This document shows, in pieces, positions 1 through 64,000 of a DNA stretch of 64,000 bases. The stretch comes from Deltaproteobacteria bacterium (GTDB lineage: Bacteria; Myxococcota_A; UBA9160; SZUA-336), in the NCBI GenBank assembly GCA_019311115.1, contig JAFDDB010000004.1, positions 5,121 through 69,120 on the forward strand, read 5' to 3'. The translations under genes were made by a program, and so were the position numbers. The notes under the pieces are model-generated. The model was not told the DNA's origin. It saw nothing but the letters and a program-made list of their open reading frames with translations, and ran no database searches. Every line of letters begins with the position of its first letter. The first letter of the stretch is position 1.

Positions 1-647
1 CGCCTGTAGCGCGCGCGAACGCTGGCCATGCGGTCGCTGCGGATCGCCTGGGTCACTTCGGAAGTGAACTCCTCGCTCGACAGGAACGCCGTCTGCTCCG
101 GACGCGCCCCGCGGATGGCGCGGCACAGATGCGACTTGCCCGCTCCGCTCCTTCCCGTAAGCAGCAGCGGACTGCAGTGACCGGCCTCACCGCGCGCGAT
201 CGCCCGCGCGGCTTCCAACGCCAGGACGTTGGCGGGGTCCGCTACGAAGCTGTCGAAGCCGGGCTCGGTCCGCGCCCTCGCGCTGTCGCGCGGGGGCGCC
301 GGCGCCGGAGCCGAACTCCCGTCCGCTCTCGCCCGCCCTTGCGAGGCCGGGCTCGCCACGGACGCGGGAGTCCGCGCCCGTACCGTGGACGCCGGCTCGC
401 GGCAGCCGTGCTCGTCGACACGAAACACCACGTGCTCGACGGCAGCGTCGATGGCGCGCGCGGACTCGAGCAGCACGTTCCCGTGCCGACGCGAGATCCA
501 GTCGCGGCTGAAACGATCCGGACACTTTACGACGAGGCTGCGTCCGTCAACGTCGCCTTCGAGCCCGCTGAACCAGGCGTCGAACGCAGACTGACCTACG
601 CGCGCCCGGACCGCGGTCCGGACGGCCTCCCACCCCCCAGTGAGCAT
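1..647 (-). CDS. dnaA: Chromosomal replication initiator DnaA, N-terminal ~215 aa; C-terminus continues beyond window start
   Basis: Minus-strand frame open from 776 to <1; absent from ORF track because it has no in-window stop. Hand translation: domain I-like WEAVRTAVRARVGQSAFDAWFSGL...LVVKCPDRFSRDWI, then FDSFVADPANVLALEAARAIA, Walker A LLLTGRSGAGKSHL and DnaA-typical FLSSEEFTSEVTQAIRSDRMASVRARYR. ATG at 647-645. Confidence 0.8.
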   Translation of the reverse strand, partial: MLTGGWEAVRTAVRARVGQSAFDAWFSGLEGDVDGRSLVVKCPDRFSRDWISRRHGNVLLESARAIDAAVEHVVFRVDEHGCREPASTVRARTPASVASPASQGRARADGSSAPAPAPPRDSARARTEPGFDSFVADPANVLALEAARAIARGEAGHCSPLLLTGRSGAGKSHLCRAIRGARPEQTAFLSSEEFTSEVTQAIRSDRMASVRARYR

Positions 648-930
648 TCCTGCGATATCTCCCCGTATGAGCCGATCCGCCGGGGTTCCAGCGGAAGGCG
701 ACTCTCCCACGACTTCCGGCCGACGGGCAAACTCGATTCGCGAGAGTTCAGCTTTCGCTTGAGCTTTCGGGCGGCGTCACCGTGGGAGTGGAACGGTTGC
801 GGGCGTGCACCGTCGGAAACGGGGCCCTCTCGCCGGATCCGTGCAACTACGGTTACACCTGTGTGAGACCGGGGCGTTACCGTGCACAGGATTGCACACA
901 GCGAATCGGCACAGCGCAGTGTGGAGCGAT

Positions 931-965
931 CGGCGAATTTCGCGGGAATTCGACGAAATTCGAAC
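931..965. promoter_or_regulatory. Nested palindromic motif cluster CGAATTTCG-cggGAATTCGa-CGAAATTCG in a low-GC region upstream of dnaA
   Basis: Sequence ggcGAATTTCGcgggaattcgaCGAAATTCGaacc; the arms are reverse complements and the centre contains palindromic GAATTC. Sits in the 648-979 AT-richer intergenic island. Confidence 0.4.
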
Positions 966-979
966 CGTTGCTATGTGAT

Positions 980-1648
980 CTAGTTGACGTTCTTGGGAGT
1001 GAAAGAGAGCTGTGACTCGGCCTCGCGGAACTCGAAGAGACGCCCCAGGAGGTGCGCGCGAGACAGTGGGTCGGGCGCTTCGAGCAGGCCCTGCTTCTCG
1101 AGCGGCCCGCAGTCGAGCCCGAAGGCGATCGCGTGCAGCAACGCGATCGGGTCGAGCGCCCGCATGCGGTCGGCGAGCAGGCGCGCCGCGTCGGGCCGGT
1201 GCGTGCGCGCGATCGAGAGCATGCGCCTCTCGAGCTCCCCACGCGCGCGCGTCAAGGTGAAGCGTGTCGCTTCGTCGAGCGCGTCAAACGCCGGGTCGGG
1301 AAGAAGCTCGGCCCGAACACTGCGGTAGGGAGCGTCGGAGTCCTCTTCGCACTCGATGCGGAATCGGCGTTCACCCTCGAGCACGAGCATGAACCGCCCG
1401 TCCGACAGCTCTTCGTGCTTCACGATGCGTCCGAGGCAGCCGGTGTCGAAGATCGGTGCGCAGGTCTCGCGCGGATCGACGTCGGGTTGGAGCAGCACCA
1501 TGCCGATCGCTCCCTCCCCGTCGATCGCGTCGCGCGTCATGGCGCGGTAGCGCGGCTCGAAGATGTGAAGCGGCAGGCGCACGTCCGGGAACAGCACCAC
1601 GTCGGGCAACGGAAAGATCGGGAATCGCGTCGGCAGTGGGGAGTTCAA
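980..1648 (-). CDS. Stand-alone Lon protease N-terminal (substrate-binding) domain protein
   Basis: PIFPLPDVVLFPDVRLPLHIFEPRYRAM matches the LON N-domain signature. ORF track 980..1879. Start is likely TTG at ~1648 (MNSPLPTRFPIFPLP); the upstream part of the ORF is low-complexity. Confidence 0.6.
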   Translation of the reverse strand: MNSPLPTRFPIFPLPDVVLFPDVRLPLHIFEPRYRAMTRDAIDGEGAIGMVLLQPDVDPRETCAPIFDTGCLGRIVKHEELSDGRFMLVLEGERRFRIECEEDSDAPYRSVRAELLPDPAFDALDEATRFTLTRARGELERRMLSIARTHRPDAARLLADRMRALDPIALLHAIAFGLDCGPLEKQGLLEAPDPLSRAHLLGRLFEFREAESQLSFTPKNVN

Positions 1649-1736
1649 CTCGGGCAGGGTATACTGACTTCGCCTTCCCCGGCCAGCGCTCTCGCGCGCC
1701 GATGCGCCCGCTCGCTGGTTCGTTGCGGGGGACCCG

Positions 1737-2300
1737 ATGGCCGGATACGGATCGAGGGGCAGCGCGGGGCGCGGTGAGTCACAGGCCGTGCTTCGGCGGC
1801 TGCGCCAGGACGGGCGGGTGCTGGCGCGCGCCTTCCGCCTGCCGCTGCGTGCGCTCGACGCCGAGCGCGCGAACGTCAAGCGGCGCTATGGCGTCTGCTA
1901 TGAGGATGGGAGCATTCGCATCCGGCTACGTCACGTCCGGACGCGCGAGCTGCTCAGGTACTCCGGGCTCGTGGACACGCTGTGTCATGAACTCGCACAC
2001 CTGCGCCACTTCGATCACGGGCCGCGCTTCCACGTGCTGTACCGCAGGATCCTGACTCACGCCCGGCGCCTCGGGATCTATCGTCCGGCGCCGCGCGCGG
2101 CGGCGTCCGGGCGGCGTCCCAGGAGCGGGGAGGGGCTGGTCCTGCGCGGCTCGTCGATCCTGCCGCTGGTGAGCCTCGAGCCACGGCGCATCCGGCGCCC
2201 TGGAGCGGGTCGGGCACGGCCGGACCCGGATGGACGAGCGGCCCGGGACCCGGGCGCCAGGCAGCGCCCGCGGCCGGAGCAGCTGGAGCTGTTCCGCTAG
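1737..2300 (+). CDS. DUF45/YgjP-like (M48-related) metal-dependent hydrolase
   Basis: HELAHLRHFDHGPRFH motif (HExxH...H...F) typical of the YgjP/DUF45 family. Confidence 0.55.
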   Translation: MAGYGSRGSAGRGESQAVLRRLRQDGRVLARAFRLPLRALDAERANVKRRYGVCYEDGSIRIRLRHVRTRELLRYSGLVDTLCHELAHLRHFDHGPRFHVLYRRILTHARRLGIYRPAPRAAASGRRPRSGEGLVLRGSSILPLVSLEPRRIRRPGAGRARPDPDGRAARDPGARQRPRPEQLELFR

Positions 2301-2314
2301 GTCCGGGGCAGGCC

Positions 2315-2515
2315 TCAGGCCGACTGCTTGTCGAAGTCCTCGAGGGTGTTCGGTCCCTCGATCACCTCGGCGGCGATATCCTCGAGCGCGATCGCCTTGT
2401 CCAGGACCTGCCGCACGAGCTCCGCAACCGTGAGCTCGTCGTACTCCTCGAGCGCGTCTTCGAGAGAAGACTCCTCAAGCGAGATGCTGACGTTGAGCTT
2501 GATGTCGATCGGCAT
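2315..2515 (-). CDS. Small (66 aa) highly acidic hypothetical protein
   Basis: Inner Met of ORF 2315..2677: MPIDIKLNVSISLEESSLEDALEEYDELTVAELVRQVLDKAIALEDIAAEVIEGPNTLEDFDKQSA. Preceded by a low-GC promoter-like island. Confidence 0.45.
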   Translation of the reverse strand: MPIDIKLNVSISLEESSLEDALEEYDELTVAELVRQVLDKAIALEDIAAEVIEGPNTLEDFDKQSA

Positions 2516-2610
2516 GGTTCCTCTGGCCTCCGAGGCGCACGGCCTTCTTTGGGGCGGGGAGTCTAACGTCGCCCGAACGGATTGCCAGCACTTTTTCGCG
2601 GCAAAACCCC

Positions 2611-2650
2611 TGAAATTGCGGCGGTTTGGCCGAATTCGTGCAGAATTCGC
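2611..2650. promoter_or_regulatory. GAAATTGCG / CGAATTCG / GAATTCGC motif cluster in a low-GC island upstream of the acidic protein gene
   Basis: tGAAATTGCGgcggtttggcCGAATTCGtgcaGAATTCGCa; the same motif family as at 931-965. Confidence 0.35.
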
Positions 2651-2693
2651 ACGACTCGCGCCTCGCTGGCGAGGCAAGAAATATCCAGCCCGT

Positions 2694-3713
2694 TCAGCCT
2701 AGAAGCAGCTCCACGCCGATTTCGAGAGCGACCTCGGCCGCGGCCGGGCCGGCGACACTGGGCAGCCGGGCCGCACCGATGGTGCGCCGGAGGATCTCGA
2801 CGCCCGCGTAGCGCCGGGCCAGGGCCACGTCCTCCGCCCTCCCACCCGACCGGCGATAGCCCTCGACCAGGCGCTCCGCGCCGCGGCTCCAGCGCGAGGA
2901 GTTCTCCATGGGCCCGCCCGCTGCGCAGATGAGCAGGTGGGCCAGGGCAGTCCCCAGGTCGAAGGCCGGGTCTCCCACGTGCGCGATCTCGGCGTCGATC
3001 AGCCGCGGCTTGCCGCGCTGCAGCATGACGTTGCCGGGCTGGGGGTCGCCGTGGACCAGAGCCGAGGCCTCGGCGTAGTAGCGCGCGCGCAGCTCCGAGA
3101 TCGCCTCGCGAACACCCGGCCGGGCGAGTCTACGATCGGCGGCCTTTCGGACGGCAGGCTCGAGCGGGAACGCGTCGGGCTCGTAGGGCAGCGCGAAGAT
3201 GTGCTCGCCGTGCAGGCGCCGCATTTCGTCGTTGGCGAACTGTGCCGCCAGCTGTGACGCGCCCTCGCGAGTCGCGGCGTGGACTCTACCCAGGTAAGTG
3301 CCGAGCGCGTCGAGCGCGTCATAGGGAACGTGGCCTGCGTCGAGCGCATCCGAGAGGCGCTCCGAGCCCAGGTCCTCCATCACCAGCACGCGAGAGTCCG
3401 CGTCGAACGCCAGGATGCCCGGAAGGACGGGCGCACACTCCGGTGCGCGCTCTGAGACGCAGGCCGCGTAGCGCCGCTCGAAGACGATTCGCTCGGTCGT
3501 GACGCGGTACTCGGGGAAGCGCTCCAGCGCCTCGCGAGCCTGCTTCACGATCCAGCTCGTGCCGGCATCCGGGCCACCGGTCACGCGCACGCGGCGCACG
3601 TAGTTGATGTTGCCGTCGCCGGCGGGCTCGACCCGGGCGTCCGCGGGTTGCGGAAGCAGTCCTCGGCTCGCAAGGTACTCGGGAAGGTTCTCGTCGGAGA
3701 GCCGCATCGCCAT
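2694..3713 (-). CDS. APH-family phosphotransferase, methylthioribose kinase (MtnK)-like
   Basis: GDGNINYV N-terminal motif, catalytic HGDPQPGNVM, and DAEIAHVGDPAFDLG resembling MtnK/APH kinases. Confidence 0.5.
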   Translation of the reverse strand: MAMRLSDENLPEYLASRGLLPQPADARVEPAGDGNINYVRRVRVTGGPDAGTSWIVKQAREALERFPEYRVTTERIVFERRYAACVSERAPECAPVLPGILAFDADSRVLVMEDLGSERLSDALDAGHVPYDALDALGTYLGRVHAATREGASQLAAQFANDEMRRLHGEHIFALPYEPDAFPLEPAVRKAADRRLARPGVREAISELRARYYAEASALVHGDPQPGNVMLQRGKPRLIDAEIAHVGDPAFDLGTALAHLLICAAGGPMENSSRWSRGAERLVEGYRRSGGRAEDVALARRYAGVEILRRTIGAARLPSVAGPAAAEVALEIGVELLLG

Positions 3714-3734
3714 CGGCAGTACGGGGAGTATGAC

Positions 3735-4298
3735 GTGGGAAGACAGGGCCTGCTGCCGTCCATCCTGGCCTTCGCCGTGCTGCTGGCGGCGAGCGCCTGT
3801 GACCGCCGCGTCGAGCCCTTCGTGGCGCTCGAAGACGAGCCCCCGGCCTCGGAGCGGCCCGTGCGCATCCCGGGTCTCGAGCAGGCCAAGCCGAGCGCTG
3901 CGGTACCGCCGATGGTGCGCCGGGGCAACCCGCCGCCCGGCGGCGAGACGGCGTCGGTACCCGGGGTCGAGATCCGCGGCACGATAGAGCTGGCGCCAGG
4001 CGCACCGGCCGGCGGCGAGGGCGTGTTGTTCGTGATCGCGCGCTCGGGCGCGGGGGGGCCCCCGCTGGCCGTCCGGCGCCTGCCGGTCGGACCGTTCCCG
4101 CTGGAGTTCTCGCTGGGTCCGGGCGACGTGATGATGCAGGGACGCCGCTTCGAGGGAGAGCTGACGCTGACCGCGCGCGTGGACCGCGACGGCAACCCGT
4201 TGACGCGCGGCGAGACCGATCTCTCGGGCAGCGCCCCGGGCCCGGTGACACCGGGCCAGACCGGCATCTCGATCCGGCTCTCGCCGGGCGGCGGCTGA
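3735..4298 (+). CDS. Predicted lipoprotein, hypothetical
   Basis: Probable GTG start with GGGGAG RBS; signal peptide plus lipobox LLAASAC; Gly/Pro-rich mature part. The upstream part of ORF 3648..4298 overlaps the divergent kinase gene. Confidence 0.4.
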   Translation: MGRQGLLPSILAFAVLLAASACDRRVEPFVALEDEPPASERPVRIPGLEQAKPSAAVPPMVRRGNPPPGGETASVPGVEIRGTIELAPGAPAGGEGVLFVIARSGAGGPPLAVRRLPVGPFPLEFSLGPGDVMMQGRRFEGELTLTARVDRDGNPLTRGETDLSGSAPGPVTPGQTGISIRLSPGGG

Positions 4299-4339
4299 TC
4301 GGGCTAAAGGCGTGGCGGATCCACCACGAAGCGGAAGAG

Positions 4340-5326
4340 GTGATGAGCGGAGCTTCTCTTCACGTCCACAGCGCCGCCGGCGTCGAGATGATCATCGCGA
4401 TCGATTCGACCGCGCGGGGTCCTGCCCTTGGGGGGTGCCGCTGGCGGAGCTACGAGGATCCGCTGGAAGCGCGCCGCGAGGCGCGCGCGCTGGCCCAGGC
4501 CATGACGCGGAAGGCCGCGCTCGCGGGCCTGGCCCTTGGTGGCGGCAAGGCGGTCGTCTGCGGTGACGCACGCCTCCGCACCCGCGATCAGTTGCTCGTC
4601 TTCGGCGACTTCGTCTCGTCGCTCGACGGCCGCTACATCACCGCGGCCGACATGGGTACCGGCGAGCAGGAGATGGCGGTCATCGCGGAGAAGACCTCGC
4701 ACGTGGTGGGCCTGCCACGCGAGCGCGGCGGCTGCGGTGATCCGGGTCCCTTCACGGCCCTGGGCGTCCGCATGGCGATGGAGACCGCGCTCCGGTCGCG
4801 CGGTCTCTCGCTGGCGGGCGCGCGGATCGCGGTCCAGGGCGTCGGCAGCGTGGGTGGATTCCTGGTGCGTTATCTCTGTGAGGCCGGTGCGGTCGTGATC
4901 GCCGCGGACCCCGACCTGGAGCGCCTTGGCGAACTTCCCGACGGCGTGGCCGTCGTGACGCCGGGCGAGATCCTCGACGTGGAGTGCGACGTGCTGGCGC
5001 CTTGCGGTCCCGCGCGTGTCATCGATGCGTCAAGAGCTGACGCGCTGCGTTGCGCCATCGTGTGTGGCGCGGCGAACAACACGCTGGCCGGCGACGAGGC
5101 CGCGGCCGTCATGCACGGGAGGGGCGTTCTGCTGGTACCGGACTACCTGGCGAACGCGGGCGGCCTGATCCACCTGGCCGTGTCGCGCGAGGGAGGCAAT
5201 GACGCTGCATCGCGGGAGCGGCTGCGCGTCATCCCCGAGAACCTCGACCGGGTCCTGGCGCGCTGCCAGGAGCGGGGCCTCGAGCCGATGCAGGCCGCGG
5301 AAGAGCTGGTCGAAGACGCGCTCTGA
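4340..5326 (+). CDS. Glu/Leu/Phe/Val-family amino-acid dehydrogenase (leucine/valine dehydrogenase-like)
   Basis: GGCR and GGGK motifs, Rossmann fold GVGSVGG; 328 aa. Confidence 0.65.
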   Translation: MMSGASLHVHSAAGVEMIIAIDSTARGPALGGCRWRSYEDPLEARREARALAQAMTRKAALAGLALGGGKAVVCGDARLRTRDQLLVFGDFVSSLDGRYITAADMGTGEQEMAVIAEKTSHVVGLPRERGGCGDPGPFTALGVRMAMETALRSRGLSLAGARIAVQGVGSVGGFLVRYLCEAGAVVIAADPDLERLGELPDGVAVVTPGEILDVECDVLAPCGPARVIDASRADALRCAIVCGAANNTLAGDEAAAVMHGRGVLLVPDYLANAGGLIHLAVSREGGNDAASRERLRVIPENLDRVLARCQERGLEPMQAAEELVEDAL

Positions 5327-5336
5327 GTGGCTGCGC

Positions 5337-6338
5337 TCAGCGGGTCTCGCAGGCCTGCGACATGCGTCGCACCTTGGGCGAGAAGCGGTCCGGATCCAGC
5401 GTCGCGTCATCGAGCCGCCCGCGCAGCTGCGTCCAGCTGTCGCAGGTCGCCTGCGCGTCATCGAAGGCGACGTGGACCAGCAGAAGGTGGCTGAAGAGGA
5501 TGCGCTGCTGGCGCTCGGTCCCGAAGGCGAGCAGGTCGGGCCGCAGCTCCTCGAGGGTCTCGCGCGCCACGTCGAACTCGCCCTGGTAGTAGGCCTCGAC
5601 CGCATCGGAGAGGACCTGCGTCATGTCTTCCTCGGGGGGTCTTCGCCTGAGGGGCGCCGGCGCGACGGGGGCGGGCGCCTCGGCTGCGGCGAGCGGCTCC
5701 TCGGGTGCCAAGGGCGCGATCGGCGGCTGCGGTGCTGGCGCGGCGGACACCGGGGGGAGTGACCCGGTCGTGGCCGATCCGCCCAGCGGCGCGTCATGCT
5801 CCGGGATGTCTCCGAACACCGGCAGCCGGAGCGCCTGCCGCTCGCCGATGCGGCTCGGGTTGTCGATCCCGTTCAGCAGCGCGAGAGCCGGGATGCGCTC
5901 GGGACTTCCGTACGTGCGCCGCGTCAGCACGGCCATGGTCTCGCCGCGCCGCACGCGGTGATGGAGCAACGCGGGGATCCGCAGTCGCGTCCCGGGCTCC
6001 AGCTTCGCGCCCGCGGGCTCCACGAGCAGCGCCAGCGCCGCCCCGAGCTCCCAGTCTCCCCAGTAACGATCCGCCAGCCCGGACCACTCGTCGCCGTTCG
6101 CGACCGTGTGGTCGTCGGCCAGCGGGATCTCGATGACGCTCCCCGCGCTGAGATGCCCTCGACCCAGCGAGTTGTGCACGCGCAGCGACTCTCCGAGCTC
6201 GGCCACTCCGTAGTAGCGCAGCGCGATCGACTCGAGCGTGTCGCCGGGCGCCGCGTTGTGCACGACCTGACGCGCTGCGGCAGACTGGGGCCACGCCAGC
6301 GTCAAGAGGACGGCGAAGACGAGTCCGGGTCGTGTCAT
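5337..6338 (-). CDS. Secreted LysM-domain protein (two LysM repeats)
   Basis: Signal peptide MTRPGLVFAVLLTLAWPQSAAA; LysM-like HNAAPGDTLESIALRYYG and HHRVRRGETMAVLTRRTYG. Start codon overlaps the upstream gene's stop. Confidence 0.6.
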   Translation of the reverse strand: MTRPGLVFAVLLTLAWPQSAAARQVVHNAAPGDTLESIALRYYGVAELGESLRVHNSLGRGHLSAGSVIEIPLADDHTVANGDEWSGLADRYWGDWELGAALALLVEPAGAKLEPGTRLRIPALLHHRVRRGETMAVLTRRTYGSPERIPALALLNGIDNPSRIGERQALRLPVFGDIPEHDAPLGGSATTGSLPPVSAAPAPQPPIAPLAPEEPLAAAEAPAPVAPAPLRRRPPEEDMTQVLSDAVEAYYQGEFDVARETLEELRPDLLAFGTERQQRILFSHLLLVHVAFDDAQATCDSWTQLRGRLDDATLDPDRFSPKVRRMSQACETR

Positions 6339-7615
6339 TCCGTGCTCCAGGGCGTCTCGCGCGGAATGAACGTGTGACGCAGTGTTCGCCGCTCGCCGGC
6401 GCGTAGCTCGAGCACGCGCCGCACCTCGCCGTGCGACGGGTGGTCGAGCACCACCTCGTGGGGTCCGGGCACCAGCTCCAAGGGCTCGGCCCGCGGTGTG
6501 TAGAAGGGCTCGCGGCCGTCGATCTCGACACGTGCCCACGGGTACACCGCCAGGGTCAGGGTGGCGGCCTGCGGCGGAGGCGGGAGCGCCGCAGACACGG
6601 CCGGAAGCGGCTCGGGCTCAGGGCCGGCGCTCACCCGGCCCAGCAGCACCGCGCCCAGTGCCAGCAGCCCCATCGCGCCGGCGGCCGCCAGCGCACGGTG
6701 GCGGCCCGCGCGGAGCGGCGGCCGGATCTGCATCGCAGGCGGCCTCGCCGGGTCGTCGTCGGCTTCGCCCGGCCGCAGGGACCGGGCCCGGCTGCGCACG
6801 CGGACCTGCCACATCCAGGTCGCGACCTCGGCGCGCTGGGTGCGGGCGTCCACCGGCCCGGCGGCCTCGCGAAGCCGGTGCATGACCTCTGCCAGGTCCG
6901 GGCGCAGCGCCGGTGACGGCGCACGGCAGGCGCGGATCAGCCGCTGCAGGCGGCGTGGCGCGTGGGCCACCTCGGCGTAGGCCGATCCCGGCCGGCGTCC
7001 GCTGACCAGCTCCTCGAGCAGGGCTCCCAGCGAGTGCACGTCGGCCCGGGCATCCACCCGCGCGCCGCGGCCGAGTTCGGGAGCCGCATAGGTGGGGTCG
7101 AGCTCCGAGGCGTCCACCGGCAGCTCGCCGGGCTCGCGGGCGCCGCCGAGTCCGTCCAGCTTCAGCTCTCCCCGACGGCTGACCAGGATGTGCTCCGGCC
7201 GCAGGTCCGTGTGGACCACCGAGTGCAGGTGCAGCTGCTCCAGCGCGACGGCCAGCTCGAGCGTGATGCGGGCCGCCAGCTGGGGCCGCAGGCGTTGGGA
7301 GCCGGTCTCGCGGGCCCGGTCGAGCACCTCGCGGAGCGAGCCCCCGTCCACGTACTCGCGCACCAGGTAGACGTCGCCGTCGCGCGCCAGGCAGTCGAAG
7401 ACCTGGAGCACGTTCGGGTGGGCGATGCGGGCGGCGAAGCGGGCCTCGCGCCAGAAGTGCTCGGCCCGTGGGCCGCTGCGGTCGCGGGGCAGGACGCGGA
7501 CCACGACCTCGCGCTCGAGTCCGCGCTGGCGACCCCGGTACAGATCCGAGCGCCCGGAGTCGAGTGGCTCGTCCACCACCACGCTGCCGATGGCCGTTCC
7601 CCTGGGAATACCCAT
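6335..7615 (-). CDS. Membrane Ser/Thr protein-kinase-like protein with a degenerate catalytic motif and a C-terminal PEGA domain (probable pseudokinase)
   Basis: Kinase fold: VVVRVL in place of VAIK, HTDLRPEH in place of HRDLKPEN, DGL in place of DFG, YAAPE; TM helix ALAAAGAMGLLALGAVLLG; PEGA-like TLTLAVYPWARVEIDGREPFYTPRAEPLELVPGPHEVVL. Confidence 0.65.
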   Translation of the reverse strand: MGIPRGTAIGSVVVDEPLDSGRSDLYRGRQRGLEREVVVRVLPRDRSGPRAEHFWREARFAARIAHPNVLQVFDCLARDGDVYLVREYVDGGSLREVLDRARETGSQRLRPQLAARITLELAVALEQLHLHSVVHTDLRPEHILVSRRGELKLDGLGGAREPGELPVDASELDPTYAAPELGRGARVDARADVHSLGALLEELVSGRRPGSAYAEVAHAPRRLQRLIRACRAPSPALRPDLAEVMHRLREAAGPVDARTQRAEVATWMWQVRVRSRARSLRPGEADDDPARPPAMQIRPPLRAGRHRALAAAGAMGLLALGAVLLGRVSAGPEPEPLPAVSAALPPPPQAATLTLAVYPWARVEIDGREPFYTPRAEPLELVPGPHEVVLDHPSHGEVRRVLELRAGERRTLRHTFIPRETPWSTE

Positions 7616-7664
7616 GGTTCGACGAGCACCATACTGGGCGCAGGAGCCTTGGCAAGGATCCCGC

Positions 7665-9005
7665 TCACTCCGTGGGACGCGGCTCCCCTGGCGGCTCGAG
7701 AGCCCCCGGGATCGAGCGGTAGAGCCAGTAGGCCGCCAGGTAGTCGAGCCCCGTGTAGCCGCGCTCCGGATCGTCCCGCCCATCGAGCCGGTACGGGTTC
7801 GACTTCCACTCGAAGCTGCTCCGCGGCCGGTCCGCGATGGGCACGATCACCGATGCCTGCGCCCTCCACTTGCGGCCGGGGATCCACCGCCGGGGCAGGG
7901 CCGCCAGCCGTTCGGGCGAGGGAATCACGGCACGCTTGTCGATCGGGAAGTCCTCGAGCACGGCGCGGCCGGCAGCCAGGGCCGCGCGATCGCAGGACTC
8001 GGGCTCGATCCGGCAGAGCAGGGCGGCGAAGTAGGCGTTGGGCTCGCCCCGGCCGCGCAGCCGCGCGCGGTGCAGGCCGTGGCGCAGCTCCGCCAGGGCC
8101 GGGTCCCCGTTGCGCCGCGCGATCGGCACCAGCGCGCGGTACAGGTTCCAGCTCATCAGGTCGTTCGAGTAGTTCGTCACGCCGAGGATCCGCAGGTTGG
8201 TGCGGCGGCTGCGCGCGGGAACGCGGAGGCGGTCGCGCAGCCGGTCGCGCTGGTGCGCCCAGCGCGGGTCGGGATCGAGCTCGGCCGCTAGCACGAACGC
8301 GGCCCATCCCGTCAGCTGGAAGATCGAGTTGAAGCCCGCCCCCGAGCGGTACGACAGGTCGCCGAAGCGCGTCTGCACGCCGCGTGCGTCGACCAGCCGC
8401 ATGTCGTTGCGGACCAGGTGCGAGGCGAAGTCGACCGCGAGTCTCCGCGTGCGCTCGGGAAACAGGTCCGCGCACTCCGCTATGGCGGGCACCAGCCCGC
8501 TCGCGTACTGGTCGGCGGACACGTCGGCCCGGTACACGTAGCGCTCGAAGCCCGGCGCCCCCGGCAGCCAGGGCCGGTCCTGCGGTGGCATCACGAGGCC
8601 CTCGTCGCGGCGCACGCCGCGCGCCATCAGGCCCTGCACGCCGGTCACGTCCATCAGGAAACGCAGCCCGTCGAGGGCACGGCGAGCGTCGGCCATGGCC
8701 GCGGCACGCTCGGGCCCCGCGGGCTCGACGCGCGCGCGCGTGCAGGACGTGGCTGCCCAGCTGCCGTTGAAGAAGGGCGTGTCGGCCAGGCGCGGATACG
8801 TGCCGCGCGCCAGGTCGTCCTCCCACGTCGGCAGGTGGATCTTGTAGATCACGAGTCCTTCACGCGACACGTGGCGCTCGTGCAGCGCAGCACGGAACAG
8901 CCTCGCCTTCTCCGCCAACTCGAGCGTCGCAGCGCCGACTTCGGCCACGGGCAGGGCGGCGCCGGCCGGGGTCAGCAGGAGGACGAGCAGCAGCCGCGCG
9001 ATCAT
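7665..9005 (-). CDS. Secreted hypothetical protein (~446 aa)
   Basis: Signal peptide MIARLLLVLLLTPAGAALP; no recognisable family; same strand and tightly spaced with flanking genes. Confidence 0.45.
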   Translation of the reverse strand: MIARLLLVLLLTPAGAALPVAEVGAATLELAEKARLFRAALHERHVSREGLVIYKIHLPTWEDDLARGTYPRLADTPFFNGSWAATSCTRARVEPAGPERAAAMADARRALDGLRFLMDVTGVQGLMARGVRRDEGLVMPPQDRPWLPGAPGFERYVYRADVSADQYASGLVPAIAECADLFPERTRRLAVDFASHLVRNDMRLVDARGVQTRFGDLSYRSGAGFNSIFQLTGWAAFVLAAELDPDPRWAHQRDRLRDRLRVPARSRRTNLRILGVTNYSNDLMSWNLYRALVPIARRNGDPALAELRHGLHRARLRGRGEPNAYFAALLCRIEPESCDRAALAAGRAVLEDFPIDKRAVIPSPERLAALPRRWIPGRKWRAQASVIVPIADRPRSSFEWKSNPYRLDGRDDPERGYTGLDYLAAYWLYRSIPGALEPPGEPRPTE

Positions 9006-9997
9006 CGCCCGCTGAGTTCGTCGGCCAGGTCGCGCGCCTCGTCGAGACGGGGGTCGCCCGCCGAGGCGTCCCGATCGTACGCGCCCCGGTACTCGATGGG
9101 CAGCGTGTCCGCGATCAGGTAGCCCACGATGTGCATCGCGCGCTCGCGGCGCCCCCCTGCGCGCTCGAGCAGCTTCGCGGCGGGAACCGGCACGCCGATC
9201 CGGCCACGTACGATGCAGGGGTGCGCGTGGTCTTCCTCGAGCGGGACGAGCTTCTCGCACCCGGCGAGTCCGAACGGAACGACCACCGCGTCTGGGTGTC
9301 CGAGATACCGGGCCACCGCCGCGAGACAGGGCTGCATCGCACCGTCGCGGCTGCGCGAGCCTTCGGGAAAGACCAGCAGGTGCTCGCCCGCCTTCAGGCG
9401 CTCGTCCGCCGCCTCGAAGATCCCGCGAGCGATCTTCGCGACCTCGCGCGCCGACATCACCGCCTCGCCTGACGCGCGGCTCGTGCTCTGGGGCATCTTG
9501 ATCGTGCCGAACGTCATGCTGGCGAGCCTGCGCACTGGATGGGTGTAGACCTTGGGACCGACCAGCGTCGTGAGAATGCTCGACACGTCGCCGTAGCCGG
9601 CGTCGGCCATCAGGTAGTCGAGCACGTTCACGTCGACGAACGACAGGTGGTTGCCCAGGAATACCGCGGGCCGCTCCCTGGCCACGTCGAGCCGCCCGGT
9701 ATCGTCGAGCGCGGAGCCGTCGAGCACGACCCTGCCCATGATCGCTCGCGACACGCTGCGCGCCAGTGGGTCGGAAGGGTGGAATCCCCAGGTCGCCCCG
9801 GTCTTTCGCGCGCGCTGCAGGAAGGCCTCGAAGCCGGCCTCGCCGTAGTCACTCGTGCACGCGTCGATGAGTGAGTACAGGTCCGGCGCGTCGCCGGCAC
9901 CCCAGTCGCTCAGCAGGCGGGACATCTGCGACACGAGACCCGCGCGGTCGAGGGCGATGTCGCTGGCTTCCGGGGACGTGGCCATGGCCGCGAGCAT
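9002..9997 (-). CDS. PlsC/LPLAT-family acyltransferase (1-acylglycerol-3-phosphate acyltransferase-like)
   Basis: HxxxxD box FLGNHLSFVDVNV and FPEGSRS motif; ~110-aa N-terminal extension; stop overlaps the next gene's start. Confidence 0.65.
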   Translation of the reverse strand: MLAAMATSPEASDIALDRAGLVSQMSRLLSDWGAGDAPDLYSLIDACTSDYGEAGFEAFLQRARKTGATWGFHPSDPLARSVSRAIMGRVVLDGSALDDTGRLDVARERPAVFLGNHLSFVDVNVLDYLMADAGYGDVSSILTTLVGPKVYTHPVRRLASMTFGTIKMPQSTSRASGEAVMSAREVAKIARGIFEAADERLKAGEHLLVFPEGSRSRDGAMQPCLAAVARYLGHPDAVVVPFGLAGCEKLVPLEEDHAHPCIVRGRIGVPVPAAKLLERAGGRRERAMHIVGYLIADTLPIEYRGAYDRDASAGDPRLDEARDLADELSGR

Positions 9998-10129
9998 AGC
10001 AACGGACCGCGGCGGGGCACCTTGCTCTGGCGTCGTCTCTGTCTCGGGCTGGCGCTGGCCGGTCGCGCATGACGCCGCTCCGGCGCCTGCGGTTTGCGCC
10101 GCTGTCCGAGCCCCCTAGAGTGCCGCGCG

Positions 10130-10888
10130 ATGCGGGATAGAGTGTTGGCTGGGCGGCGGGTCGCGGAGTTCAACCGGCTCTACACCAGGGATTTCGATCG
10201 CGACGTGGCGATCTACCTGGACCTGGCCTCCAAGTACCCGGGCCCCGTGCTCGAGCTCGGTTGCCAGACGGGCAGGGTCACGGCGCGCTTGGCACAGGCG
10301 GGCCACGAAGTCGTCGGGATCGACACGAACCGGCCGATGCTCGAGATCGCGAGCGCGCGGGTCGAGCCCTGGTCGGAGCGCGGCCGGGTCATGGACTTCG
10401 ACCTGCGGCACGCCGCGCTGGCCGAGCGGTACCAGGTCTGCATCGCGCCCCTCTACGCCTTCAACTCGCTGATCGACGTCGAAGAGCAGCGCCTCTACCT
10501 GCGCCACCTGCAGTGTTCGATGCGCTCGCCGGGCATCGTGGCGTTCGACCTGTTCTGCCCGCTCTCCTTCGTGCGTCCCGAGGAGACCGGCGAGTGGCGG
10601 GTGATCGAGCGCGAAGTCGAGGGCAGCCGCCTGGTGGTGCGCGATCGGCGCGAGATGCTCACTCCGCTGCTGGAGCGCCGGATCCAGGCGTTCCGGATCG
10701 ACGGTTCGACCGAGCACGAGAGCGAGACTCACCGCCGCTACCTGCCGCCGCAGAGTGCCGCGAGCCTGCTGCTCGAGAGCGGCTTCGAGAGCGTGCGCTG
10801 GCTCGACGGCTACGACCTGTCGACCCTCCGGCCGGTCGAGGACGACGCGCGCCCGCAGGGGCCCTTCATGGTGATTGCCGAGCTATAA
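10130..10888 (+). CDS. Class I SAM-dependent methyltransferase
   Basis: VLELGCQTGRVTARLAQAGHEVVGIDTNRPML motif I/II. Confidence 0.6.
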   Translation: MRDRVLAGRRVAEFNRLYTRDFDRDVAIYLDLASKYPGPVLELGCQTGRVTARLAQAGHEVVGIDTNRPMLEIASARVEPWSERGRVMDFDLRHAALAERYQVCIAPLYAFNSLIDVEEQRLYLRHLQCSMRSPGIVAFDLFCPLSFVRPEETGEWRVIEREVEGSRLVVRDRREMLTPLLERRIQAFRIDGSTEHESETHRRYLPPQSAASLLLESGFESVRWLDGYDLSTLRPVEDDARPQGPFMVIAEL

Positions 10889-11008
10889 TCCGGCCGACCC
10901 GCCCCACCCCCCGAGCCCGTGCGCGCCCTGTCTTCCGGTCCCGTCCGGCCCGGGCTGCGCTCCGCCGCTCGCGGCCTTCCCCGGGGCGCGAATCTCCAGG
11001 GAGCCGGC

Positions 11009-12406
11009 ATGGGCGAGAGCCTCTTCAACAAGGTCTGGGACCTCCACGCGGTCCGCGAGCTGCCGACGGGGCAGACGCAGCTCTTCATCGGGCTGCACTT
11101 GGTCCACGAGGTCACGAGCCCGCAGGGCTTCCAGATGCTGCACGACGCCGACCTCGGGGTCCTGTGCCCCGAGCGGACCTTCGCGACGGTCGACCACATC
11201 GTCCCTACCGACACGCACGCGCGTCCGTTGGCCGACGGGCTCGCCGAGCAGATGCTCCAGGCGTTGGAGCGCAATGCCAAGCGGCACGGGATCGAGTTCT
11301 TCGACATCGGCTCGGGCGACCAGGGGATCGTGCACGTGATCGGTCCCGAGCAGGGACTGACGCAGCCGGGCATGACCATCGCCTGCGGTGACAGCCACAC
11401 CTCGACTCACGGCGCGTTTGGTGCCGTGGCCTTCGGCATTGGCACGACGCAGGTGCGCGACGTGCTGGCGACGCAGTGCCTGGCGCTCGCGCGTCCCGCG
11501 GTGCGGCGAGTCGAGGTCGACGGCCCCCTGGGTCCCGGCGTGTACGCGAAGGACGTCGTCCTGCACGTGATTCGGGTGCTCGGCATCCAGGGCGGCGTCG
11601 GCTACGCCTACGAGTTCGCGGGCTCCACCTTCGACGCCATGTCGATGGAGGAGCGCATGACCGTCTGCAACATGGCGATCGAGGGCGGAGCGCGTGTGGG
11701 CTACGTGAACCCGGACGAGACGACCTTCGACTTCCTGCGCGGGCGCCCGCACGCTCCCGCGGGTGACGACTTCGAGAACGCGATCGGCTGGTGGCGCAGC
11801 ATGGCCAGCGATGCCGACGCCCCGTACGACGATCGCGTCGCGATCGACGCCCGGCAGATCGGCCCGACCGTCACCTGGGGCATCAACCCCGGACAATCGG
11901 TCGGCGTAGACGAGACGCTGCCCGCGCTGTCGGAGTTTCCCGACGGCGACCGCGCCACGGCCGAGGAGGCCTACGGCCACATGGGCCTGCGGCCCGGGGA
12001 CAAGATCCTGGGCACGAAGATCGACGTCGCCTTCATCGGCTCGTGCACCAACTCGCGCCTCTCCGACCTGCGCGAGGCGGCACGCGTGGTGCGGGGACGG
12101 AGCGTCGCCCCCGGCGTGCGGGCGCTCGTGGTGCCCGGCTCGGAGGCGATCAAGCGCGAGGCCGAGCAGGAGGGTCTGCACGAGGTCTTCCGGGCGGCCG
12201 GCTTCGAGTGGCGCGAGGCGGGCTGCTCCATGTGCCTGGCCATGAATCCCGACAAGCTGGTCGGGAACGAGCTTTGCGCATCGAGCTCGAACCGGAACTT
12301 CAAGGGGCGGCAGGGCAGCCCCACCGGGCGTACCCTGTTGATGAGCCCCGCCATGGTGGCCGCTGCGGCGGTCGGCGGCCGCGTGGCCGACGTGCGGGAC
12401 CTGTGA
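11009..12406 (+). CDS. leuC: 3-isopropylmalate dehydratase large subunit
   Basis: [14 protein letters not shown]-terminus, aconitase-family Cys motifs GSCTNSR and CSMC. Confidence 0.85.
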
Positions 12407-12416
12407 GGAAGCCGGG

Positions 12417-13037
12417 ATGAGTTCGGAAGTCGAGAAGATCGAGCGGCGCGAGGGACGTGGCATCGTCGTGCGCGGCGACGACATCGACACGGATCGGGTC
12501 ATCCCCGCCCGCTACATGAAGTCGATCAGCTTCGCCGGGCTCGAGGAGTTCGTCTTCGCCGACGCGCGCCGCGCGCAGGACGGAACGCCCAAGGATCACC
12601 CGTTCAACGAGGCACGCTTCGAGGGGGCCTCGATCCTCGTAGTGAACAAGAACTTCGGCTGCGGCAGCTCGCGAGAGCACGCGCCACAGGCGCTGATGCG
12701 CTGGGGGATCCGCGCGATCGTCGGCGAGAGTTTCGCGGAGATCTTCGCCGGAAACTGCACGGCCATCGGCCTACCGGCCGTGACGGCGGCTGGCGACGAC
12801 GTGGCCGCGCTGATGGACGTCGTCGAACTCGATCCGGCGTCGCCCGTCGTCGTCGACCTGACGGCGGGCAAGCTGACCTCGCGTGCGGGCAGCGCGCCGA
12901 TCACCATGCCGGCGGGCGCGCGCGGACAGCTGCTCGACGGCAGCTGGGACGCCATGCGGACGTTGCTCGCCGCGCGCGACGAGATCGAGCGCAAGGCCGG
13001 CAGCCTTCCCTATCCCGGGAATTTCCCCGCCCGCTAG
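12417..13037 (+). CDS. leuD: 3-isopropylmalate dehydratase small subunit
   Basis: GCGSSREHAPQAL motif; immediately follows leuC. Confidence 0.85.
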   Translation: MSSEVEKIERREGRGIVVRGDDIDTDRVIPARYMKSISFAGLEEFVFADARRAQDGTPKDHPFNEARFEGASILVVNKNFGCGSSREHAPQALMRWGIRAIVGESFAEIFAGNCTAIGLPAVTAAGDDVAALMDVVELDPASPVVVDLTAGKLTSRAGSAPITMPAGARGQLLDGSWDAMRTLLAARDEIERKAGSLPYPGNFPAR

Positions 13038-13888
13038 TTCGAGCCGGCGCCCCCGCCCGTCGTGGGCGTGCGCAGGCTGCTGGGATCGAAGCGGTCTGCG
13101 GGGAAGTCCATGTGCGTTTCGACGCTCTCGACCAACAGCTGCGTCTCGGTGTAGTCGCGCACGTCCTTCATCAAGGCGTGGTGCGCGATCCAAACGTCTC
13201 CCCGCTTCTGGATCTGGTTCGGGTCGACGTTCAGCACCTTGCGCACCCGGCCGCCCGGCGCGTACATCTCGATCTTGAGCGCGATGCACGTCTTCTTGTC
13301 GATGGACGTGACGACGGACTCGTAGGCCGACGAGTCCGCGTCCTCGGGCAGCGTCTCGACCACCCAGACATCGTGCCCCGAGACCTTCGAGTCGGCCAGC
13401 TGCTTCGAGTGGCCCGGGCGGTTGAACGACTGCAGGTTCTGGAAGTCCTCGAACGAGAAGTCGGTGCCGAAGAGCGTCATCGCCTGGTCGCGCCCGCTGA
13501 TCAGCTTGGGCTCCGAGAGCTCAGGCGTCTTGAAGTAGAGCTCGTTGTCGCCGTCGCGCTCGATCATCAGCAGCATCGTGCCGGCCATTTCGGGCGGTGC
13601 GAGGAAGCGGGCCAGGATCCTGCGCGAGCCGTCCTCGGCGCGCTTGCCCGAGATGCGGACGCGCGTGACCTTGGTGTTTCCTACGCGGTCCCGCGAGGTG
13701 AAGCGCATGGCGCGGATCGCGCCGGGATCCGGGACGTTGCTGCGAGCGCACGCCTTGATGTGCTCGATCGCCGACGTGTTCTCGGCACGCGCCGCCTGAG
13801 GTGTGAGCGCGCCCGCCAGGAGCGCGCCCATCGAGAGGGCGAAGGTGGCGACCAGGAGACCTGCCGGGGTAGTCCACGCGGGTTTCAT
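13034..13888 (-). CDS. LolA-like outer-membrane lipoprotein-sorting family protein (secreted)
   Basis: Signal peptide MKPAWTTPAGLLVATFALSMGALLAGA; sequence features of the lipoprotein-sorting/LolA-like fold family. Confidence 0.4.
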   Translation of the reverse strand: MKPAWTTPAGLLVATFALSMGALLAGALTPQAARAENTSAIEHIKACARSNVPDPGAIRAMRFTSRDRVGNTKVTRVRISGKRAEDGSRRILARFLAPPEMAGTMLLMIERDGDNELYFKTPELSEPKLISGRDQAMTLFGTDFSFEDFQNLQSFNRPGHSKQLADSKVSGHDVWVVETLPEDADSSAYESVVTSIDKKTCIALKIEMYAPGGRVRKVLNVDPNQIQKRGDVWIAHHALMKDVRDYTETQLLVESVETHMDFPADRFDPSSLRTPTTGGGAGSN

Positions 13889-13943
13889 GCCGGCAGATGA
13901 TACACGGCCGGGCCCCGCGTCCAACATCCCGTCGTCCAGGGCT

Positions 13944-14489
13944 TCAGGATCGCGAAGGACGCCCGGCTCCAGCCCAGGTTCTTGCCGCCCAGACCTTGAG
14001 GTCGATGCGGACGTCCTCCTGGCCCCGCTCGCGGAGCCAGGTCTCGACCTCCTGCAGGGGAACTTCGTGCACCCGGATGTCCTCCGCCCCGACGCCCCCG
14101 CCTTCCCCGATCTTGCGCAGGTCGCGGGCCCGCAGCACGTGCACGGACTCGCAAGATGAGCCCGGCGAGACCGTACCCGAGGTGAGCCGTTCCATCGTCC
14201 CCGCCTCGTAGCCGGTCTCCTCCCGCAGTTCGCGGCGCGCGGCGTCTTCGAGCGCCTCGTCCTCGTGCCCGGCCTCGTCGCCGACGAGGCCCGCGGGCAG
14301 CTCGATCACCCGCGCCTGGACCGCCGGCCGGTACTGCTCCACCAGCACGAGACGGCCTTCGTCGGTCACCGCCACGATCATCACGACGCCGCGCGAGCCG
14401 ATCCGTTCGACGAACTCCCATCCCCCGCGCGAGAGCAGCCGCAGCCAGCTGCCCTGACCCAGGACCTCAGCGTTCTTCGGGGAGGACAT
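13944..14489 (-). CDS. NUDIX hydrolase (ADP-ribose pyrophosphatase-like)
   Basis: NUDIX box GLVGDEAGHEDEALEDAARRELREETG. Confidence 0.7.
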   Translation of the reverse strand: MSSPKNAEVLGQGSWLRLLSRGGWEFVERIGSRGVVMIVAVTDEGRLVLVEQYRPAVQARVIELPAGLVGDEAGHEDEALEDAARRELREETGYEAGTMERLTSGTVSPGSSCESVHVLRARDLRKIGEGGGVGAEDIRVHEVPLQEVETWLRERGQEDVRIDLKVWAARTWAGAGRPSRS

Positions 14490-15267
14490 TCTGGAAGAGC
14501 GGGACGAGGTCGGGGCCCTGGCGTATGTCGTGGCCGCCATCGACCCCGATGCACTGTCCGGTCACCCAGCCCGCTTCGTCCGACAGCAGGAAGGCGACCG
14601 CAGCGGCGATGTCGGCCGTGGTGCCGATCCGCCCGATGGGGATGCGCCGCAGGTACTCCTCGACGGCCGGCTCCGCGCCCGCCAGCGGCGCGGCCAGGTC
14701 GGTCGGCACCAGGCTCGGCCCGACCGCGTTCACCCGGATGCCGTGTTCGCCCAGGTCGTCGGCCGCGCAACAGGTGAGCATGTTGAGCCCGGCTTTCGAT
14801 GCGCAGTACGCGGACATCCAGCGGTGCGTGCGCGTGCCGGCGATCGAGCTGATGTTCACGATACTGCCGCCGCCAGCGGCCTTCATGACCCGCGCCTCGG
14901 CGCGCAGGCAGCGGAACACCCCCGTCAGGTTGGTGTCGAGCGTGCGGCTGAACTCCTCGGGCGTCGAGTTCAGCACGGACCCGATCGAGCCGACGCCGGC
15001 GCAGTTCACGGCCAGCTCGAGCCCGCCGAACTGCTTCGCAGCGAAGTCGACCGCGGCGTCGACTGACTCGTCGTCCGTCACGTCGCAGCGCGTGAAGGCA
15101 GCGGCGGAGCCCAGCGACTCCGCGGCCTGCTTCAGGACGTCCTCGCGGCGTCCGCCGAGGACGACCGAGCCGCCTCCTTCGACGATCGCGCGCGCGCAGG
15201 CCAGTCCGATCCCGGTCCCGCCGCCCGTCACGAAGCCCATCTTTCCCTCGAATCCAGCCATCCGCTC
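14467..15267 (-). CDS. Short-chain dehydrogenase/reductase (SDR)
   Basis: Only the C-terminal 266 aa of ORF 14467..16488 are real: MAGFEGKMGFVTGGGTGIG (TGxxxGxG), catalytic YCASKAG; GGAGGAG RBS upstream of the ATG. Confidence 0.75.
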   Translation of the reverse strand, partial: ERMAGFEGKMGFVTGGGTGIGLACARAIVEGGGSVVLGGRREDVLKQAAESLGSAAAFTRCDVTDDESVDAAVDFAAKQFGGLELAVNCAGVGSIGSVLNSTPEEFSRTLDTNLTGVFRCLRAEARVMKAAGGGSIVNISSIAGTRTHRWMSAYCASKAGLNMLTCCAADDLGEHGIRVNAVGPSLVPTDLAAPLAGAEPAVEEYLRRIPIGRIGTTADIAAAVAFLLSDEAGWVTGQCIGVDGGHDIRQGPDLVPLFQNVLPEER

Positions 15268-15357
15268 CTCCGGGGGCCATTCTATCCACACCCGCGAGCC
15301 GGTACACTGGCTGCTCAAGTCCCGTCCACCTGAACGAGGACTCCGGAGGATCCCCCC

Positions 15358-16446
15358 ATGAAGGCCGTCGTCTGCCACGAACTCAACAAGATCTCCGTCG
15401 AGGACGTCACCATCGACCCCCCCAAGGCGGGAGAGGTAGGCATCAAGATGTCCGCGACCGGTGTCTGTCACTCGGACCTCAGCGTGATCAACGGGACGAT
15501 CCCGGCCATGCTGCCCTGCGTGCTCGGCCACGAGGGTGCGGGGGTCATCGAGACCGTGGGCGAGGGCGTGACGAACGTCGTGCCGGGCGACCACGTGATC
15601 ATGTCCTTCGTCCCGAACTGCGGGGAGTGCTTCCACTGCCTGCGCGGGCAGGCCTTCCTGTGCACCGCGCTCCCGCCGACCGGCCGCCAACTCGATGGCA
15701 CCACGCGCCTTCACCTGGGTGACCAGGACCTTGGCGCCATGACCGCACTCGGCAACATGGCCGAGCAGGTGGTCTGCCCGGCGATGAACGTGGTGAAGAT
15801 CGATCCCGAGGTTCCGCTCAAGACCGCGTCGCTGGTCGGCTGCGGCGTAGCCACGGGCGTTGGCGCAGCGATCAACACTGCCAAGGTCGAGCCGGGCTCG
15901 AACGTTGCGGTCTTCGGCTGCGGCGGTGTAGGGCTCAGCATCATCCAGGGCGCCCGCATCGCGGGTGCGGACCGCATCATCGCCGTCGACCTGGCCGCCA
16001 ACAAGCTCGAGATGGCGACGCGCTTCGGCGCCACCGACACCGTGGACGCGAGCGACGGCGATCCCGTGGCGAAGATCATGGAGATCACCGGCGGCGTCGG
16101 CGCCGACTACGCCTTCGAGGCGATCGGCGTGCCGGCCGTCGTGCAGCAGGCCTACACGGCGACGCGCCGCGGCGGCTCGACCGTCGTCGTCGGCGTGGGC
16201 AAGGTGGTCGAGCAGATCTCCTTCAACGCCCTGATGATGTCTCTCGAGGGCAAGACGGTGTACGGCTGCATGTACGGCAGCGTGAACCCGAAGGTCGACT
16301 TTCCGAAGCTGCTCGGCCTGTCGGCGAGCGGCAAGCTCGACCTCGACGGCATGGTCACCAACACCTACACGATCGACGAGGCTCCGCAGGCGTTCGAGGA
16401 TCTCGAGAAGGGGATCAACGCGCGCGGCGTGATCGTCTTCGACTAG
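15358..16446 (+). CDS. Zn-dependent alcohol dehydrogenase (class III-like)
   Basis: GHEGAG(V)IE zinc motif and [11 protein letters not shown] motif; divergent from the SDR gene. Confidence 0.8.
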
Positions 16447-16468
16447 CGGACAGCTCCGAGGCCCGGCC

Positions 16469-17362
16469 ATGCCGGAGCTTCCCGACATCGTCGTCTACAG
16501 CGAGGCCATCGAACGCCACTTCGGTGGCGAGCGGCTGGAGTCGCTGCGCATCGCGAGCCCCTTCTTGGTGCGGTCGGTGGACCCGCCCGTCTCGGACCTC
16601 GAGGGGCGGCGGCTGGTCGGCGTCCGGCGGCTCGGCAAGCGCATCGTCTTCGAGTTCGAGGACGCGCACTTCGCCGTGCTGCACCTGATGATCGCGGGGC
16701 GGCTCCGTCTGAAGAAGCGCGGCGCAAAGCCTCCGGGCCGCAATGGGCTGGCGGCCTTCGACTTCCCCGAGGCCACGCTGATCCTGACCGAGGCCGGGTC
16801 GCACAAGCGGGCGTCGCTCTTCGTGGTGCGCGGCGAGGACGGCCTGGTCGAGCACGACCCCGGCGGGCTCGAGGTGTTCGACGCCGACGCCGCAGCGTTC
16901 GCCGAGGTGCTGCGCCGCGAGAACCACACCACCAAGCGCGCCCTCACGGACCCCCGGCTCTTCAGCGGCATCGGAAACGCCTACTCGGACGAGATCCTGC
17001 ACCGCGCGCGCCAGTCCCCGGTCAAGCTGACTCAGCGCCTCGACGACGACGAGGTGCGCACTCTCTTCGAGGCGACCGTCGAGGTTCTACGAGAGTGGGT
17101 CGAGCGGCTGCGTGAGCAGACTGGCCAGGGCTTTCCCGACAAGGTCAAGGCCTTCCACCCCGAGATGGCCGTGCACGGCCGCTTCCGCGAGCCCTGTCCG
17201 GTCTGCGAGGCCCCGGTGCAGCGCATCGTCTACTCGAAGAACGAGTCGAACTACTGCGCGCGCTGCCAGACCGGCGGCAAGCTGCTCTCGGACCGCGCGC
17301 TGTCGCGGCTGCTGAAGAGCGACTGGCCGCGGACGCTCGACGAATTGGAACGGCGGGGCTGA
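16469..17362 (+). CDS. Formamidopyrimidine-DNA glycosylase / endonuclease VIII family DNA glycosylase
   Basis: N-terminal MPELPDI and C-terminal zinc finger [25 protein letters not shown]. Confidence 0.75.
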
Positions 17363-17381
17363 GCCCTGAGCCCGCTCCGGG

Positions 17382-18017
17382 TCAGGTCGCCAGCCAGGTT
17401 CCCAGCTCGAAGTGGCGGCCCGACGCCAGGGCGGCGCCGCTCGTCACCGGGTTCACCAGGTCGCGGAAGCCGGGGCCGTCGACGGCGCTGCGCGCCGCGG
17501 CGACCGCGTCCGCAGCATCGAAGTCGCAGACCTGCGCTTCGCTCACGTCGTCGGCCTCGTAGGTCGCGAGCCACGCCGCGCGGCCGGCCACTAGCGGGAC
17601 CGCCTTCACGACCAGCGCGTCGTGGCGCACGATCCCGAGCCAGGCGGTGTCGCCCTCGAGCGGCACCGCGGCGGCGATCCGCGGGGTGGAGTAGTCGTCC
17701 TTCTCGTAGTCGAGCGTCAGCAGCGCCGCGGCGAAGGCGTCGCGCACGGGCATGCCCGCCTCGACCTTCTCGGCGATCGGGTCGGTCTGGCTGCCGTTGG
17801 TCGCTATGGCCCATGCGCCGGCAATGCGCAGGCAGTTGTAGGCGATGTACGGGTTCTTGTGTACGTCGCCCTCGTGGCCTTCCCGGGGCACGATGGCGAG
17901 CTTGCCGCCCAGGTCGACGCAGGTGCGGCTCGGGAACGAGCGCGACGACACGCGATAGAGGGCCGCGTTGGCGCCCCCTGTCGTCCGGCCCACGGCGACG
18001 ATGCGTCCGACGTACAT
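17382..18017 (-). CDS. IMP cyclohydrolase PurO-like protein (archaeal-type)
   Basis: MYVGRIVAVGRTTGGANAALYRVSSRSFPSRT closely resembles the PurO N-terminus (MYLGRILAVGR...YRVSSRSFPNR). Confidence 0.55.
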   Translation of the reverse strand: MYVGRIVAVGRTTGGANAALYRVSSRSFPSRTCVDLGGKLAIVPREGHEGDVHKNPYIAYNCLRIAGAWAIATNGSQTDPIAEKVEAGMPVRDAFAAALLTLDYEKDDYSTPRIAAAVPLEGDTAWLGIVRHDALVVKAVPLVAGRAAWLATYEADDVSEAQVCDFDAADAVAAARSAVDGPGFRDLVNPVTSGAALASGRHFELGTWLAT

Positions 18018-18261
18018 GCTCCCCTCCATCCCGATGAGGAACGGATCCTCGCACGCGTCCCCCGGGCGGACAAGGCGGGCCGGGAGTTCTTGACCGCGAG
18101 TCACGCGGGAACGCGCTCAACCGCCGGGGGTCTCCGGCCGATCCGGGGACTGTCGCCCGTGGCGGGCCCGGCACTTCGGGCCGCCGGGCGCTCGCGCCGC
18201 AACGCGGCGCAGTCTAGAGTTCGCCTGTCCAACGGCTTGGGGTGGGCTTCGGAGGATCGCC

Positions 18262-19992
18262 ATGGCGAGCTACCTGCACGACGGAATCCTCGTGTACCTC
18301 GAGGGTCTGGTCGACTGGGACCATTACTTCCACTACCGGAAGGGTGACGGAGTCGACGTCGACGCCGAGCGCGCGGCGCTGCGGGGCGTGCTCGAGACCT
18401 GCGGCGAGGTCTGTGCCGAGATCGAGCCGATGGCACGCGAGGGCTGGGAGAAGGCGGCCGTCCTCGAGGACGGCGAGGTCGTCAAGCCCGAGCACATCCG
18501 CCGCGGCTACGAGATGCTCCGCGACGCGGGGCTGGTGTCGCTGAGCGTCAAGGAGGAGCACGGAGGCTTCGAGCTGCCCGCGCTCCTCTCGAACATCGTG
18601 CTGCAGATGGTGTCGCGTGCGGACGCCGGGCTCATGACCATCGTCGGGCTACAGGCCGGTGTGGCCGAGGACATCCAGAGCTACGCGTCCGACGAGCTGT
18701 GCGCGCAGTACCTGCCCGGCTTCGCGAGCGGCGAGTTCCAGGGAGCCATGGACCTGACCGAGCCACGGGCCGGCTCGGATCTGGGCGGCATCACGACGCG
18801 CGCCACGCAGGAGGGCGAGCGCTGGTTCGTCGACGGCGAGAAGATCTTCATTACGAACGGCGGCGCCGAGGTCCACCTGGTGCTGGCGCGCGACGACGAC
18901 ACGTTCGACCAGAGCAAGGGCACCACGCGGGGTCTCTCGCTCTTCCTGTGCCCGCGCACCATGCCCGACGGCTCGCGCAACCCGATCTCGATCGAGCGGC
19001 TCGAGCACAAGCTCGGCATCCACGGCTCGCCGACTGCGGTGGTCCGCTTCGAGCGCGCCGAGGGATTCCTGGTCGGCAAGAAGGGCGACGGCTTCAAGGC
19101 CATGCTCCAGCTGATGAACAACGCCCGGCTCGGCGTGGCCGCGCAGGGCGTAGGGATCGCGGAGGCCGCGCTCGAAGAGGCCGTCCGCTACGCGCGCGAG
19201 CGCAAGCAGTTCGGCGCGGCCATCGCCGACCAGCCGCTGATGAAGAACATGCTGGCGCGCATGGTGCTGGGCGTCGAGGGATCACGCGCGCTGCTGTACC
19301 GCTGCTGCGCGCTGATCGACCGCAACAGCGCGATCGAGGCGTACCTGGCCCGTGAGGGCGACCGCGTTCCCGACGCCGAGCGCGCGGATCTGCAGCGCGT
19401 CCTCGAGCGGAACACGGTGCGGACCCGGCTGATGACGCCGCTCGCCAAGTACCTGGCCACCGAGACGGCCGACACGGTGTCGCGCATGGCCGTGCAGGTG
19501 CACGGAGGACTCGGCTTCATGGCGGAGTCCGTGGTCGGGCGCCTGCACCTCGACGGGATCATCACGACCATCTACGAGGGCACCTCCGAGATCCAGATCT
19601 CCTTCGCGCTCAAGGAGATCGGCAAGGGCGCACTCGGCATCGTCTTCGAGGAGATCTCGGCCGATCTCGACAAGCTGGCCGAGGAGCCGCTCGCGGGACT
19701 CGCGGAAAAGGTCCGCGAGGGCATCGCGCGCATCAACGAGTCGTCCGTCGCCCTGATGCAGGACTTCAACTACGCGCTGCTCTGCGCCCGGCCCGTGGCC
19801 GAGATGGTGATCGACGTGATTGTGGCGGCCGAGCTGCTGCGGCAGGCCCACGTCCGGCCCGAGCGCACGGACCTGGCCGCGAGCTGGGTCAACCGCCGCA
19901 TGCTCGAGGTCGAGCTTCACGCCCGGCGGGTGGCCGAAGGCACGGTCGACCGGATCGCCCGCTGCGAGCGAATCATTTCTCTCGTAGACTAG
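18262..19992 (+). CDS. Long acyl-CoA dehydrogenase (576 aa)
   Basis: ACAD-typical FITNGG, TSEIQ and YEGT motifs. Confidence 0.8.
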   Translation: MASYLHDGILVYLEGLVDWDHYFHYRKGDGVDVDAERAALRGVLETCGEVCAEIEPMAREGWEKAAVLEDGEVVKPEHIRRGYEMLRDAGLVSLSVKEEHGGFELPALLSNIVLQMVSRADAGLMTIVGLQAGVAEDIQSYASDELCAQYLPGFASGEFQGAMDLTEPRAGSDLGGITTRATQEGERWFVDGEKIFITNGGAEVHLVLARDDDTFDQSKGTTRGLSLFLCPRTMPDGSRNPISIERLEHKLGIHGSPTAVVRFERAEGFLVGKKGDGFKAMLQLMNNARLGVAAQGVGIAEAALEEAVRYARERKQFGAAIADQPLMKNMLARMVLGVEGSRALLYRCCALIDRNSAIEAYLAREGDRVPDAERADLQRVLERNTVRTRLMTPLAKYLATETADTVSRMAVQVHGGLGFMAESVVGRLHLDGIITTIYEGTSEIQISFALKEIGKGALGIVFEEISADLDKLAEEPLAGLAEKVREGIARINESSVALMQDFNYALLCARPVAEMVIDVIVAAELLRQAHVRPERTDLAASWVNRRMLEVELHARRVAEGTVDRIARCERIISLVD

Positions 19993-19998
19993 CTCCCC

Positions 19999-20415
19999 GT
20001 GAAGATCGCCCTGCGCATCGTCCTGGGGTTCGTGGGCCTGGTCCTCCTGCTCGTCGTCCTTCAGGTCGTCGCGTCGGAGACGGGCGAGGTCGTCGTCGTC
20101 CACACCGTGGACGATGCCGGCGAGCCGCGCGAGACGCGGATCTGGGTACTCGAGGACCGGGGCCGCACCTACATCCGCGGAGGAGAAGGCGGCTGGACGT
20201 CGCGCGTCATTGCGAGTCCCGACATCACAGTCGAGTCCGGCGGCCAGCAGCGCGACGTGCGCGGCGTGCTGCAGACGGACGACGGTACACGCATTCGCGT
20301 CAATCGCCTCTTCCGCGAGAAGTACGGCTGGCGCGACTCCTACATTTCGGTGCTGCTCGGCGACCCGGGGCGCGAGGGGGCCGTCGTGATCGAGGTCGTT
20401 CCCCGCACGCCGTGA
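19999..20415 (+). CDS. Small N-terminally membrane-anchored hypothetical protein
   Basis: GTG start 7 nt after the ACAD stop; TM helix IALRIVLGFVGLVLLLVVLQVV. Confidence 0.4.
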   Translation: MKIALRIVLGFVGLVLLLVVLQVVASETGEVVVVHTVDDAGEPRETRIWVLEDRGRTYIRGGEGGWTSRVIASPDITVESGGQQRDVRGVLQTDDGTRIRVNRLFREKYGWRDSYISVLLGDPGREGAVVIEVVPRTP

Positions 20416-20469
20416 CGCGGCACGTCTGCGGGCGGGCCACTTGAAGCGCCACGTCTGCGGAGCGGCCGC

Positions 20470-21021
<552 letters not shown>

Positions 21022-21022
21022 G

Positions 21023-21847
21023 GTGAGCGAGGTCCAGTCGATCCTGTCGGACGCGAGCCACGTTCGCGAGCAGTACCGCGACTCCTCGAAGCTCGACGCG
21101 CGCGTCCGCATCTACGACCTGTACGCGCAGCGGCCGGAGTCATTCCAGACCTGGGTCTTCGACCGCATGCAGCTCCGCTCCGGCGACCGCGTGCTCGACG
21201 TGGGTGCGGGTACGGCGAACCTGTGGCGCGAGAATGCGGCTCGCGCCGCCGGCCTCTCGCTGCTGCTGGGCGACCGCTCGCCGGGCATGCTGCGGACGGC
21301 CCGCGACCGGCTCGCCGGGACGGGACTCGCCTGCCGGCGCGCGCAACTCGACGCGCAGGCCCTGCCCTTCGCCGACGCGTCGTTCGGGATCGTGGTCGCG
21401 AACCACATGCTCTACCACGTGCCGGATCGCGCTCGCGCCCTCTCCGAGATCCGCCGCGTGCTCGTCCCGGGCGGGCGCTTCTACTCGACCACGAACGGCT
21501 GGTCGCACCTGCTCGAGATGCGGGAGCTCGTGCGGCGCTTCGGTCTGGCGTCGGCCATGCGCAGCGCGGTCTCGGCGTCGGGCGCCTGGGACCTGGAGGA
21601 GGCCGCGCGCGAGTTCGGCGCGCGCTTCGAGGACGTACGTCTCGAGAGCTGTCGCGACGTCCTGCGCGTGACCGACGCCGGCCCGCTGGTCGACGCCATC
21701 CGTTCGATCGGCTCCACGTCCGGCGACGCACCGCCGGACGAGCGGGTGCTGCGCGAGATCTACGACCACGTCGAGTGGATGATCCGGCTCGAGGGCTGGT
21801 TCCACGTATCGACGTGGGCGGGCCTGGTCTCGGGCCGCCGCCCCTGA
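21023..21847 (+). CDS. Class I SAM-dependent methyltransferase
   Basis: VLDVGAGTANL motif I; GTG start directly after the DUF427 stop. Confidence 0.6.
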   Translation: MSEVQSILSDASHVREQYRDSSKLDARVRIYDLYAQRPESFQTWVFDRMQLRSGDRVLDVGAGTANLWRENAARAAGLSLLLGDRSPGMLRTARDRLAGTGLACRRAQLDAQALPFADASFGIVVANHMLYHVPDRARALSEIRRVLVPGGRFYSTTNGWSHLLEMRELVRRFGLASAMRSAVSASGAWDLEEAAREFGARFEDVRLESCRDVLRVTDAGPLVDAIRSIGSTSGDAPPDERVLREIYDHVEWMIRLEGWFHVSTWAGLVSGRRP

Positions 21848-21853
21848 TGCGGC

Positions 21854-23011
21854 TCAGCTCGCGGGCAGTCCCAGCCCGCGCTGCGAGATGATGTTGCGGA
21901 GGATCTCGTTCGTGCCGCCCTGGATGGTGTAGGCGGGCGCGTAGAGCAGTGCGCGAGCCGCGCGGCCGCCGAGCGGTGCGCGCTCGGAGCCGAGCGCGAG
22001 CTGCGACGCGGGTCCGACGATGCGGGCGATCAGGCCGGCGATGCGCTGCTCGAGCGAGGTGCAGAAGACCTTGGCCACGGCGGCTTCGTGGCTCGGCATG
22101 CGGCCTTCGGACAGGATGCCGGCCACCCGGTAGATCATGCCGCGCCCGGCGTGGAGTGCGGTCTCGATCCCGGCGATCTCCTGGCGGAGTACCGGGTCCG
22201 CGGTCGCGCCGGTCTCCCGGGCCAGGGCGACGGCGTCTCGCCACAGCGGCCAGTTCGAGATCAGCCGCTCGATGCCGCTCCGCTCGTAGTCGAGCTGCTG
22301 CATGATCTGATAGAAGCCGCGGTCGAGCGTCCCGATCAGCCAGCGCCGCGGGACGCGGACCTCGTCGAAGAACACCTCGCCAAAGTGCGACTCGCCGACC
22401 ATGTCGGGGATCGGGCTGACCGTGATGCCCGGCGCGTCCATCGGCACCAGGATCTCGCTGATCCCCCGGTGTGGAGCCGCCTCGGGGTCGGTGCGCGCGA
22501 CCAGGTAGCAGAACTCCGCATCGCTGGCGAAGCTGGTCCAGATCTTCTGGCCGCTGACCACGAAGTCGTCGCCGTCGGCGACCGCGCGCGTGGAGAGGCC
22601 CGCCAGGTCGCTGCCCGCTCCGGGCTCGCTCATGCCGACGCAGAAGCAGACGTCGGCACGCACGATGCGCGGCAGCAGCTCTTCGCGCTGCTCGTCGGTG
22701 CCGTGGGCGAGGAGCGCCGGCCCGATCTGGCGGTCGCCGAACCAGTGCGCCGCGACCGGCGCGCCCGCGCGCAGCAGTTCCTCGGTGACGATCAGCCGGT
22801 CCAGGTAGCTGCGCTCGCCGCCGCCGTAGCGGGCGGGCCAGGTCAGGCCGATCCAGCCGCGCTCGCCCAGTCTGCGCGAGAAGTCGCGGTCGAAGCCGGC
22901 GATCCAGCCGTCCTCGGAGAACGCGCGGCCCTGCGGGGCGGGGTCGGACGCCAGGAACTCCCGCAGCTCGCTGCGCAGCCGCTCCTGCTCGGGCGAGGGC
23001 CGGAAGTCCAT
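21854..23011 (-). CDS. Acyl-CoA dehydrogenase
   Basis: Inner Met MDFRPSPEQERL; GMSEPGAGSD and QGGTNEI ACAD motifs. Confidence 0.75.
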   Translation of the reverse strand: MDFRPSPEQERLRSELREFLASDPAPQGRAFSEDGWIAGFDRDFSRRLGERGWIGLTWPARYGGGERSYLDRLIVTEELLRAGAPVAAHWFGDRQIGPALLAHGTDEQREELLPRIVRADVCFCVGMSEPGAGSDLAGLSTRAVADGDDFVVSGQKIWTSFASDAEFCYLVARTDPEAAPHRGISEILVPMDAPGITVSPIPDMVGESHFGEVFFDEVRVPRRWLIGTLDRGFYQIMQQLDYERSGIERLISNWPLWRDAVALARETGATADPVLRQEIAGIETALHAGRGMIYRVAGILSEGRMPSHEAAVAKVFCTSLEQRIAGLIARIVGPASQLALGSERAPLGGRAARALLYAPAYTIQGGTNEILRNIISQRGLGLPAS

Positions 23012-23021
23012 CGCTCGCGCG

Positions 23022-24257
23022 TCAGCTGCCGAAGGCCTGGCGGATGCGGTCGATCGCCTCCTTGATCGCGTCCTCGCGCCCGAACGCGGAGAGGCGGAAG
23101 AAGCCCTCGCCGCAGGCGCCGAAGCCCGCGCCGGGTGTCCCGACCACGTTCGCGCGTTCGAGCATCGCGTCGAAGAAGTCCCACGATCCCGCACCCCCGG
23201 GCGTCTTGAGCCACACGTACGGCGCGTTCACGCCGCCGTAGACCGTGAACCCGAGCTCGTCGAGCCCTTGGCGGATCTGCCGCGCGTTGGCCATGTAGTA
23301 GTCGCGGTTGGCGAGGATCTCGCGGCGGCCGGCGTCGGTGTAGACCGCAGCCGCGCCGCACTGCACCGGGTAGGACGCGCCGTTGAACTTGGTGTTGCTG
23401 CGCCGCGCCCACAGGCCGTGCAGGCCGACGGCCCGGCCCGACTCGTCGCGTCCCTCGAGCTCGCGTGGGATCACGACGTACCCGCAGCGCACGCCGGTGA
23501 AGCCCGCGCTCTTCGAGAAGCTCCGGAACTCGATCGCGCACTCGCGCGCTCCCTCGATCTCGTAGATCGAGTGGGGGAGTTCCGGCTCGCCGATGTAGAG
23601 CTCGTAGGCGGCGTCGAATAGCAGGACCGCACCGTTCTCGCGCGCCCACGCGACCCAGCGCCCGAGCGCCGCGCGGTCGGCGACGGCGCCCGTCGGGTTG
23701 TTGGGGAAGCAGAGGTAGACCAGGTCGACCGGTCGCGACGGAGGCTCGGGCAGGAAGCCGTTCTGCTCGGTACAGGGCAGGTACTCGATGCCCTGGTAGC
23801 GGCCGTCGGCGTCGGCCACGCCGGTCCGGCCCGCCATCACGTTGGTGTCGACGTAGACCGGATAGACCGGGTCCGGGACCGCGATCGTCGCGCTCTGCGC
23901 GAAGATCTCCTGGATGTTCGCGCTGTCGCACTTGGAGCCGTCCGAGACGAAGATCTCGTCCGGCGACACCTCGACGCCGCGACTGCGAAAGTCTCCCTCG
24001 GCGATCGCCTCGCGCAGGAAGTCGTAGCCTTCGTAGGGCCCGTAGCCGCGGAAGCCCTCGTCGGTCCCGAGTTCGTCCACGGCGCGGTGCATCGCGTCGC
24101 GAACGCTCTGCGGCAGGGGGAGTACGACGTCGCCGATCCCCAGGGGGATGATGGCGGCGTCGGGGTGGGATTCGCGAAAGGCGTCGACCCGCCGGCTGAT
24201 CTCCGGAAACAGGTACCCCGCCGCGAGCTTCAGGTAGTTGTCGTTGATGCGCGCCAT
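23022..24257 (-). CDS. dapL: LL-diaminopimelate aminotransferase
   Basis: [20 protein letters not shown] is the DapL N-terminus; PLP lysine [10 protein letters not shown]. Confidence 0.8.
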
Positions 24258-24345
24258 CGCCGGACGATATCGAGGAACGCATCGGCGATCAATCACGTCC
24301 CTCCCCCGGCGGAGGCTGCCCTGGCCGGAGGCGTCGGCCCGCTGC

Positions 24346-24876
24346 CTAGCGGGCAGCGTCTGCGACGGGCGGGCTGCCGACTCGCAGGTCGATGCGCTCG
24401 AGCTTCCGGGCGCCGTCGGCGGCGTCGTGGAGCACGTCGATCGTCCAGCGGCCGGGGCGGTCGAGCTTGAACCGCTTCCAGGTCCGGAAGCGGATCCCGC
24501 TCGACAGCGAGACCTCGCGCGCCTGCCGCGTCAGGCCGTCGTGGTTGAACTGGATCAGCACCTTCGGCTCCTTCGCTTGCTTGGGAACCAGGAAGTTCAG
24601 CCACAGGTAGGTGTCGGTGTCGGCCAGGATCGTGTCCGGGTCCAGCTCCCCCGTGCACTCGTTCTTCGACTCGCCCTCCGTGGCGATGTCGGAGCAGAGC
24701 CGCGTCTCGATCAGCAGCGGTGCCGACGAGTCTTCGGCGAAGTAGTAGCCGAGGACACGGCGGACCTCGTCGCCGCTCGGCGAGCCGTCCGGCGCGGCCG
24801 AAGAGCCGGCGAGCGCCTCTACGGTTCCGGTGTTCGCGATCCCCAGGGCCAGCAGTACGAACAGAACGCGCTTCAT
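24346..24876 (-). CDS. Secreted hypothetical protein
   Basis: Signal peptide [21 protein letters not shown]; no family assigned. Confidence 0.4.
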
Positions 24877-24987
24877 GTCTTCCCCCGCGGTGGGTCCCGG
24901 CGGCGGAGGCGCGACGTGCGCACCGCGCCGAGTCCAGGACTCGCGGGACCTATCGGCGCCTGGGTGCGGGAGAGTGCGTGACTCGGG

Positions 24988-25365
24988 TCACTCTTCGCCG
25001 GAGGACGCATCCTGGAGCGTCGCCAGCACGAGGCTCGCGAGCTCCGGGCGATCGCCGATCGGCTCGAGCACCCGGATGCGCAACTCGGGGTGGCGCCCGG
25101 CGGCCTCGGCGACGATCTCGGGGATGTCGCGCGCCACGTGGTTGCCCGGGATCAGGAAGAGCGGGTGGATCGCGACCTCGGCGTGTCCGGCCTGCACGCA
25201 GGCGCGGATCGCGTCCGCGAGCGACGGTTCGGCGAGCTCCAGGTGCGCGGTGAAGACCGAGAGCGAGGCGTCGCGGGCGCGCACGCGGTCCGCCAGCCCC
25301 TCCAGGTGTAGGTGGGCCTCGGGACGGCGGCTGCCGTGGTCCAGGATGATGAGCGCGCGAGTCAC
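24988..25365 (-). CDS. cbiX: CbiX (small) sirohydrochlorin chelatase-like protein
   Basis: ALIILDHGSRRPEA...HLEL...HPLFL pattern of the CbiX/SirB chelatase domain; GTG start overlaps the upstream stop. Confidence 0.6.
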   Translation of the reverse strand: MTRALIILDHGSRRPEAHLHLEGLADRVRARDASLSVFTAHLELAEPSLADAIRACVQAGHAEVAIHPLFLIPGNHVARDIPEIVAEAAGRHPELRIRVLEPIGDRPELASLVLATLQDASSGEE

Positions 25366-25670
25366 ACGTCACCCCAGTAGTCCGCGGTGATTTCCAGGTC
25401 GTCGTGGACCCGCACCGCACAGGCCAGGCGCAGCGAGGCGTCGATGCGGTTGCGCAGCTTGGCGCGGCGCTCGATCGGCGCCTCGCGGGTGACGCGTCCC
25501 GACAGGATGCGCACGCCGCAGCGGCCGCAGATCAGGTCGTCGCCGCAAGGGCTGGCGATCGGCAGTCCCGCGCCGCGGACCGCGTCGATCAGCAGGGTCC
25601 CCTTCTTGACGTCGGCGGAGCGGCCTCCGGGGCGAAACAGCACGACGGGCACCGAGCCAGGGTAGGACAT
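25362..25670 (-). CDS. 2Fe-2S ferredoxin-like protein
   Basis: Only the last 102 aa of ORF 25362..27278 are real: CGDDLICGRCGV cysteine cluster. Confidence 0.5.
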   Translation of the reverse strand: MSYPGSVPVVLFRPGGRSADVKKGTLLIDAVRGAGLPIASPCGDDLICGRCGVRILSGRVTREAPIERRAKLRNRIDASLRLACAVRVHDDLEITADYWGDV

Positions 25671-25724
25671 CGCGCCATGGGCGCGGGAGCCGCTGGTTGA
25701 ACCCCGGACGCGCCGCCGTCTAAC

Positions 25725-26474
25725 ATGCCTGTTGTGAGCCAGGAAACCTCCACCGCCGGCATCCTGATCATCGGCAACGAGATCCTCTCGGGGAAGTTCC
25801 CGGACGAGAACGCTCCCTTCCTGTTGAAGGAGCTTCGCGTTCAGGGCGTGGACGTCGAGCGCGTCCACACCATCCCGGACGAGATCGACGTCATCGCCGA
25901 CGAGGTCGCCCGCTTCGCCAGGGACTTCACGTACGTCATCACGACCGGCGGCGTGGGCCCGACGCACGACGACGTGACCCTCGATGGAGTGGCGCGGGCC
26001 TTCGGCGAGAGCCTGGTCCGGCACGAGCAGATGGAGCGGATGCTGCGGGAGGCCATGCGCGACGGCGAGCCGAACGCGAGCCTGCTGAAGATGTGCGACC
26101 TGCCCGAGAGCGCGGAGCTGCTGACCTCGCCGGACCTGTGGTTCCCGCTCGTGCGCGTGCGCAATGCCTACGTGTTCCCGGGCGTACCCCGGCTGCTCAA
26201 GCTCAAGTTCGAGTCGAGTCGCGAGCTCTTCGTGGGCCGACCGATCTCGATCCGGCGGATCTTCCTGAGCTGCAACGAGCACGACGTGGCGCAGCACCTG
26301 CACGACCTGCTCGAGATCTTCCCCGAGGTCATGATCGGTAGCTACCCGCGCTTCGAGGAGACCGAGTTCCGGACCCTGCTGACGCTCGAGTCGCGCGACA
26401 GCGACTACCTGGGACGCGCGGTCGATTCCCTGGTCGGGAAGATCCCCGCCGACGACCTGGTCCGCGTCGAGTAG
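25725..26474 (+). CDS. MoCF-biosynthesis/CinA-like molybdopterin-binding domain protein
   Basis: GILIIGNEILSGK...TGGVGPTHDD pattern of the MoaB/MogA/CinA N-domain. Confidence 0.55.
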   Translation: MPVVSQETSTAGILIIGNEILSGKFPDENAPFLLKELRVQGVDVERVHTIPDEIDVIADEVARFARDFTYVITTGGVGPTHDDVTLDGVARAFGESLVRHEQMERMLREAMRDGEPNASLLKMCDLPESAELLTSPDLWFPLVRVRNAYVFPGVPRLLKLKFESSRELFVGRPISIRRIFLSCNEHDVAQHLHDLLEIFPEVMIGSYPRFEETEFRTLLTLESRDSDYLGRAVDSLVGKIPADDLVRVE

Positions 26475-27238
26475 CCGAGCGCGGCGGCCGCCGCGGGCTC
26501 GCGCTCGCGTGCGATCAGGATCGCGAGGCGCTTGCCCGCGATCGTGTGGTTCATCACGCTGACTTCGGTGGACACGGTACCGCCGTCGCCGCGCAGGAAG
26601 ACCAGCGGAGTCAGCCCCGACTCCTCTTCGGCGTCGAGCCGCGCCTCGAAGTGCCGGAACGCGGGCCGCGCGTCGTCGGGCACGAGCTCGATCAGCGGCC
26701 GCCTCAGGATGCGGCCGGCCTCGATCCCGAGCAGCGTCTCGGCGGCCGGATTCAGGTCGTAGACGAGGCCGGTGTCCAGGCAGAGCGCCACGTAGGCGTC
26801 GCCGATGCGGTCGATCGCGCCGCGCACGCGCTTGCCGGCGTTCGCCGTCTTGCGCCGCTGCTTCTTCGGCCCGGATTCTTTCGGCGTCATGATGCGGCGC
26901 AGTCCCGCCCGGAAGCGCAGCTCCATGTCGCGGAGCGTCTGCTGGATCGCGTCGTCGTCGGCGCATTGCACGGCCACGTCCACCGCGATGGCGACCGCGC
27001 GCTCGAGTCCCGCCGGGTCGTTTCCGGCCAGCCCGTCGAGAGAGGGACGTGCGGCCGTACGATCGATGCTGGCGAGACGGCAGAAGCTGCGGAAGCGCCG
27101 GACGATCTCGGCGCGAGCGTGGGGCGTCGGCTCGGCCCGGCCGATACGCCGGTCGACTTCGCTCGCAATCGTGCTCCGGTAGCGATCCAGATGCACTGCG
27201 GTCGCGCGCAGAAGCGCTCGCTCGCTCCCCCCACCCAT
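26405..27238 (-). CDS. PAS-domain sensor-like protein without an output domain
   Basis: PAS-like VYDLNPAAETLLGIEAGRILRRPLIELVPDD; 70-nt convergent overlap with the MoCF gene. Confidence 0.4.
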   Translation of the reverse strand: MGGGSERALLRATAVHLDRYRSTIASEVDRRIGRAEPTPHARAEIVRRFRSFCRLASIDRTAARPSLDGLAGNDPAGLERAVAIAVDVAVQCADDDAIQQTLRDMELRFRAGLRRIMTPKESGPKKQRRKTANAGKRVRGAIDRIGDAYVALCLDTGLVYDLNPAAETLLGIEAGRILRRPLIELVPDDARPAFRHFEARLDAEEESGLTPLVFLRGDGGTVSTEVSVMNHTIAGKRLAILIAREREPAAAAALGYSTRTRSSAGIFPTRESTARPR

Positions 27239-27360
27239 CGCGAGCAAGGTAAGTGACTCCGGCTCCGCCGACCACCACCCGGCGCTATAGACCCGGACGG
27301 CGCTGCGGACCCGGACGGCGCTGTGGACCAGGGAAGTGGCCGAGGTTACGCTCGCGCCGC

Positions 27361-27780
27361 ATGCGCTGGCTCGCATACGTCCACCCGGCCGCGATGCTGG
27401 TCCTGCTGGTTCTCGCCGTGTGGGTGCTGCGGCTCGGACTCGGAGTCCGCCGCGCTCGGCTGAGCGGCCGGCGCGCCGATTCGGCACGCCACCGCGCCGT
27501 CGCGCGCTGGGTCGTCCCGCTGCTGGTCCTCGGCTGGGGTGCGGGGCTGGGCTCGATCCTCTGGCTGCGCGGGCTGGCGCCGTTCGAGTCGGTGCATTTT
27601 CCGCTCGCGACCGCCGCCGTCCTGGGCATGGCTGGGGCGGGGGTGCTGGGCTTCGTCCTCGAGCGGCGGGTCCGGCCCGCGGCCCTGCCCGCGGCGCGGA
27701 GGGCCCACGCGCTGCTCGGGGCGGGCGGCCTGCTGCTGGCGCTCGCCGCCGCGATCGCCGGAATGGCGATCCTGCCGTAG
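27361..27780 (+). CDS. Polytopic membrane protein (DUF4079-like)
   Basis: Four hydrophobic helices starting at MRWLAYVHPAAMLVLLVLAVWVL. Confidence 0.45.
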   Translation: MRWLAYVHPAAMLVLLVLAVWVLRLGLGVRRARLSGRRADSARHRAVARWVVPLLVLGWGAGLGSILWLRGLAPFESVHFPLATAAVLGMAGAGVLGFVLERRVRPAALPAARRAHALLGAGGLLLALAAAIAGMAILP

Positions 27781-27782
27781 AC

Positions 27783-28874
27783 CTACTCGAGCGAGCCGGG
27801 AGCCGGATCTTCGGCCTCGCCGGGCGTGGCCGGCAGGCTGAACCCCGGCTCGTCGGCGGGAGCCGGGACGGGGGCCTCGGCCTGCACCTCGTCGAGCGGC
27901 TCGGCGCTCGGCTCCGGAGGCCCGTCCAGGATGTTCCGCAGGACGCGGCGGAACCTGGCGTTGGTCAGCAGTGCCATCGTGTCGCCCGACGAGATCGCCG
28001 CCGCGATCTCCGGATCGTCCATCAACCCGCGCAGCTCGGGGTCGTCGCGCAGCCCCTTGATGCGCGGGCTCACCGCCATGAGCACCTCGCGTGCCTTGTT
28101 CCGGAACAGGCGCGGGTCCGAGGCGGCCGCGTCATTGATCAGTCCCAGCTCGAACAGCTGCCGCCGGAAGCTGGAGTCGTAGGCGGCGCCGAGGAAGCTG
28201 CCCCGGTTCAGCGCCGTGTCGATCGCTCCGTTCTCGACGTAGCTCCAGAACAGGCGGTCCTGCTGCAGCGTACGCATGCGCGGTCCGCTGGCCAGGTCGC
28301 TCACGTTCGAGATCGTCTCGGCCGGCCGCACGGCCGCGCGGATCGCCGCTCGTGCGGCGGTGTCGTCCTCGGACAGGATCGCCGCGGCGCCGGTCTCGAC
28401 CACCACCTGCGTCAGGAACGGGACCCGGGAGTCGCTCGTGTCGGGCAAGGCTTCGAGCGCGCCGCCCCCTCCACTTGCCCGGCCCGCCTGCATCCAGAGG
28501 CCGAGCCAGCCGATCAGGACCACGAGAATGGCGCCCTGCGCCGCGCCGAGCAGCGCGCCCCCGGCGCGGTCGGCGGCCGTTCGGGGGGCCCCGCGTCGGC
28601 GCCGCTTCTCCCAGCTCGTGATCACCTTCGAGACGACGCCGAGTCCGAGCCAGGCGACGATGAACGTGGCCGAGCCGGCCGCCGCCATTCCCAGCACGCG
28701 GGGGACGTTGAGCTGTGCTGCGGCGAGCTCAGCGAATACGGAAGAGCCGATGACCGCCGCCCAGTACGCCGCGATCAGCGAGGCGATGCGAAGCCCGGTC
28801 GAGAGCGTTCCCCGCACCAGTCCGAGCGTGGAGAGCCCGGCGAGCGCCGCGAACGCGAGAACGTCCAACCACAT
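27783..28874 (-). CDS. cvpA: CvpA-family membrane protein with a C-terminal soluble extension
   Basis: N-terminal MWLDVLAFAALAGLSTLGLVRG and four TM helices characteristic of CvpA. Confidence 0.55.
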   Translation of the reverse strand: MWLDVLAFAALAGLSTLGLVRGTLSTGLRIASLIAAYWAAVIGSSVFAELAAAQLNVPRVLGMAAAGSATFIVAWLGLGVVSKVITSWEKRRRRGAPRTAADRAGGALLGAAQGAILVVLIGWLGLWMQAGRASGGGGALEALPDTSDSRVPFLTQVVVETGAAAILSEDDTAARAAIRAAVRPAETISNVSDLASGPRMRTLQQDRLFWSYVENGAIDTALNRGSFLGAAYDSSFRRQLFELGLINDAAASDPRLFRNKAREVLMAVSPRIKGLRDDPELRGLMDDPEIAAAISSGDTMALLTNARFRRVLRNILDGPPEPSAEPLDEVQAEAPVPAPADEPGFSLPATPGEAEDPAPGSLE

Positions 28875-28925
28875 GTACTCGCAATCGGCTCTCGGCGGCC
28901 CGCGCTTTACGTCGCGAACCCCCGG

Positions 28926-30008
28926 TCAGGGCTTCGATATCGCCTTCTGCCGCAGCAGGTGATCGCACAGCACCAGGGCAACCATCGCCTCCACCATCGG
29001 GACCGCGCGCGGCAGGACGCAGGGGTCGTGGCGGCCCGAGGCGGCCAGGCGCGCCGGCTCCAGGTTCTGGTTCACCGTCTCCTGCTCGATCCGGATGGTG
29101 GCCGTGGGCTTGAAGGCCACGCGGATCACCACCGGCTCGCCGTTCGAGATGCCCCCCTGCACGCCGCCCGAGCGGTTGTCGCGCGTGCGGACCTGTCCCT
29201 CTTCGGCGTAGAAGGCGTCGTTGTGCTCGCTTCCCTTGAGCCGGGTGCCGGCAAAGCCGGAGCCGATCTCGAAACCCTTGCAGGCCGGCAGCGAGAGCAT
29301 GCCCTTGGCCAGGTCGGCCTCGAGCTTGTCGAAGACCGGATCGCCGAGTCCGGGGGCGACGCCGAGTGCCACGCAGCTGACGGTTCCGCCCAGCGAGTCG
29401 CCGGCGCGGCGAGCCTCGTCGATCTGCGCCTCCATGGCCGCCGCAGCCTCCGCGTCGGGACAGCGCGTCGGTCCCGCGTCCACGTCGGCGCGGGTGACCG
29501 TCAGCGGGTCGACCCGGGCCTCGGTGTCGCGCACGCGGCTGACCCACGCCGTGATCGGTCCGTACCCGTGCATCTCGAGCACCTTCCGCGCGATCGCACC
29601 GGCCGCGACGCGGCCGATGGTCTCTCTCGCGCTGGCGCGGCCGCCGCCCATCCAGGCGCGAATGCCGTACTTGGCCTGGTAGGTGTAGTCGGCGTGCGAG
29701 GGACGGTACACGTCCTTGAAGTCTTCGTACGCCTCGGGCCGCGCGTCGCGGTTCCGCACCAGCACGGCGATCGGCGTACCGAGCGTCTGGCCCTCGAACA
29801 CGCCGGAGAGGATCTCGGCGCGGTCCTCCTCCTGCCGGGGAGTGGTGAGCCGGCTCTGTCCGGGGCGACGCCGGTCCAGGTCGACCTGCAGGTCCTCGGC
29901 CGCGAGCGGTACGCGGGGCGGACAGCCGTCCACCACCACGCCGACCCCGCCGCCGTGGGACTCACCCCAGGTCGAGATGCGGAAGAGCTGTCCGAAGCTG
30001 GAGCCCAT
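28926..30008 (-). CDS. aroC: Chorismate synthase
   Basis: Inner Met [19 protein letters not shown]...; GRSSARET-like and GGISNGEP motifs. Confidence 0.85.
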
Positions 30009-30018
30009 GGGGCGGAGC

Positions 30019-30675
30019 TTAGCGCCTCTTCCGGCGGCCCCGCCTCCGTCCCTTCCTCTTTCCGCCTCCCTTCCCGTTCCCGGAGGAGTCATCCGATGGT
30101 CGCGGTGGCGGGGACGCGCCGCGGAGCAGCACGTAGGTTGCCCCCGCCCCGCCGTCGCGCTGCGGCGCCGTCGTGTACGCCAGCATCAGCCGGCGGGCCG
30201 CCCCCCGCGCGAGCCAGCGCGGCAGGCTCGGCTTGAGCACGGCCTGCCCGCCCGGCGAATTCCGCCCGTGCCCGTGAACGATGCGCACGCAGCGCAGCCC
30301 GCGTCCGTGTGCGTCCTCGAGGAACGCGTCGACGCGGCGCCGCGCGTCGTCCGCCGTCAGGCGGTGCAGGTCGACCTCCGCCTGCATCGCGAAGTCGCCG
30401 CGTCGCAACTGACGGAGTACGCGGGGATCGAGGCCGGGAACGCTGCCCTCGATCACGTCCATCGGGTCGAGCGAGTCGAACTCACCTTCTCCCGCCACCA
30501 GGGCGTCGAGTTCGCGGAGCGCATTGCGCTCCCCTTCCGCGACCGGGGGCATGACGGGAAGGGAGCCGGGCGGCGCCGGTTCGGGCCGGTGCCCGTCGCG
30601 CTTAGCGCGATCGACGTCGGACATCGCCTCTTCGAAGAGCGACTCGTCCCCGTCTCCGTCACGCCCCGGCGCCAT
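30019..30675 (-). CDS. Smr-domain protein
   Basis: Smr domain [11 protein letters not shown]...[10 protein letters not shown]; basic C-terminal tail. Confidence 0.6.
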
Positions 30676-30705
30676 GCGGAGAGGGTAACGAAAGGGGAGT
30701 GCGCG

Positions 30706-31752
30706 TTAGCGGCCGGCGAGCGCGAGCGTCTTGCGCATCAGTACGGACAGCGGCAGGTCCGCTACCTCGGCCGAGGAGCAGAAGCGCGCGGCGTCGCGGG
30801 ACGCCCTCCTCAGCCGGCCAGGTTCGGGCTGCAGCGAGACGACGCGTAGCGTCAGCGCGCGGTGCGTGAACGCGTGCCGGACCGAGCCGACCGGCCGCGG
30901 GTCCCGAGTGCGCAGCCCGGTTCGTCGTTCGATCTCTGCGACCAGGCCGGACAGCGAGTCGCCGCCGACGCAAGGGACTTCCCAGAGTCCGCCGAGCATT
31001 CCCTTCGACGGTCGGCGCGTCAGCAGCAGGCGGCCCCGGCGGCTGACGATCGCGCCCAACGCCTCGACCTCGCGCGGGCTCGCGCGGCGCGCGGGACGCG
31101 GGAACGCCTCGGGCGTGCCGCGCTCCGCCGCGCGGCAGAGCGAGCGTACCGGGCAGTCCGTGCAGCGAGGACTGCGCGGCGTGCAGACGGTGGCTCCCAG
31201 CTCCATGAGCGCCTGGTTGAACTGGTCCGGGCGCCCCCGGGGCCGCGAAGGGGGCACGAGCGCCTCGGCCAGGTCCCAGTTCTCTGCGTCGCCGAGTTCG
31301 GCCTCGGCGGTCAGGCGCGCGAGTACGCGCTTCACGTTGCCGTCGACGATGGGCGCGTGCTCGCCGAACGCGATGCTTCGCACCGCTCCCGACGTGTAGC
31401 GTCCCACTCCGGGCAGTCCTTCGAGCGCGCTGGCCTCGCTCGGCACCCGGCTGCCGTGGTCGCGCACGATCTGCTCGGCCGCGCGCTTCAGGTTGCGTGC
31501 GCGAGCGTAGTAGCCGAGGCCGGCCCACTCCTTGAGCACATCCTGCTCGTCGGCGCAGGCCAGCGCGTCGACGCTGGGAAAGCGTTCGAGGAAGCGCTCG
31601 TAGTACGGGATGACCGTGTCGACGCGTGTCTGCTGGAGCATCGTCTCCGACAGCCAGATGCGGTACGGGTCGTCGGTCCGGCGCCAGGGCAGATCACGGC
31701 GCTCCCGCCGGTACCAGGCGAGAAGCGCCCGCCGGAGTCGGGCCACGGGGAC
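30706..31752 (-). CDS. mutY: A/G-specific adenine DNA glycosylase
   Basis: HhH-GPD with Fe-S cluster CTPRSPRCTDCPVRSLC; a start later than ORF start 31833 avoids overlap with the M23 gene. Confidence 0.8.
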   Translation of the reverse strand, partial: VPVARLRRALLAWYRRERRDLPWRRTDDPYRIWLSETMLQQTRVDTVIPYYERFLERFPSVDALACADEQDVLKEWAGLGYYARARNLKRAAEQIVRDHGSRVPSEASALEGLPGVGRYTSGAVRSIAFGEHAPIVDGNVKRVLARLTAEAELGDAENWDLAEALVPPSRPRGRPDQFNQALMELGATVCTPRSPRCTDCPVRSLCRAAERGTPEAFPRPARRASPREVEALGAIVSRRGRLLLTRRPSKGMLGGLWEVPCVGGDSLSGLVAEIERRTGLRTRDPRPVGSVRHAFTHRALTLRVVSLQPEPGRLRRASRDAARFCSSAEVADLPLSVLMRKTLALAGR

Positions 31753-31765
31753 GCGCTCTGCGGGA

Positions 31766-33091
31766 TCAGGAGCCCGGCGGCTCTTCGATCGTGAGCTTGG
31801 CCTCGACGTGTTCCTTGATCCACTTGCCGTCAAACCACTCCAGAGGGTCGACGAAGACTCCGCCGACCAGCATCGCGAAGTGCAGGTGATCGCCGCCCGC
31901 GAGTCCGGTCGTTCCAGTCCTGCCGATCGTGTCGCCCCGGCTCACCGGCTTTCCGTGCTCGACGCCGATCTCCGACAGGTGTCCGTACAGGCTGAACAGC
32001 GAGAGTCCGTGGTCGATGATCACCGCCTGCCCGTAGATCCCCAGGTCGTCGGCAAAGACCACCACGCCGTCGTTCGCCGCGGGCACCGCCGCGTGCGACG
32101 TCGAGGCCAGGTCGTAGCCCATGTGCACCTGGGTATCGACGGTACGCCCCTTGTACTGGTAGCTGCGCCGCTCGCCGAAGCGCGCGCCCACGCGCGAGTT
32201 CGGCATCTGCAGGAAGGACTCGCTCCACAGCCGCTCGCCGCTCGACCGCTCGCAGATCTGGCGGATGGTCGCGGCGTTCTCCGCGCGCATGTCGCGGTTG
32301 ATCTCGAGGTAGGCCGCCAGCAGGTCGGTGCGCTCGCCGCCCAGGATCTCGGCGATCTTCAGCTCCATGAAGCCGTCCGAGAGGACGATCACGTCCTCGG
32401 GAAAGCCCTTCTCGATGATCGAGATCGAGACGGGCACGACCGTGCGGTTCCCGGCGCGGTCCTCGGCCACGATGCGCGGCGAGTCCGTGGCGGCGGTGTC
32501 CGGCGGCAGCGCGTAGAGCGCGGTGAACCGCTCGGGGCGCGTGGGGTGCGGGAAGCCCGCGAAGAGAAACTCGCCGACCAGGACGCCGTGGCTGTCGACG
32601 GGCTCGTCGATTTCGTAGACGACGGCCTCGGCCCCCCCGCGGCGCACGTACGTCAGCCCGGTGAGCAGGCTGATGCGCGGCGCCTTCGCGTCGATCACCA
32701 GGGGTACCTCGACGAGGGTCGAGTTCCCGCTCCACGAGAAGTCGTACGCCTCTGCGTAGAGGGTCGCCTCGCCGGGGCCGAGCCCCATCTCCTTGGGTTC
32801 GATGGTCACCTCGATCCGCCGCGGCAGCTGCAGGGCCGCACCGCTCCAGAGGTTCCCGTCGTAGGTCTCGTCGTGCAGTTCGATCTCGACGTCGCCGCTC
32901 ACGAGCCAGATGCGCACGCGCTCGATGCCCATGCCCTCGTCGGAGACACGGAACTGGTGCGCGTGCTCCTTTCCCACGTACGCTACCTGCGTCCGCGTGT
33001 CGATTACGGGAGCGTCGGACTCGAAGCGCGTGATCAGCGCTCCCGTCATCACTCCCGCCAGCACCAGGATCAGCAGCCAGACGATGCGCAA
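31766..33091 (-). CDS. M23/LytM-family metallopeptidase with an N-terminal TM anchor
   Basis: HMGYDLA...GDHLHF LytM motifs; TM MRIVWLLILVLAGVMTGALI. Confidence 0.75.
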   Translation of the reverse strand: MRIVWLLILVLAGVMTGALITRFESDAPVIDTRTQVAYVGKEHAHQFRVSDEGMGIERVRIWLVSGDVEIELHDETYDGNLWSGAALQLPRRIEVTIEPKEMGLGPGEATLYAEAYDFSWSGNSTLVEVPLVIDAKAPRISLLTGLTYVRRGGAEAVVYEIDEPVDSHGVLVGEFLFAGFPHPTRPERFTALYALPPDTAATDSPRIVAEDRAGNRTVVPVSISIIEKGFPEDVIVLSDGFMELKIAEILGGERTDLLAAYLEINRDMRAENAATIRQICERSSGERLWSESFLQMPNSRVGARFGERRSYQYKGRTVDTQVHMGYDLASTSHAAVPAANDGVVVFADDLGIYGQAVIIDHGLSLFSLYGHLSEIGVEHGKPVSRGDTIGRTGTTGLAGGDHLHFAMLVGGVFVDPLEWFDGKWIKEHVEAKLTIEEPPGS

Positions 33092-33101
33092 GGCTTCCTC
33101 C

Positions 33102-35075
33102 TCACGCCTCGTCGGATTCGCGCAGGCGAGCGAGCACCGACAGGTCCTCGAGTGTGGTGGTGTCCTGTGACGTCTCGCGGCCGGCTGCGATGTCGCGCAG
33201 CAGCCGCCGCATGATCTTGCCGGACCGCGTCTTCGGCAGCGCGTCCGTAAAGCGGACCTCGTCGGGCCGCGCGACCGGGCCGATCTCCTTTCCCACGTGC
33301 TTTCGTAGCTCGACGCCCATCTCGTCGCTGGCCTCGACGCCGCCCTCGAGCGTCACGAAGCAGACCACCGCTGTCCCCTTGATGTCGTCCGGCCGCCCGA
33401 CCACCGCGGCTTCGGCCACGGCGGGGTGCGAGACCAGGGCGGACTCCACTTCCATGGTCGAGAGTCGGTGCCCCGCCACGTTCATCACGTCGTCGACGCG
33501 GCCCATGACCCAGAAGTTCCCGCTCTTGTCGCGGCGCGCGCCGTCCCCGGCAAAGTAGATGCCCTTGTCCGGGAACTTGGACCAGTATTGCTCGACGTAA
33601 CGCTCCGGGTCTCCGTAGATGCCGCGCAGCATCCCCGGCCAGGGCTTCGTGATCGCCAGGAACCCGCCTTCGTTCGGCCCGACGGGATTGCCGTCGTGGT
33701 CGAGGATGTCTGCGCTGATTCCCGGGAAAGGCAAGGTGGCCGAGCCCGGCGTCGTGGTGACGCCGCCCGGAACCGGCGAGATCATGATTCCGCCCGTCTC
33801 GGTCTGCCAGTAGGTGTCGACGATCGGACAGTGGTTGCGTCCGATCACGCGGCGGTACCACATCCACGCCTCGGGGTTGATCGGCTCGCCGACCGTGCCG
33901 AGCAGGCGCAGCGAAGCGAGCGAGTACTTCTTGATGTGGTCGTCGCCCCACTTCATGAACGTGCGGATCGCCGTCGGCGCGGTGTAGAACACCGTGACCT
34001 TGTACTTGTCGATGATCCGCCAGAAGCGCTCCTCGTCGGGCCAGTTCGGGGCGCCCTCGTACATGAGGCTGGTCGCCCCGTTCGCGAGGATGCCGTAGAC
34101 GACGTAGGAGTGACCGGTGACCCAGCCGATGTCGGCCGTACACCAGTAGGTGTCCTCGTCCTTCAGGTCGAAGATGTACTTCGCCGTGGTCGCCACGTGC
34201 GTCAGGTACCCGCCGGTAGTGTGCAGGATGCCCTTGGGCTTGCCGGTCGAGCCCGACGTGTACAGGATGAAGAGCGGCGCCTCGGAGTCGAGCTTCGCCG
34301 GCTTGCAGTCGGCGCTGGCCTCGGCCATCAGGTCGTCCCACCACAGGTCGCGGCCGTCCTTCATGTTCACCGAGTGGCCGGTGCGCTTGTAGACGACGAC
34401 CTTCTCGACGCAGTCCGTTTTCTCGAGCGCCTCGTCGACGATGCCCTTCAGTTGGACGATCGATCCGCGCCGCCAGCCGCCGTCGGCGGTGACGATGAGC
34501 TTGGCCTGCGCGTCGTTCACCCGGTCCGAGATCGAGTCGGCGGCGAAGCCCCCGAAGATGATCGAGTGGACCGCACCGATCCGCGTGCACGAGAGCATGG
34601 CGATCGCCAGTTCGGGGACCAGCGGCATGTAGAGGATGACGCGGTCGCCCTTCTTCACGCCCAGTCCCTTGAGGACGTTGGCGAACTTGCAGACTTCGCG
34701 GTGCAGGTCGCCGTAGGTCAGCACGCGCTCGTCGCCGGGCTCGCCCTCCCAGATGAGCGCCGCCTTGTTCTTGCGCCAGGCGTTTTCGCCTTCCAGGTGA
34801 CGGTCCAGGCAGTTGTAGCTGACGTTGGTCTTGCCGCCGATGAACCACTTGGCGTAGGGCGGCTTCCAGTCGAGTACCTTCTTCCAAGGCGTGAACCAGC
34901 TGACGTGCTCCTTGGCCATGCGCGCCCAGAATCGCTGCGGGTTCTTCGCCGCGTCCTTGGCCATGCGTTTGTACGCCGCCTGCCCGGGCACGTTGGCGCG
35001 GCGAGCCCACGCCGCGTCCGGCTTGAACTTCCGAGTCTCCTTCAGGGTCGACTCGATCTCGATCTCGTGCGTCAT
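33102..35075 (-). CDS. acs: Acetyl-CoA synthetase
   Basis: [14 protein letters not shown]-binding motif and Acs-specific N-terminus ([11 protein letters not shown]). Confidence 0.9.
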
Positions 35076-35228
35076 CCTCTATTCCCTCACGCGCGCCTCG
35101 ACGTCGCGAACGTTGCGGCGCAGGGAAGCGCCCGGGCGCGAGGGTACCCCACAGCCCCGTCTGCGGGTACACGGAGCTGCAGATACAGCAGCCGCGGGTG
35201 CGGCCGTCGCCGGCGCGCGGCGTACCGG

Positions 35229-36458
35229 TCAGCTGGTCGAGGGCGTCTTCGCTCCGTGCTTGCGCCGGCCGCCCCCCGAGCGCGGCGTTGTGGCCTCGCC
35301 CTCTTCTGCGGCGGGTGCGGCGTGGACGGTCTCGATCACCTCCTGGCCGAAGCTTCGCGCCCACCAGCCCTTGACGGGACCCAGTTCGAGCAGGTCGTCG
35401 GGGCTTTCCGGGTTCGCCCATGCGACCTCTTCGAGCGTGACGTTCGGACAGAACACGCCGGGGTCCATGCTCAGCTCCTTGGCCCGGCGCGCGCGCCAGC
35501 GCTTCAAGCGGTCGAGGCGCGCCTCGGCGCGGCGGTCGAGCCGGCGTCGCGGGGCGCCCGACGGTTTCTTCTCGGGCGGCGGCTGCTCCGGCCCCTCGAG
35601 ACCGCGGTTGACCGCGTCGAGGACCTCTTGCCCCAGGCGGCGCACGACCAGTTCGGTCATGCCCTTGCGGCCGGACAGGGCGCGCTTGGAGCGCGGAGGC
35701 TTCTGGGCCAGCTCGAGCAGCGTCCCGTTGCCCATCACCTTGAACGGTGGACGGTCCAGCTCGCGAGCGCGGGCGTCGCGCACCAGGAAGACCTCGCGCA
35801 GGACTGCGAGTCCGCGCGGCGAGAGCTTCTTGGCGCCCTTGATGCGCATGTAGCCCGTCGCGTCGAACTCGCGCTCGGACCACTCCTTTTCCTCGAGCGA
35901 AAGGAACTCCTCCTGCGCCCACTCGAGCCGCTTCTTGGCGCGAAGCTCCTTCTCGAGGATCGCCGTCAGCTCGACCAGGTAGCGCACGTCGGATGCCGCG
36001 TACTCGACCTGGGCGTTCCGCAGGGGACGCCGCGACCAGTCGGTGCGCTGCTGGTCCTTCGAGAGCTTTACGCCGAAGTGGCGCTCGACCAGCGCCGCCA
36101 GCCCGACCGCGGGATAGCCCAGCAGCTGCGCCGACGCCATGGTGTCGAACAGGTTCCGGACGCGGAACCCGCCGTAGCGGTTCAGCACGTACAGGTCGTA
36201 CTCCGCCGCGTGCAGGATCTTGCGCACGTTCGGGTCGGCGAAGATCGGCGCCAGCGGCTGCAGCCCCTTCGGCGGAAGCAGCAGCGGGTCGACCAGCGCG
36301 ATCCCGCCGCGGTAGCCGATCTGCACCAGGCAGAGCTTTTCGTGATAGTGGTAGAAGCTGTCGGCTTCGGTATCGACAGCGATCACCTTCTCGCGGCTCA
36401 GGCGCCTCGCCAGCACCTCGAGTTCTTCGGGCGACTCGATCAGCGAATGGTCAGCCAT
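35229..36458 (-). CDS. rnd: Ribonuclease D (3'-5' exonuclease plus HRDC)
   Basis: DEDD exonuclease motifs VIAVDTEADSF and YAASDVRYL; HRDC-like C-terminus. Confidence 0.75.
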   Translation of the reverse strand: MADHSLIESPEELEVLARRLSREKVIAVDTEADSFYHYHEKLCLVQIGYRGGIALVDPLLLPPKGLQPLAPIFADPNVRKILHAAEYDLYVLNRYGGFRVRNLFDTMASAQLLGYPAVGLAALVERHFGVKLSKDQQRTDWSRRPLRNAQVEYAASDVRYLVELTAILEKELRAKKRLEWAQEEFLSLEEKEWSEREFDATGYMRIKGAKKLSPRGLAVLREVFLVRDARARELDRPPFKVMGNGTLLELAQKPPRSKRALSGRKGMTELVVRRLGQEVLDAVNRGLEGPEQPPPEKKPSGAPRRRLDRRAEARLDRLKRWRARRAKELSMDPGVFCPNVTLEEVAWANPESPDDLLELGPVKGWWARSFGQEVIETVHAAPAAEEGEATTPRSGGGRRKHGAKTPSTS

Positions 36459-36627
36459 AGAAGTTCACGAATCCCAAGCGGCAGTTTCGACCCGGTCGAC
36501 TGACTCGGGGAAGCCGCCCGAAGGGGGCGTGGAAGGCTGAGGGGGCCCCGGCCCTGACCCAGCCGAGCATTCTAACGCGCTGCCCGGAACCGGCCAGTCG
36601 GCGCCCATTCTGGGGGGACGATCCCAC

Positions 36628-36648
36628 GGCGAGGCGACCCGCCTCGCC
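36628..36648. other. Perfect 9-3-9 GC hairpin GGCGAGGCG-ACC-CGCCTCGCC in the rnd/proS divergent intergenic region
   Basis: Inverted repeat read directly; ~85 nt upstream of the proS start. Confidence 0.3.
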
Positions 36649-36730
36649 TTCCTCGCCCGTCGTTCGGTGCGGGCCCGTGTCGGGGCCGGGACGGGACTGA
36701 TCCCGCGCGGAACCTTAGACTCACGCGCCC

Positions 36731-38449
36731 ATGCGCTGGTCCCAGTCCTTCCTTCCCACGTTGCGAGACGACCCCGCCGGGGCCGAGGCGGCGAGCCACA
36801 TCCTGATGGTCCGCGCCGGCCTGATCCGGCAGCTCGGGGCCGGGCTCTACTCCTACCTGCCTCTGGCGACGCGCGTCATGGCGCGGATCGAGGCGATCGT
36901 GCGAGAGGAGATGACGGCGATCGGCGGCCAGGAGCTTCGGCTGCCGGCGCTCCACCCGGCCGAGATCTGGAAGGAGAGCGGCCGCTGGGACCAGGTCGAC
37001 GCCACGCTCTTCCGGCTCCAGGACCGCCGCGGCGCCGACATGGCCCTGGCGATGACGGCCGAAGAGGTCTTCACCAGCATCGCCCGCGACGACCTGGCTA
37101 GCTACCGCCTGCTGCCGCAGATCTGGTACCAGATCCAGCCGAAGTTCCGCGACGAGCCGCGGCCGAAGTCCGGTGTGCTGCGGGGCCGGCAGTTCCTGAT
37201 GAAGGACTCGTACTCCTTCGACCTGGACGAGGCGGGCCTCGCGGAGTCGTTCCAGAAGCACCACGACGCTTACCGGCGAGTGTACGAGCGCTGCGGGCTC
37301 GAGCCGATCCCGGTCGAGGCGTCGTCGGGGACCATGGGCGGCAGCGAGTCGGTCGAGTTCATGGCGGTCTGCGATGCGGGCGAGGACTGGATCGTCACCT
37401 GCGATGGCTGCGGCTACGCCGCGAACCTGGAGAAGGCGACGTCCCGACACGGTGGGTGCGGCGAGGCCGACGACCCCGACTCCTGTCCCGCGCCGGAGAA
37501 GTTCGCGACGCCCGACCAGCGCACGATCGAGGAGCTTGCGCAGGCCTTCGACTTTGCACCGGCGACCCGCCAGATCAAGACCTTGGTCCAGGTCGTCGAC
37601 GGCCAGCCTGTCCTCTTCCTGCTCCGCGGCGACTACGAGTTGAACGACGTGAAGCAGGCCGATGCGCTCGGCACCACCGACCAGCGTCCCGCTCGCCCCG
37701 AGGAGATCGAGAAGGTGCTCGGCGCGCAAGCCGGCAGCCTCGGAGCCGTCGGCGTCGAGGAGATCGAGGTGTACGCCGACGAGTCGCTGCGAGGGCGCCG
37801 CGGCATGGTCACGGGCGCGAACGAGGACGGTTTCCACCTGCGTCACGTCGACGTCGAGCGCGACCTGCCGCAGGTCAAGTGGGTCGACGTGCGCAGCGTC
37901 GTCGAGGGCGAGGGCTGCTCGAATTGCGGCGAGCCCATCGCGTTGAAGAAGACGATCGAGATCGGGCACATCTTCAAGCTGGGGGTGCGCTACAGCGAGC
38001 CGATGCGCGCGCGCGTGCTGACCGCCGAGGGCAAGGAGACGCCGCTCGTCATGGGCAGCTACGGCATCGGCATCGACCGCATCATGGCGGCGGCGATCGA
38101 GGCGCACCACGACGACGACGGCATCGTCTGGCCGAAGTCGATCGCGCCCTTCGACGTGGTGGTCTCTCCGGTCAAGATGAAGGACGAGGTGCAGCGCGAC
38201 GCTGCCGAGAAGCTGTACGCCGAGCTCCGCGAGGCCGGCTTCGAGGTCCTGCTCGACGACCGCGACGAGCGGCCCGGGGTCAAGTTCAAGGACGCGGACC
38301 TGATCGGCGTGCCGTTCCGGATCGTCCCGGGGCCCCGCGCGCTCGTGAACGGGAACGTCGAGTTCGTGACGCGGGGGGACAGGAGCGGCGAGAAGGAGGA
38401 GGTCCCCTTGGGGGACGTCGTGGAAGAGCTGCGGAGACGCCTGGCTTGA
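36731..38449 (+). CDS. proS: Prolyl-tRNA synthetase (bacterial type with editing domain)
   Basis: Class II aaRS motifs and a ProRS-typical N-terminus. Confidence 0.9.
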   Translation: MRWSQSFLPTLRDDPAGAEAASHILMVRAGLIRQLGAGLYSYLPLATRVMARIEAIVREEMTAIGGQELRLPALHPAEIWKESGRWDQVDATLFRLQDRRGADMALAMTAEEVFTSIARDDLASYRLLPQIWYQIQPKFRDEPRPKSGVLRGRQFLMKDSYSFDLDEAGLAESFQKHHDAYRRVYERCGLEPIPVEASSGTMGGSESVEFMAVCDAGEDWIVTCDGCGYAANLEKATSRHGGCGEADDPDSCPAPEKFATPDQRTIEELAQAFDFAPATRQIKTLVQVVDGQPVLFLLRGDYELNDVKQADALGTTDQRPARPEEIEKVLGAQAGSLGAVGVEEIEVYADESLRGRRGMVTGANEDGFHLRHVDVERDLPQVKWVDVRSVVEGEGCSNCGEPIALKKTIEIGHIFKLGVRYSEPMRARVLTAEGKETPLVMGSYGIGIDRIMAAAIEAHHDDDGIVWPKSIAPFDVVVSPVKMKDEVQRDAAEKLYAELREAGFEVLLDDRDERPGVKFKDADLIGVPFRIVPGPRALVNGNVEFVTRGDRSGEKEEVPLGDVVEELRRRLA

Positions 38450-39594
38450 CTCCGCTCACCGTACTCAGCGAGGAAGAGGAGATCTTCCGCGCGACGATCC
38501 GCGAGTTCTGCGACCGTGAGCTCGTGCCGCGCGCGGCGAAGATGGACGCGCAGGGTCACTACGACCCGGAGATCCTGCCGATGCTCTTCGAGCTCGGCGT
38601 CATGTCGATCGAGACGCCCGAGGACCTCGGCGGCTCCGGCGGCAGCTTCTTCCTGTCGGTGCTCGCCGTCGAGGAGGTGTCGCGTGCCGACGCCGCCGTC
38701 GGAGTGCTGGTCGACGTGCAGAACACGCTGGTGGCGAACGCGATCCTGAACTACACGACGGATCCCCTGCGCGAGACCGTTCTGCGCCGCATGGCAGGGG
38801 GAGCGGTCACCTCGTACGCGCTCTCCGAAGCCGGGTCGGGCAGCGACGCCTTCGCGTTGCGCTGCCGGGCCGTCGCCGACGGCGACGACTTCGTCCTGAC
38901 GGGCCGCAAGCTCTGGATCACCAACGCGGCCGAGGCCGAGCTCTTCCTGGTCATGGCGAACGCGGACCCCGACGCGGGGTACCGCGGCATCACGAGCTTC
39001 CTCGTCGAGCGCGGAACTCCGGGCTTCGAGATCGGCAAGAAGGAGGACAAGCTCGGCATCCGCGCCAGCTCGACCTGCGAGCTGATTCTGGAGTCCGTGC
39101 GCGTGCCGCGCGGGAACGTCGTCGGCGAGATCGGACAGGGCTACAAGATCGCGATCGAGACGTTGAACGAGGGTCGCATCGGAATCGGCGCGCAGATGGT
39201 CGGGATTGCACAGGGCGCGCTCGACGACTGCCTGGCCTATTCGGCCGAGCGCCAGCAGTTCGGCCAGCCGATCGGCCAGTTCCAGTCGGTGCAGTTCGAG
39301 TTGGCGCAGATGGCGACCGAGATCGAGGCCGCGCGGCTGCTGGTGTACAACGCGGCGCGGCTCAAGGACGCGAAGCGGCCGTTCCTCACCGAGGCGGCGA
39401 TGACCAAGCTCTTCGCGTCGCAGGTGGCCGAGCGGGTGACCTCGCTGGCCATCGAGATCCACGGTGGGGTCGGCTACACGCGCGAGTACCCCGTCGAGAA
39501 GCGCTTCCGCGACGCGAAGATCGGCAAGATCTACGAGGGCACGAGCCACATGCAGCTGCAGACGATCGCGCGGCAACTCCAGCGCGGCGCATGA
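38446..39594 (+). CDS. Acyl-CoA dehydrogenase (short/branched-chain type, ~382 aa)
   Basis: TTG start overlapping the proS stop (TTGA); LSEEEEIFRATIREF N-terminus, YEGTSHMQ and GGVGY motifs. ORF 37456..39594 is an artefactual upstream extension. Confidence 0.75.
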   Translation: MTPLTVLSEEEEIFRATIREFCDRELVPRAAKMDAQGHYDPEILPMLFELGVMSIETPEDLGGSGGSFFLSVLAVEEVSRADAAVGVLVDVQNTLVANAILNYTTDPLRETVLRRMAGGAVTSYALSEAGSGSDAFALRCRAVADGDDFVLTGRKLWITNAAEAELFLVMANADPDAGYRGITSFLVERGTPGFEIGKKEDKLGIRASSTCELILESVRVPRGNVVGEIGQGYKIAIETLNEGRIGIGAQMVGIAQGALDDCLAYSAERQQFGQPIGQFQSVQFELAQMATEIEAARLLVYNAARLKDAKRPFLTEAAMTKLFASQVAERVTSLAIEIHGGVGYTREYPVEKRFRDAKIGKIYEGTSHMQLQTIARQLQRGA

Positions 39595-40475
39595 GCCGTC
39601 GCCCGAAGGTCTGGCTGATCGACGGGCACTACCAGATCTTCCGCGCCTACTACAGCATGCCCGACCTGCGCGCGCCCGATGGCACGCCGGTCGGGGCATT
39701 CCGCGGGTACGCGTCTACGCTGATCAAGTTCGTGCGCGAGGAGCAACCGACGCACGTGGGCGTGGCCTGGGACCACGCCATGACGAGCTTCCGCAACGAG
39801 CTTTGGTCGGAGTACAAGGCGGGCCGCACCGAGGCACCGGACGACCTGGAGCCGCAGTTCGGCCTCTGCGCCGAGGTCACGCGGGCGCTCGGCCTTCCGG
39901 TCTACTCGCTCGAACGCTTCGAGGCCGACGACGTCATCGCCACCATGACGCGCAAGCTCCTGGCCAAGGGGGCCGACGTCGTGATCGTGACCGCCGACAA
40001 GGACCTCGGCGCCCTGGTCTCGGACCGGGTCAGGCTCTACGACCTGAAGAAGCAGGAGAGCCAGGGACCCGACGAGCTGCGCGAACGCATGGGCGTGCCC
40101 CCGGAGCGGATCAGCGAGTTCCTGGCGTTGGTCGGCGACGCCGTCGACAACGTGCCGGGCGTGGCCGGCATCGGCGCAAAGACGGGTGCCGCGCTGCTGA
40201 ACCACTTCGGGTCGCTCGCGGACATTCCGAGCGACTTCGAAGACTGGAAGGAGCTGGAGCTGCGCGGGAAGCGGCGCGCGTTCGACTGCCTGGCGGCGGG
40301 GACCGAGCAGCTCGAGCTGTCGCAGCGCCTGGTCGAGCTGCAGCGCGACCTGCCCGTCGACGTGAAGCTCCGCGAGCTGCAGTACCGCGGCGCGCGTCGC
40401 GAGCCGCTCGAAGAGCTGCTCGGAAGACTGGGGGCGGACGCGCTGCTCGACCGCGTGACCCGCTTCGCTTCGTGA
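39591..40475 (+). CDS. Stand-alone 5'-3' exonuclease (Pol I N-terminal / FEN-like)
   Basis: VWLIDGHYQIFRAYYS and helix-3-turn-helix GVPGVAGIGAKTGAALL; ATGA overlap with the upstream stop. Confidence 0.75.
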   Translation: MSRRPKVWLIDGHYQIFRAYYSMPDLRAPDGTPVGAFRGYASTLIKFVREEQPTHVGVAWDHAMTSFRNELWSEYKAGRTEAPDDLEPQFGLCAEVTRALGLPVYSLERFEADDVIATMTRKLLAKGADVVIVTADKDLGALVSDRVRLYDLKKQESQGPDELRERMGVPPERISEFLALVGDAVDNVPGVAGIGAKTGAALLNHFGSLADIPSDFEDWKELELRGKRRAFDCLAAGTEQLELSQRLVELQRDLPVDVKLRELQYRGARREPLEELLGRLGADALLDRVTRFAS

Positions 40476-41032
40476 TCGCGCACCTGCTCACCGGCACGCG
40501 CCTCGTACTGGTGGCTCCGTTCGCGCTCCTCATGCTGCGCGACGATGCCGCCGCGCGCTGGCTCGCGGCAGGATCGCTCGTCCTCGCCATCGCCACCGAC
40601 CTGCTCGACGGGCCGGCGGCGCGCCGCGCGGCGCTGCGCAACGGACGCGGCGAGAGCGCCTGGGGACGCGCGTTCGACCACGGGACCGACTTCTTGTTCG
40701 TCACGGCGGGGCTCTTCGCCATGGCGGCGCGAGGCGCGGCCCCCTGGCTGCTGCCCGTGCTGATCTGTCTGGCCTTCGCGCAGTACGTGGTGGATTCGTA
40801 CTGGCTCGGGCGGCAACGGCAGCTGCGCATGAGCACGCTGGGGCGTTGGAACGGGATCTTCTACTTCGTGCCGCTCTGCGCCGACGTGGGCTCACGCGCG
40901 CTGCTCGGCGGCGCGCTCGCGCAGCCCGTGCTGTGGCTCGGTTGGGCGCTGGCGGCGAGCACCCTGCTCTCGATCGCCGACCGCTTGCTCGCTCTCAGGC
41001 GGAGTCCAGCAGTTCCCGCGTCGCGCGCCTGA
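40472..41032 (+). CDS. CDP-alcohol phosphatidyltransferase-family protein (186 aa)
   Basis: GTG start overlapping the exonuclease stop; motif DLLDGPAARRAALRNGRGESAWGRAFDHGTDFLF matches the D(x)2DG(x)2AR...G(x)3D(x)3D signature. Confidence 0.65.
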   Translation: MIAHLLTGTRLVLVAPFALLMLRDDAAARWLAAGSLVLAIATDLLDGPAARRAALRNGRGESAWGRAFDHGTDFLFVTAGLFAMAARGAAPWLLPVLICLAFAQYVVDSYWLGRQRQLRMSTLGRWNGIFYFVPLCADVGSRALLGGALAQPVLWLGWALAASTLLSIADRLLALRRSPAVPASRA

Positions 41033-41935
41033 GGAAGAGCAGGCCGATGGCCGCGTTGAAGAAGATGAAGAAGTTGTGCATGACGAAGCCGAACGCCGTC
41101 ATCTCGGCTTCGCGTCCCGGAAACAGCTCCACCCAGAGCACGATCGCGACCGAGCGCATCGGGCCCGGCGTGGCCGCACCGAAGAAGATCACGGGCAGGT
41201 AGCCCAGCATCTCGCCGAACTCGACGTCTACCCCGAAGAGCCCAAGCGCCAGCGTGTAGATCACGACGGCGGCGAGCAGCGCCGGAGAACGCAGCAGCAC
41301 GATCGTCCCGTACTTCCGCAGGTTCGCGCGCCGGAACGCCAGCAGGATAGGCCGGTCGCGCAGCGCGACCCCGGGCAGGATGCGGCCCTGGAAGTAGAGC
41401 ACCCACAACGCCAGGAACGCGGCGGCGGCGAGCGCCAACACGGGGATCCAGTGAAAGACCGCGGGCAGACTGTCCCAGCGCATGGCGACGCCGAGCGTCG
41501 CCCAGGCCAGCAGGTAGTAGAACTCGCAGAACATGATGAAGAGCATCGACGAGCCGACCTCCCAGCCGGGAACGTCGTCTCGCCGGTTCAAGTAGAGCGC
41601 CATCGCTCCCTTGCCGATCTGCTCGTTGATGATCGACAGGATGTAGGCGCTGCCGCGGATCGGCAGGATGTCCAGGTAGCGAACGGGAGCGTTGAACCAG
41701 CTGACTACGCGCCACACGACGAGCGTGTCGATGGCGAAGAAGAAGAGCGAGTACGGGATCATCATCCCGATCCACAGCACCCAGTTGACGTCCTGCAGGA
41801 TCCCGACCAGGTAGGTGGCCGGCGTCGCGCCGGCGCGCGCGGCCGCGGCACCGACGCGCCCGTACAGGTACCAGAAGCAGGCGAACGTGATCGCCCAGGG
41901 GAGCAGGCGGAACGCGATGGCGCGCGCTCGCCTCA
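40995..41935 (-). CDS. Polytopic membrane protein of the flippase-like / LPG-synthase-TM (UPF0104) type
   Basis: Last ~313 aa of ORF 40995..42755; eight predicted TM helices; GTG start overlaps the stop of the NmrA-like gene. Confidence 0.45.
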
Positions 41936-42856
41936 CGATGCTTCCAGGCTCCGGCGCAGCATGTCGTCGAGCGGTGTGAGATCGAGACCGAGCGCGTCGC
42001 AGGCGGGCTTCGGGTCGACGTCGGTGTCGGTCGTAATCACGTCGAGCGCGTCGGCCGAGAAGCCGGACGCACCGACCGCTCCGCGCAGCCGCAGCAGCAG
42101 GCGCAGCATGACGAGTGGGGCCGACCGCACGCGCACTTCGTGCCCCAGCTCGCGTGCCGCACGGCGCACCAGGTCCGCGTCGCTGAGTCCGTCGCGGCCC
42201 GCCACGTCGAGCACGGTGGAATCGGCGAGCCCCGGCTCGGCGGCGCGGAACGCCGCGCGCGCCAGGTCGGCCACGTCGAGCGGCTGCTGCCGCTGCCGGC
42301 CTCCGCCGGGGAGTGCCACGCTGGAGCCGCTCGCATTGCGGCGAAGCGCGGCGGCCCCCTCGGTTCCCGGTCCGAGCACGAGTGGCGCGCGCAGGATCGT
42401 CCAGGCGAGACCCGCGTCGCGGACCAGCGACTCGGCCTCGCCCTTGGTGCGGTAGTAGCGGTTCGCCGAGCCCGGGTCCGCGCCGAGTGCGCTCACCAGC
42501 ACCAGCTTGCGCACGCCCGCGGTGCGCGCCGCGTCGACGACCGCGCGGGTCGTCGCGACGTTGGCGCGTTCGTAGGTCGAGCCGGGCGACTCGACGAGGA
42601 CGCCGGGCAGGTGCACGACGCTCTCGACTCCCCCGTTCTCGACTCCCCGGAAGGCGCTGACCAGGCTGTCGGCGTCGTCGTAGTCCACGCGCGCGACCCG
42701 CGTCGCGGGTCCCAGGGCCGGGAGTTGGCTCTCCGCGCGTTCGGACCGGACGCACGCGACGATCTCACCGGCCAGCGCGTCTGCGCCGCCGGAGGCCAGC
42801 TGCAACATCGCCCGGCCGACCGCGCTGTTCGCACCGGTGATCGCGACAGGTCCCAT
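41933..42856 (-). CDS. NmrA-like / atypical SDR NAD(P)-binding protein
   Basis: MGPVAITGANSAVGRAML Rossmann N-terminus; ~300 aa. Confidence 0.55.
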   Translation of the reverse strand: MGPVAITGANSAVGRAMLQLASGGADALAGEIVACVRSERAESQLPALGPATRVARVDYDDADSLVSAFRGVENGGVESVVHLPGVLVESPGSTYERANVATTRAVVDAARTAGVRKLVLVSALGADPGSANRYYRTKGEAESLVRDAGLAWTILRAPLVLGPGTEGAAALRRNASGSSVALPGGGRQRQQPLDVADLARAAFRAAEPGLADSTVLDVAGRDGLSDADLVRRAARELGHEVRVRSAPLVMLRLLLRLRGAVGASGFSADALDVITTDTDVDPKPACDALGLDLTPLDDMLRRSLEAS

Positions 42857-42880
42857 GGCGTGAACGGCTCCAGCGAGGCC

Positions 42881-43954
42881 CTAGCGGAACTTGCCGCGCG
42901 CCGAGATCGGCCAGGTGGTCTCGAGCCGGTCTCCGCGCATCACGTGGTAGGTGTCGTGGAGGTTGATCGTGGTGTCGCCGTGCGAGGGCAGCAGGCGGAT
43001 CTTGTCGCCCGGCGCCAGGTCCAGCTCTTCGCCCTCGTCGATCTGCACGTGCCCGTGCTCTTCCGACAACCCGACTACCGCCAGGGGAAGATCCGCGCCC
43101 GTCGGCATTCCGAAGTCCCGCGACAGTGCCTTGGAGCCGCAGTCGGTGATCAGGAGCTGCCCGCGGCGGCGCAGGACCGTAGTCAGGATCGTCAGCGCGG
43201 GCTCGAACTCGTCTCGTACGCGGGAGTAGGCGCCGTCCATGAAGACGTAGCTTCCGGCCTGGATCTCGGTGATGCCCGGCGCGACGCCGCTGATGTCGTG
43301 TGTGCCCGTGCCGCCCGCACTCACGATGCCGGGCTCGAGCCCCGCGTCGACGAGCGCCTGCCGGTGCGCCTGCAGCGTGGCGACCGCCTGGCCGGCCAGG
43401 GCGGCGCGCTTCTCCGCGTCGGGAATCAGCACGGCGTGCCCTTCGTAGCCCATCAGCCCGCGGTACTCGACGCGGCTCCGCTCCAAGGCGCGTGCGAGTT
43501 CGACCGTCTCCTCTGGCGCGTCCGTCCCGCAGCGGTGCATCCCGGTGTCGGCCTCGACGAGCGCGCCGATCCGTGCGCCGCTCTGCGCGACCGCCTCGTC
43601 CAGGGCGTGGACCTGCTCGGCGGAGTCGACCGCGACGATCAGCTCGGGAAGCCGTCCGGCCAGCTCGACCAGGCGTGCCAGCTTCGGCGCGCCGACGATC
43701 TGGTTCGCGATCAGCACCGACGCGTCGAGTCCGGCCTTCGCGATCTCCTCGGCCTCGCCGATCTTCGCGCAGGTGATGCCGATCGCACCCGCTTCCAGCT
43801 GGAGCTTCGCGACCTGCGGACACTTCGGCGTCTTGAAGTGCGGTCGCAGGTTCGCGCGCTGTCCGGCGAAGAAGGCGGCCATCGTCGCGATGTTCCGCTC
43901 GACGCGGTCGAGGTCGAGCAGCAGTGCCGGCGTGTCGATCTCGGCCCAGGGCAT
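42881..43954 (-). CDS. PLP-dependent enzyme with an alanine-racemase-N-like fold (DSD1 / D-threonine aldolase / D-serine deaminase-like family)
   Basis: LRPHFKTPKC (lysine in the HxK[TS] context) and C-terminal domain typical of the D-TA/DSD1 family. Confidence 0.55.
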   Translation of the reverse strand: MPWAEIDTPALLLDLDRVERNIATMAAFFAGQRANLRPHFKTPKCPQVAKLQLEAGAIGITCAKIGEAEEIAKAGLDASVLIANQIVGAPKLARLVELAGRLPELIVAVDSAEQVHALDEAVAQSGARIGALVEADTGMHRCGTDAPEETVELARALERSRVEYRGLMGYEGHAVLIPDAEKRAALAGQAVATLQAHRQALVDAGLEPGIVSAGGTGTHDISGVAPGITEIQAGSYVFMDGAYSRVRDEFEPALTILTTVLRRRGQLLITDCGSKALSRDFGMPTGADLPLAVVGLSEEHGHVQIDEGEELDLAPGDKIRLLPSHGDTTINLHDTYHVMRGDRLETTWPISARGKFR

Positions 43955-43976
43955 GCGCAGATGCTAGCATGCGCCC

Positions 43977-45524
43977 GTGACCGGACGGCTCGTCTACGGA
44001 GCGGCCGCGCTCCTGCTCGCGGTCTCGTTGCTGGGTCTCGGATCGGCGACGCGTGCGGTGCATCACTACGCGGTCGAGATGCCGGGCGGAGTTCCCGCGA
44101 TCGTGTACGAGCCCGGTCCCGCGCGGCCGGTCCCGGGTCCGCCGCGCACCGGCGAGCCCGTTCCCGTCGTCGTGCTGGCGCACGGTTACATGGGCAACAC
44201 GTCGATGATGAGTTCACTCGCGCGGCGCCTGGCCCGGGCGGGCTACGCCTCGGTCGTGCTGGCGTTCCGCGGACACGACCGCAACCCGCGGCCGTTCTCG
44301 ACCGGCGGCTTCGACTTCGAGGGAATCCACCAGGACCTGGCGGCGGCCGTTCGCTTTGCACGTTCGCAGCCCGGCTTCGATCCCGAGCGCACCGCGGTGG
44401 CGGGCCACTCGATGGGCGCGTTCACCGCGCTCGAGTGGGCGAGCCGCGACCCCGCGGTCGACGCCGTGATCGCCATCGCGGGCGGCGCCCCGCCAGGTGG
44501 ACCCTATCCACCGCCGAACGTGCTGCTGGTCTGGGCGTCGGGAGACCCGAAGATGCTCCGCGACGGCGCGCGCGAGGCGGCCGCGTCGCTGGCGGGACTC
44601 CAGCGCGTCGTCCTCGACCGCACCTACGGCGAGTTCGCACGCGGCTCGGCGGTGCGCGCCAGCGAGGTGGACGGCGTCGACCACCTGACCATCCTCTACT
44701 CCGCGGACATGGCGCAGCGAGTCGTCGACTGGCTCGGGCAGACGCTCGGACCGGGCGTCGACGCGAGCGGCGCCACGGGCGACGGCCGCTTCGGTTGGAC
44801 GGGGCTCGGTCTCGTCTCCGCGCTGGTCCTGCTCTGGGGACTGGTCGGTCTGCTCGCGCCGTTCGTTCCGCGGGTCGAGAATCCCGTGACCACGTCGTCG
44901 CTGGGTGCGCTCGGCACACTGGCCGGAGCAATGACCGCGGGCGCGGTGCTGCTCGCGGGCGTCGACGCGGGCTCGCCCGGCGGCCCCTTCGGCTTCCTGC
45001 CTCTCGCCGTGTCGGCCCCCGTCTCGGGCTACCAGGCGCTCTGCGGAGTGCTGTTGCTGCTGGTGCTGGCGCACGGCGGCGCGCTCCGGCCCGGCCTGCG
45101 CGACTCGCGGATGTGGACCTGTGCGGGCGTCCTGCTGCTCGCGACCTACTTGATGATGGGGACGTTCCTCGAGCCCTACGCCTGGCGTTGGCTGACGCCG
45201 CAGCGCGCGCTGCACGCGTTCGTGCCGTTCGCGCTCATGCTGCCCTTCTTCGCCGCATTCGAGCTGCTGCTGCGCGGCGCGCGGCCGTGGGTGCCCATCG
45301 CCGGACGCATCGTCATCCTGGGCGTGATGGCGCTGGCCACGATCCTGCAACTGCTGCCGTTCGAGTTGTTCCTGGCGCTCGGCGGGTTCGTGGTCTTCTT
45401 CGCGCTCTTCGAGGCGATCGGCTACCGGGCGTCGCGCGTGGCGCCGAACCCGTGGCTCATGGGCGTGTACCAGGCGGGCTGGAGCGCGCTCGCGCACGCG
45501 TCGCTCTTCCCCGTCCTGGCGTAG
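43977..45524 (+). CDS. Alpha/beta-hydrolase fused to a C-terminal polytopic membrane domain (possibly CPBP/Abi-like)
   Basis: Signal peptide; nucleophile elbow GHSMG; C-terminal ~250 aa with six or more TM helices and an EExxxR-like FELLLRG. Confidence 0.55.
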   Translation: MTGRLVYGAAALLLAVSLLGLGSATRAVHHYAVEMPGGVPAIVYEPGPARPVPGPPRTGEPVPVVVLAHGYMGNTSMMSSLARRLARAGYASVVLAFRGHDRNPRPFSTGGFDFEGIHQDLAAAVRFARSQPGFDPERTAVAGHSMGAFTALEWASRDPAVDAVIAIAGGAPPGGPYPPPNVLLVWASGDPKMLRDGAREAAASLAGLQRVVLDRTYGEFARGSAVRASEVDGVDHLTILYSADMAQRVVDWLGQTLGPGVDASGATGDGRFGWTGLGLVSALVLLWGLVGLLAPFVPRVENPVTTSSLGALGTLAGAMTAGAVLLAGVDAGSPGGPFGFLPLAVSAPVSGYQALCGVLLLLVLAHGGALRPGLRDSRMWTCAGVLLLATYLMMGTFLEPYAWRWLTPQRALHAFVPFALMLPFFAAFELLLRGARPWVPIAGRIVILGVMALATILQLLPFELFLALGGFVVFFALFEAIGYRASRVAPNPWLMGVYQAGWSALAHASLFPVLA

Positions 45525-45527
45525 CCG

Positions 45528-45959
45528 TCAGGCCAAACCCGCGCGCGCGCCGAGTGCCTGGCCGTGCGAGAACTCGCACGTATTGCCCGACGGGTCGCGC
45601 ACCATCGTCAGGTAGCCCGCGACCTCGCCCGCATGGAGAGGCGCGAGCTTGAGCACGCCGTCCTCGCGTGCCAGGTCCGCGATGCGGTCGACGGCCTCGC
45701 GCGACTCGACGGCGAAGCCCAGGTGATCGCATGGAGGAGGCTCGAGCACGCGCTCGTGCGGCATGCTGAGCAGCACGATCGCCAGCTCGGGCTCCTGCTT
45801 CTCGTGCGACAGCCAGACCACGCGGATGCCGTCGTCCTCGCGCTCGTGCACCAGGTGGAGTCCGGCGTACTTCTGGTAGAAGGCGATCGACGCGTCGATG
45901 TCGTGGGTGCGCACCGCGACGTGGGTCAGCTGCGCGGCGGCCTGGCTCGGTTCACTCAT
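45528..45959 (-). CDS. VOC/glyoxalase-family protein
   Basis: THVAVRTHDIDASIAFY...HLGFAV beta-alpha-beta-beta-beta VOC pattern; last gene of the coupled operon. Confidence 0.6.
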   Translation of the reverse strand: MSEPSQAAAQLTHVAVRTHDIDASIAFYQKYAGLHLVHEREDDGIRVVWLSHEKQEPELAIVLLSMPHERVLEPPPCDHLGFAVESREAVDRIADLAREDGVLKLAPLHAGEVAGYLTMVRDPSGNTCEFSHGQALGARAGLA

Positions 45960-45993
45960 CCGGTTCTCCCCGGGCAGGTGGCGTCTCCTCTGG

Positions 45994-47139
45994 TCACGTC
46001 TGCGGGACGACGGGCTGGAGCGCGCCCATGCCGTCGTGGGGCCAGTCGATCGGTGGAAGCTGCATGCGGCCGAGTGCGCAGACCCGCGAGCCGCCGCCAG
46101 CGCGCGCGACCTCGAGCAGTCGCCGCTCCCCGCCGAAGCCCTCGTGACCCAGCGAAGATAGACCAGGTGCCAGCGAGGTGCAGCGCGCGGCGAGTCCGTC
46201 GATCCCCTCGACGGACACGAGGGGGACGTTGCGCAGCGTGCCCGGAGCGGCCGCTTCCCCGCCGGCGACGAAGACACCCCAGTCGCTGGAGCCCTCGCCG
46301 GACGGGAACCAGCACGCGGGGCTGCGCAACGCCTCTCTCGCACGCCGCTCGCGCAGCGCGACGGCCTCGCCGGCCTGCAGCGCCCCGCGTGGGATGTCGG
46401 TGCGCAGGCGCTCGAGCGCGGTCGAGAGCGCCTCGCCGAACGCCCCGGTGCGTTCTCCATCGGGGTCGTCGACGAAGATCCAGGCGGGCGACAGGCAGCC
46501 GCGACCGTCCCAGAGACAGACGTCGAGTGCGGCGCGTTCCGCCGCGCCGGCCAGGTCCGCGTCGCGTCCGACCGCGGCGGCCGAGAGCTTGTGTCCGTAG
46601 CCGACGAACGGGCGCGCTCCCGCGCGCCCGCGCAGGATCCGAACCGTCTCGTCGCTGCCGTACGCGACGACCGCGTCGGCCTCGTCGAGCGCGGAGTCGT
46701 CCGCGTCCAGCGCCAGCGCGTCCGCCACGCCCGCATCGCACTCCCGCAGCGAGGCGGCGAAGAGCCGGGGAGTCTCCGGATCGGACGACGCGGGCTTCGC
46801 CTGCACGGCGCAGCCCGCCAGCAGCGGAAGGGCGAGCGCGGAAAAGGTGCCGGTCGGCACGGTCCCGGCCAGCCAGACGGCGGCGAGCGCGGGTGCCCGC
46901 GCGTTCTCGAGTTCGCGGCGGCGCAGTGCGCGCAGGACGTCCGCAGTCCAGCCGTCGAGTCCGTCGCAGACGCCCCGTTCGATCGCGGCGCGCGACCAGA
47001 CCGGACACGCGCGGGCCAGCGCATCGCGCCACGCCGAGCCGGGAGCGCGCCAGGCCGCAAAGGTGCCCTCGAGCGCGGCGATCACCCGCTCCGCCGGCAG
47101 GACGCAGGCGGCCTCGCGTAGCGCCGCCGGGTCGCTCAC
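45994..47139 (-). CDS. LuxC-family acyl-CoA/acyl-protein reductase (fatty aldehyde-forming)
   Basis: YGSDETV...FVGYGHKLS...DVCLWDGRGCLSP, with the catalytic Cys in a GC(L)SP context as in LuxC (PF05893); GTG start overlaps the LuxE-like stop. Confidence 0.6.
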   Translation of the reverse strand: MSDPAALREAACVLPAERVIAALEGTFAAWRAPGSAWRDALARACPVWSRAAIERGVCDGLDGWTADVLRALRRRELENARAPALAAVWLAGTVPTGTFSALALPLLAGCAVQAKPASSDPETPRLFAASLRECDAGVADALALDADDSALDEADAVVAYGSDETVRILRGRAGARPFVGYGHKLSAAAVGRDADLAGAAERAALDVCLWDGRGCLSPAWIFVDDPDGERTGAFGEALSTALERLRTDIPRGALQAGEAVALRERRAREALRSPACWFPSGEGSSDWGVFVAGGEAAAPGTLRNVPLVSVEGIDGLAARCTSLAPGLSSLGHEGFGGERRLLEVARAGGGSRVCALGRMQLPPIDWPHDGMGALQPVVPQT

Positions 47140-48227
47140 CCTCCCCCCAGCAGCGCGTCGGCCGCGATCGAGCAGCCGCGCGCCTCGGCGCCGGCGATGC
47201 GTCCGCGCACCTCCAGGCCTTCCGCCGTTAGCGTGCCTTCGTCCGCGGTCTGTACCGCGAGGACCGATCCGGTGTTCGCCAGGTCGTAGTGGACCAGCAG
47301 TCCGGGCTCGCCTTCGGGGACGTCGCGCAGGTGTTCGGGGTCCACGACGCGCGTGCGTACCCAGGGAGGGATCCGCTTGCGCGTCGTGACGACGCCCGTG
47401 CGCAGCGTCGGCTCGTAGAACTGGCTGCCGAGCTCGCACATGCCGTACTGGTTGAGGATGGCGTCGGGGGGGACACCGAGCGCCTCGCTGATCCCCCCGT
47501 GCAGCTCTTCGCGCGAGAGCTCGCGCGACCGTCCCTTGAAGCCGCCGGTCTCCATCACGCGGCTGCCGTCGGGGAGCGCGAGCTTCAGGCCGACGGCGCG
47601 CATGCCGTCGATCAGGTGCACGAAGGCGAACGCGGTGCCGCAGATCGCCACCGGCGTGCGCGCGCGCTGCAGCGCCGTCATCGCGATCGCCATGTCGAGA
47701 CCGCCGTGGCCGAAGAGCATGGCGCTGTCGTCGGAGCCCAGGTCGCGGACCGCCGCGTCGAACATGTACGACAGCGACGAGTCGGGCGCGTCCCGCAGCG
47801 GCGTCGCCATCACCAGGATTCGCACGGGCTCGGGATCGGGACAGACCCAGGCGCGGAACGTCGCGCGGAGAGACGCGTCGTACAGTGCCAGTGTGTCCAG
47901 GTGCAGCTCGCCGCGGCGTTCGGTGGTGCTTCCGCTGGTCCGGAACACGCGCACGGTCTCCGCCTCGGGGAACGCCGCGAGCCGCGCCTCCTTGAACGCG
48001 CCCGTCGGCACCGACGGGATCTCCGACCAGTGTCCGACGCCTTCCGGCGCGCGTCCGAAGGCCGTGCAGAGCCTTCGGTACGGCTCGTTGTACTCGAACT
48101 GGTGCAGGAAGAGGGCGCGGGCCAGCGCGTCGAAGCGCGCTTCGTCGGCGGGCGCGTCCACGCCATCGGCGATCCAGGCCAGGACCTGGTCGTCCAGGTC
48201 CTTCCGGCTCTCGCGCGCCGCGCTCAC
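47136..48227 (-). CDS. LuxE-family acyl-protein synthetase (adenylate-forming)
   Basis: FRTSGSTTERRGELHLD (SSGTTG-like P-loop) and overall LuxE/PaaK-like topology; real start is an inner GTG of ORF 47136..49397, overlapping the aminotransferase stop. Confidence 0.6.
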   Translation of the reverse strand: MSAARESRKDLDDQVLAWIADGVDAPADEARFDALARALFLHQFEYNEPYRRLCTAFGRAPEGVGHWSEIPSVPTGAFKEARLAAFPEAETVRVFRTSGSTTERRGELHLDTLALYDASLRATFRAWVCPDPEPVRILVMATPLRDAPDSSLSYMFDAAVRDLGSDDSAMLFGHGGLDMAIAMTALQRARTPVAICGTAFAFVHLIDGMRAVGLKLALPDGSRVMETGGFKGRSRELSREELHGGISEALGVPPDAILNQYGMCELGSQFYEPTLRTGVVTTRKRIPPWVRTRVVDPEHLRDVPEGEPGLLVHYDLANTGSVLAVQTADEGTLTAEGLEVRGRIAGAEARGCSIAADALLGGG

Positions 48228-49480
48228 GCGGACAGCAGCTCCGCGAGGCGCGCGGTCGCGCCCTCGAGCAGGCTCTCCGCCACGTTGAGCGGCGGCGTCA
48301 GCGACAGCACCCGCCCGTCCGGACCCTCCTGGATCAGGATCCAACCCGACGCCAGCGCGTCTTCGACGACGCGCGCGGCGCGCGCGGCGGTGTCTAGTTC
48401 GATGCCCAGCATGAGCCCGCGGCCGCGCACGTCGACGACGCCGGGCAGTGGCGCCAGGGCGGAGCGAAGGTTCGCGAGCCAGCGCTCTCCGACCTCGGCG
48501 GCGCGGCCGGGCAGGTCGTCGCGCGCGAGCACGTCGAGCACCGCGCACGCCACGGCGCAGCCGAGCGGGTTCCCGAGGTGCGTGCTGGTGTGCCGCGCCT
48601 CCTCGCCGCGCTCTCCCCAGCCCTTCATCACGCCGGGGCGACCGGCGCAGGCCGAGATCGGAAAGCCGCCGCCGAGCGCCTTGCCGACCGTCACCAGGTC
48701 GGGAACCACGCCGTCGTGCTCGCACGCCAGCCAGCGTCCGGTGCGTCCCAGTCCGGTGTAGACCTCGTCGGCGATCAGCAGCGCGTCCTCGTCGTCGGCG
48801 ATCGCGCGCAGGTCGGACAGGAACCCGGCGGGCGCGGGGTGCGCGCCGCCTCGCCCCTGGACCGGCTCGACCAGGATCGCGCCCGCCGCGTCGGCGCGGA
48901 CGGCACGCCGCACGGCGTCGGCGTCTCCGAAGCGCACGAAGGTGGTGCGCCCGGGCAGCCGCTCGGCGAAGGGCTCGCGGAACAGCGCAGCGTGCGTCGC
49001 GTCGAGGGCTCCGAGTCCCAGCCCGTGGTACGCATCCTCGAACGCCACCACGTGTGCGCGTCCCGTCACGACGAGGGCGGTCTTGAGCGCGGACTCGACC
49101 GCGTCCGATCCCGAGGCCGACAGGATCGGCATGCCCAGGTCGGCCGGCAGCCGCCTCGTGAGCGACTCCAGCAGAGCCACGCGCACCGTCGCCGGGTGGA
49201 CGTCGGAGAGCGCGTGCGGGAGCACCGCGGCCTGCTCCTGCAGCGCGCGGGTGGCCTCGGGGTGGGCATGGCCGATCGCGGCCACCCCGAATCCGGCGAG
49301 CAGGTCGACGTAGCGGTTGCCGTCGGCGTCCCAGACGTTGGAGCCGTTCGCCCGCTCCCAGAAGATCGCCCCCGGCATCGCGCTGACCTCGGGGCACTCG
49401 ACGTGGTGCAGGCGCTCGAGCAGGGCCTGCGAGGACTTGCCGGGGACTTCGCCGCGGATCTCCGGGGGCTGCTGGCTCAT
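48224..49480 (-). CDS. Class III (omega-type) PLP aminotransferase
   Basis: GSDAVESALK, DEVYTGLGRTG and TVGKALGGG (PLP lysine) motifs. Confidence 0.75.
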   Translation of the reverse strand: MSQQPPEIRGEVPGKSSQALLERLHHVECPEVSAMPGAIFWERANGSNVWDADGNRYVDLLAGFGVAAIGHAHPEATRALQEQAAVLPHALSDVHPATVRVALLESLTRRLPADLGMPILSASGSDAVESALKTALVVTGRAHVVAFEDAYHGLGLGALDATHAALFREPFAERLPGRTTFVRFGDADAVRRAVRADAAGAILVEPVQGRGGAHPAPAGFLSDLRAIADDEDALLIADEVYTGLGRTGRWLACEHDGVVPDLVTVGKALGGGFPISACAGRPGVMKGWGERGEEARHTSTHLGNPLGCAVACAVLDVLARDDLPGRAAEVGERWLANLRSALAPLPGVVDVRGRGLMLGIELDTAARAARVVEDALASGWILIQEGPDGRVLSLTPPLNVAESLLEGATARLAELLSA

Positions 49481-49607
49481 CACTCCGCGGATGCTAGCCG
49501 GAAAGCGCGCGGCAGCGCCCGCGCAGTCGGCGCGCACGCCTGCCCGTGTCGCGTCCCGCTCAAGTCGGGACCGGATGACGCCGATGTCCGGGTCGGGAGG
49601 TCTCTAC

Positions 49608-49922
49608 ATGCAGTGGTTCGGAATGCTCCTGGTCGTGGCTTCGCTGGTGCTCGGCAGCGGTGGAGTCGCCTATCGCTCGCATGCGAGCAGCGTGGTGGGC
49701 GGACACGAGCAGTTCGGCATGACACCGGCCCAGGGCCTCGGGACCCCGGCCACCGCGCCCGTGGTCCGGGCGGCGGCGTGCCCGGCCCCGCAACCGCTCG
49801 AGATCCGGCTGCCGAAGCGCGCACGCCGGCACGTCGTGAGCCTGACCAACCGCGGCTACAACTACCGCGGCGGGCTCGCCGACCTCTCGCGCACGCAGCC
49901 TCCGGCCAGTCCGCGCGACTAG
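49608..49922 (+). CDS. Small secreted hypothetical protein
   Basis: GGAGG RBS then MQWFGMLLVVASLVLGSGGVAYRS signal-like N-terminus. Confidence 0.35.
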   Translation: MQWFGMLLVVASLVLGSGGVAYRSHASSVVGGHEQFGMTPAQGLGTPATAPVVRAAACPAPQPLEIRLPKRARRHVVSLTNRGYNYRGGLADLSRTQPPASPRD

Positions 49923-50401
49923 CCGGTAGACCGCGTCCCGCCCGGGGAAGGCCTGGGCTCCGGCGGAGCGGCATCGAGTCCGCGCCGCAGTCCGCGCCAC
50001 AGCAGTCCGTGCGCCACCCCGACCGCGACCACCGCAGGCAGGTCTCCGGCCCCGAGCCAGCCGGCCCCGAGCCAGCGAAAGGGCGCGGCGCAGAGAAGCG
50101 GGAGCGCCAGCGCCCAGAGTGAGACGCGCTGGTACTGCCAGGGAGCGAGGCGCGGTGCGCGCCCGACGAAGTGCCCCGCCACCGAGAGCAGCGCATGGCA
50201 TGCGAGCGGGACGGCGAGGGAGCCCAGCGGGACGGCGAGCAGCGTCGCCGCCAGTGCCAGCAGCGCGCCGTAGCGTCCACCCCGGCGCGCTCCCAGGATC
50301 CGCCGCAGCGCGACGCCGTCGCCGGCCACCACCCCGCGCAGGAGGCGCGGCACCTCGGCGCGGGCGACGAAGACCCGGCGCTCGGGGGTCCGCGCGCTCA
50401 C
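49919..50401 (-). CDS. Small polytopic membrane protein
   Basis: C-terminal part of ORF 49919..51445; GTG start overlapping the upstream stop; three hydrophobic helices. Confidence 0.35.
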   Translation of the reverse strand: MSARTPERRVFVARAEVPRLLRGVVAGDGVALRRILGARRGGRYGALLALAATLLAVPLGSLAVPLACHALLSVAGHFVGRAPRLAPWQYQRVSLWALALPLLCAAPFRWLGAGWLGAGDLPAVVAVGVAHGLLWRGLRRGLDAAPPEPRPSPGGTRSTG

Positions 50402-51246
50402 CGCAGCTCCGCCCGCAGCTCGGACTCGAGCTCGGCCAGCGAGCGGTGGTAGGTCCGGTCGAGTGCCCGGTCGAGGTTCCGCGTGCGCGCGAGTTCCTGG
50501 CAGAGCCAGCGCAGCTTCTGCTCGCCGTGGCGCCGGGCCAGGTACTCGATCATGCCGTGCGACTCCAGGTAGGCGAGCGAGGCGCTGTCCCCGGAGAGGT
50601 GCGCGAAGCTCGGGCCGGCCAGCGACTCGAGAGGCAGCCAGGTCCCCTGGCGCGAGGCTTCGGTCAGCACACGGTACTGCCCCGGGCCGAGCCGCCGGCC
50701 CATGGCCTGCGCCTCGACGTACTCGGCCAGCCCCTCGTTGAGCCAGGCCGGGAAGAGCCCGGGGCCGACCTCGGCCTGGATCGCCGCGTGGGTGTACTCG
50801 TGGTTGAGCGTCCCCGCGAGGGCGGCGTCGACCCGGGTCGCGCCGCGCACGTGGATGGCCCCGTCGAAGAACCCGACCGCCCGGAATCCGAAGTAGCCCT
50901 GGTACTTGGCGTCGAAGACCCCCGGGTCGTAGACCGACACGCGAACGTGGTGACCCGGCCAGATCCCGAGGAGGTTTCCGACCCGGTCGTAGGCGCGCTC
51001 GAGGATGTCGAGAAGCTGCAGCTCGAAACGGCGCCAGCCGTGGGGGCCCGAGTACTTCTCGATGTCCACGTCCTGGTACAGACGGAAGTGCGCCGACTTT
51101 CGCTCCTGGAAGTGGCCGTCCGGCTCGGCCCGGGCTTCGGGTGCGAGGGTCGAGGCGAAGCCCGCTGTGACGAGGGCCACCGACAGGAGGACGAGCCACA
51201 CCCCCCGCGTTGTCTGGATCGAAGCTCGGCGGCTGGGGGTCGGCAT
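50398..51246 (-). CDS. Secreted putative Zn-metallopeptidase (HExxH)
   Basis: Signal peptide VWLVLLSVALVTAGFAST; HEYTHA (HExxH) plus downstream NEGLAEY. Confidence 0.5.
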   Translation of the reverse strand: MPTPSRRASIQTTRGVWLVLLSVALVTAGFASTLAPEARAEPDGHFQERKSAHFRLYQDVDIEKYSGPHGWRRFELQLLDILERAYDRVGNLLGIWPGHHVRVSVYDPGVFDAKYQGYFGFRAVGFFDGAIHVRGATRVDAALAGTLNHEYTHAAIQAEVGPGLFPAWLNEGLAEYVEAQAMGRRLGPGQYRVLTEASRQGTWLPLESLAGPSFAHLSGDSASLAYLESHGMIEYLARRHGEQKLRWLCQELARTRNLDRALDRTYHRSLAELESELRAELR

Positions 51247-51359
51247 CGCAACTCCGGGGAAATGGCCTCGCGCCCTTGCGCTCGGTTCCGTGCATGTTAT
51301 CTGACGAACTGCGCGTTCTGACCTTCAGCGAGCGCGCTGAATGGGGAGGAGGAGTCCAC

Positions 51360-51560
51360 ATGGCAGCGAGGAAGAAGGCGAAGAAGGCCGGCGACCCGAT
51401 GATCATCTCGAAGTCGCGCGTCAAGGCGGCCGTCAAGAAGTGCAACGTTGGTGCAGAGTTCTACGGCGCGCTCGAGGGCGAGGTCCGCGACCTGATCAAG
51501 AAGGCCGAGGCCCGGTGCACGGGCAACAAGCGCAAGACCCTGCGCGCCGCCGACGTATAG
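51360..51560 (+). CDS. Bacterial singlet histone-fold protein (HBb/DUF1931-like) with a lysine-rich N-terminal tail
   Basis: Strong RBS GGGAGGAGGAG; MAARKKAKKAGDPMIISKSRVKAAVKKCNVGAEFYGALEGEVRDLIKKAEARCTGNKRKTLRAADV has the alpha1-L1-alpha2-L2-alpha3 histone-fold pattern, including the RKT-x-x-AxD ending. Confidence 0.6.
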   Translation: MAARKKAKKAGDPMIISKSRVKAAVKKCNVGAEFYGALEGEVRDLIKKAEARCTGNKRKTLRAADV

Positions 51561-51687
51561 AGTCGACGGAGAATCCGATCGACCGGGCGCCGGAGGGGAC
51601 GACCCCACCGGCGCTCGATTCGTTTGGGCCCAGCGCGTCGAGCCGTCCGAGCGGCTAGAATTGCCGCATCCGGCCCCGATCGTCCTG

Positions 51688-51735
51688 CCCACCGCGCTGC
51701 CCACCGCGCTGCCCACCGCGTTACCCACCGCGTTA
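51688..51735. repeat. Perfect 12-bp tandem repeat x4 (CCCACCGCGCTG x2, CCCACCGCGTTA x2) immediately upstream of the ECF sigma gene
   Basis: Read directly: CCCACCGCGCTGCCCACCGCGCTGCCCACCGCGTTACCCACCGCGTTA. Confidence 0.85.
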
Positions 51736-51758
51736 CCGAAGGGGCCTCCGGAGCGTAG

Positions 51759-52331
51759 ATGTCGGAGGAACGAGACGAACGGCGGGCCCGGGAGGGTCGC
51801 TGGTCGGAGCTGATGGCTGCCGGCCAGGACGGCGACGCCCCGGCGTACGAGCAGCTTCTCCGCGAGCTGCTGATCCCCCTGCGGGCCTTCGCCATGAGCC
51901 GGCTCGGAGATCCCGCCAGTGTCGACGACGTCGTGCAGAACGTATTGCTCTCCATCCACCGCGCGCGCCACAGCTACCGGCCCGAACGTCCGTTCGGTCC
52001 CTGGCTCTGGACGATCGCGCGCAACGCGGTCACCGACTCGCTGCGTGCGCGCTCGACGCGCCTGCGGCGCGAGCTGCCGATCGACGAGCTCGAGGGAATC
52101 GACGAGCCCTCGGTCGAGCAGCAGCCCCAGCTCGCCCTCTCTCCGGCGTTGCGGGCCGCCCTCGACGGACTGCCGCCGGCGCAGCGCCAGGCGGTCGAGC
52201 TGATGCACGTGCACCAGCTCAGCGTGGCCGAGGCGGCGGAGCGCGCGGGGGTGAGCCCCGGCGCGCTCAAGGTGCGCGCGCACCGCGGCTACAAGGCGCT
52301 GCGCGTGGCGCTGGCGGACGAGAAGCCATGA
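51759..52331 (+). CDS. ECF (group IV) RNA polymerase sigma factor
   Basis: Region 2 DVVQNVLLSIHRARHSY and region 4 LPPAQRQAVELMHVHQLSVAEAAERAGVSPGALKVRAHRG. Confidence 0.8.
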   Translation: MSEERDERRAREGRWSELMAAGQDGDAPAYEQLLRELLIPLRAFAMSRLGDPASVDDVVQNVLLSIHRARHSYRPERPFGPWLWTIARNAVTDSLRARSTRLRRELPIDELEGIDEPSVEQQPQLALSPALRAALDGLPPAQRQAVELMHVHQLSVAEAAERAGVSPGALKVRAHRGYKALRVALADEKP

Positions 52332-53005
52332 GCCGCTCGACCGATTCGCTGATCCGCGAGCTGAGCCGCGGGCTCCAGCCGGTCCGACGCGTCCCGCCGC
52401 TCCACCGCGTCGCGGCGCTCGCCGCCGCGCTGGCCCTGGCCACCGCCGCGATCGCGCTGGTGACCTGGGGACTCAACGAGACGTTCCGAGGCTTGAATCC
52501 CGAGCCGCGCTATTGGGTGGCCATCGCGGGGCTGCTCTCGTTCGCGGCGGGCGGAGCCGCCGCCGCGCTCGGCTCCACGGTTCCGGGCAACGATCCGCTG
52601 ATCCGCGGTGGGGTCGCGGCGATGGTCGCCGGCGCCATGCTGACCCTGCTCGGGAGCGCTCTCTTCCTGGCCCGCATCTCGGCCGGCGAGCCCGCGGGGT
52701 CGTTCTGGTCCGCGCTGTCGCTGGTCTGCCTGGGCCGCTCGAGCCTGGTCGCGATCCCGGCCGCCGCCCTGCTCACGCTGTTCGCGGCGCGCGGCTTCCC
52801 GCACCGGCCGTGGCTCACGGTCGGCTTCGGCACCCTGGGACTCGTCGCCTTCGGCGCGCTCCCGGTGACCATGAGCTGTGGGTCGGAGAGCATCTTCCAC
52901 ATCGTCTTCGCGCACGTCCTCGCGCCAGCCACGGCCGGCCTTGGGCTGTGGGCGGTTCTGTGGCTGCTCTACGCGCTGCTCCGTTCGCGCCGCGAGCAGT
53001 CCTAG
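52328..53005 (+). CDS. Polytopic anti-sigma factor (NrsF/DUF1109-like)
   Basis: ATGA overlap with the sigma gene; N-terminal LIRELSRGLQPV then six TM helices. Confidence 0.6.
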   Translation: MSRSTDSLIRELSRGLQPVRRVPPLHRVAALAAALALATAAIALVTWGLNETFRGLNPEPRYWVAIAGLLSFAAGGAAAALGSTVPGNDPLIRGGVAAMVAGAMLTLLGSALFLARISAGEPAGSFWSALSLVCLGRSSLVAIPAAALLTLFAARGFPHRPWLTVGFGTLGLVAFGALPVTMSCGSESIFHIVFAHVLAPATAGLGLWAVLWLLYALLRSRREQS

Positions 53006-53030
53006 GCGTCTTGGCGCCGGATCGCGGGGC

Positions 53031-53894
53031 TCACGCTCCCTGACCCCGGCGCAAGCGGGGCGGCGGCTCCGAGACGGCCTCGAAGCCGCCGATGCGAATC
53101 CGCTCCGCGTGCAGCCAGTGGCGCGAGCAGCGGGTCTTCGACCCGTAGCTGGCGTCGCCGACGACCGGGTGTCCGAGTTCTGCGAGCGTGGCGCGGATCT
53201 GGTGCATCAGTCCCGTGGTCGGCCGCGCCTCGACCAGCGTCGACCCGCTCCGCGCCTCGAGGGCCCGCAGCCGCGTCACCGCCTCGCGGCCTCCGCGCTC
53301 GACCACCCGCATGCGCGGTCCGCGGTGATCGAGCCTCAGCGTGACGGTGCGCTCGCCCTCGAAGGTGCCGTGCACGAGCGCGCGGTAGAGCTTGTCGACC
53401 CGGCGCGCGTCGAACTCGGCGCGTGCCATCTCCCACGCCGCCTCCGTCTCGGCGAAGACCAGCACCCCCGAGGTCTCGCGGTCCAGCCGGTGTACGACGC
53501 CCGACATCAGCCCGCCCTCGCCGACGCCGCGCACTTCGGGGAACCGGTCGAGGACCGCGTTCAGCACGGTCCCGGTCTCCTCGTAGTCGAGCGGCTGGGT
53601 CGCGCGGCCCGCGGGCTTGTCGATCGCGATCAGACCCCCGGCGCGCGACAGGACGTCCAGGTCGAACTCCGCGCGCGCGATGGGACCCTCGTCGGGGTGC
53701 CGGAAGGCGTCGACGTCCACGCGGTCGTCCGCGCGCAGCACGGTTCCCTTGACTGCGGGCAGCCCGTTCACGCGTACCCGCTCGCGCGCCAGCAGCCGGC
53801 GCACGTAGCCGCGCGACAAGCGGAACTCGCGAGCGAGCCACACGTCGAGCCGCTGGCCCGCGTCCGCGTTCCCTACCTGGAGTGCCTTCGCCAT
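53031..53894 (-). CDS. RluA-family pseudouridine synthase
   Basis: S4-like N-terminus and catalytic HRLDRETSG. Confidence 0.75.
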   Translation of the reverse strand: MAKALQVGNADAGQRLDVWLAREFRLSRGYVRRLLARERVRVNGLPAVKGTVLRADDRVDVDAFRHPDEGPIARAEFDLDVLSRAGGLIAIDKPAGRATQPLDYEETGTVLNAVLDRFPEVRGVGEGGLMSGVVHRLDRETSGVLVFAETEAAWEMARAEFDARRVDKLYRALVHGTFEGERTVTLRLDHRGPRMRVVERGGREAVTRLRALEARSGSTLVEARPTTGLMHQIRATLAELGHPVVGDASYGSKTRCSRHWLHAERIRIGGFEAVSEPPPRLRRGQGA

Positions 53895-53941
53895 GGGCGG
53901 AGATCATGCACCGCGCGGCCCGGCTCGTGTAGTCTCGGCCC

Positions 53942-54817
53942 ATGGCGAACCACAGCGGTCTGGGATTCGGAGCCGAAGAGCGCGTCGTCGTGGTCCACGT
54001 CGACGACGTCGGCATGTCGAACGCGGCGAACGAGGGAGCGTTCCGCGCGCTCGAGGCCGACGCCACCTGCGGGAGCGTGATGGTCCCCTGTCCGGCCTTC
54101 GAGGCGGCGGCCGAGATCGCGAGCGGCCGCGACGATCTCGACCTGGGCGTCCACCTGACGCTGAACGCCGAGTACGAGACGTGGCGCTGGGGCACGGTGA
54201 GCGACGACGCTCCGAGCCTGCTCTCGCCCGACGGCGGCATGTGGCGCACGACGGTCGAGACCGTCGAGCACGCGAGCGCCGAGGACGTCGAGACCGAGCT
54301 GCGCGCGCAGGTCGAGCGCGCGCTCGAGGCCGGAGTCGACGTGACGCACCTCGACAGCCACATGGGCACCGTCTTCGATCCGAAGTTCGTCGACGTATAC
54401 GTGCAGCTCGCGCGCCACTACCGGCTGCCGGTCTTCATTCCGCGCGTCGACCGCAGCGTCGCGGAGCGGCGCGGGCTGTCCGGAGGGCTCAAGCATTACG
54501 TCGAGATGATCGACGAGGCCGAGGCGGACGGCTTCCCGATTTTCGAGGGCTTCAACGCCGACTCGCTCGAGTTCGAGCCGGGCACCGGCCTGGCGCACAA
54601 CACGGCGCGCGTCGCGAGCCTGCCGCCCGGCCTCTCGTACCTGATCACGCACTGCGCGCAGGGTGGAGACGAGCTGCGCTCCATCACGCACGACTGGCGG
54701 CAACGCGACGAGGAGAGCCGGATCTACTCCGATGGCTCGATGGGTCGCGCGTTCCGGGAGCAGGGCGTGCACACGATCGGAATGCGCGAACTGCGCGACC
54801 TGCTGCGGGATCGCTAG
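53942..54817 (+). CDS. YdjC/ChbG-family carbohydrate deacetylase-like protein
   Basis: VVVHVDDVGMS...GVHLTL...HLDSHM metal-binding pattern of YdjC. Confidence 0.6.
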   Translation: MANHSGLGFGAEERVVVVHVDDVGMSNAANEGAFRALEADATCGSVMVPCPAFEAAAEIASGRDDLDLGVHLTLNAEYETWRWGTVSDDAPSLLSPDGGMWRTTVETVEHASAEDVETELRAQVERALEAGVDVTHLDSHMGTVFDPKFVDVYVQLARHYRLPVFIPRVDRSVAERRGLSGGLKHYVEMIDEAEADGFPIFEGFNADSLEFEPGTGLAHNTARVASLPPGLSYLITHCAQGGDELRSITHDWRQRDEESRIYSDGSMGRAFREQGVHTIGMRELRDLLRDR

Positions 54818-55317
54818 GGCGCGTCCATCCGGAAGAGCATGCCGCGCTCGCGTTCCTCTTCGCTCGGCATGTCGAAGTCGTACTTGGCCACGAACATGCG
54901 GAGCGCGGCGTCGGCCTCGCTGGAATCGGTCACGTGCACGGCCTTGCGCTCGTAGAGCTTGCCGTCGATCAATACGCGTGCGCGTGGGTCGTCAACCAGG
55001 TTCCGTGCCCAGGTGCTCTCCTTGCCGCGAGCCGCGGCGATGTAGAGCTGCCCCTCGTTCGTCGCGCACCACAGCGTGACGGAGTACGGATCGTCGAGCG
55101 CGGTCTCGATCTGGATGTTCTTGAACTCGTCGCTGAACGACCAGTCGGACACGGGATCCGTGACGAGTTCGCCCGAGAGCTGGCCGCCCGGGATCGGGCC
55201 GACGGGTCCGCAGGCGCAGAGCAGAGCTGCGGCGGCACACACGGCGCGCAAGCCCGCCGCCTGCCCGGTGGACGCTCGCCTCGCCGGGTACTCGCTCGCG
55301 GACAGGTTTACCGCCAT
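54814..55317 (-). CDS. Secreted/lipoprotein hypothetical
   Basis: Signal peptide with LLCACG; no confident family. Confidence 0.35.
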   Translation of the reverse strand: MAVNLSASEYPARRASTGQAAGLRAVCAAAALLCACGPVGPIPGGQLSGELVTDPVSDWSFSDEFKNIQIETALDDPYSVTLWCATNEGQLYIAAARGKESTWARNLVDDPRARVLIDGKLYERKAVHVTDSSEADAALRMFVAKYDFDMPSEEERERGMLFRMDAP

Positions 55318-55420
55318 ACGTTCCTCGTGCGCACTTCCATCTCTTCCGCCGTCGGGTCCGCCTGATCGGGAGGGTGCCGCTTCGGCGCGGCAGTTTACAC
55401 CCCCGCGCCCGGGGTTCGGC

Positions 55421-56422
55421 TCAGTGCTGCAGGACGCGGACGCCGCGCTTGTCGAGCGCGTCGAGCGCCGCCGCCGGGCTCAGGGCCTCGTGGGGGCGCA
55501 ACACTCCCGCGGGGACCGATCCGTCCAGGATGCGCCGGACCAGCAGGGCCGCCGTGGCCGCGGCGGCGCGCTCGGGGCTCTCGGCCCGCACGACCACCCG
55601 GCCGGCGGGCTCCCGGCCGCTCCCCACGAATGCCTCGGCGACGAGCGTGAACGACTCGGGGTTGCGCCAGCCGAACAGTGCGGCGGCCGCCTTGCCGATC
55701 GGTCCCCGGTCCGGCTCGCAGTAGCGCACTGCGTCGACCTGGTGGCTCTGTTCGAACCCGGCCAGGTCCAGGCTGGAGCCGAGCGACACCAGGCGGACTC
55801 CGCCCGGAAATCGGAAGCGCTGCGGGAGACGCCAGGCCGCGACGGCGCGGAAGTCGCGGCGCGCGATCGTGTCGCGAAGCGCGTCGCCCCAGCTCTCCGG
55901 CTCGGGCGTTCCGATGCCGGTCGACGCGATGCGCAGCGCGCGCACCTCGTCGAAGCGACGCAGCAGCGCGTCGGCGGCGATGCCGGGCAGTCCCGGGACC
56001 GCGCCGGCGTGAACGACGATCGGCGTCTGTGCCTCCCAGGCGCGCTCGCCGAGCTGCCGGAGACGGCTCTCCGCCAGTCCCATCCGCGTCACCGATACGA
56101 AGGGGGTCCGCGTCTCGAGCGCGTACTCGAGCGCCGCCAGTGGCGGAGACGACGCACAGGAGACGATCGCGGCTGCGCCACCCAGCGCATCGCCGAGTGC
56201 GCGCGGGTCGGCCGCGTTCGCGTACGCGCCGCAGGCGCGCGGCCCCCGGGTCAGCGCGGCACGTTCGGCTCGCTGCACGCTAGGCCCGGCGATCACCACG
56301 CGGCAGCTCGTCGTCGAGATCAACTCGTCGACGCACGCGCTGCCCACACGGCCGTAGCCGCCGAGCACGACGACGTCCCTCAATTCCCCTCCACCGCTTC
56401 CGAAGCCCGCAGCCGGGCCCAC
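55421..56422 (-). CDS. Saccharopine dehydrogenase NADP-binding domain protein
   Basis: VVVLGGYGRVGSACVDEL Rossmann N-terminus; family-typical length. Confidence 0.5.
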   Translation of the reverse strand: MGPAAGFGSGGGELRDVVVLGGYGRVGSACVDELISTTSCRVVIAGPSVQRAERAALTRGPRACGAYANAADPRALGDALGGAAAIVSCASSPPLAALEYALETRTPFVSVTRMGLAESRLRQLGERAWEAQTPIVVHAGAVPGLPGIAADALLRRFDEVRALRIASTGIGTPEPESWGDALRDTIARRDFRAVAAWRLPQRFRFPGGVRLVSLGSSLDLAGFEQSHQVDAVRYCEPDRGPIGKAAAALFGWRNPESFTLVAEAFVGSGREPAGRVVVRAESPERAAAATAALLVRRILDGSVPAGVLRPHEALSPAAALDALDKRGVRVLQH

Positions 56423-56431
56423 GCCGGGAAG

Positions 56432-57241
56432 CTAGCCCGACTCGCGCCCGACCACCTCGTACGAACGCGGATAGCCGGCCTCTTCGGGAATGGTCAGCCG
56501 CCGTTCGCCGTCCTTCTCGACGAACACCGGCAGGCACGGCACGACCGGACGCTCTCGCGCCGCGGCCAACGCCGCTTCGGCGGTGTCGAAACCGACGAGC
56601 GTCTCGAGCGTGCAGGCGGTCGGGAAGATGATGCGGAGCTTCCCCTCGCGCCCCTGTTCGAGGGCGTTCTCGGGCCGCGTCCACACGTGGTCGGTGCTCT
56701 CGACCCCATCGTGTGCGGCGAGCTGTCCCGGGGGAGCGAGCGTGGCGAAGAAGAGCGTGTCGAAGCGGCGCGGTACCGCCTCGGGCGTGATCCAGTGTCC
56801 GTGCACTGCCAGCCGGTCGGCGGCCAGGATCAGGTCCTCGGACTCGACCAGGTCGCGGAACGAGCGGCTCCCTGCCTGGACTTCGAGCCGGTGGCGGCTC
56901 AGCTCGGCCGCGTGCTCACCGCCGATCAGCTGGTCGCTTCCACGGCGCGAGGCCAGCAGGATCCCGGACTCCTCCCAGGTCTCGCGAATGGCGGCCACCA
57001 CGAAGCCCATGGCGTGGTCGGGATCCACGGTCGTGAGCAGCGCCGCCGCTCCGCGGTCCGTCAGGCCCTGGACGCGGTCCGAGAGGGCGTAGTCGCTCTC
57101 CTCGACCCGCCCGCCGGGAAACACGTACATGTCGGGCAGGAAGTCGCTCTTGCCGTGCCGCTCGAGCATCAGCACCTCGGGCGAGCGGCTCCCGTCCCTG
57201 ATCAGGATGACCGTCGAGGCTGGAAGGGGCTGGACCGGCAT
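56432..57241 (-). CDS. NUDIX hydrolase (CoA pyrophosphatase-like)
   Basis: Inner Met MPVQPL...; NUDIX box GGRVEESD...AAIRETWEESG. Confidence 0.65.
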   Translation of the reverse strand: MPVQPLPASTVILIRDGSRSPEVLMLERHGKSDFLPDMYVFPGGRVEESDYALSDRVQGLTDRGAAALLTTVDPDHAMGFVVAAIRETWEESGILLASRRGSDQLIGGEHAAELSRHRLEVQAGSRSFRDLVESEDLILAADRLAVHGHWITPEAVPRRFDTLFFATLAPPGQLAAHDGVESTDHVWTRPENALEQGREGKLRIIFPTACTLETLVGFDTAEAALAAARERPVVPCLPVFVEKDGERRLTIPEEAGYPRSYEVVGRESG

Positions 57242-57328
57242 GCGGACCAATCCTACCCGTGGGCGGTCTTCCGGTACAAGCGAGGGCCGGTCTTGGAAGC
57301 GGACGCGTCCATCGTCTAGGATGCCTGC

Positions 57329-57868
57329 ATGGCGGCGCCCGACCCCAAGCTGCGCGAGATCGTCTCGGCCGAGGCGGTGCGCGCCCGGATCGACGAGATC
57401 GGCGAAAGGCTCTACCGCGACTACGCCGACACCCCGGCCGTCTTCGTGGTGATCGCCGAGGGCGCGCGGCGCTTCGCCAAGGCGCTGGTCGACGGCCTCA
57501 CCGCGCGCAACGTCCATCCCGACGTGATCTTCCTGCGCGCGCACCGAACGGTCGGATCGGCGCTCGGCGAGGTCCAGGTACACGGCGCGGACCCCACCGT
57601 CTTCGAGGATCGCGACGTGCTGATCCTGGACGACATCGCCGACGAAGGTCGGACGCTCGAGGCCGTCTCGGCGCTGGTGGAAGAGGGCGAGCCGCGCACG
57701 CAGAGCGTGGCCGTGCTGGTGAGCAAGCTCTCGCGCCGCAAGGTCGACATCCCGCTCGACTACGTGGGCTTCGAGGTGGACGACGGCTGGGTCGTCGGCT
57801 TCGGCATGGACCTGGACGAGCGCTACCGCGACCTCGACTACCTGGCCGTGGTCGACGGCGTCGACTGA
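57329..57868 (+). CDS. hpt: Hypoxanthine-guanine phosphoribosyltransferase
   Basis: PRPP motif VLILDDIADEGRTL. Confidence 0.8.
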   Translation: MAAPDPKLREIVSAEAVRARIDEIGERLYRDYADTPAVFVVIAEGARRFAKALVDGLTARNVHPDVIFLRAHRTVGSALGEVQVHGADPTVFEDRDVLILDDIADEGRTLEAVSALVEEGEPRTQSVAVLVSKLSRRKVDIPLDYVGFEVDDGWVVGFGMDLDERYRDLDYLAVVDGVD

Positions 57869-57872
57869 GCGC

Positions 57873-58592
57873 TCAGGGCTCGAGCAGCAGGACCGTGCTG
57901 TTGTCCGGGCCGCCGTGGCGGTTCGCAGCCTCGACGAGCGCGCGCGCTGCGGCGTCGAGGCTGGGGCGCGTCGCCAGGTCGAGGATCTCGTCCTCGGGGA
58001 CCAGGTCGTGCATTCCGTCGGTGCTCAGCAGCAGGCGCGAGCCGCGCGGAATGCGCGCGTGCACGGCGTCTACCCGCACGTCGGCCTCCGAGCCGATCGC
58101 GCGCGTGAGCAGGTGGCGGTCGGGGTGGACGTGCGCGTCCTTCGGGTGGACCGCGCCGGCGTTGACGAGCATGGCGACCATCGTGTGGTCCTTGGTGATC
58201 TGGTCGAGCTTGTCCCGCTCCACGACGTAGAGCCGCGTGTCGCCCACGTGCGCGGCCACCACCGTGCGGTTGCGGATGCGGATCAGCGTGAGGGTGGTCC
58301 CCATGCCCTCGAGGCCGCGGACCTCGCCCTCGCGGACCACCGCGTCGTTCGCGGCACTGACCGCGGAGGAGAGGAGACTGCGCTCCTCGGCGATGTTCCG
58401 CGGCCTGCGCGCGCTGTCCACGACGTCGAAGACTGTCTGCAGCGCCACGTGGCTCGCCACCTCGCCGGCGACGTGTCCACCCATGCCGTCGGCGATCGCG
58501 AACAGGTGCATGTCGGGCCACGCGTTCGCCGCGTCCTCGTTGTTGTCGCGGACCAGGCCCGTGTCGGTGGCCAGCGCCCAGGGACAGCTCAC
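57873..58592 (-). CDS. PP2C-family Ser/Thr protein phosphatase
   Basis: DGMGGH, GDTRLY and STDGM motifs. Confidence 0.8.
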   Translation of the reverse strand: MSCPWALATDTGLVRDNNEDAANAWPDMHLFAIADGMGGHVAGEVASHVALQTVFDVVDSARRPRNIAEERSLLSSAVSAANDAVVREGEVRGLEGMGTTLTLIRIRNRTVVAAHVGDTRLYVVERDKLDQITKDHTMVAMLVNAGAVHPKDAHVHPDRHLLTRAIGSEADVRVDAVHARIPRGSRLLLSTDGMHDLVPEDEILDLATRPSLDAAARALVEAANRHGGPDNSTVLLLEP

Positions 58593-59194
58593 GATCCCTC
58601 TCCCGGGACGCGATCGGACGCGAGCATCGAGTACTGCACGTGGTCGAGGTACTCGCCGGCCACGCGCTCGATGCCGCGGGCGAGCCCCTCGCGCCGGCAG
58701 CCGAGCTTCTCGGCCACGCGGTGACTGGCTCGGTTGTCGACTGCGACCAGCACCTCGACGCGGTGCAGTTCCAGGTCGACGAAGGCGTGGCGGAGCAGCT
58801 CGGCGGCCGCCTCGGTCGCGTAGCCCTTGCCGTCACAGGTGGAGCGCACCCAGTAACCGAGTCCGGCCGCCCGCCGGGCCCAGTCGATGCGATGCAGGCT
58901 GGCCATGCCGATCAGAGCCTGCGTGGCGCGGTCCTCGACGGCGAACTCGAAGGCGGTGCGGTTCGAGCGCGCCGCCTGCGCGCCACGGATGTAGCGACGC
59001 GAGTCCGCGCGCGAGTGGTTCGGATGCGCCCACGGCAGCCACTGGATCAGCTGGGGGAGGCTCTCGTGCACGGCGGCGTCGAGCGCATCCAGATCGCTGC
59101 GGCCCGGCGGGCGAAGCCTCAGCCGCTCGGTATTGAGCGCGCCCGCGTCCTTGTCTCCACCGAGTCCACCGAGCAGCACCCGTTTCCCCCGCAC
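58589..59194 (-). CDS. GNAT-family N-acetyltransferase (RimJ/RimL-like)
   Basis: ERLRLRP N-terminal pattern and acetyl-CoA motif RVAEKLG. Confidence 0.6.
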   Translation of the reverse strand: MRGKRVLLGGLGGDKDAGALNTERLRLRPPGRSDLDALDAAVHESLPQLIQWLPWAHPNHSRADSRRYIRGAQAARSNRTAFEFAVEDRATQALIGMASLHRIDWARRAAGLGYWVRSTCDGKGYATEAAAELLRHAFVDLELHRVEVLVAVDNRASHRVAEKLGCRREGLARGIERVAGEYLDHVQYSMLASDRVPGEGS

Positions 59195-59210
59195 TCCCCT
59201 ACGCGCGCCC

Positions 59211-61547
59211 CTACGGGAGCATGCGCAGCTGCGCGTAGCGCAGCACGATCGTCTTCATGCCCGCCCGGTCGAAGCGGATGCGCAGCTTCGTGCCGGCGCC
59301 AGCACCCGAGACCTCGACGATGGTACCGGCTCCGAAGACCGGATGCTCCACTCGCGTCCCCGTCGCTCCACTCGTACCTGCCCCGGGGCTCTCATCGGCC
59401 GGAAGCTGTGAGTCGCTGTAGTCGACGCGTGGCTCGCCCGGACCGGCGCCGCTCGAGCGCGGCGAGTCGAAGCTCTCGGACCGGCCGGGCCGGGGCCGCC
59501 CGACGCCGAACTCCGCGGGGATTTCGGCGAGGAAGCGGCTCGGCGGGTTGTAGCGGACCGAGCCGTGCATGCGGCGCATGGTGGCGTGGGTGATGTAGAG
59601 CCGGTCCATGGCCCGGGTCATGCCCACGTAGCAGAGGCGCCGCTCCTCCTCGAGCGCGGCCGGGTCGCTCTGCGAGGCGAAGTGCGGCACGAGGCCCTCT
59701 TCGACGCCGACCAGGAAGACCGTGGGGAACTCGAGACCCTTGGCGACGTGAGCCGTCATGAGCGGGAGGCGGTCGTCGTCCTCGGTCAGGTTGTCGACCG
59801 CGGCGAACAGGGTGACCTGCTCCAGGAACAGGTCGATCAGGTTCTGCGGGCCCTCGTCCAGGTCCAGTTCGCCGACCGGATCGCCCTCGGCTCGTGGGCC
59901 CGCAGCCGCGTCGCTCTGTGTCGCGTCGCGTTGAGAGGCGTCGCGTTGGGAGGCGGCGGCGCGGTTGGCGCGCTCGAACTCCTCGGCCGCCGAGAGCAGT
60001 TCCTGCAGGTTCTCGAGCCGCGCCTCGGCCTCGACCGAGGTGTCCTGCTGGAGCGCGCGCAGGTAGCCCGTCTGCTCGAGGATCGCGGCCAGGAGCGTTG
60101 CGACCGAGTCGTCGTACGCGGACTGGTCGCGCAGGCGGTCGAGGACGGCCAGGAACGCGGGCACGCGCTTCGCGGCTGCGCCCGAGAGCAGACGCTCGTC
60201 GCGCGCGCGCTCGACCGCGCGGTGGAGGCTGGTCCCGTCCTCTTCCGACAGCATGAGCAGGCGCTCCACCGTCGTGCGTCCGATTCCGCGCGCCGGCCGG
60301 TTGATGATGCGCATCAGGCTCTCGGTGTCGTCGGGATTCCGCAGCACGCGCAGGTAGGCGAGGGCGTCCTTGACCTCGGCGCGGTCGTAGAACCGGGTCC
60401 CGCCGACGACCACGTACGAGACGTTGTACTTGAGCAGCTCTTCCTCGAACGGTCGTGACTGGGCGTGCGTGCGGTAGAAGATGGCGGAGTCGCCGAGCGA
60501 GGCTCCCGCGTCCACGCTCTTCAGCAGCTCCGACACCACGAAGGCCGCCTCGGCGCGCTCGTCGGCCGCCTCGTAGAATCGGATGGGCTCGCCCCCCTCG
60601 CGATCGGTATAGAGCGTCTTGCCCTTGCGCTCGGTGTTGTTGGACACGACCGCCGTCGCGGCATCGAGGATGGCCTGTGTCGAGCGGTAGTTCCGCTCGA
60701 GCCGCACCACCTTGGCGCCCGGAAAGTCCTTCTCGAAGTCGAGAATGTTGCGGATGTCCGCCTCGCGGAAGCGGTAGATCGACTGGTCCTCGTCCCCCAC
60801 CACGCACAGGTTCTGGCTGTCGCCGGTCAGCAGCCGCAGCAGCCGGTACTGGACGGGGTTCGTGTCCTGGTACTCGTCGACCAGGATGTGCTGCCAGCGG
60901 CGCCGGTAGGTCTCGAGCACGCCGGGGTGGTTCTCGAAGAGGCGCACCGTCAGCAGGATCAGGTCGCCGAAGTCGAGCGCGTTCGCGCGCCGCAGCTCCG
61001 TCTGGTACTGGCGGTAGATCTGGCCGATCTGCTCGTCGTGGAGCGAGCCGTCGGCGATCACCTCGTTCGGCAGCATGCCCCGGCTCTTGAATCGGTCGAT
61101 CTCGGACCGGACCGAGCGGGGCGGCCAGCCCTTCTCGTCTATGTTCATGGACCGGAGCACTCGCTTCACCAGCGCCAGCGAGTCGGACTGGTCGTAGATG
61201 GCGAAGCTCGTCTGGTAGCCCAGCTGCGTGATCTCGCGGCGCAGGATCCGCACGCAGGTCGAGTGGAAGGTGGCCACCCAGACGCGCTGGTCTCGGGAAT
61301 CGAGCAGCGATTCGACGCGCTCGCGCATCTCTCGCGCGGCCTTGTTCGTGAACGTGACCGCCAGGATCTGCGAGGGCCAGGCCCGGCGCGTGGCGATCAG
61401 GTGCGCGATGCGGTGCGTGAGCATGCGCGTCTTGCCCGATCCCGCGCCGGCCAGCACGAGCAGCGGGCCGTCGCCGTACGCCACGGCCTCCCGTTGCTCG
61501 GGATTCAGTCCTTCGAGAGTCCGTTCCGCTGATTCGGGCGACGACAA
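59211..61547 (-). CDS. uvrD: UvrD/PcrA-family ATP-dependent DNA helicase
   Basis: GAGSGKT Walker A, DEYQDTN motif II, and C-terminal tail VEHPVFGAGTIVEV. Confidence 0.85.
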   Translation of the reverse strand: MSSPESAERTLEGLNPEQREAVAYGDGPLLVLAGAGSGKTRMLTHRIAHLIATRRAWPSQILAVTFTNKAAREMRERVESLLDSRDQRVWVATFHSTCVRILRREITQLGYQTSFAIYDQSDSLALVKRVLRSMNIDEKGWPPRSVRSEIDRFKSRGMLPNEVIADGSLHDEQIGQIYRQYQTELRRANALDFGDLILLTVRLFENHPGVLETYRRRWQHILVDEYQDTNPVQYRLLRLLTGDSQNLCVVGDEDQSIYRFREADIRNILDFEKDFPGAKVVRLERNYRSTQAILDAATAVVSNNTERKGKTLYTDREGGEPIRFYEAADERAEAAFVVSELLKSVDAGASLGDSAIFYRTHAQSRPFEEELLKYNVSYVVVGGTRFYDRAEVKDALAYLRVLRNPDDTESLMRIINRPARGIGRTTVERLLMLSEEDGTSLHRAVERARDERLLSGAAAKRVPAFLAVLDRLRDQSAYDDSVATLLAAILEQTGYLRALQQDTSVEAEARLENLQELLSAAEEFERANRAAASQRDASQRDATQSDAAAGPRAEGDPVGELDLDEGPQNLIDLFLEQVTLFAAVDNLTEDDDRLPLMTAHVAKGLEFPTVFLVGVEEGLVPHFASQSDPAALEEERRLCYVGMTRAMDRLYITHATMRRMHGSVRYNPPSRFLAEIPAEFGVGRPRPGRSESFDSPRSSGAGPGEPRVDYSDSQLPADESPGAGTSGATGTRVEHPVFGAGTIVEVSGAGAGTKLRIRFDRAGMKTIVLRYAQLRMLP

Positions 61548-61578
61548 GGGGATGAGCTTAGCAGAGCGCGCCGTCTCC

Positions 61579-63414
61579 TCACTCGACGGTCACGCTCTTC
61601 GCCAGGTTGCGTGGCTGGTCGACGTCGGTGCCCTTCAGGGTGGCCACGTGGTAGGCGAAGATCTGCAGCGGGATGGTGGCCACGACCGCGGAGAGCGGGT
61701 CGCCGATCGCCGGTACGCGGATCACGTCGTCGGCGTAGCTCTCGGCCTCGTCATCGCCCTCCTCGGCGACGGCGATCACCCGGGCGCCGCGCGACCGCGC
61801 CTCCTCGGCGTTCGAGATCAGCTTGGCCCGCGTCGCGCGCTGGTTCGCGACCGCCACGACCGGCACACCGTCCTCGATCAGCGCGATCGGCCCGTGCTTC
61901 ATCTCTCCGGCCGCGTAGCCTTCGGCGTGGATGTACGAGAGTTCCTTCAGCTTGAGCGCACCCTCGAGCGCCACCGGAAAGCCGACCCCGCGTCCCAGGA
62001 AGAGGAAGTCGCGGGCGTGCAGGTACTTGCGGGCAATCGCCTCGATCCCGTCCCAGCCCGAGATGCACCGCTCGACCAGCCGCGGGAGCCGCCGCAACGA
62101 CTCGATGTGCCCGCGCACGGCGTCATGATCGAGCGTACCGCGGAGCAGCCCCAGCTTGAGGGCGATCAGGTAGAGCGCCGTGACCTGCGTAGTGAAGCAC
62201 TTGGTCGACGCGACGCAGATCTCGGGGCCCGCGTGCGTGTACAGCACGTCGTCGGCGTCGCGCGCGATCGTGCTGGCGTGGCCGTTGCACACGGCCAGCG
62301 ACCGCGCGCCGAGACCCTGTCCCTCGCGAAGCGCCGCCAGCGTGTCGGCCGTCTCGCCGGACTGCGACATGGCGATCAGCAGGTGGTTCGGCCCGAGCAG
62401 CGGGTCGCGGTAACGGAACTCGCTGGCCAGGTCGACGTCGGTCGGAATGCGCGCGAAGCCCTCGAGCATGCTGCGTCCGAGCAGGCCCGCGTGCCAGGCC
62501 GTGCCGCAGGCCACGATCTGTATGCCGCGCAGCCCGCGGACCCAGGCTTCGTCGAACTCGATGCCGTCGAGGTCGATGTCGCCGTCCTCTTCGAGCACTC
62601 GCGTTCCGATGGTGTCGCTGATCGCGCGCGGCTGCTCGTGGATTTCCTTCTCCATGAAGCGGCTGTAGCCGCCCTTCTCGGCCTGGACCGGATCCCAGTG
62701 GATCCGCAGCGCCTCGCGCTCGACGCGCGCGCCGTGGCGGTCGAAGATGGCCGCACCCTGCGTGTCGAGCAGCGCGATCTCGCCGTCCTCGAGCGGCATG
62801 ATGACGCGGCAGTACGGCAGGATGGCCGGGATGTCCGAGGCGACGAAGTTCTCGCCGTCTCCGAGGCCGAGGATGCAGGGGCTGCCGCCCTCCTTGGCCG
62901 CGACGATGCGCCCGGGTTCGCTCTCGTCGATCACGGTGATCGCGTAGGAGCCTTCGAGCTGGCCGACGGCGCCGCGCACCGAGTCGAGCAACGAGACGCC
63001 GCGTTGGCGCTCGGCGTGGATCAGGCACGCGATGATCTCGGTGTCGGTGTCGGACCGGAACTCGAAGCCCTGCGCGATGAGTTCGGCGCGGAGCGCGCGG
63101 TGGTTCTCGACAATGCCGTTGTGGATCAGAGCGATCGTGCCTACGCGGTGCGGGTGTGCGTTCTCTTCGGTCGGCTTGCCGTGCGTCGCCCAGCGCGTGT
63201 GCCCCATCCCGGTCGCGCCGTGCACGGGCACGTCGCGCAGCGCCGACTCCAGGTTGACGAGCTTTCCGACCGCGCGGACCACCCGGAGCTTCCCGTCTTC
63301 TATGACCGCGATGCCGGCCGAGTCGTAGCCGCGGTACTCGAGCCTGCGCAGCCCGTCGAGCACGACGTCCTGCGCGCGCTCCTCGGACCCCACGTAGCCC
63401 ACGATTCCGCACAT
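61579..63414 (-). CDS. glmS: Glutamine--fructose-6-phosphate aminotransferase
   Basis: MCGIVGYVG N-terminal nucleophile and two SIS domains. Confidence 0.9.
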   Translation of the reverse strand: MCGIVGYVGSEERAQDVVLDGLRRLEYRGYDSAGIAVIEDGKLRVVRAVGKLVNLESALRDVPVHGATGMGHTRWATHGKPTEENAHPHRVGTIALIHNGIVENHRALRAELIAQGFEFRSDTDTEIIACLIHAERQRGVSLLDSVRGAVGQLEGSYAITVIDESEPGRIVAAKEGGSPCILGLGDGENFVASDIPAILPYCRVIMPLEDGEIALLDTQGAAIFDRHGARVEREALRIHWDPVQAEKGGYSRFMEKEIHEQPRAISDTIGTRVLEEDGDIDLDGIEFDEAWVRGLRGIQIVACGTAWHAGLLGRSMLEGFARIPTDVDLASEFRYRDPLLGPNHLLIAMSQSGETADTLAALREGQGLGARSLAVCNGHASTIARDADDVLYTHAGPEICVASTKCFTTQVTALYLIALKLGLLRGTLDHDAVRGHIESLRRLPRLVERCISGWDGIEAIARKYLHARDFLFLGRGVGFPVALEGALKLKELSYIHAEGYAAGEMKHGPIALIEDGVPVVAVANQRATRAKLISNAEEARSRGARVIAVAEEGDDEAESYADDVIRVPAIGDPLSAVVATIPLQIFAYHVATLKGTDVDQPRNLAKSVTVE

Positions 63415-63427
63415 GCCCGGCTTCCCC

Positions 63428-64000
63428 TCAGTCCTCGGAGTCGTCTGCACCGAAGCGCCGCTCGAACCAGCCCTCGATGTTCCGCTGCTTCGCCCGCGCC
63501 ACGGCCAAGGATCCCGCCGTCACCTTCTTGGTGATCGTCGAGCCGGCGGCCACGTAGCTCCGGGGCTCGATCTCGATGGGCGCGATCAGGTTGGCGTTGC
63601 AGCCGATGAAGGAGCCGTCCCCGATCACCGTCCGGTTCTTGGTCGTCCCGTCGTAGTTTACCGTGATCGCCCCGCAGGCGATCGTGCAGCCCGCGCCGAC
63701 GTCGCTGTCGCCGATGTAGGACAGGTGGTCCGCCTTGGTCCCGCGGCCGATCGTGGAGTTCTTGACCTCGACGAAGTTGCCGATCCGCACCGAGTCCTCG
63801 AGCTTCGAGCCGGGGCGCAGGTGCGCGGCCGGCCCCACGGTGCAGTCGTTGCCGAGCGTCGATTCCTCGATGTGGCAGAGCGGCTTCACGAACACGTCGT
63901 CACCAAGTGTCGAGCTCTCGATCACGACCTGCTCGCCGATGCGGCAGCCGCTGCCGACCTGCGTGCGTCCGCGCAAGCTGGCGCCGGGCGCTATGCGGGT
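63428..64000 (-). CDS. glmU: Bifunctional GlmU, C-terminal left-handed beta-helix acetyltransferase domain; N-terminus beyond window end
   Basis: Hexapeptide repeats in IGDSDVGAGCTIACGAITVNYDG...; frame runs to the window edge. Confidence 0.8.
   Translation of the reverse strand, partial: TRIAPGASLRGRTQVGSGCRIGEQVVIESSTLGDDVFVKPLCHIEESTLGNDCTVGPAAHLRPGSKLEDSVRIGNFVEVKNSTIGRGTKADHLSYIGDSDVGAGCTIACGAITVNYDGTTKNRTVIGDGSFIGCNANLIAPIEIEPRSYVAAGSTITKKVTAGSLAVARAKQRNIEGWFERRFGADDSED

Follow-up and report, generated by a model that had tools for sequence, protein, structure and literature searches.

Four genes lie on the minus strand of the window (the whole stretch of 64,000 nucleotides that was analyzed), at the positions where the sequence-only reading had placed them. 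These genes, their overlaps and their proposed catalytic residues are as follows:

48224..49480, minus strand: class-III (omega) PLP aminotransferase (AT), 418 aa; PF00202, 298.8 bits
48680..48682, minus strand: codon of Lys267, the PLP-binding lysine of the AT, in TVGKALGGG; aligned with the corresponding lysine motif, TLAKALGGG, of LysJ 1VEF
48224..48227, minus strand: GTGA, in which the AT stop TGA overlaps the LuxE-like start GTG; read from the sequence
47136..48227, minus strand: LuxE-family adenylate-forming carboxylate activator, 363 aa; PF04443, 58.4 bits
47172..47174, minus strand: codon of Cys352 of the LuxE-like protein (RGCS motif), the proposed acyl-carrying cysteine; from conservation
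47136..47139, minus strand: GTGA, in which the LuxE-like stop overlaps the LuxC-like start; read from the sequence
45994..47139, minus strand: LuxC-family acyl-thioester reductase, 381 aa; PF05893, 140.9 bits
46495..46497, minus strand: codon of Cys215 of the LuxC-like protein, the catalytic thiol, in D-x-x-G-C-L-S-P; aligned with the LuxC active-site Cys
45528..45959, minus strand: VOC/glyoxalase-fold protein, 143 aa; PF00903, 47.6 bits

The length of every ORF is divisible by three and, given a GC content at the third codon position of 0.88-0.93 in a window of 71% GC, all four were read as coding. Their family assignments, which had been made from short motifs, were borne out by scores above the Pfam gathering cut-offs in every case, i.e., 30.5 bits for PF00202, 24.9 bits for PF04443 (matched by residues 190-354), 21 bits for PF05893 (matched over profile positions 79-397 of 401) and 20.6 bits for PF00903. 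The profile searches that had been suggested as a check (PF04443, PF05893, PF00202) confirmed LuxE, LuxC and a class-III aminotransferase, such that the two middle genes do not belong to unrelated families. Translational coupling can be read directly from the two GTGA start/stop overlaps, and identical 4-nt overlaps are present in the relative L001. The chain of such overlaps had been extended to all four genes; it holds for the AT/LuxE-like and LuxE-like/LuxC-like junctions, but the VOC gene lies 34 nt downstream of the LuxC-like gene on the same strand, with a GGAGA-type ribosome-binding site before its start.

The operon is surrounded by genes for ProRS, RNase D, a pseudouridine synthase, UvrD and GlmS in a syntenic block, and the window is housekeeping territory rather than a biosynthetic cluster. 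Also present in the window are genes for an acyl-CoA dehydrogenase, a CDP-alcohol phosphatidyltransferase and an alpha/beta hydrolase, with YhhN occurring in L002. The absence of a luciferase was upheld by a Pfam scan that covered approximately 44 genes out of some 64 in the window (the annotated genes about 15 kb either side of the operon and ten elsewhere), in which no match to luxA/luxB or to a LuxD thioesterase was obtained.

Sequence and structural relationships of the three enzymes

The AT has its best profile and structure matches among acetylornithine, LysJ and GABA aminotransferases, and its closest solved structure is LysJ (1VEF, 232 bits). It nevertheless scored below every ArgD, LysJ and GabT equivalog cut-off in NCBIfam, e.g., 312 vs 457 bits (NF002874) and 301 vs 410 bits (TIGR00707) for ArgD, and reached 257 bits with the PigE model.

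The sole PDB sequence match of the LuxE-like protein by phmmer was LuxE 7XC6_E (E 3.5e-13), over stretches 34-101 and 209-333. With the equivalog for LuxE of luminescence (NF052244), it scored 62.9 bits, far under the cut-off of 550. An AlphaFold2 model of the protein (pLDDT 84.4, pTM 0.86) adopts a short PaaK-like adenylate-forming (ANL) fold, the top Foldseek matches of which were PaaK1/2, BT_0428 and 2-hydroxyisobutyryl-CoA ligase (E about 1e-12). The predicted fold is therefore nearest to the PaaK-type ligases of small aromatic acids. The present NCBI annotation reads 'long-chain fatty acid--CoA ligase'. Conserved motifs comprise TSGST, METGGFKGRSRE, NQYGMCE and PPWVRTR. Cys352 of 363 lies 11 residues from the C-terminus, in a tail that the model predicts with low pLDDT, and is kept in each of the 147 relatives whose sequences extend as far as this column; 7-14 residues lie beyond it. 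In Photobacterium LuxE, the acyl group is carried on Cys364 of 373, likewise near the C-terminus (PMC12041015), and the two cysteines are here likened by C-terminal position rather than by direct alignment.

The LuxC-like protein also had a single PDB sequence match, LuxC 7XC6_A (E 1.6e-3), and its score with the equivalog for LuxC of luminescence (NF052251) was 31.5 bits, far under the cut-off of 750. The GCLSP sequence had been put forward as a catalytic-cysteine motif. This proved correct: in the alignment with 7XC6_A, Cys215 (wdgrGClsp) falls on the active-site Cys (ydqqaCfst), and the residue is invariant in 104 of 104 relatives.

Conservation of the trio across phyla

Related loci were considered fully flanked where at least 3 kb was available either side of the genes (n = 67). 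LuxC adjoined LuxE in 63 of these, and in 40 an AT was found within 5 kb. The gene order differs between phyla (AT-E-C vs E-C-AT), and LuxE-LuxC fusion proteins occur. The operon is thus kept as a unit across phyla, and the AT, LuxE-like and LuxC-like proteins form a conserved three-enzyme module with a predicted carboxylate-to-amine function. The general logic of the sequence-only reading, from acid to aldehyde to amine, consequently stands: ATP-dependent activation of a carboxylate, conversion of a thioester to an aldehyde and transamination to a primary amine are sound as the chemistry of these families.

The VOC gene, which had been counted as a member of the operon, does not belong to the conserved core. 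It follows LuxC in 15 of 153 loci, every one of them in the Myxococcota clade (56-64% identity), and in none of the Que-linked loci described below. The protein reached no specific NCBIfam equivalog. It is a lineage-specific accessory gene.

Not all members of the family are accompanied by an AT. Several clades, Eisenbacteria and Gemmatimonadota among them, have LuxE-LuxC with no AT nearby, and family members at 45-49% identity include fusions to a Zn-dependent alcohol dehydrogenase (ADH; P0129, P0136) and, at similar identity, a sodium:solute symporter-LuxE-LuxC-short-chain dehydrogenase (SDR) operon (L165). In neighbour-joining trees, the deep nodes of which are weak, the LuxE-like proteins tied to ADH or SDR form their own branch. 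Given that other aldehyde consumers are joined to the family at 45-49% identity, its function is not uniform. The ATs themselves vary. That of the window shares 42-46% identity (291-337 bits) with QueE-linked Verrucomicrobial ATs, as compared with 33-35% (179-196 bits) for E. coli ArgD, GabT and AstC. The trio ATs of NC10 and Bacillota, however, are as distant from it as is E. coli ArgD, suggesting that ATs may have been recruited into the trio more than once.

Queuosine-gene linkage and a proposed route to preQ1

The sole recurrent partners of the trio across phyla are the queuosine genes QueD, QueE and QueG. Outside the Myxococcota clade, a que gene stood next door in 14 of the 20 fully flanked AT-linked loci. 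The order in Bacillota/Symbiobacteriaceae (L029, L048, L049) is QueD-QueE-LuxE-LuxC-AT; QueD of this group scored 96.9 bits with TIGR03367 (cut-off 89.25), and the QueE homologue had its best match in TIGR04349 at 262 bits, below the cut-off of 300. The Bacillota arrangement resembles a queCDEF operon with queC and queF swapped out. QueE, a small ORF and then AT-LuxE-LuxC are found in L076, L077, L089, L092 and L102, with QueE of L076 exceeding the TIGR04349 cut-off (312.6 bits), and closely packed genes follow the same order in the Verrucomicrobial loci L156-L158. In L127 and L153, QueE-AT is separated from LuxE-LuxC by a membrane methyltransferase gene, and in L162 the QueE homologue and LuxE share a 4-nt overlap. 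Finally, QueG (TIGR00276, 385 bits; cut-off 200) precedes AT-LuxE-LuxC in eight NC10 loci and in L107. The linkage to queuosine genes has arisen independently several times.

Searches for QueC and QueF gave no match in approximately 150 loci of about 20 kb each, nor in the window. No que genes of any kind occur in the 64-kb window, in the roughly 31 loci of the Myxococcota clade or in its 24-locus sister group. At gathering score, a scan of the window and of eight operon loci for Rfam elements, the preQ1 riboswitch included, turned up none; such riboswitches are absent from many genuine que operons too. An analysis of conserved positions did not tell Que-linked clades apart from those without an AT, and the literature searched contained no link between the LuxE/LuxC/AT families and queuosine, nor a bypass of the kind considered here.

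In the canonical pathway, QueE makes 7-carboxy-7-deazaguanine (CDG), which QueC turns into the nitrile preQ0, and QueF reduces preQ0 to preQ1 (7-aminomethyl-7-deazaguanine). Downstream of QueE, the pathway contains no carboxylic acid other than CDG, and conversion of its carboxyl group to a formyl and then an aminomethyl group yields exactly preQ1. As QueC and QueF were seen in none of these loci and the QueE product is a carboxylic acid one reduction and one transamination away from preQ1, we propose that the trio bypasses QueC and QueF. For the operon described here, we rate the chances as about even that it would do so. The LuxE-like protein would adenylate the CDG carboxylate with ATP and transfer the acyl group to its own Cys352, from which the flexible C-terminal tail would pass it to Cys215 of the LuxC-like reductase. 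Reduction of this thioester would produce 7-formyl-7-deazaguanine, and the AT, via Lys267, would convert the aldehyde to the aminomethyl group of preQ1, which would then enter tRNA via Tgt. We infer CDG as the substrate, NAD(P)H as the cofactor and, probably, glutamate as the amino donor. Extension of this function to the Myxococcota operon is inferred from orthology at about 45% identity and from the AT, which is nearest to the QueE-linked Verrucomicrobial ATs. If correct, the trio would be an alternative route to preQ1, the precursor of queuosine-tRNA, replacing the QueC and QueF steps.

Three other readings were considered. The Myxococcota module might instead produce an amine from a different small carboxylate, its substrate having diverged from that of Que-linked relatives and the VOC protein perhaps participating, as would fit a clade that, with its sister group, never adjoins que genes and is alone in conserving the VOC gene, within a family in which downstream enzymes vary at similar identity. 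However, the AT-LuxE-LuxC make-up and order are the same as those of QueG- and QueE-linked operons, the window AT groups with QueE-linked Verrucomicrobial ATs and genes of an alternative pathway do not recur beside the operon; we consider this possibility rather unlikely. Improbable, in our view, is that a long-chain fatty acid is converted into a fatty aldehyde by the LuxE-like and LuxC-like proteins and into a long-chain primary amine, or the precursor of an amino-lipid, by the AT, as had first been predicted. The Pfam names and the NCBI label agree with this prediction, and there is a precedent in tambjamine BE-18591, for which LuxC-like reduction and transamination yield dodecylamine (bioRxiv 10.1101/2025.08.11.669332). 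Yet the lipid-type neighbours that might favor it are kept in the Myxococcota clade only, where they accompany ProRS and further housekeeping genes, indicating lineage synteny and no functional cluster. Moreover, genes for an acyl carrier protein, a LuxD-type thioesterase or fatty-acid synthesis do not recur next to the trio, the scores with the luminescence models are far under their cut-offs and the closest folds of the predicted structure are those of small-acid ligases. The trio lies within queuosine operons of several other phyla, and CDG is therefore more likely to be its substrate than fatty acids. A bypass of ArgB/ArgC or LysZ/LysY, in which an N-acyl-glutamate or aminoadipate carboxylate is converted to a semialdehyde and, by an ArgD/LysJ-like AT, to N-acetylornithine or a lysine precursor, is formally analogous in its chemistry and agrees with the best matches of the AT, but appears very improbable, as the AT falls under all of the relevant equivalog cut-offs, the neighbourhoods examined contain no arg or lys genes and the que linkage would stay unaccounted for.

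Comparison with known systems

The LuxE-LuxC fatty acid reductase of Photobacterium phosphoreum (7XC6) comprises the same two families as the LuxE-like and LuxC-like proteins and proceeds through adenylation, a thioester on a Cys near the C-terminus of LuxE and transfer to the LuxC active-site Cys, with an aldehyde as the end product. Both of these residues have conserved counterparts here, and the genes are adjacent or fused, although the kinship in sequence is remote and lies far below the NCBI equivalog cut-offs. In luminous bacteria, the substrate is myristate and the aldehyde passes to luciferase, whereas the trio, which is found without luxA, luxB or luxD, would deliver its aldehyde to an aminotransferase and act on a deazapurine carboxylate.

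QueC and QueF would share with the trio both the start (CDG) and the end (preQ1) of the proposed route, and relatives of the trio stand beside QueD, QueE and QueG where canonical operons have queC and queF. The proteins are nonetheless unrelated, and the intermediates differ: amide, nitrile and thioimide as opposed to acyl-adenylate, thioester and aldehyde. The source of the nitrogen would differ too, being an amino acid, by way of PLP, in place of ammonia. The expected cost of the trio is one ATP, one NAD(P)H and one amino donor, as against two ATP and two NADPH in the textbook QueC/QueF steps.

An activated carboxyl group is similarly converted to an aldehyde and then subjected to class-III transamination by TabE and its partner aminotransferase (tambjamine BE-18591), PigE (prodigiosin) and MxcG/MxcL (myxochelin B), with TabE clustering with LuxC in the authors' sequence-similarity network (bioRxiv 10.1101/2025.08.11.669332). 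Those systems, however, use carrier-protein- or CoA-bound acyl chains and reside within biosynthetic gene clusters, whereas this operon comprises a LuxE-type activator of its own, lacks a carrier protein and lies among housekeeping genes. Cascades of a carboxylic acid reductase (CAR) and an omega-transaminase achieve an equal net transformation, including that of aromatic and heteroaromatic acids. CAR is one large adenylation-carrier-reductase protein that requires phosphopantetheinylation; the trio, in contrast, would accomplish the same steps with two small proteins, the cysteine tail of the LuxE-like protein serving as the proposed swinging arm.

Genes of the operon and their catalytic residues

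The sequence-only reading had placed four minus-strand genes in one operon converting a fatty acid to an aldehyde and then to an amine, and all four were found at exactly the coordinates it gave:

48224-49480, minus strand: class-III aminotransferase (AT); Pfam Aminotran_3, 298.8 bits
47136-48227, minus strand: LuxE-like carboxylate activator; Pfam LuxE, 58.4 bits
45994-47139, minus strand: LuxC-like acyl-thioester reductase; Pfam LuxC, 140.9 bits
45528-45959, minus strand: VOC (glyoxalase-fold) protein; Pfam Glyoxalase, 47.6 bits

Each score exceeds the Pfam gathering score, which bears out the four family calls. Third-position GC, our criterion for separating real genes from spurious ORFs in this window of ~71% GC, was 0.88-0.93 for these genes. 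GTGA overlaps, which in the sequence-only reading chain all four, join AT to the LuxE-like gene (48224-48227) and the latter to the LuxC-like gene (47136-47139), whereas the VOC gene starts after a gap of 34 nt. Scanning of 45300-50500 gave no promoter or terminator sites. By NCBIfam, none of the four proteins was orthologous to a named enzyme: AT fell below the ArgD cut-offs (312 vs 457), and the luminescence equivalogs were far from being reached by the LuxE-like (62.9 vs 550) and LuxC-like (31.5 vs 750) proteins. The contig comes from a MAG of an uncultured 'Deltaproteobacteria bacterium', and among the database names of its genes are 'long-chain fatty acid--CoA ligase' and 'aspartate aminotransferase family protein'.

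Searched against the PDB with phmmer, the LuxE-like and LuxC-like proteins matched nothing but the corresponding Photobacterium chains, LuxE and LuxC, in 7XC6. In the LuxC-like protein, Cys215 aligned with the LuxC active-site cysteine and was invariant in 104 relatives, while Cys352 of the LuxE-like protein, 11 residues from the C-terminal end, was kept in 147/147 relatives. The latter mirrors Cys364 of Photobacterium LuxE, the acyl-carrying residue close to the C-terminus that was described with the 7XC6 structure (PMC12041015). AT retains its PLP lysine (Lys267). The AlphaFold2 model of the LuxE-like protein (pLDDT 84.4) has a short PaaK-type adenylate-forming fold, the nearest solved folds being phenylacetate-CoA ligases and other small-acid ligases; its tail is probably flexible, given the low model confidence there. 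Taken together, the catalytic residues, PDB matches and fold make a sequence of activation, thioester relay, reduction to an aldehyde and transamination well founded as chemistry, and in this respect the sequence-only reading was right.

Conservation and genomic surroundings of the trio

Loci were sampled from species-representative genomes (70) and metagenomes (80), with several more obtained by exact look-up. At E below 1e-30 the LuxE-like family comprises 845 clusters at 50% identity, the present annotation of its members reading 'long-chain fatty acid--CoA ligase' or 'hypothetical protein'. All 70 genome-collection matches (L003-L072), drawn from a non-exhaustive scan with two peptide patterns, are metagenome-assembled genomes, with no isolate among them.

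In the 67 loci flanked by 3 kb or more on both sides, LuxC lies beside LuxE in 63 and an AT within 5 kb in 40; fused LuxE-LuxC proteins also occur in the family. Myxococcota, Verrucomicrobiae, NC10 and Chlamydiae share the order AT-LuxE-LuxC, and Bacillota/Symbiobacteriaceae and Nitrospirae have LuxE-LuxC-AT; this variation among phyla argues for a functional rather than merely inherited linkage of the trio. The VOC gene is accessory, since it lies 3' of LuxC in only 15/153 loci, every one in the Myxococcota clade. As a conserved unit, the proposed operon thus holds across phyla for AT, LuxE and LuxC but not for VOC.

Several branches carry the LuxE-LuxC module in other forms. Zn-alcohol-dehydrogenase-LuxE fusions (locus L155:556-4319, where LuxC is next, and proteins P0129, P0136 and P0134) imply an acid-to-aldehyde-to-alcohol version in a separate family branch. 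At L165:8607-13499 (GCA_000761485.1), overlapping sodium:solute symporter, LuxE, LuxC and SDR genes form what looks like an uptake-and-reduction module for some carboxylate; its LuxE-like protein is 49% identical to that of the window. Eisenbacteria-type loci (L053-L066, L072) have LuxE-LuxC without an aminotransferase, and in about ten of them a LOG/TIGR00730-family gene lies directly upstream, mostly together with a divergent NadE. E. coli queF adjoins ppnN, likewise of the LOG family, which is possibly a coincidence.

In the Myxococcota clade the operon lies within a long syntenic block (ProRS, 5'-3' exonuclease, acyl-CoA dehydrogenase, pseudouridine synthase and others), and the window is housekeeping overall (UvrD, GlmS, chorismate synthase, MutY, Acs). 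Pfam scanning of ~44 of the ~64 window genes turned up no luciferase, PKS/NRPS, thioesterase or acyl carrier protein. Other features of the window near the operon are:

40472-45524: alpha/beta hydrolase (plus strand), BhcC-like Ala-racemase-fold aldolase/dehydratase, NAD-dependent epimerase-like protein, 313-aa protein without a family match, and CDP-alcohol phosphatidyltransferase
49919-50365, minus strand: conserved, membrane-protein-like ORF of ~148 aa
51360-51560: conserved 66-aa ORF, recurring in related loci
51813-53005, plus strand: ECF sigma factor/NrsF-type anti-sigma factor pair with a 4-nt overlap

Conservation of the 40472-45524 block alongside the operon extends over the whole Myxococcota clade. 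We considered the block as part of the system and judged it lineage synteny, since ProRS accompanies it and other clades lack it; it may nevertheless be functionally tied to the trio or to VOC. The ~148-aa ORF lies inside an apparent 917-bp gap upstream of AT and was overlooked by GC3-based gene calling; its cluster is present in ~12 Myxococcota loci, and it gave no Pfam and no informative NCBIfam match. The pair preceded by the 66-aa ORF (51813-52331 and 52328-53005) was considered as QueD/QueE and rejected on its identification as sigma and anti-sigma factors.

Queuosine genes beside the trio and a proposed route to preQ1

Outside the Myxococcota clade, a que gene was next door in 14/20 fully flanked AT-linked loci. 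Three Bacillota/Symbiobacteriaceae loci (L029, L048, L049) have the operon QueD-QueE-LuxE-LuxC-AT, with QueD above the TIGR03367 cut-off (96.9 > 89.25) and a QueE homologue whose best model, TIGR04349, scores 262 bits, below the cut-off of 300. In Verrucomicrobiae (L076, L077, L089, L092, L102, L156-L158), QueE is followed by an 81-91-aa ORF and then AT-LuxE-LuxC, tightly spaced in L157 and L158; QueE of L076 passes TIGR04349 (312.6 > 300). Eight NC10/Methylomirabilota loci and L107 have QueG-AT-LuxE-LuxC (QueG by TIGR00276, 385 > 200), and L127 and L153 have QueE-AT, a membrane methyltransferase and then LuxE-LuxC. L162 has a 4-nt overlap between the LuxE-like gene and that of a QueE homologue. 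On this context, a link of the trio to queuosine is likely at family level.

The ORF between QueE and AT is conserved (L076:8260-8645, L157:8426-8686, L156:7101-7373) and could be an unrecognised pathway partner. The small ORFs beside operons (Verrucomicrobial, 81-91 aa; NC10, ~92 aa; Chlamydiae/Auribacterota, 471 aa) had no informative Pfam/NCBIfam match. The methyltransferase between AT and the LuxE-like gene in the QueE-linked variant (L127:7733-8155, L153) is of the ICMT/PEMT type.

Queuosine, a wobble modification of tRNA, is nearly universal. QueE makes 7-carboxy-7-deazaguanine, and from QueE onwards the pathway has no other carboxylic acid; canonically, QueC then gives the nitrile preQ0, which the nitrile reductase QueF converts to preQ1, the substrate of bacterial Tgt. 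In the proposed route, the LuxE-type ligase and LuxC-type reductase would convert 7-carboxy-7-deazaguanine to 7-formyl-7-deazaguanine, and the class-III aminotransferase would convert the latter to preQ1 (7-aminomethyl-7-deazaguanine). We put even chances on such a QueC/QueF-independent route with its Myxococcota version in this window. Its carriers would be mostly uncultured members of Verrucomicrobiota, Methylomirabilota (NC10), Bacillota/Symbiobacteriaceae, Myxococcota and other groups. None of QueC, QueF, Tgt or QueA turned up in a related locus (~20 kb each) or in the window, and ten longer LuxE-like representatives showed no fused que domain in their N-terminal extensions. Viral contigs held no relatives, hence no sign of a role in phage 7-deazaguanine DNA modification.

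Substrate of the Myxococcota operon

Transfer of the queuosine reading to the Myxococcota operon is the weak link of the model. Que neighbours were absent from every Myxococcota-clade locus and from the sister group of 24 loci, where Rrf2 and SufBCD lie downstream. In favour of transfer, gene content and order are the same in the window and in the QueE-/QueG-linked operons; the window AT is 42-46% identical (291-337 bits) to QueE-linked Verrucomicrobial ATs and clearly more distant from E. coli ArgD, GabT and AstC (179-196 bits); and a neighbour-joining tree, weak at its deep nodes, puts the LuxE-like proteins tied to other aldehyde consumers on a branch of their own. Against it, other aldehyde consumers occur at comparable identity (the Zn-ADH fusions P0129 and P0136 and the L165 SDR operon), NC10 and Bacillota ATs are as far from the window AT as ArgD, and neither the window nor eight operon loci gave an Rfam preQ1 riboswitch match. 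Of the positions at least 95% conserved in LuxE-like proteins of que-linked loci, similar shares recur in Myxococcota (53/63) and AT-less Gemmatimonadota (55/63), so that this sequence comparison does not discriminate between clades. A proposed placement of the QueG-linked L107 beside the Myxococcota supergroup was unconfirmed on tree check. On balance, assignment of the window's operon to preQ1 is about a coin's toss.

A diverged substrate in Myxococcota is conceivable, though we rather doubt it. The long-chain amine product of the sequence-only reading fits the family names and has a precedent in tambjamine, where LuxC-like TabE gives dodecanal (bioRxiv 10.1101/2025.08.11.669332); it accounts for none of the cross-phylum gene context, which consists of que genes, and is unlikely, its fatty-acid substrate being probably wrong. 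An ArgB/ArgC-type bypass, suggested solely by the general similarity of AT and without contextual support, is very improbable.

Returning to the preQ1 route, the FolE, QueD, QueE, QueC, QueF pathway is, to our knowledge, treated as the only de novo route to the queuosine precursor, and a genome that lacks QueC/QueF is generally taken to depend on salvage. We found no paper in which preQ1 is connected with LuxE/LuxC-type proteins, a transaminase or a carboxylate reductase; most subscription journals lay outside the search, and an earlier description is possible. If true, the route would be a second one de novo to preQ1, by unrelated enzymes in several largely uncultured phyla, and would change the prediction of queuosine capability for large uncultured groups. 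It would also make 7-formyl-7-deazaguanine a new intermediate of deazapurine metabolism and give LuxE/LuxC-type proteins their first role beyond light production and lipids. The trio would then stand in for QueC and QueF without being orthologous to them, which we propose because carboxyl to formyl to aminomethyl yields preQ1 and because the Bacillota operons resemble queCDEF with the trio in place of queC and queF.

Follow-up and report, generated by a model that had tools for sequence, protein, structure and literature searches.

A bacterial histone with a lysine-rich tail and the sequence signature of tetrameric FtF histones

A 64-kb stretch of DNA (64,000 nucleotides, hereafter the window) from an uncultured Myxococcota bacterium (recorded as Deltaproteobacteria bacterium) encodes a 66-residue protein, MAARKKAKKAGDPMIISKSRVKAAVKKCNVGAEFYGALEGEVRDLIKKAEARCTGNKRKTLRAADV, that we assign with a probability of about 0.8 to the face-to-face (FtF) members of the α3-truncated prokaryotic histones, and for which we infer, by homology, tetramer formation and DNA wrapping. 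The protein carries the sequence features that define the FtF group, and not those of the group to which HBb belongs (Table 1). FtF histones form the largest group within the α3-truncated histone family, with HTkC and HLp being the two solved FtF histones. To our knowledge, bacterial histones have been recognised only recently and just two have been characterised biochemically, namely, the DNA-bending dimer HBb and the DNA-wrapping tetramer HLp.

Table 1. Features of the histone locus, in window positions
Feature	Position	Strand	Basis or remark
Conserved upstream block CCCTTGCGCTCG	51273..51284	+	holds candidate -35 TTGCGC 51276-51281
Conserved upstream block ATGTTATCTGACG	51294..51306	+	holds candidate extended -10 TGT-TATCTG, TATCTG 51298-51303
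Shine-Dalgarno GGGGAGGAGGAG	51343..51354	+	AGGAGG 51347-51352, 7 nt before ATG
Predicted 66-aa FtF-type histone CDS, stop included	51360..51560	+	ATG 51360, TAG 51558-51560
Disordered basic N-terminal tail, residues 1-13 (MAARKKAKKAGDP)	51360..51398	+	pLDDT below 50-68, no secondary structure
Predicted helix α1, residues 18-28	51411..51443	+	DSSP of AlphaFold2 model
Predicted long central helix α2, residues 33-55, dimerisation helix	51456..51524	+	DSSP of model
FtF signature R52-x3-N56-x-R58-K59-T60-x4-D65-V66-COOH	51513..51557	+	end of α2, loop L2, one-turn α3
Conserved GC-rich stem-loop	51584..51617	+	24 nt past stop; terminator-like or 3'-end stabiliser

The histone ORF is a conserved native gene

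The ORF at 51360-51560 is a real, conserved and native gene, and its start, stop and translation are as described in an earlier reading of the window made from its letters alone (the sequence-only reading). The G+C content of the window is 71% and long overlapping ORFs crowd both strands. In such a genome, with spurious ORFs in every frame, the histone ORF might itself be a product of chance, and several longer ORFs do overlap the region on both strands. This explanation is, however, already refuted by 1719 homologous database proteins at E<=1e-3 (best E = 1e-33) with invariant functional motifs, by a confident histone-fold match, by the conservation of the Shine-Dalgarno sequence and start codon, and by a pattern of substitution across codon positions that is specific to the histone frame. 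Indeed, among the 27 orthologous loci, which share a core of 52 codons without gaps, 7590 differences fall on the third codon position, compared with 3159 on the first and 2951 on the second, the synonymous share of the histone frame is the highest of all six frames, and more than one codon is used at 18 of the 23 invariant residues. The GC3 of the gene (0.925) is comparable to that of the adjoining genes, indicating that it is native rather than recently acquired.

Three ORFs overlap the histone gene, at 51297-52283 (-, 328 aa), 49919-51445 (-, 508 aa) and 51210-51560 (+, 116 aa). These are high-GC shadow ORFs or over-extended starts without conservation support, and could lead gene callers to mis-annotate the histone locus. 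The last of them begins at a TTG codon at 51210, which we rejected as the start of the histone because the in-frame stretch ahead of the ATG shows no conservation among relatives and because the Shine-Dalgarno sequence and the conserved MAA(R/K)KK start suit the ATG at 51360. We note that two orthologues (L007 and L009) apparently start with GTG (VAKRKK... and VAKAKK..., respectively) instead of ATG, and that over-called N-terminal extensions are found in many database entries of the histone family.

The predicted structure is a histone fold with a one-turn α3

An AlphaFold2 model of the monomer, built from 62 homologues, has a mean pLDDT of 71, a moderate value that is expected for an obligate oligomer modelled as a monomer. 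DSSP assigns helices α1 and α2 (Table 1) and an α3 that comprises only residues 63-65, whereas the N-terminus is disordered. Helix α2 aligns without gaps to α2 of HTkC and HLp, which has been described as having one turn fewer than α2 of HMfB (Hu et al. 2025, PMC12701072). With α3 confined to residues 63-65 and the chain ending at residue 66, the model has the form of the α3-truncated histones, in which α3 comprises only 3-4 residues and α2 lacks approximately one turn relative to nucleosomal histones (Schwab et al. 2024, PMC11390915). The predicted fold is thus a histone fold with a one-turn α3.

A Foldseek search of the PDB with this model places chains of the prokaryotic histones HTkC, HLp and HBb in the top eight positions, followed by nucleosome chains, mostly H4, from rank 9 (H4 from rank 10). 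The FtF histones HTkC and HLp match with TM-scores, normalised by target, of 0.78 at 43% identity and 0.79 at 30% identity, respectively. Dimeric HBb occupies ranks 5-8 with a TM-score of ~0.70 (normalised by target) and 24-25% identity, and nucleosomal eukaryotic H4, at ~24% identity, has a lower TM-score than HBb. The sequence-only reading had proposed a singlet bacterial histone-fold protein and had named structure prediction as a check. The proposal holds, both in the AlphaFold2 helices and in the Foldseek matches, and a histone rather than a non-histone fold is predicted. The helix anatomy that it gave needs revision at the C-terminus, where RKT belongs to loop L2 and α3 is limited to the last turn (63-65).

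Cys28, which is invariant among close homologues, was considered as a redox switch and rejected, since the corresponding column in the wider family contains C, L, V, M or F and aligns to F25 of HLp. The column is rather to be read, from the alignment, as a hydrophobic packing position.

The C-terminal signature places the protein with HTkC and HLp

The FtF category is formally defined by a torus-shaped tetramer, with the interface Arg and Asn located at logo positions 48 and 52, respectively (Schwab et al. 2024, PMC11390915). The elements that build the tetramer are an Arg near the end of α2, an Asn four residues later and the Arg of the RxT motif together with the C-terminal carboxylate, which, one residue past the clamp Asp, is placed to pair with the interface Arg on the other dimer. 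In D4GZE0, these elements are R41/N45/R47/D54, with the C-terminus at residue 55, and in HTkC the mutation R45A abolishes tetramers (Schwab et al. 2024, PMC11390915). In HLp, the tetramer residues are R49/N53/R55/D62/F63, where F63 is C-terminal (Hu et al. 2025, PMC12701072).

Each of these elements has a counterpart in the window histone. R58, T60 and D65 form the RxTxxxxD motif, comprising the RD clamp, which structures L2, and the Thr that contacts DNA, R52 and N56 are situated 6 and 2 residues before the Arg of RxT, and the chain terminates at V66, one residue past the clamp Asp. The signature, from R52 to the V66 end, is invariant among the 62 close homologues, and the full form including the D-x-COOH end is present in 119 of 120 close homologues as well as in 106 of the best 150 representatives from an exhaustive search, where most of the signature-negative representatives are fragments or frameshifted calls. 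In the 112 intact distant representatives, R58, T60 and D65 are each retained in 112, R52 in 110 and N56 in 108.

Sequence comparison points in the same direction. A phmmer search of the PDB sequences with the single protein finds HTkC (9F2C) at 9e-6, and a profile of the 62-sequence family finds HTkC at 2e-9 and HLp (9QT0) at 3e-4, whereas the profile search at E<=10 returns neither HBb nor the nucleosomal archaeal histones. The hhalign probability is 97% for HTkC and 6.8% for HBb, and the best reference is HTkC or HLp for 143 of the 150 best distant representatives. The direct phmmer comparison with HBb, for which we used a sequence that exactly matches 8FVX, yields 6.5 bits and a non-significant E of 0.47 in a database of 709 sequences.

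These results bear on the alternative that the window histone is a bacterial dimer of the HBb/Bd0055 type, which would bend DNA sharply in the manner of HU/IHF without wrapping it. HBb has the same α3-truncated fold, matches the model in Foldseek, and has both the RKT-x4-D motif and the lysines of α1 in common with the window histone. It does not, however, cluster with the window family in sequence, and it bears Ser and Asp at the positions of the invariant R52 and N56. In addition, HBb continues for 6 residues past the Asp and therefore cannot present a C-terminal carboxylate at this point of the interface. These are exactly the residues by which Schwab et al. separate the dimer and FtF groups, and we consider an HBb-like dimer unlikely. 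The likeness to Bd0055 put forward in the sequence-only reading is not borne out, since both the protein and the family profile match HTkC and HLp rather than HBb, and since the Arg/Asn/carboxylate signature, which is lacking in HBb-type dimers, is present. One observation that speaks against a tetramer is that the secondary tetramer contacts S52 and T61 of HLp correspond to G55 and A64 in the window histone.

Pfam cannot classify this histone family. Scans of the protein against Pfam and NCBIfam return no family even at E<=10, and Pfam scans of the 62 homologues return faint sub-threshold hits for only 3, namely, PF00808 for 2 of 62 at E 0.019 or weaker and PF09123 for 1 of 62 at E 0.035. A comparison with PF00808 and DUF1931, which the sequence-only reading had recommended, was therefore uninformative. 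The window histone falls outside the CBFD_NFYB_HMF (PF00808)/nucleosomal archaeal class, having no Pfam match and a truncated α3, and outside the DUF1931 (PF09123) class, having no match and being a 66-aa singlet with conserved DNA-contact residues.

Comparison with structurally characterised histones

HTkC, the FtF histone of Thermococcus kodakarensis (PDB 9F2C; Schwab et al., Nat Commun 2024, PMC11390915), is the closest solved relative of the window histone by sequence. Both begin α2 with EFY-x-ALE-x-EV, and the tetramerisation residue R45 of HTkC corresponds to R52. Unlike the window histone, HTkC is archaeal and tail-less, has an L1 loop that is 4 residues longer, and carries a Glu at the position of N56 and a His at that of the clamp Asp.

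HLp, the FtF histone of Leptospira perolatii (PDB 9QT0/9QT1/9QT2; Hu et al., Nat Commun 2025, PMC12701072), resembles the window histone in being a bacterial, α3-truncated singlet of ~65 aa with a short N-terminal tail. The R49/N53/R55/D62/F63-COOH of HLp is equivalent to R52/N56/R58/D65/V66-COOH, and the DNA-contact positions are common to both. The two differ in that identity is only ~30%, the L1 loop of the window histone is two residues shorter, and L2 reads RKT, as in nucleosomal histones and HBb, rather than RTT. Moreover, the window histone has a longer and much more basic tail (AARKKAKKA, compared with NAEKD in HLp). HLp comes from a different phylum and a different gene neighbourhood, the window locus being without SMC/MAP neighbours, and the window histone is known from its sequence.

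HBb (Bd0055) of Bdellovibrio bacteriovorus (PDB 8FVX, 8CMP), the reference for the 'bacterial dimer' histones, is likewise a bacterial singlet with the α3-truncated fold, the RKT-x4-D clamp and a basic α1, but is a DNA-bending dimer rather than a tetramer and, besides the interface residues and C-terminal extension discussed above, lacks the basic tail. The archaeal nucleosomal histones (HMfB) and eukaryotic H4 share the histone fold and the RxTxxxxD/RD-clamp motif with the window histone, whereas their α3 spans ~10 residues, their α2 is longer, and they polymerise into superhelical (hyper)nucleosomes by a different dimer-dimer geometry.

The basic tail, DNA contacts and a proposed mechanism

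The window histone has a pI of 10.2 and a net charge of +11. Its lysine-rich N-terminal tail was recognised in the sequence-only reading, and the model supports this by leaving residues 1-13 disordered. In the 99 close homologues with an MA start, the tails comprise 11-21 aa with 31% Lys and 30% Ala, and the median net charge of the tail among close homologues is +4. The tail begins with M-A-(A/K)-(K/R)-K-K in 95 of 119 close homologues. Positive "H3-like" tails are carried by most bacterial FtF histones, without a sequence common to bacteria as a whole (Schwab et al. 2024, PMC11390915), and the conserved start is, judging from these alignments, a feature at the level of the clade.

HLp contacts DNA through A13/S14/K15, K17 and K21, through T27/G29 of L1 and through T56/T57 of L2 (Hu et al. 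2025, PMC12701072). The contacts of α1 map onto K18/S19/R20, K22 and K26 of the window histone, and those of the two loops align with N29-A32 and with K59/T60. K18, R20 and K22 are invariant in the close-homologue alignment, as are most of the aligned DNA-contact positions. The contact positions of HLp are either kept or more basic in the window histone, with several of them being more basic.

HLp assembles into a stable tetramer around which ~60 bp of DNA wraps, and it compacts DNA and changes the organisation of the E. coli nucleoid (Hu et al. 2025, PMC12701072). By homology with HLp and HTkC, on which every step of the following scheme is based, two chains of the window histone would form a handshake dimer via α2. 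Two such dimers would then join face to face via R52, N56, R58 and the V66 carboxylate, producing a torus-shaped tetramer of ~28.6 kDa. Approximately 60 bp of DNA would wrap non-specifically around the basic rim of the tetramer, contacted by K18/S19/R20, K22, K26, N29-G31 of the L1 loop and K59/T60 of L2, and the flexible Lys/Ala-rich tail probably adds electrostatic contacts with the DNA.

Shine-Dalgarno sequence and candidate promoter

The very strong ribosome-binding site noted in the sequence-only reading is confirmed by the AGGAGG upstream of the ATG (Table 1), and a GGAGG-type site precedes the start codon in nearly all of the 27 orthologous loci. Further upstream, the blocks CCCTTGCG(C/T)TCG and ATGTTATCTGACG are invariant in six closest-clade sequences (86-95% protein identity). 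In close relatives, the 10 nt between the two blocks vary in sequence and are constant in length. The -35 block is largely retained in L002 (80% protein identity), with the sequence farther upstream having diverged, and no other part of the intergenic region is as A/T-rich as the block at 51294-51306.

The hexamers that the sequence-only reading proposed as a promoter are present within these invariant blocks, with TTATCT/TATCTG at 51297-51303 and TATCTG located 16 nt after the candidate -35. Their match to the consensus is, however, at the level of chance: TTGCGC agrees with TTGACA at only 3 of 6 positions, the candidate TTGCGC-N16-TATCTG agrees with the sigma-70 consensus at 6 of 12, a value reached by 97% of random 260-nt windows, and a sigma-70 consensus scan of 51150-51800 called no promoter. 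We retain the candidate in view of the invariant blocks and the constant length of the variable spacer, which plausibly reflect a real, non-consensus promoter. The 113-nt intergenic region is common to a divergent peptidase gene, making the assignment of the promoter to the histone gene uncertain. The only terminator-like call of the scan, at 51277-51294, precedes the gene and can hardly be a terminator of it.

Sigma-70-like promoters matching the consensus at 9 or more of 12 positions (for example, TTGACG-N16-TATGAT) are present in 19 of the 27 orthologous upstream regions, compared with 0.2% of control windows from the same loci. As gauged by agreement with the consensus, the strength of the promoter differs sharply between clades: many relatives (L003-L027) have a near-perfect TTGACx-N16-TATGAT, whereas in the window clade (window 51247-51359) a poor yet strictly conserved TTGCGC-N16-TATCTG follows after TGT. 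This contrast may stem from differences in regulation or in sigma-factor preference.

Transcription unit and neighbouring genes

Downstream of the stop codon, the stem-loop has a minimum free energy of -31.2 kcal/mol (z = -3.1). In close relatives, its outer stem is conserved, whereas the inner stem and loop change with pairing retained. The terminator scan did not call this stem-loop, the U-tract of which is poor; most of the more distant relatives have canonical hairpin plus U-run terminators directly past the stop codon. The histone gene appears to be monocistronic, with its own promoter region, a strong Shine-Dalgarno sequence and a 3' stem-loop, as judged from the promoters and terminators of the relatives, from the conserved blocks and stem-loop, and from the separate TAGAAT of the sigma gene. 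This layout is as expected of an abundantly made nucleoid-associated protein.

The gene is flanked by a divergent Peptidase_MA_2 gene, an ECF sigma/NrsF pair, a pseudouridine synthase gene and a YdjC-family gene, in an order that is kept only in the nearest clade and differs in more distant relatives. TAGAAT at 51656-51661, which lies ahead of the downstream ECF sigma gene (start codon 51759) and is conserved in relatives, looks like the -10 element of the sigma operon itself. In L032 and L033, a zinc-type ADH gene (at 1851-2735 and 768-1748 of these loci, respectively) separates the histone and ECF sigma genes, so that their adjacency is not obligatory. On the strength of this insertion, the separate TAGAAT and the different neighbours in distant relatives, we rejected a coupling of the histone to ECF sigma/NrsF, and at the compared loci we see no sign of a functional link between the histone and its neighbours.

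The same evidence weighs on the proposal that the histone fold serves a role outside chromatin, either as a DUF1931-type scaffold or as a specific regulator of adjacent genes, either the peptidase gene or ECF sigma/NrsF. As Schwab et al. point out, prokaryotic histone-fold proteins need not all organise genomes; moreover, NCBI labels the protein as 'DUF1931 domain-containing protein', and the order peptidase_MA_2/histone/ECF sigma-NrsF is kept in the closest relatives. Yet this synteny is restricted to the nearest clade, with the LIISK...KAVDL relatives having other neighbours, and it is broken by the ADH gene, while the ECF sigma gene has a conserved -10-like element of its own. Moreover, PF09123 is unmatched, and true DUF1931 histones are pseudodimers without DNA-binding residues, whereas the protein studied here is a singlet with a charge of +11 in which these residues are all conserved. 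We therefore regard a non-chromatin role as very improbable and retain the assignment as an FtF histone.

Two further observations concern the surroundings of the gene. Between the histone stem-loop and the start of the ECF sigma gene, just 3' of TAGAAT, four tandem copies of the 12-nt unit CTGCCCACCGCG occupy 51685-51732; the repeat is present in L001 and absent from the closest relatives L028-L031, and so is a lineage-specific expansion. On the minus strand at 45994-49480 (coordinates converted from L001, position 1 of which is window position 45360), genes for a LuxC-like acyl-CoA reductase, a LuxE-like acyl-protein synthetase and a class-III aminotransferase stand side by side after a glyoxalase-family gene. 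This group may encode a fatty aldehyde/amine pathway.

Distribution and existing annotation

Over 10.2 kb, the window has 99.95% identity to L001, a contig from an independent metagenome (JGI sample 3300033154). The 26 related loci from species-representative genomes belong nearly all to Myxococcota or "Deltaproteobacteria" MAGs, the exceptions being single bins labelled Planctomycetota and "Spirochaetales". This taxonomy fits the FtF assignment, as FtF histones have been reported in the phylum: Myxococcota is among the bacterial phyla with FtF histones, and most bacterial FtF proteins come from uncultured organisms (Schwab et al. 2024, PMC11390915; Hu et al. 2025, PMC12701072). An exhaustive profile search found 495 representative clusters (50% identity) at E<=1e-3, 86 of them at E<=1e-10. 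The exact protein is in NCBI nr (MBW2280476.1/MBW2413205.1) under the label 'DUF1931 domain-containing', which its sequence suggests is a loose one, and JGI labels its relatives as "histone H3/H4".

The exhaustive search also returned eight chains of ~117-122 aa with tandem FtF-like folds (P0164, P0169, P0180, P0184, P0187, P0204, P0220 and P0256). Both halves contain R-x3-N-x-R-x-T-x4-D, whereas the C-terminus at Asp+1 is found in the second half only. These chains look like natural pseudodimers of the FtF type.

Discussion

The window protein adds a new and uncharacterised member to a published family, and its tail is more basic than that of the characterised HLp. The novelty implied by the sequence-only reading was overestimated, as FtF histones of Myxococcota and positive tails had both been published, and for the same reasons (the family, its presence in Myxococcota and the positive tails) the current picture of bacterial histones is unchanged.

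Using the profile of the histone family and HU/IHF of E. coli as probes, we find neither a second histone nor HU/IHF in the 64-kb window, a result that bears on this stretch rather than on the genome as a whole. It is conceivable, if decidedly speculative, that in this lineage the FtF histone could be a principal and regulated chromatin protein, the conserved N-terminus of which (mature AARKK..., H3-like) could be the target of reversible modification or of a reader protein. If true, such targeting of the tail would give bacteria a counterpart to the regulation of histone tails. On the same speculative reading, the unusually weak but strictly conserved promoter of the window clade might indicate that expression is controlled rather than constitutive.

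An annotation problem is also apparent, in that labels such as 'DUF1931' and 'histone H3/H4' hide the functionally important distinction between dimeric and tetrameric histones, which can be read from the 15-residue C-terminal signature. Judged from sequence, the locus extends the tetrameric type by a well-delimited clade in Myxococcota (the 495 representative clusters of the exhaustive search), in which the interface and DNA-contact residues are all intact and the tail is more strongly basic than in HLp. This clade is a reasonable candidate for testing the contribution of a basic tail to the wrapping of DNA by bacterial histones.
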